A stretch of DNA of 13,845 nucleotides from a virus: the UHGV virus genome UHGV-0175259. The stretch is one strand, 5' to 3'. Below the pieces are notes generated by a model. That model saw nothing but the letters and a program-made list of their open reading frames with translations, had not been told where the DNA came from and made no database searches. This document shows, piece by piece, positions 1 to 13,845 of the stretch; the stretch's first letter is position 1; each line of letters begins with the position of its first letter. Both the position numbers and the translations under genes were made by a program.

Positions 1-165
1 GTCATCCGCGGGCTTGCAGTAAAAGACTTCGGGTTCGCCGATGACATTGAATTCGTTATCAGTGCGAATGGCTGCGAACTGTGCAGGGCGATCTAACGCG
101 GGGTGCGTTCCAAAGGTTTCGTAATCGTGAAAGAGGAAGGTAGGTTGTTTATCTGTGTCTGTCAT
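1..165 (-). CDS. sbcB: Exodeoxyribonuclease I (SbcB), N-terminal 55 codons only; the gene continues past the left window edge
   Basis: Minus-strand translation from ATG at 165..163 gives MTDTDKQPTFLFHDYETFGTHPALDRPAQFAAIRTDNEFNVIGEPEVFYCKPADD, which matches my recollection of the conserved N-terminus of enterobacterial exonuclease I (FHDYETFG DEDDh motif). Partial: the 3' end is off-window. Confidence 0.85.
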   Translation of the reverse strand, partial: MTDTDKQPTFLFHDYETFGTHPALDRPAQFAAIRTDNEFNVIGEPEVFYCKPADD

Positions 166-293
166 TGTCTAGCATTGTCCACTGTAGTTAATTAACTGTC
201 TGTTATAACTCGAAAAACAACCATTTTTTCACCTGAGTATGTCTACGAACGTCAAATATAGTTGTTTACTGTGCGCTGTTGTCCATGTGATAT

Positions 294-338
294 TGTGTAC
301 CAGATGTGTACCAAACCATTATTTCTGAGCGTACCAAA
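294..338 (+). promoter_or_regulatory. Three direct repeats of (TGT)GTACCA(A) immediately upstream of the int start codon; candidate integrase-binding or promoter elements
   Basis: TGTGTACCA at 294..302 and 305..313, GTACCAAA at 331..338; the int ATG is at 347. Confidence 0.3.
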
Positions 339-346
339 TATTATTT

Positions 347-1525
347 ATGGCTATAAGCGACACAAAACTGCGTAGTATTTATGGTAAACCATATTCGGGC
401 CCACAAGAAGTGGCTGATGCCGATGGCCTCAGCGTACGAATTTCACCGAAGGGGGTCATCCAGTTCCAGTACCGCTATCGCTGGCATGGCAAGCCTAATC
501 GACTTGGGCTTGGTCGATACCCATCCCTGTCTTTGAAGGATGCCAGACAGATCACTGCTGACTTGCGAAAGCTCTATTTCTCAGGAACGGATCCACGCAC
601 TTATTTTGAAGAGAAGGTGGAGAACTCCATGACGGTCGCCCAGTGTCTCGACTACTGGTTCGACAACTACGTCTCTACAACTCTCAGAGAAAAGACCCAG
701 GCACTTTACCGATCAACGGTTATGAAGCGCATGCATGACGCCTTTCCTAATCGTCCGGCATCTTCTATCACGGTTAAGCAATGGGTTGACCTGCTTACCG
801 AAGAAGAAAGAGATAATCCACGCCGAGCAAGGCAGGTGCTAAGTCAACTAAGATCAGCAATAAGTTGGTGCATGCGGCGTCAGTTGATAGATAGTTGCGC
901 AATTATGAGCATCCAACCAAGGGACTTCGGCTCCCGCGCTGAGGTAGGGGATCGGGTACTGTCGTATCACGAACTGGCTAAGATTTGGCTTGCTATTGAA
1001 AGAAGCCGTGCGTCTACGTCAAATAAGCTACTTCATCAGATGCTTATGCTGTGGGGGGCGAGGCTCTCAGAGCTTAGGCTGGCAAAAAAGACAGAATTTG
1101 ACCTGCTGGAAAACGTATGGACCGTACCGAAAGAGCATAGCAAGATGGGTAATGTTATCCGCCGTCCAATCTTCGAACAAATTAAGCCTTTCCTCGAAAA
1201 GGCCATGACAACGTACAATGATGTTCTTTTCCCTGGAGAAGACATAAACAAACCGATCAGCATCGCTGCAGCCAACCGATTCGTAAATAGAATAAGGGGA
1301 GGGATGGATCTAGGTTACTGGCGAACACACGATTTCAGAAGAACGCTTGTTACACGTCTGTCCGAGATGAATGTCGAGCCTCATGTTACTGAGCGAATGC
1401 TCGGTCATGAACTTGGCGGGATAATGTCCGTGTACAATAAACACGACTGGATAGAGGCTCAGCGCAAAGCGTATGAGCTTCACGCTGATAAATTGTTCTG
1501 GCACATCAGGAGCATTTCTGATTAA
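347..1525 (+). CDS. int: Site-specific tyrosine recombinase/integrase, P4-like family
   Basis: 392-aa ORF; N-terminal arm-binding-type region (GLSVRISPKGVIQFQYRYRWHGK) and C-terminal catalytic region (HDFRRT...LGH...SVYNKHDW) typical of phage tyrosine integrases; first gene inside the element next to host sbcB. Confidence 0.9.
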   Translation: MAISDTKLRSIYGKPYSGPQEVADADGLSVRISPKGVIQFQYRYRWHGKPNRLGLGRYPSLSLKDARQITADLRKLYFSGTDPRTYFEEKVENSMTVAQCLDYWFDNYVSTTLREKTQALYRSTVMKRMHDAFPNRPASSITVKQWVDLLTEEERDNPRRARQVLSQLRSAISWCMRRQLIDSCAIMSIQPRDFGSRAEVGDRVLSYHELAKIWLAIERSRASTSNKLLHQMLMLWGARLSELRLAKKTEFDLLENVWTVPKEHSKMGNVIRRPIFEQIKPFLEKAMTTYNDVLFPGEDINKPISIAAANRFVNRIRGGMDLGYWRTHDFRRTLVTRLSEMNVEPHVTERMLGHELGGIMSVYNKHDWIEAQRKAYELHADKLFWHIRSISD

Positions 1526-1697
1526 CGCCACCGTTAAGAATCCACCCTTCAACAGCTTCACGAAGGTATGATTTGGGGTGGGTTCTGACTGGCTTCGGAA
1601 ATCCGTGCCGTTTGGTATAGTTCCAGATTGTCTGACGTGATGAAACACCGAGCTTGTTCATCACTTCTTTCTCAGGAATCAGGCTGGTATCGGTCAT
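1506..1697 (-). CDS. AlpA-family helix-turn-helix protein (excisionase / prophage regulatory protein)
   Basis: 63 aa; EVMNKLGVSSRQTIWNYTKRHGFPKP resembles the AlpA/Xis HTH; SD GGAG 7 nt upstream of ATG at 1697..1695. Its 3' end overlaps the convergent int by 20 bp. Confidence 0.7.
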   Translation of the reverse strand: MTDTSLIPEKEVMNKLGVSSRQTIWNYTKRHGFPKPVRTHPKSYLREAVEGWILNGGVNQKCS

Positions 1698-1712
1698 CTT
1701 AATTCTCCAGGC

Positions 1713-1735
1713 AAAAAGAAACCGCCATCAGGCGG
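1713..1735 (-). terminator. Rho-independent terminator candidate (leftward transcripts)
   Basis: Hairpin CCGCC(1722..1726)-ATCA-GGCGG(1731..1735), followed on the minus strand by TTTCTTTTT. It overlaps the stop codon of the small ORF 1728..1895. Confidence 0.5.
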
Positions 1736-1895
1736 CTTGGTGTTCTTTCAGTTCTTCAATTCGAATATTGGTTACGTCTGCATGTGCTATCTGCGCCCAC
1801 AGCATCCAGTGGTCATAGCAGTCGCTGATGTTCTCGGCTTCGATAACTCTGTTGAATGGTTCTCCATTCCATTCACCTGTGACTCGGAAGTGCAT
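1728..1895 (-). CDS. Hypothetical small protein (55 aa), not in the supplied ORF track
   Basis: Hand translation: MHFRVTGEWNGEPFNRVIEAENISDCYDHWMLWAQIAHADVTNIRIEELKEHQAA; ATG 1895..1893 immediately preceded by an in-frame stop; bracketed by two minus-strand terminators; weak RBS. Confidence 0.3.
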   Translation of the reverse strand: MHFRVTGEWNGEPFNRVIEAENISDCYDHWMLWAQIAHADVTNIRIEELKEHQAA

Positions 1896-1907
1896 TTATC
1901 ATCTCAA

Positions 1908-1931
1908 TAAAAAAAACTCGCCGTAGCGAGT
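1908..1931 (-). terminator. Rho-independent terminator (leftward)
   Basis: Perfect hairpin ACTCGC(1916..1921)-CGTA-GCGAGT(1926..1931), followed on the minus strand by a run of 8 T (plus-strand A-run 1909..1916). Confidence 0.6.
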
Positions 1932-2085
1932 TCAGATAAAAGAAATCCCCGCGAGTGCGAGGATAGTTATTCATTGTCGATATTTACATTTATTTCGAAT
2001 ATATTTACTGGGTAATCGCCAAAGTCATATGTTTTTTATTCTGTTTTATAAGCACTACTAAGTACTGCTTATTACAAATAAGAAA

Positions 2086-2120
2086 AGGCTGAAAAAATAT
2101 TTAAGGCCACAACTGTGGCC
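2086..2120 (-). terminator. Rho-independent terminator candidate just downstream of the secreted DUF1311 gene
   Basis: Hairpin GGCCAC(2105..2110)-AACT-GTGGCC(2115..2120), followed on the minus strand by TTAAATATTTTTTC. Confidence 0.5.
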
Positions 2121-2130
2121 CTAAATTTAC

Positions 2131-2829
2131 TTACGGCACTGCGTTAATCAGATTACAAATACCTCTTTTGGCAGGGTCTGAATTCAACTTCTGGAAATTG
2201 GCGTTCAACATAGCAGTGTGTAAGTGATTCTCAACCTCAAAGAATAGGTCGATTTTGCCCTCTTTGGCTGCATGTTTCTTCCAAACATTCACTTGGTCAT
2301 CAGCAATACGACTGGCGCAAGTGAACAAGAACGAACTGCCTCTAGGAATGGACGTCGTGCTGTAATACTCACCATCTACTTCTACATATTTAGCTCGGAA
2401 TGACTCTAAGGTTAGCTTATTGCCGTTCTTGACCGACTTAACTTCTGCCTTACTTGTTTCTTCCTGCTCTTCAGAATGTTTCTGCGTCGACGTGGGTATC
2501 TCATTGGCCGCTGTTACGCTGACTGAACTCCCCAAACCTTTGAGGCCATTAATTTGGATAAGATAAGCCAGCTCCAGAGCCTTATTATCAGTGAGTTTTC
2601 CACGCATATTTACCCACTGACGTTGAACCATTTTTAGGGTGTCTGCGTTCTCTGGGTTTTCTTTGAGGGCACTAGAATAGGCAGAGCTAAGCTGTTCGTC
2701 TAATTTTGACAGACGTTCGTTATCGCAGATTTTATGTTCGATTGCTGTCGAAGCCTTTTGGCAGTCAAAGCTGGCTGCAAATGCACCCGGTGATGCCACT
2801 AACAATGATGCCAGTAGGATATTTTTCAT
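2131..2829 (-). CDS. Secreted protein with N-terminal DUF1311 (LprI lysozyme-inhibitor-like) domain and an uncharacterised C-terminal domain
   Basis: Start moved to the internal ATG 2829..2827 (MKNILLASLLVASPGAFAASF = signal peptide) with SD GGAG 7 nt upstream. Residues ~20-100 show the C..E..IC...L...Y...QRQW...R pattern I associate with DUF1311; Ser/Thr/Glu-rich linker; ~100-aa C-terminal domain of unknown function. Confidence 0.75.
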   Translation of the reverse strand: MKNILLASLLVASPGAFAASFDCQKASTAIEHKICDNERLSKLDEQLSSAYSSALKENPENADTLKMVQRQWVNMRGKLTDNKALELAYLIQINGLKGLGSSVSVTAANEIPTSTQKHSEEQEETSKAEVKSVKNGNKLTLESFRAKYVEVDGEYYSTTSIPRGSSFLFTCASRIADDQVNVWKKHAAKEGKIDLFFEVENHLHTAMLNANFQKLNSDPAKRGICNLINAVP

Positions 2830-2857
2830 ATTCACTCCATAAATACAAAAGCGCATT

Positions 2858-2867
2858 ACTATAGCAC
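2858..2867 (-). promoter_or_regulatory. Candidate extended -10 promoter (TGCTATAGT) for the secreted DUF1311 gene
   Basis: Minus strand reads TGCTATAGT about 25-30 nt upstream of the ATG; no convincing -35. Sequence-only guess. Confidence 0.25.
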
Positions 2868-2959
2868 TTAACCGATCGCTTATCTCGCCCGTTCGTCATT
2901 CTTATCTAACCAGAACATGCGGCTGCCACAGCACATGTCGAGGATCGCTGCATGTCCAG

Positions 2960-3127
2960 TCACCGGTTGCCTCCTTTGCGCAACATCGCATTCAGATATT
3001 TGTTGTCATTAACAGAACCGAAACTCTTTCTCTTAAGCAATTCCTCTCTCGATGGCATTGGCTTTACGCGTTGGCGAATAATCATTTCTGCCGGAAGAAT
3101 GCCGGGATTGTATGCAAGTCCTCTCAT
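2960..3127 (-). CDS. Hypothetical small protein (55 aa) in the early-left operon remnant
   Basis: Track ORF 2960..3280 trimmed to the ATG at 3127..3125, the only start with a good SD (GAGGAA, 6-nt spacer), which lies downstream of the stop of ORF 3138..3434. Product [55 protein letters not shown]. Confidence 0.45.
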
Positions 3128-3137
3128 TGTAAATTCC

Positions 3138-3434
3138 TCAGTCATTACTGATAGCGCCATAGCGTGAGCGGTAATTACGCAGGCGCGGGTCGATATATTC
3201 AGGGAAGTGGGTATATGTGGCTTTGCGGAATGGTCGGATTGATGTCTGGTAAATTCGCTCGCGTTCTTCTTTCTCTGCAAGCCATATACAATGGCGAAAT
3301 TCCTTTTCCTCTTTCGTTTCCTGCGGTAGCGACATTATCCGATCGTAGTTTTTTCTGAATTTATCCAGCACCTCCGATACGGAATTGCCGGAACAGCGGC
3401 GCGGGTCATCCGCACCATACAGAGGCGCTGGCAT
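3138..3434 (-). CDS. Hypothetical protein (98 aa), early-left operon
   Basis: ATG 3434..3432 with SD AGGAG 7 nt upstream, placed just after the exonuclease stop (operon-like packing). No family recognised. Confidence 0.6.
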
Positions 3435-3450
3435 GGTTTTCTCCTGTTGA

Positions 3451-3999
3451 TTATTTAGCTAACTTTTTCCAGATCGCTGAAACGTATTTGGCTTGGTGAA
3501 TGGCATCATCAAGAGCGTTGTGGCGAGTTCCTTTGAATGGCATATCTCGCTTAGGGTCGAATCCTATTACCTTTCCAAGCTCGACGATTGTTCTTACGTC
3601 GCGGTCATTCCACCACTGCCATGGAACTGGCTGCCCTGTCAGCGAATAACTGTTTCGGAGAATAACGCAGTCAAATGATGCTCCATTCCCCCAAACCTGA
3701 ACGAATTTGTGGTTAGCGTTCTTTATGATGAATTCAGATAACCATGAAAGAGCCGTTGAAAGCTCCTGAGTGTTGCTGGTTAGCGATTTTCTGGCTTCTT
3801 CACTCTGTTCCAGCCACCATAAAATCGTTGAAGCGTCAGGACGCGCCCGATATCGCATTGATGACTCAAGCGAGATATTTACCGAGAACTCTTCTCCTGT
3901 TTCTCCGGTATTCGGGTCAAAGAATACCGCCCCAATAGAAATAACTGGCGCGTATGGCCCGTTGCCCATTGTTTCAAGGTCAACCATCAAGTGATTCAT
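3451..3999 (-). CDS. DEDDh-type 3'-5' exonuclease (DnaQ/RNase T-like fold), phage recombination-region protein
   Basis: 182 aa; MVDLETMG (Asp-x-Glu motif I) and HNALDDA (His/Asp motif III); SD AAGGA 6 nt upstream of ATG 3999..3997; immediately downstream of ssb. Confidence 0.75.
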   Translation of the reverse strand: MNHLMVDLETMGNGPYAPVISIGAVFFDPNTGETGEEFSVNISLESSMRYRARPDASTILWWLEQSEEARKSLTSNTQELSTALSWLSEFIIKNANHKFVQVWGNGASFDCVILRNSYSLTGQPVPWQWWNDRDVRTIVELGKVIGFDPKRDMPFKGTRHNALDDAIHQAKYVSAIWKKLAK

Positions 4000-4007
4000 G
4001 TAAGTCC

Positions 4008-4390
4008 TTAAATTGCGTGAATAGCGTGACGAGGGAAGGGGAGAGTTACTGGTGCAAAGGGGATATCGTCGTCAAAATCCATAGGTGGTTCGCTGTGATT
4101 CCCTTGCTGCTGAGGTTGCTGTCTTTGTTGCTGACCGTCATTTCGCTGAGGTGAAGACTGTTCATTGCCTCCTTGCTTGCCACCAAGCATTTGCATGGTT
4201 CCACTAACGCCCACGATGACTTCGGTAGTGAACCGATCCTGTCCGCTTTGATCCTGCCATTTTCTTGTCCGCAATTTTCCTTCAAGATAAACCTCAGAGC
4301 CTTTTCGCAGATATTCGCTGGCAATTTCTGCCAGTTTTCCGCTCATTACCACGCGGTGCCACTCCGTCTGCTCCTTTTGCTCTCCAGTTT
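4008..4390 (-). pseudogene. ssb: Single-stranded DNA-binding protein gene, truncated: about 60 N-terminal codons missing and C-terminus extended 15 aa past the DDDIPF tip
   Basis: Translation ...[59 protein letters not shown]...[12 protein letters not shown] matches E. coli SSB from about residue 45 onward, but homology begins directly after an in-frame TAA and abuts the PL leader/nutL. The longest ORF (4008..4352) starts mid-OB-fold. After DIPF the frame continues [15 protein letters not shown]. Confidence 0.7.
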
Positions 4391-4445
4391 CAGGGCTTAA
4401 TTTTTAAGAGCCTCACCTTCATGGTGGTCAGTGCGTCCTGCTGAT
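4389..4445 (-). promoter_or_regulatory. PL transcript leader with nutL boxA (GGCTCTTA) and a truncated boxB (GCCCTGAA...)
   Basis: Minus strand ATCAGCAGGACGCACTGACCACCATGAAGGTGAGGCTCTTAAAAATTAAGCCCTGAA matches my recollection of the lambda PL leader/nutL almost base for base, then diverges inside boxB (expected GCCCTGAAGAAGGGC; here GCCCTGAAACTGGAG). Confidence 0.6.
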
Positions 4446-4456
4446 GGCTTAAAATT

Positions 4457-4524
4457 ACAAGAAAGATTGTATGTTGTAAACAAGAAATATTGTAAAAAGA
4501 GGCGTGAAAAACAAACTCCATTGT
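4457..4524. promoter_or_regulatory. OL operator cluster (three 434-type 14-bp operators) overlapping PL
   Basis: ACAAGAAAGATTGT 4457..4470; ACAAGAAATATTGT 4480..4493; ACAAACTCCATTGT 4511..4524. All fit the ACAA-N6-TTGT 434 operator pattern. Confidence 0.8.
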
Positions 4525-4573
4525 TTTTAAATGAAAAATAGTTTGTTTTTGGTTATCGAGATTGAGGTGGGGA

Positions 4574-5926
<1,353 letters not shown>

Positions 5927-5934
5927 GACATTCC

Positions 5935-5966
5935 CGCTCTTACACATCCCAGCCCTGAAAAAGGGC
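5935..5966 (+). promoter_or_regulatory. nutR antitermination site (boxA CGCTCTTA plus boxB hairpin GCCCTGAAAAAGGGC)
   Basis: CGCTCTTA 5935..5942; GCCCTGAAAAAGGGC 5952..5966. A lambda-type nutR between cro and cII. Confidence 0.8.
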
Positions 5967-6042
5967 ATTACCAGAAACAAATCTCTATGGTTTTGCGTTT
6001 CTTTGCGAAGCCAACTCTATCTAATCATTAAGGAAATTATCT

Positions 6043-6324
6043 ATGGGTACTATTGCAACTAAAAGCAAGAAAGCGGCTCGCATCGAGTCAGCCTTGCTGA
6101 ACAAACTGGCACTGATGGGGCAGAAGACATTCGCTCGAGCAATGGGGGTTCCTGAATATCAGGTAAGCCGATGGAAGAATGGTTTCTTCTCGCAGGTAAG
6201 CATGATGCTTGCTGTTCTGGAATACGGAATCGAAGACGATGAAATGGCTGAATTGACTAAGCGGCTTGCCGATTACCTGACAAAAGAAAAAGCCCCGAAG
6301 AACGGCGAATTCTTCGAGGCCTAA
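6043..6324 (+). CDS. cII: CII transcriptional activator
   Basis: 93 aa; [25 protein letters not shown]...SRWK...[15 protein letters not shown] closely parallels lambda CII; SD AAGGA upstream. Confidence 0.9.
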
Positions 6325-6358
6325 TGTAGAAAGACTGGATCAATCCACGGGAGTAATT

Positions 6359-6505
6359 ATGACAAAACAACTCAGTCCTTACCAGGACAAAATTCACAAA
6401 CACATACTACGTGATCGCTTCCTGTCCAGCTTCAAGCAGCCTGGTCGATTCCGGGCTGAGTTGGAAAAAGTGAAGCTGATGCAGAAGGAGAAAGGTCATG
6501 AGTAA
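6359..6505 (+). CDS. Hypothetical small protein (48 aa) between cII and the replication initiator, not in the ORF track
   Basis: ATG 6359 with SD GGGAG 6349..6353; [48 protein letters not shown]; its stop overlaps the start of the O-like gene (coupled arrangement). Confidence 0.4.
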
Positions 6506-7397
6506 CATATCTAATCTAGCCGAAGCCAGAGAGGCCAGAAGGCTACAACAACCGCATCAAAGCAGCGGTAAGGGGTATGCCTTGCTGCACCGTAAAATTA
6601 TGGATGTGCCGTTTTACAAGGACGCAGAAGCAGCGCATCTGTGGGTTCACTTAATCCTCAAAGCAAAGCATACGCCTGAGTATGTAATGACTGACGCAGG
6701 AGAAATTCTGGTAGGCAGAGGGAAGCTACTTGGCGGTAGAAACTCTCTGGCGTTTGAAACAGGACTCAAACCAGATCGCGTTCAGTACCTGCTTAGAAAG
6801 TTCAAAAAACTCGGCATGATTGACTGGGTTTCACACGGTAAATTCTCAGTTTTCTCGGTAGAGAAATATGACGATTATCAGTCAAATTTTGTACCAGCAG
6901 ATTACCAGCAAATTACCACCTCAAAGCCAGCAATACCAATGCCTGTAAGCAATACTGTACCAGCAGATTACCAGCAAATTACCACAGATAAAGAATATAA
7001 TAATATTATCTCTAATACTGACGTATTAGAGAGTGCCACAGTAGACAAAAAGTCTGACAAGAAAAAACCTTCCGTTAGCTGTCAGGATGTTGTCGATGCT
7101 TACCACGAAATCCTTCCTGAAGCGCCAAAAATCCGCGCACTGAATGACAAGCGTAAAAACCAGATCCGAACGTTCTGGCGCAAAGCCGGAGTGATAACCC
7201 GCCAGCTTGACGGGCATGGGTTCACGATGCAGGACTGGAGAAATTATTTGATCTACGTAGGCGAAAATTGCCGATGGATGTTCGAAGAACGCCCAAACCA
7301 TCAACGCGGAACCGTCTGGCACAAAAAGGGATTTGATTTCCTGCTTAACGACAATACCTACCTGAAAGTTCGTGAGGGTGAACACGATGACCGATAA
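6498..7397 (+). CDS. Replication initiation protein (lambda O / P22 gp18-like replisome organiser)
   Basis: 299 aa; position after cII and before a DnaB-like helicase with an 11-nt overlap; contains an internal iteron array plus AT-rich tract in its linker, as lambdoid O genes do. Confidence 0.75.
6891..7030. repeat. Candidate phage replication origin: iteron array plus AT-rich tract inside the O-like gene
   Basis: 29-bp direct repeat GTACCAGCAGATTACCAGCAAATTACCAC at 6891..6919 and 6957..6985, each holding two 11-bp ACCAGCA(G/A)ATT sub-repeats, with degenerate copies between; followed by AT-rich GATAAAGAATATAATAATATTATCTCTAATA. Confidence 0.6.

Positions 7398-13845: not shown

Follow-up and report, generated by a model that had tools for sequence, protein, structure and literature searches.

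The presence of a gene for a putatively secreted DUF1311 protein within the remains of a lambdoid prophage raises the question of whether the gene is an independent accessory unit and, if so, what its product does. The window, i.e., the whole stretch of DNA that was analysed (13,845 nucleotides, UHGV virus genome UHGV-0175259), is a defective P22-like prophage adjoining sbcB in Escherichia coli. Over positions 1..6570 and 8516..13845, it matches the sbcB-dacD interval of the chromosome of E. coli MRE162, the closest strain, with an identity of 99.9% or more. The MRE162 annotation of the prophage remnant lists int and xis together with accessory and recombination genes of the early-left region (DUF2737, anti-RecBCD, a 3'-5' exonuclease and a partial ssb), a LexA-family repressor gene, a cro-like gene, cII and replication genes; the antirepressor, tailspike and acyltransferase genes come directly after the replication genes. 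Lysis, head and tail genes are absent from the annotated remnant, which bears out its description as a degraded prophage in an earlier, sequence-only reading of the locus. The DUF1311 gene occupies a variable cargo slot beside xis and int, at the distal end of the early-left operon. The gene and its putative expression signals are as follows:

2131..2829, minus strand: coding sequence of 232 aa (stop codon included in the range), the same as RefSeq WP_001518156.1
2835..2838, minus strand: Shine-Dalgarno sequence GGAG, 5 nt before the ATG, read from the sequence
2858..2866, minus strand: extended -10 promoter-like element TGCTATAGT, with TATAGT at 2863..2858 and no good -35
2090..2126, minus strand: intrinsic-terminator hairpin (12-bp stem at 2126..2099, 4-nt loop) followed by a T-run
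1914..1964, minus strand: two more tandem terminator-like hairpins in the AT-rich spacer (1964..1945 and 1933..1914; z = -6.5)

The gene product is identical to WP_001518156.1, for which the RefSeq name is 'lysozyme inhibitor LprI family protein'. A longer ORF of 241 aa starting at 2856 was rejected as the true coding sequence: it has no Shine-Dalgarno sequence, and its ATG sits at the -10 element. The sequence-only reading had credited the gene with its own Shine-Dalgarno sequence, an extended -10 promoter and a hairpin terminator, and each was found again: GGAG at 2838..2835, a candidate promoter at 2866..2858, and, where the hairpin had been placed at 2105..2120, a stem at 2126..2099 and then a T-run. 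Motifs of the TGnTATAGT type occur four times in the window (0.4 expected). The site at 2858..2866 was not listed in a scan for consensus two-hexamer promoters, because its -35 is poor. Among four alleles, down to 71% aa identity, GTGnTATAGT is invariant except at n and most of the 5' UTR is likewise kept, yet GGAG is GGGG in one of the four. This conservation across alleles is the best available support for the candidate promoter, and is not proof of it.

The terminator hairpin (-17.6 kcal/mol, z = -5.7) is kept in the SSU5 allele, and the right-hand end of the cassette is at this terminator, as homology to SSU5 stops at 2094. Junctions in the boundary census described below fall at 1948/1933, near the tandem spacer hairpins, and other prophages hold an extra inserted gene at 1914..1964 (a 266-aa gene in L008). 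Another terminator-like hairpin lies at 1738..1719, and such sites are over-represented in 1500..4600 (nine observed versus 3.1 ± 1.9 expected). The sole upstream hairpin, at 2930..2918, is weak, so that the placing of the gene between terminators holds for its downstream side and is no more than half correct. Similarly, the range first proposed for the unit, 1906..2870, covers the gene but adds about 220 nt of the AT-rich downstream spacer (33% GC).

The limits of the unit are apparent from a comparison with other carriers. SSU5-type phage-plasmids (13 loci) have DNA in common with the window only over 2886/2898..2094, a unit of 0.8 kb, at 82-83% identity; in SSU5 itself (83% identity over 2898..2094), the match spans from 69 nt upstream of the ATG through the end of the hairpin. 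The lambda-like phage ev099 is 98% identical in DNA over 2980..1708; its DUF1311 gene has the same location and adjoins the 55-aa ORF listed below, xis and int, and its upstream gene differs from that of the window. In a boundary census of 41 loci, all SSU5-like elements had the same limits (2886/2898..2094). The lambdoid loci either broke upstream at 2980 or ran on into the DUF2737 gene, reaching 3127 or further, and their downstream breaks were at 1933, 1898 or 1708. In the sibling prophage of strain AW1.7, at the same sbcB site, three other genes occupy the slot. Three features of the window lie at or beyond these limits:

1728..1895, minus strand: 55-aa ORF of phrog_676 (function not assigned), which accompanies the cassette in lambdoid prophages and not in SSU5
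2867..2898, minus strand: left junction, about 10 degenerate codons like the 3' end of SSU5_100 (phiTE_072 family)
2880..2963, minus strand: remnant of the N-terminal part of a SAM-dependent methyltransferase gene (27 codons), displaced by the cassette

The remnants in the window are thus two distinct ones, the first being the N-terminus of a methyltransferase and the second a 3' tail of phiTE_072 type. The methyltransferase identity of the first (2963..2880) comes from its annotation in another strain, and its GTG shares nucleotides with the DUF2737 stop codon. SSU5_100 precedes the DUF1311 gene in the phage-plasmids; a methyltransferase identity was rejected for it, as it is a phiTE_072-family protein. 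The phiTE_072-like tail before the -10 element implies that the cassette entered lambdoid phages with a piece of its former upstream neighbour.

At the sequence level, positions 2898..2090 (minus strand) make up a mobile and self-contained accessory gene that resembles a 'moron' and sits in a variable slot. Lambdoid morons, in the concept of Hendrix and Juhala, include bor and lom of lambda and the morons of HK97, and the window gene is like them in being a single gene with a promoter-like element and a terminator that is present or absent in a variable slot. Presence and absence with discrete boundaries was seen in AW1.7, in the 41-locus census and in SSU5. As to signals of its own, the unit has a strong terminator and a conserved extended -10 that lacks a -35 and was not called by the scan. 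It is unlike the lambdoid morons in composition, with a GC content of 44.1% in the gene versus 43.3% in the window. The moron anatomy of promoter-like element, gene and terminator is well supported at the sequence level, and we hold with high confidence the overall description of a predicted exported two-domain protein in a mobile cassette.

The supposition that the gene is associated with prophages, and not with a host operon, was upheld. Among 5426 complete E. coli genomes, 124 (2.3%) have the cassette, with about 108 chromosomal copies at 95-100% identity and 17 copies on plasmids at about 82%. It is found at several attachment sites (the chromosomal copies inspected are in prophages adjoining sbcB, ybhC or mdtA) and, in addition, in SSU5-like phage-plasmids. 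Its carriers include E. coli from gut and avian sources as well as Salmonella and Enterobacter.

Relatives also occur in phages of other kinds. A tblastn search of phage records gave 149 with a match, of which 46 cover at least 80% of the protein, and the full-length relatives include virulent T4-like Aeromonas phages (27-30% identity); Klebsiella and RB49-like phages have mainly the N-terminal module in common with the window protein. The genes for the primase gp61 and the dCTPase gp56 flank the DUF1311 gene in Aes508 and in Klebsiella phage VAC36, and in Aes508 it is preceded by a terminator and a T4-early-type promoter (GTTTACA-18-TGaTACTAT). In Aswh_1, it lies between baseplate genes on the opposite strand, behind an early-type TGcTATGAT promoter, and its true start lies upstream of the annotated start and brings in a signal peptide. 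A further family member, P0123 (39% identity), is encoded antisense between genes for a PF00959 (GH24) endolysin (E = 8e-24) and an Rz-like spanin on contig L051, a single case on a contig of 1.5 kb. Rfam searches of window positions 1650..3000 and of L051 and L052 gave nothing above threshold. Every gene context is a mobile element, and the unit moves between very different phages.

The encoded protein was divided as follows:

2776..2829, minus strand: Sec (SPI) signal peptide, aa 1-18, predicted cleavage AFA/ASFDC
2530..2775, minus strand: N-terminal helical module of the DUF1311/LprI type, aa 19-100, matched by PF07007
2416..2529, minus strand: disordered S/T/E/K-rich linker, aa 101-138 (38 aa), AlphaFold pLDDT of about 30
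2134..2415, minus strand: C-terminal domain, aa 139-232 (94 aa), comprised of a short helix, a beta-hairpin and three helices

The N-terminus reads MKNILLASLLVASPGAFA and is followed, after the predicted cleavage site, by ASFDC; there is an AxA at -3/-1 and no lipobox, and ASFDC follows the site in 69 of the 69 aligned relatives. PF07007 matched aa 23-78 (E = 1.6e-5; 25.7 bits versus a gathering cut-off of 22), as well as 68 of the 69 relatives, so that the DUF1311 assignment of the sequence-only reading stands above threshold, though through a partial match (profile positions 1-70 of 106). PF07007 was the only Pfam family found in the protein at E <= 1, and MliC (PF09864) was absent. Canonical DUF1311 has two Cys pairs, with C-x11-C close to the N-terminus and RN.C.D..C ahead of the last helix. 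The first is present as Cys23 and Cys35, both conserved; the second is missing, with MRGKLTDNKAL in its place in this phage subfamily. Cys171 and Cys225 are conserved in the C-terminal domain, and from these conserved pairs we infer a disulfide within each folded domain. An AlphaFold model based on the 69-sequence alignment gave four helices for the N-terminal domain (aa 21-100, pLDDT 75-93). The two-domain product with a predicted export signal and the disordered Ser/Thr/Glu-rich linker described by the sequence-only reading were both recovered in this way.

In the full-length model, which was made from a mixed alignment, the C-terminal half had a pLDDT below 50 and was unfit for a fold search. 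The C-terminal domain was therefore considered in a model of its own, made from an alignment of true relatives, with a pLDDT of 91.7 and a pTM of 0.82. A BFVD fold search with this model matched only the homologues from Aeromonas T4-like phages (TM 0.80-0.81), whose BFVD models are independent of it and superpose on it. Sequence searches of the PDB with the whole-protein profile, the N-terminal domain, its profile and the C-terminal domain profile found nothing credible, and for the C-terminal domain no PDB relative was found by sequence or by fold. The domain, called one of unassigned kind in the sequence-only reading, is confidently modelled and has no solved structural relative. The possibility that it is a diverged second copy of DUF1311 was rejected (hhalign probability 0.2%).

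The C-terminal domain is very rare and almost confined to phages. When 1.84 billion representative proteins were searched exhaustively with phmmer, seven matched, all of them two-domain relatives or fragments of these save one spurious repeat protein (P0125, 943 aa, E = 5e-5), which was rejected as a compositional or repeat match. A protein search with the C-terminal domain profile returned fragments only, and a scan of one genome per species, covering 185,579 species, found two loci. The N-terminal module, by contrast with its rare partner, is fused in over 400 proteins to C-terminal regions of many unrelated kinds.

Comparison with the SSU5 allele gave a dN/dS of 0.14 for the whole gene. The ratio was 0.09 in the N-terminal domain and 0.05 in the C-terminal domain, which is the more constrained part, as against 0.91 in the linker; the linker is 45% identical in amino acids with its length preserved. 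These ratios indicate purifying selection on both folded domains and drift in the linker. The low values for the two domains indicate that both are functional and that the linker is a tether.

Database annotation gives little direct indication of function. The protein matches only phrog_4675, 14799, 33858 and 4895; the PHROG 4675 match (E = 1e-94) is to a family annotated without function, and PADLOC found no match for the protein. Single-domain DUF1311 proteins are immunity proteins, or are predicted to be, against T6SS effectors that act in the periplasm, with a cell-wall target shown or predicted. Etsi4 of EHEC rescues Etse4 toxicity and so belongs to a tested immunity pair (PMC12981562), and DUF1311 immunity proteins have been predicted in Salmonella Dublin (SED_RS06230; PMC8867033), in Pantoea (PMC9796082) and next to WHIX effectors (PMC12135965). 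The window protein resembles periplasmic PF07007 proteins in having a signal peptide directly before an ASFDC...E..IC...L..LD..L...Y...Q..W...R module, and the periplasmic signal peptide of a T6SS immunity protein has its predicted counterpart in AFA/ASFDC. Unlike these immunity proteins, it has a partial profile match, has lost the second Cys pair and has an additional linker and C-terminal domain; its gene is phage-borne rather than in a T6SS island, and no effector neighbours it.

As the most likely role, we tentatively propose that the protein binds and blocks, in the periplasm, a peptidoglycan hydrolase that is delivered by a superinfecting phage or as a T6SS effector. This antagonist function is the most economical reading of the immunity roles of DUF1311 proteins taken together with the predicted periplasmic location, the carriage by phages of both virulent and temperate kinds and an apparently early expression. 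After export, a disulfide would stabilise each domain, and the protein would remain soluble in the periplasm and work by stoichiometric binding. Its target would be an externally arriving peptidoglycan-cleaving enzyme, either a muramidase or transglycosylase carried in the virion of a superinfecting phage or a T6SS muramidase effector. The C-terminal domain would probably give target specificity, with the DUF1311 module as a generic binding scaffold. In a lysogen, with PL repressed, the gene's own promoter would drive production; in the lytic cycle, the gene would be expressed early, through transcription running on from PL in lambdoid phages and from the early promoters of T4-like phages. Its functional role would be that of an orphan 'immunity' protein, analogous to T4 Spackle.

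Spackle (Sp) is a periplasmic inhibitor of the gp5 tail lysozyme of T4 and is used in superinfection exclusion. Like Spackle, the window protein is a small phage-encoded protein of early type with a predicted periplasmic signal, and the same mode of action may apply to it. In sequence the two are unrelated (phrog_1586 for Spackle versus phrog_4675). VAC36 has its Spackle gene in the early region (gene 41 to 56) in which it and Aes508 carry the DUF1311 gene; as VAC36 has both proteins, they are not simple substitutes for each other, which counts against the model. In the Aeromonas T4-like phages with the DUF1311 family, a tblastn search detected no homologue of Spackle, which fits the model weakly, and the position of P0123 between endolysin and spanin genes was also counted in its favor. 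Also against it are the partial DUF1311 match with its missing second Cys pair, and the finding that ScwA, a DUF1311 protein of Salmonella, alters the levels of host hydrolases instead of inhibiting an incoming enzyme (PMC7933661). No gene for a cognate effector or hydrolase adjoins it in the lambdoid, SSU5 or T4-like contexts, and no effector-like neighbour was found in these or in L051 or L055. A wider proposal, which we regard as doubtful, is that the two-domain DUF1311 proteins (PHROG 4675 and the Aeromonas relatives) would form an unrecognised family of phage periplasmic anti-muramidase shields, either Spackle analogues or orphan T6SS immunity proteins, exchanged as a plug-in cassette and with the target set by the C-terminal domain.

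The sequence-only reading had taken retention of the gene in a degraded prophage as a sign of benefit to the host. This argument loses its force, because the remnant keeps many other early genes and because the family is also present in intact lambdoid phages, phage-plasmids and virulent T4-like phages. Since the full-length homologues in virulent T4-like phages have no lysogen to protect, a benefit to the phage itself seems indicated. The specific host benefit that the name LprI suggests, i.e., inhibition of an animal c-type lysozyme during colonisation, takes up the lysozyme inhibition named in that reading and is very unlikely. The Pfam and RefSeq names go back to Mycobacterium tuberculosis LprI (Rv1541c), which is described as a reported lysozyme inhibitor and a lipoprotein with DUF1311 and MliC (PF09864) domains (PMC7933661), and the carriers listed above include bacteria of the gut. 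Both LprI and the window protein contain DUF1311 and have two domains and an export signal, but the window protein has neither a lipobox nor MliC, and its second domain is unrelated. Furthermore, for ScwA, the one enterobacterial periplasmic DUF1311 protein to have been characterised, a mutant showed no change in lysozyme sensitivity (PMC7933661), the family occurs in virulent phages of aquatic Aeromonas, and lysozyme must first pass the outer membrane to act on a Gram-negative cell. Lysozyme inhibition as implied by the LprI name is therefore weakly founded.

ScwA itself (SL1344_0490) suggests a different activity, in which the protein would change the level or stability of host hydrolases (MltD, Slt, AmiC and others) and so remodel the wall. 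ScwA is a periplasmic DUF1311 protein with two disulfides that raises MltD levels, affects other hydrolases and causes lysis when overproduced (PMC7933661). The window protein likewise has a predicted signal peptide and conserved Cys pairs; both genes are horizontally acquired, low-GC genes of enterobacteria for a DUF1311 protein, which is periplasmic and disulfide-stabilised in the case of ScwA and predicted to be so in that of the window. However, scwA is chromosomal and not phage-borne, its product has DUF1311 at its C-terminal end (aa 185-271 of 275) and no counterpart of the window C-terminal domain, so that a ScwA-like role appears unlikely. An exclusion or envelope role apart from peptidoglycan hydrolases, such as receptor masking or a block of DNA entry, is improbable to the same degree. 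In that case, the C-terminal domain would be the active part and DUF1311 its scaffold, in keeping with the many unrelated partners of the N-terminal module, with the stronger constraint and near-confinement to phages of the C-terminal domain, and with early expression, which suits exclusion genes. The protein has no likeness to known exclusion proteins and no PADLOC match, and a target shared by hosts as different as Aeromonas and Escherichia would be needed. Slightly less credible still is a brake on the phage's own lysis, which would act in the periplasm on the endolysin (for instance a SAR or GH24 lysozyme) or the spanins and tune the timing of lysis. It draws on the link of DUF1311 to muramidase antagonism and on the position of P0123 in L051; that gene, however, is antisense to the lysis genes, as is typical of an inserted moron, and in all other contexts the gene is distant from lysis genes. 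In T4-like phages it stands behind early promoters, and the window prophage has lost its lysis cassette with the DUF1311 gene still intact.

What is new here is the fusion of a DUF1311 module with a domain that has no earlier description and is nearly exclusive to phages. The 94 C-terminal residues, confidently modelled and without a solved relative, could be registered as a new family whatever their function. The name 'lysozyme inhibitor LprI family protein' overstates what is known, because the MliC domain of its namesake is absent. If the tentative function as an antagonist of incoming hydrolases were true, the cassette would be a portable envelope-protection gene common to phages of very different lifestyles. 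It would then be relevant to superinfection exclusion, to how phages are selected for therapeutic cocktails, and to the question of whether a prophage equips its host to withstand attack by T6SS.

Two further relatives lie outside the contexts described above. An E. coli chromosomal relative (P0072) is encoded beside hicAB and ydcP in an IS-marked island and not in a T6SS locus, a context that is uninformative as to function. The other lies on a 4.4-kb contig together with a resolvase gene.

The divergence of the DUF1311 cassette from its counterpart in the phage-plasmid SSU5 was not uniform. Within window 2773..2898, the 5' UTR and the codons for the signal peptide are far closer to SSU5 (dS 0.22), whereas dS rises to 0.52 in the N-domain and to 1.54 in the C-domain. 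Such a gradient could arise if the 5' region is constrained, or if the cassette is a mosaic built by recombination.

The N-terminal module was also found in other proteins. A signal peptide is followed directly by an ASFDC-type DUF1311 module in over 400 proteins, each 300-440 aa long (P0075-P0120 among them). Most of the C-terminal regions of these proteins had no Pfam match, and a few contained ankyrin repeats. ASFDC-type DUF1311 looks like a widespread N-terminal module that is combined with variable C-terminal domains.

Two gene calls among the phage homologues bear correction or doubt. The Aswh_1 homologue spans 3978..4627 of its locus (L005), and its true start is 3978; the signal peptide (MKKIVSVCLLSLSLFTMTPAIG, immediately before ASFDC) is missing from the deposited annotation because the start was placed at 4025. 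The phiAS4 annotation gives the C-domain an 86-aa ORF of its own (P0128), which suggests that the gene is split or was mis-called.

A second insertion hot-spot adjoins the cassette:

1914..1964, two tandem terminator-like hairpins

In several prophages (e.g. that at locus L008), a 266-aa hypothetical gene sits between duplicated copies of 1948..1933. Judged by this arrangement, it looks like another terminator-flanked cargo gene, adjacent to the DUF1311 cassette.

The genes towards the two ends of the window were as follows:

347..1525, (+), integrase gene
1506..1697, (-), xis-like HTH gene
11677..13599, (-), acyltransferase-family gene (636-640 aa), downstream of the tailspike gene and convergent with it

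The integrase and xis-like genes are convergent and overlap by 20 nt, whereas int and xis are co-directional in the lambda-like phage ev099 and in other cassette-carrying prophages. The acyltransferase-family gene is plausibly an O-antigen-modifying lysogenic-conversion gene that the remnant has kept at its right end.

The extended -10 motif TGNTATAGT occurs four times in the window (0.4 expected; none of 200 shuffles reached four). One copy is the element that precedes the DUF1311 gene, and the other three are antisense to genes:

1613..1621, (+), within xis
11460..11468, (-), at the 3' end of the tailspike gene
12469..12477, (+), within the acyltransferase gene

The window and MRE162 match at 99.9% or more, except at 6571..7358 and 7723..8515, which are unmatched in the MRE162 record. 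Two ORFs lie here:

6498..7397, replication ORF (299 aa), intact
7372..8580, DnaB-like helicase ORF (402 aa), cut near 8516

At this cut, the helicase ORF passes straight into the sequence that precedes the antirepressor gene. Because the replication/helicase region differs between the two, sequence comparison assigns the window to a strain related, not identical, to MRE162. The MRE162 counterpart is more rearranged, with partial helicase and P63C fragments present.

Follow-up and report, generated by a model that had tools for sequence, protein, structure and literature searches.

A nutL–ssb junction as an illegitimate-recombination scar in a defective P22-like, imm434 prophage of Escherichia coli

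A DNA stretch of 13,845 nucleotides (hereafter referred to as the window) was found to contain an ordinary illegitimate-recombination scar, at which the PL leader of a 434-type immunity region is fused, within nutL, to the middle of a phage ssb gene. The scar very probably represents the inherited trace of one microhomology-mediated deletion that took approximately 3 kb out of the early-left operon of a P22-like, imm434 prophage located at sbcB–dacD. The deletion joined the loop of the nutL boxB to codon 44/45 of ssb and removed the 3' arm of boxB, N, the genes from N to ssb, a Rad52-type recombinase gene, and the sequence encoding the SSB N-terminus. The window as a whole is a defective prophage remnant of approximately 13.5 kb residing between sbcB and dacD in an E. 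coli lineage, and the nutL–ssb scar is one of several deletions in this prophage without late genes.

Structure and position of the junction

On the minus strand, positions 4445–4389 read ATCAGCAGGACGCACTGACCACCATGAAGGTGAGGCTCTTAAAAATTAAGCCCTGAA and continue unbroken into ACTGGAGAGCAAAAGGAGCAGACGGAGTGGCACCGCGTGGTAATGAGC. The junction region on this strand consists of ATCAGCAGGACGCACTGACCACCATGAAGGTGAGGCTCTTAAAAATTAAGCCCTGAA followed by ACTGGAGAGCAAAAGG, the nutL half running straight into codon 44/45 of the phage ssb gene. A megablast search of positions 4650–3950 against phage records split the query between two parents at the crossover. Query bases 1–262 (window positions 4650–4389) corresponded to the imm434 PL/nutL region (99.2% identity for HK446, HK633, and Sf101, and 95.8% for phage 434), and query bases 261–701 (window positions 4390–3950) to the ssb–exonuclease genes of P22-like phages and prophages. 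Since each half is near-identical to known sequence across hundreds of bases, chance resemblance does not account for them.

A 2-nt stretch of the query belongs to both BLAST segments and, together with a three-way alignment, places the crossover on the AA dinucleotide at 4389..4390 (minus strand). This dinucleotide is common to both parents (nutL, ...CCCTGAA^GAAGG; ssb, ...AAG[C/A]AA^ACTGG; the caret marks the end of the shared AA), the last unambiguous nutL base being 4391 and the first unambiguous ssb base 4388. An earlier note, made from the letters of the window alone, had placed the junction at 4387..4389, and this proved right to within 1–2 nt. Its description of a PL leader with boxA and the first half of boxB was confirmed by 434 feature mapping and BLAST, and the fusion of this leader to a mid-ssb frame by the BLAST split and a tblastn match to SSB residues 45–171. 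Both flanks match phage sequence up to the crossover, where neither a mobile-element end nor an att site was found. Furthermore, BLAST and the three-way alignment revealed no unassigned or IS-like DNA at the junction, and no tRNA was found there.

Loss of the nutL hairpin and of N

The nutL site comprises boxA and boxB in the PL leader and is used by the antiterminator N. In the window, the leader is of the phage-434 type (4389..4445, minus strand), as deduced from alignments to the curated 434 record and to E. coli 20AR0354, and from BLAST identities of 99.2% to HK446 and Sf101. Features mapped from the 434 record included the PL transcript +1 at 4445 and the intact 434-type operators OL3 (4524–4511), OL2 (4493–4480), and OL1 (4470–4457), which, together with the PL –10 element, occupy 4453..4524 on the minus strand. 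The boxA (GGCTCTTAA, 4412–4404, minus strand) resembles CGCTCTTA, lies in the early leader ahead of boxB, and is identical to the 434 nutL boxA, its G being native to 434. Of boxB, the 5' 8 nt (GCCCTGAA, 4396–4389, minus strand) are retained and are identical in the same alignments. Compared with nutL of lambda and 434, promoter, operators, +1, leader, and boxA are thus essentially as in 434, whereas the 3' arm of boxB and the N gene are deleted here and the hairpin is impossible.

A complete nutL boxB stem–loop would occupy 4397–4381. The alignment with the 434 PL–nutL region proposed in the earlier note was carried out, and only 4397–4389 of the stem–loop were found to be left. A 15-nt interrupted palindrome with a 5-bp stem and a GAAGA/GAAAA pentaloop was not present at this site. 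The RNA spanning the junction was predicted to fold with a minimum free energy of –6.7 kcal/mol (z = +0.22), which is no better than shuffled sequence. For the intact nutL site, by contrast, –11.5 kcal/mol was obtained, the fold being the canonical hairpin with its 5-bp stem and its pentaloop. The possibility that another hairpin resembling boxB has taken its place at the junction, which would have spoken against the loss claimed in the earlier note, was therefore rejected, and a pattern search for boxB recovered nutR only.

A tblastn search with the N protein of the undeleted relative detected no N gene anywhere in the window, as had been claimed. The nutR site is intact at 5935..5966 on the plus strand, as determined by pattern search and the 434 nutR annotation, with boxA (CGCTCTTA) at 5935–5942 and boxB (GCCCTGAAAAAGGGC) at 5952–5966. 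Its boxB is perfect despite the absence of N from the element. Because no N gene is left in the element, nutR is orphaned, and nutL can be regarded, on sequence grounds, as a dead nut site.

The truncated ssb gene

The other half of the junction is a 5'-truncated phage ssb pseudogene (4008..4391, minus strand) encoding residues 45–171 of a 171-aa protein, with 97.6% amino acid identity over these residues (tblastn). It corresponds to the ssb of P22-like and lambdoid prophages (Sf6 gp27 type), of which intact 171-aa alleles are present in E. coli GPEC1405 and 20AR0354, and it shares with them the downstream 3'–5' exonuclease gene and abc2. The copy in the window differs from them in that residues 1–44, the native start, and the ribosome-binding site are absent. 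The fragment matches positions 40–100 of 104 of the Pfam SSB model (PF00436) and does not comprise a complete OB fold, which confirms, along with tblastn, that the N-terminal half of the OB fold is missing. In the genome of E. coli MRE162, the PGAP annotation lists the gene as a pseudogene without its N-terminus.

A residual open reading frame of 114 aa (4008..4352, minus strand) remains in the ssb fragment; according to the open reading frame list, it starts with GTG at 4352, and a GGAG motif is located 9 nt upstream (4365–4362). Automatic gene callers predict this frame, and a 114-aa product is possible. The SSB fragment is predicted to be unable to form an OB fold and, without OB-fold strands 1–3, should not bind DNA.

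The acidic DFDDDIPF motif is kept in the fragment; as in intact alleles, the protein continues for 15 residues beyond it. The last 46 nt of the ssb allele (4008–4053) are identical to the 3' end of the gene for a free-standing endonuclease, which is located next after ssb in Sf6, Huey, and CurroJimenez (compared loci L027:1851-2330 and L028:1851-2330), and the allele without the endonuclease gene therefore reads from DDDIPF directly into the tail of the endonuclease frame. In hundreds of prophages, the acidic tip of SSB consequently lies 15 residues ahead of the C-terminus.

Comparison with undeleted relatives

The prophage of E. coli 20AR0354 (L004), the nearest undeleted relative, served as comparator for the lost DNA. 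It is 99.9% identical to window positions 4389–6505 (2 mismatches in 2,117) and 99.0% identical to positions 1936–4390, its flanks are collinear with the window on both sides, and 3,050 bp lie between its two breakpoints. Collinear flanks, the gap of this size, and the AA microhomology of 2 nt at the crossover characterize the junction as a deletion scar and support the interpretation as a deletion or illegitimate-recombination event given in the earlier note. The 3,050-bp interval of the relative comprises the 3' arm of boxB, N (108 aa), an Nmad5-family gene, three small open reading frames, the Rad52-type recombinase gene, and ssb codons 1–43. The gene order in phage Huey and in E. coli GPEC1405 is likewise N ... 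kil ... recombinase–ssb, and the inspected relatives carry kil or cIII-type genes in the interval between N and ssb. No protein of the lost interval was found to be encoded elsewhere in the window by tblastn.

Since L004 is integrated at a different place and its identity to the window is no higher than 99.0% on the ssb side, it is not the literal ancestor, and the length of the deletion is approximate. Among relatives, this length would range between 2.7 and 3.4 kb, size and gene content both being approximate. The search for the undeleted ancestor that had been suggested therefore yielded a close relative with an intact interval, but not the true ancestor. The claim that the early-left genes are missing holds for the proximal ones, whereas exo, abc2, DUF2737, and the LprI-like gene remain.

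Gene content of the prophage remnant

The window begins with int, a xis-like gene, the LprI-like gene, DUF2737, abc2, the 3'–5' exonuclease gene, and the truncated ssb gene, continues with PL/OL, hex, cI (434), cro, nutR, cII, DUF2740, an O-like gene, and a truncated DnaB-type helicase gene, and ends with the sar RNA, ant, the tailspike gene, and an O-antigen acyltransferase gene. Genes for nin functions, Q, lysis, head, and tail were not found in the window. An integrase gene and host-gene flanks in combination with missing lysis, head, and tail genes are the features of a defective prophage. The integrase gene (347–1525) is transcribed inward from the sbcB side, sbcB being located just left of position 1, and the O-antigen acyltransferase gene (11677–13599; Acyl_transf_3 and SGNH domains) lies at the far end of the remnant. 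No tRNA gene was found at the attachment side of the remnant.

Immediately downstream of the scar, the genes for the 3'–5' exonuclease (3451–3999, minus strand) and, beyond it, for the anti-RecBCD protein Abc2 (3138–3434, minus strand) survive, both identified by Pfam. On the opposite side, the cI repressor gene of the 434 type (4975..5607, minus strand) is intact, featuring Pfam HTH and S24 peptidase domains, and its product has the same protein accession in the undeleted relative. The adjacent hex-like gene (4574..4978, minus strand) encodes 134 aa with a signal-peptide-like N-terminus and without a Pfam match; its start overlaps the cI stop (ATGA), an arrangement that couples it translationally to cI. 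In phage 434, this gene is annotated as 'repressor protection protein', and in the Huey record its counterpart is labeled PagP.

A second, independent deletion junction at 8515..8516 (plus strand) was recognized by comparison with MRE162 and by the Pfam DnaB_C match, which covers positions 1–184 of 255. Here, the helicase gene breaks off at approximately codon 381 and continues into the P22 immI region, a short distance upstream of sar and ant. A look-up of the truncated DnaB frame as a 402-aa protein was unproductive, this form not being on record, and gene callers use a start giving 397 aa. The sar antisense RNA is complete (8536–8602, minus strand; 73 bits in Rfam) and located just upstream of ant. 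MRE162 carries a different, overlapping deletion near 8515–8603. Because the two deletions differ and yet overlap, they are independent and derive from a fuller ancestor.

Distribution of the junction and sister types

An ENA metagenome scaffold (WENC17-1...scaffold_1066; L012) agrees with the window at each of the 13,845 positions (100% identity), and the window overlaps the locus of E. coli MRE162 with 99.94–100% identity. Among 5,426 complete E. coli genomes, the junction was present only in the three closed MRE162 clones. Exact 24-nt junction scans of genome, viral, and metagenome contig collections found nothing. Further carriers surfaced by exact-protein look-up, the 114-aa frame being present on 24 public contigs and the tailspike on 23. 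Representative contigs were fetched from NCBI, ENA, and Logan, and all loci inspected sit at sbcB–dacD. Besides the MRE162 clones, carriers of the remnant include GCA_015476745.1, GCA_012599595.1, GCA_023599255.1, GCA_037286865.1, GCA_036602125.1, and GCA_043184465.1, as well as the isolates or metagenomes of ERZ8156829, SRR11318962, SRR24502285/87, ERR1790112, and ERR2204571. By genomic context, 17 of the 24 contigs with the ssb' frame were assigned to types A, B, or C, and the remaining 7 to type D. The junction 24-mer was found in all of the 18 fetched non-D loci (L006, L008–L014, and L017–L026) and in the MRE162 locus (L001); by context grouping, these loci represent approximately 26 public contigs.

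Type A is arranged as the window and includes L006, L010, L012, L013, and others. In type B (MRE162, L009, and L014), O is partly deleted, dnaB is fused to a P63C gene, and mnt–arc is retained. In type C (L008 and L011), cro is fused to ant. Type E (L019 and L022) is nested in type A and has lost window positions 7779–8964, and type F (L023) exhibits a small change in O (6919–6956). The partial loss of O in MRE162 is a 788-bp deletion in the O-like gene (window positions 6570–7359) with TA microhomology, which the window does not share. The replication module was hit repeatedly, as seen in this deletion and in the change of type F. The other junctions of the remnant family likewise feature microhomologies of 2–3 nt (TA, TAC, TA, and AAC).

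Since types A, B, C, E, and F share the nutL–ssb junction but differ by further, nested microhomology deletions, the scar is real and inherited. It appears to have arisen once, or at least to be shared by descent in these five types. With 1–4 private SNPs per lineage, types A, B, C, and D form a star-like tree. The element had lost, or later lost, all late genes, and its decay goes on by short-microhomology deletions.

Variant D and the ssb breakpoint

Variant D is represented by L007 (L007:8270-10010), L015, and five similar contigs, and has the same host flanks as the other types. Where it overlaps the window, identity is 99.9–100%, but the DNA upstream of ssb' is different. It comprises, in this order, a truncated tailspike gene (from window position 13845 to 9807, descending), an inverted O'–dnaB segment (window positions 7196–8517, followed by the remainder of dnaB and a further 12 nt), and an inverted 26-nt copy of ant (window positions 8946–8971), which leads into ssb' from 4388 downward. 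The three successive joints feature AAC, TAC, and AA. Variant D is devoid of cI, PL, and the whole immunity region. Its ssb breakpoint is that of the nutL junction, within the same AA. A native continuation of dnaB was rejected as an explanation for the left flank of ssb' in this variant, since the last 23 nt do not occur in this context in any complete genome and correspond to the ant copy. Three breakpoints of two variants fall within the 26 nt of ant at 8946–8971, namely both ends of the patch in variant D and the type E endpoint at 8965/8966. This segment is rich in short palindromes (AGTACT, GGCC, CATG, and GTTAAC), and the clustering of breakpoints may be a coincidence.

A single random deletion does not predict the identical ssb endpoint of variant D. 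The finding could be explained if the ssb nucleotide at ...AA^ACTGGAG... were a recurrent break or stall site, re-used rather than a random endpoint, with nutL–ssb' (types A, B, and C) and ant patch–ssb' (variant D) being separate repairs of breaks at one place. Speculatively, re-use might be caused by a site-specific nick or nuclease, or by breakage at the point where the homology to other prophages carrying ssb runs out. The chance of re-using a 3-nt interval, at approximately 3 in 10,000, is small, and the near-identity of the flanks to the window as well as the star phylogeny are compatible with separate events. In the order of plus-strand synthesis, variant D consists of a short templated insert followed by longer segments (26 nt, approximately 1.65 kb, and onward), an architecture that would fit serial template switching from a broken ssb end as described by the MMBIR model. 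The reciprocal inversion joint, TTAAGCCCTGAA followed by CCCACGCAAAG, would instead mark an origin of variant D by inversion plus deletions. If site-specific fragility were true, this lineage would represent a natural record of one fragile site driving stepwise prophage decay.

Nevertheless, a fragile site is considered unlikely. A breakpoint-spanning probe of the intact ssb gene showed the site to be uninterrupted in 238 of the 241 complete-genome records carrying this ssb allele, the three truncated ones all being MRE162, and a general hotspot or mosaic boundary in ssb was rejected on these numbers. No enzyme or motif cutting at this position was identified. Homing-type cleavage by an Sf6-gp26-type endonuclease received no support: in phages with the adjacent endonuclease gene, ssb homology is continuous across codon 43, without a mosaic boundary, and the endonuclease gene lies approximately 320 nt downstream. 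Type IIS sites noted by eye (CTGAAG in boxB and CTGGAG in ssb) are probably not involved, as the cut positions of such enzymes, 16/14 nt downstream, miss the junction. Moreover, variant D may descend from a junction-bearing ancestor, and the SNP tree gives no order of D relative to A, B, and C.

Formation of the scar and consequences for early-left transcription

One inherited deletion is the preferred explanation of the nutL–ssb' scar. On the ssb-retained side beyond the AA dinucleotide, 14 of 25 in-register positions are shared by the two parents (p ~0.001 against random pairs of positions, with no correction for how the comparison length and side were chosen), and no similarity of the parents was found on the other side of the crossover. 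The MRE162 record begins at dnaA on the plus strand and has the remnant locus at 1.82 of 4.69 Mb, and the layout of the E. coli chromosome gives the fork direction across this locus. Forks are expected to cross the prophage in the plus direction of the window, and ssb' would therefore be copied before the junction. The deletion may accordingly be pictured as follows: a nascent leading strand ending in ssb would have detached and re-annealed approximately 3 kb ahead at nutL, with AA and the patchy 14/25 similarity on the ssb side providing the pairing.

N-dependent antitermination at nutL would be abolished by the deletion. After loss of cI repression, transcription from PL would run without N into exo–abc2, as far as approximately position 2126. 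PL transcripts could reach these genes without N because the three terminator-like hairpins found in this interval of the relative are gone, and none was predicted between 4445 and 2126 in the window by a terminator scan. Rho may act on the leader of approximately 440 nt, which is probably untranslated, and thereby limit read-through from PL.

It is quite unlikely that the deletion was kept because exo–abc2 and other early-left survivors gained N-independent, cI/SOS-controlled expression from PL, N-dependent toxic functions being removed and the host gaining immunity, serotype conversion, and an inducible nuclease/anti-RecBCD function. For such a domesticated module, it can be noted that types A and B have kept cI, hex, OL/PL, exo, abc2, ant, the tailspike, and the O-antigen acyltransferase frames intact while their replication and late genes are decaying, and that terminators are predicted in the deleted interval of the relative but not from PL to 2126. 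However, the remnant persists in variants C and D even though they are missing cro or the entire immunity/PL region, indicating that PL control of exo–abc2 is not maintained. In addition, the long leader could provoke Rho termination, and the divergence of 1–4 SNPs per lineage is too low to test selection.

That the junction is naturally mosaic and belongs to a functional phage with a short SSB-like gene and no N is effectively refuted. The 114-aa frame with its GGAG motif ahead of GTG would be in line with such a gene, but no intact phage with the same short ssb gene and upstream sequence, which the earlier note had named as contrary evidence, was found by BLAST, junction scans, or protein look-ups. 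The junction was absent from phage records and viral contigs (BLAST and 24-mer scan), every carrier inspected is a remnant without lysis and morphogenesis genes, the fragment is devoid of the first ~40 OB-fold positions, and nutR persists although N is gone. An artefact of assembly or chimera formation is refuted by independent assemblies, the same junction being present with consistent host flanks in the three closed genomes and in 18 of 18 other fetched contigs (types A, B, C, E, and F).

Relation to known systems and significance

Scars of this type, left by short-homology deletions in cryptic lambdoid prophages, are well known, and the junction does not constitute a new system. Cryptic lambdoid prophages shaped by deletions between short repeats include the K-12 remnants Rac, DLP12, and Qin. 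The remnant studied here resembles them in its host flanks, integrase, immunity region, and few accessory genes, in the loss of late genes, and in several 2–3-nt microhomology junctions, vertical inheritance, and continuing decay. It differs in being a P22-like, imm434 element at sbcB–dacD that has apparently been undescribed so far, the genome announcement of MRE162 making no mention of a phage or prophage. MMBIR/FoSTeS has been described mainly for eukaryotic copy-number variants and for stress-induced amplification in E. coli. Variant D is alike in its three 2–3-nt microhomology junctions, inverted segments, and 26-nt templated insert, although in this case the process is deduced from junction architecture alone.

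For annotation, the results imply that the ssb open reading frame is a pseudogene, that nutL is dead, and that nutR is orphaned. For specialists, the single point of interest is the re-use of the ssb breakpoint in variant D. The at least six sister variants (A to F) constitute a small natural series of deletion and template-switch junctions in E. coli. Altogether, this lineage provides a nucleotide-resolution record of how a temperate phage is disarmed in its host: the antiterminator, the recombinase, and part of ssb were lost at once, replication and late genes were then lost by nested deletions, and immunity, antirepressor, tailspike, and O-antigen acyltransferase genes persist.
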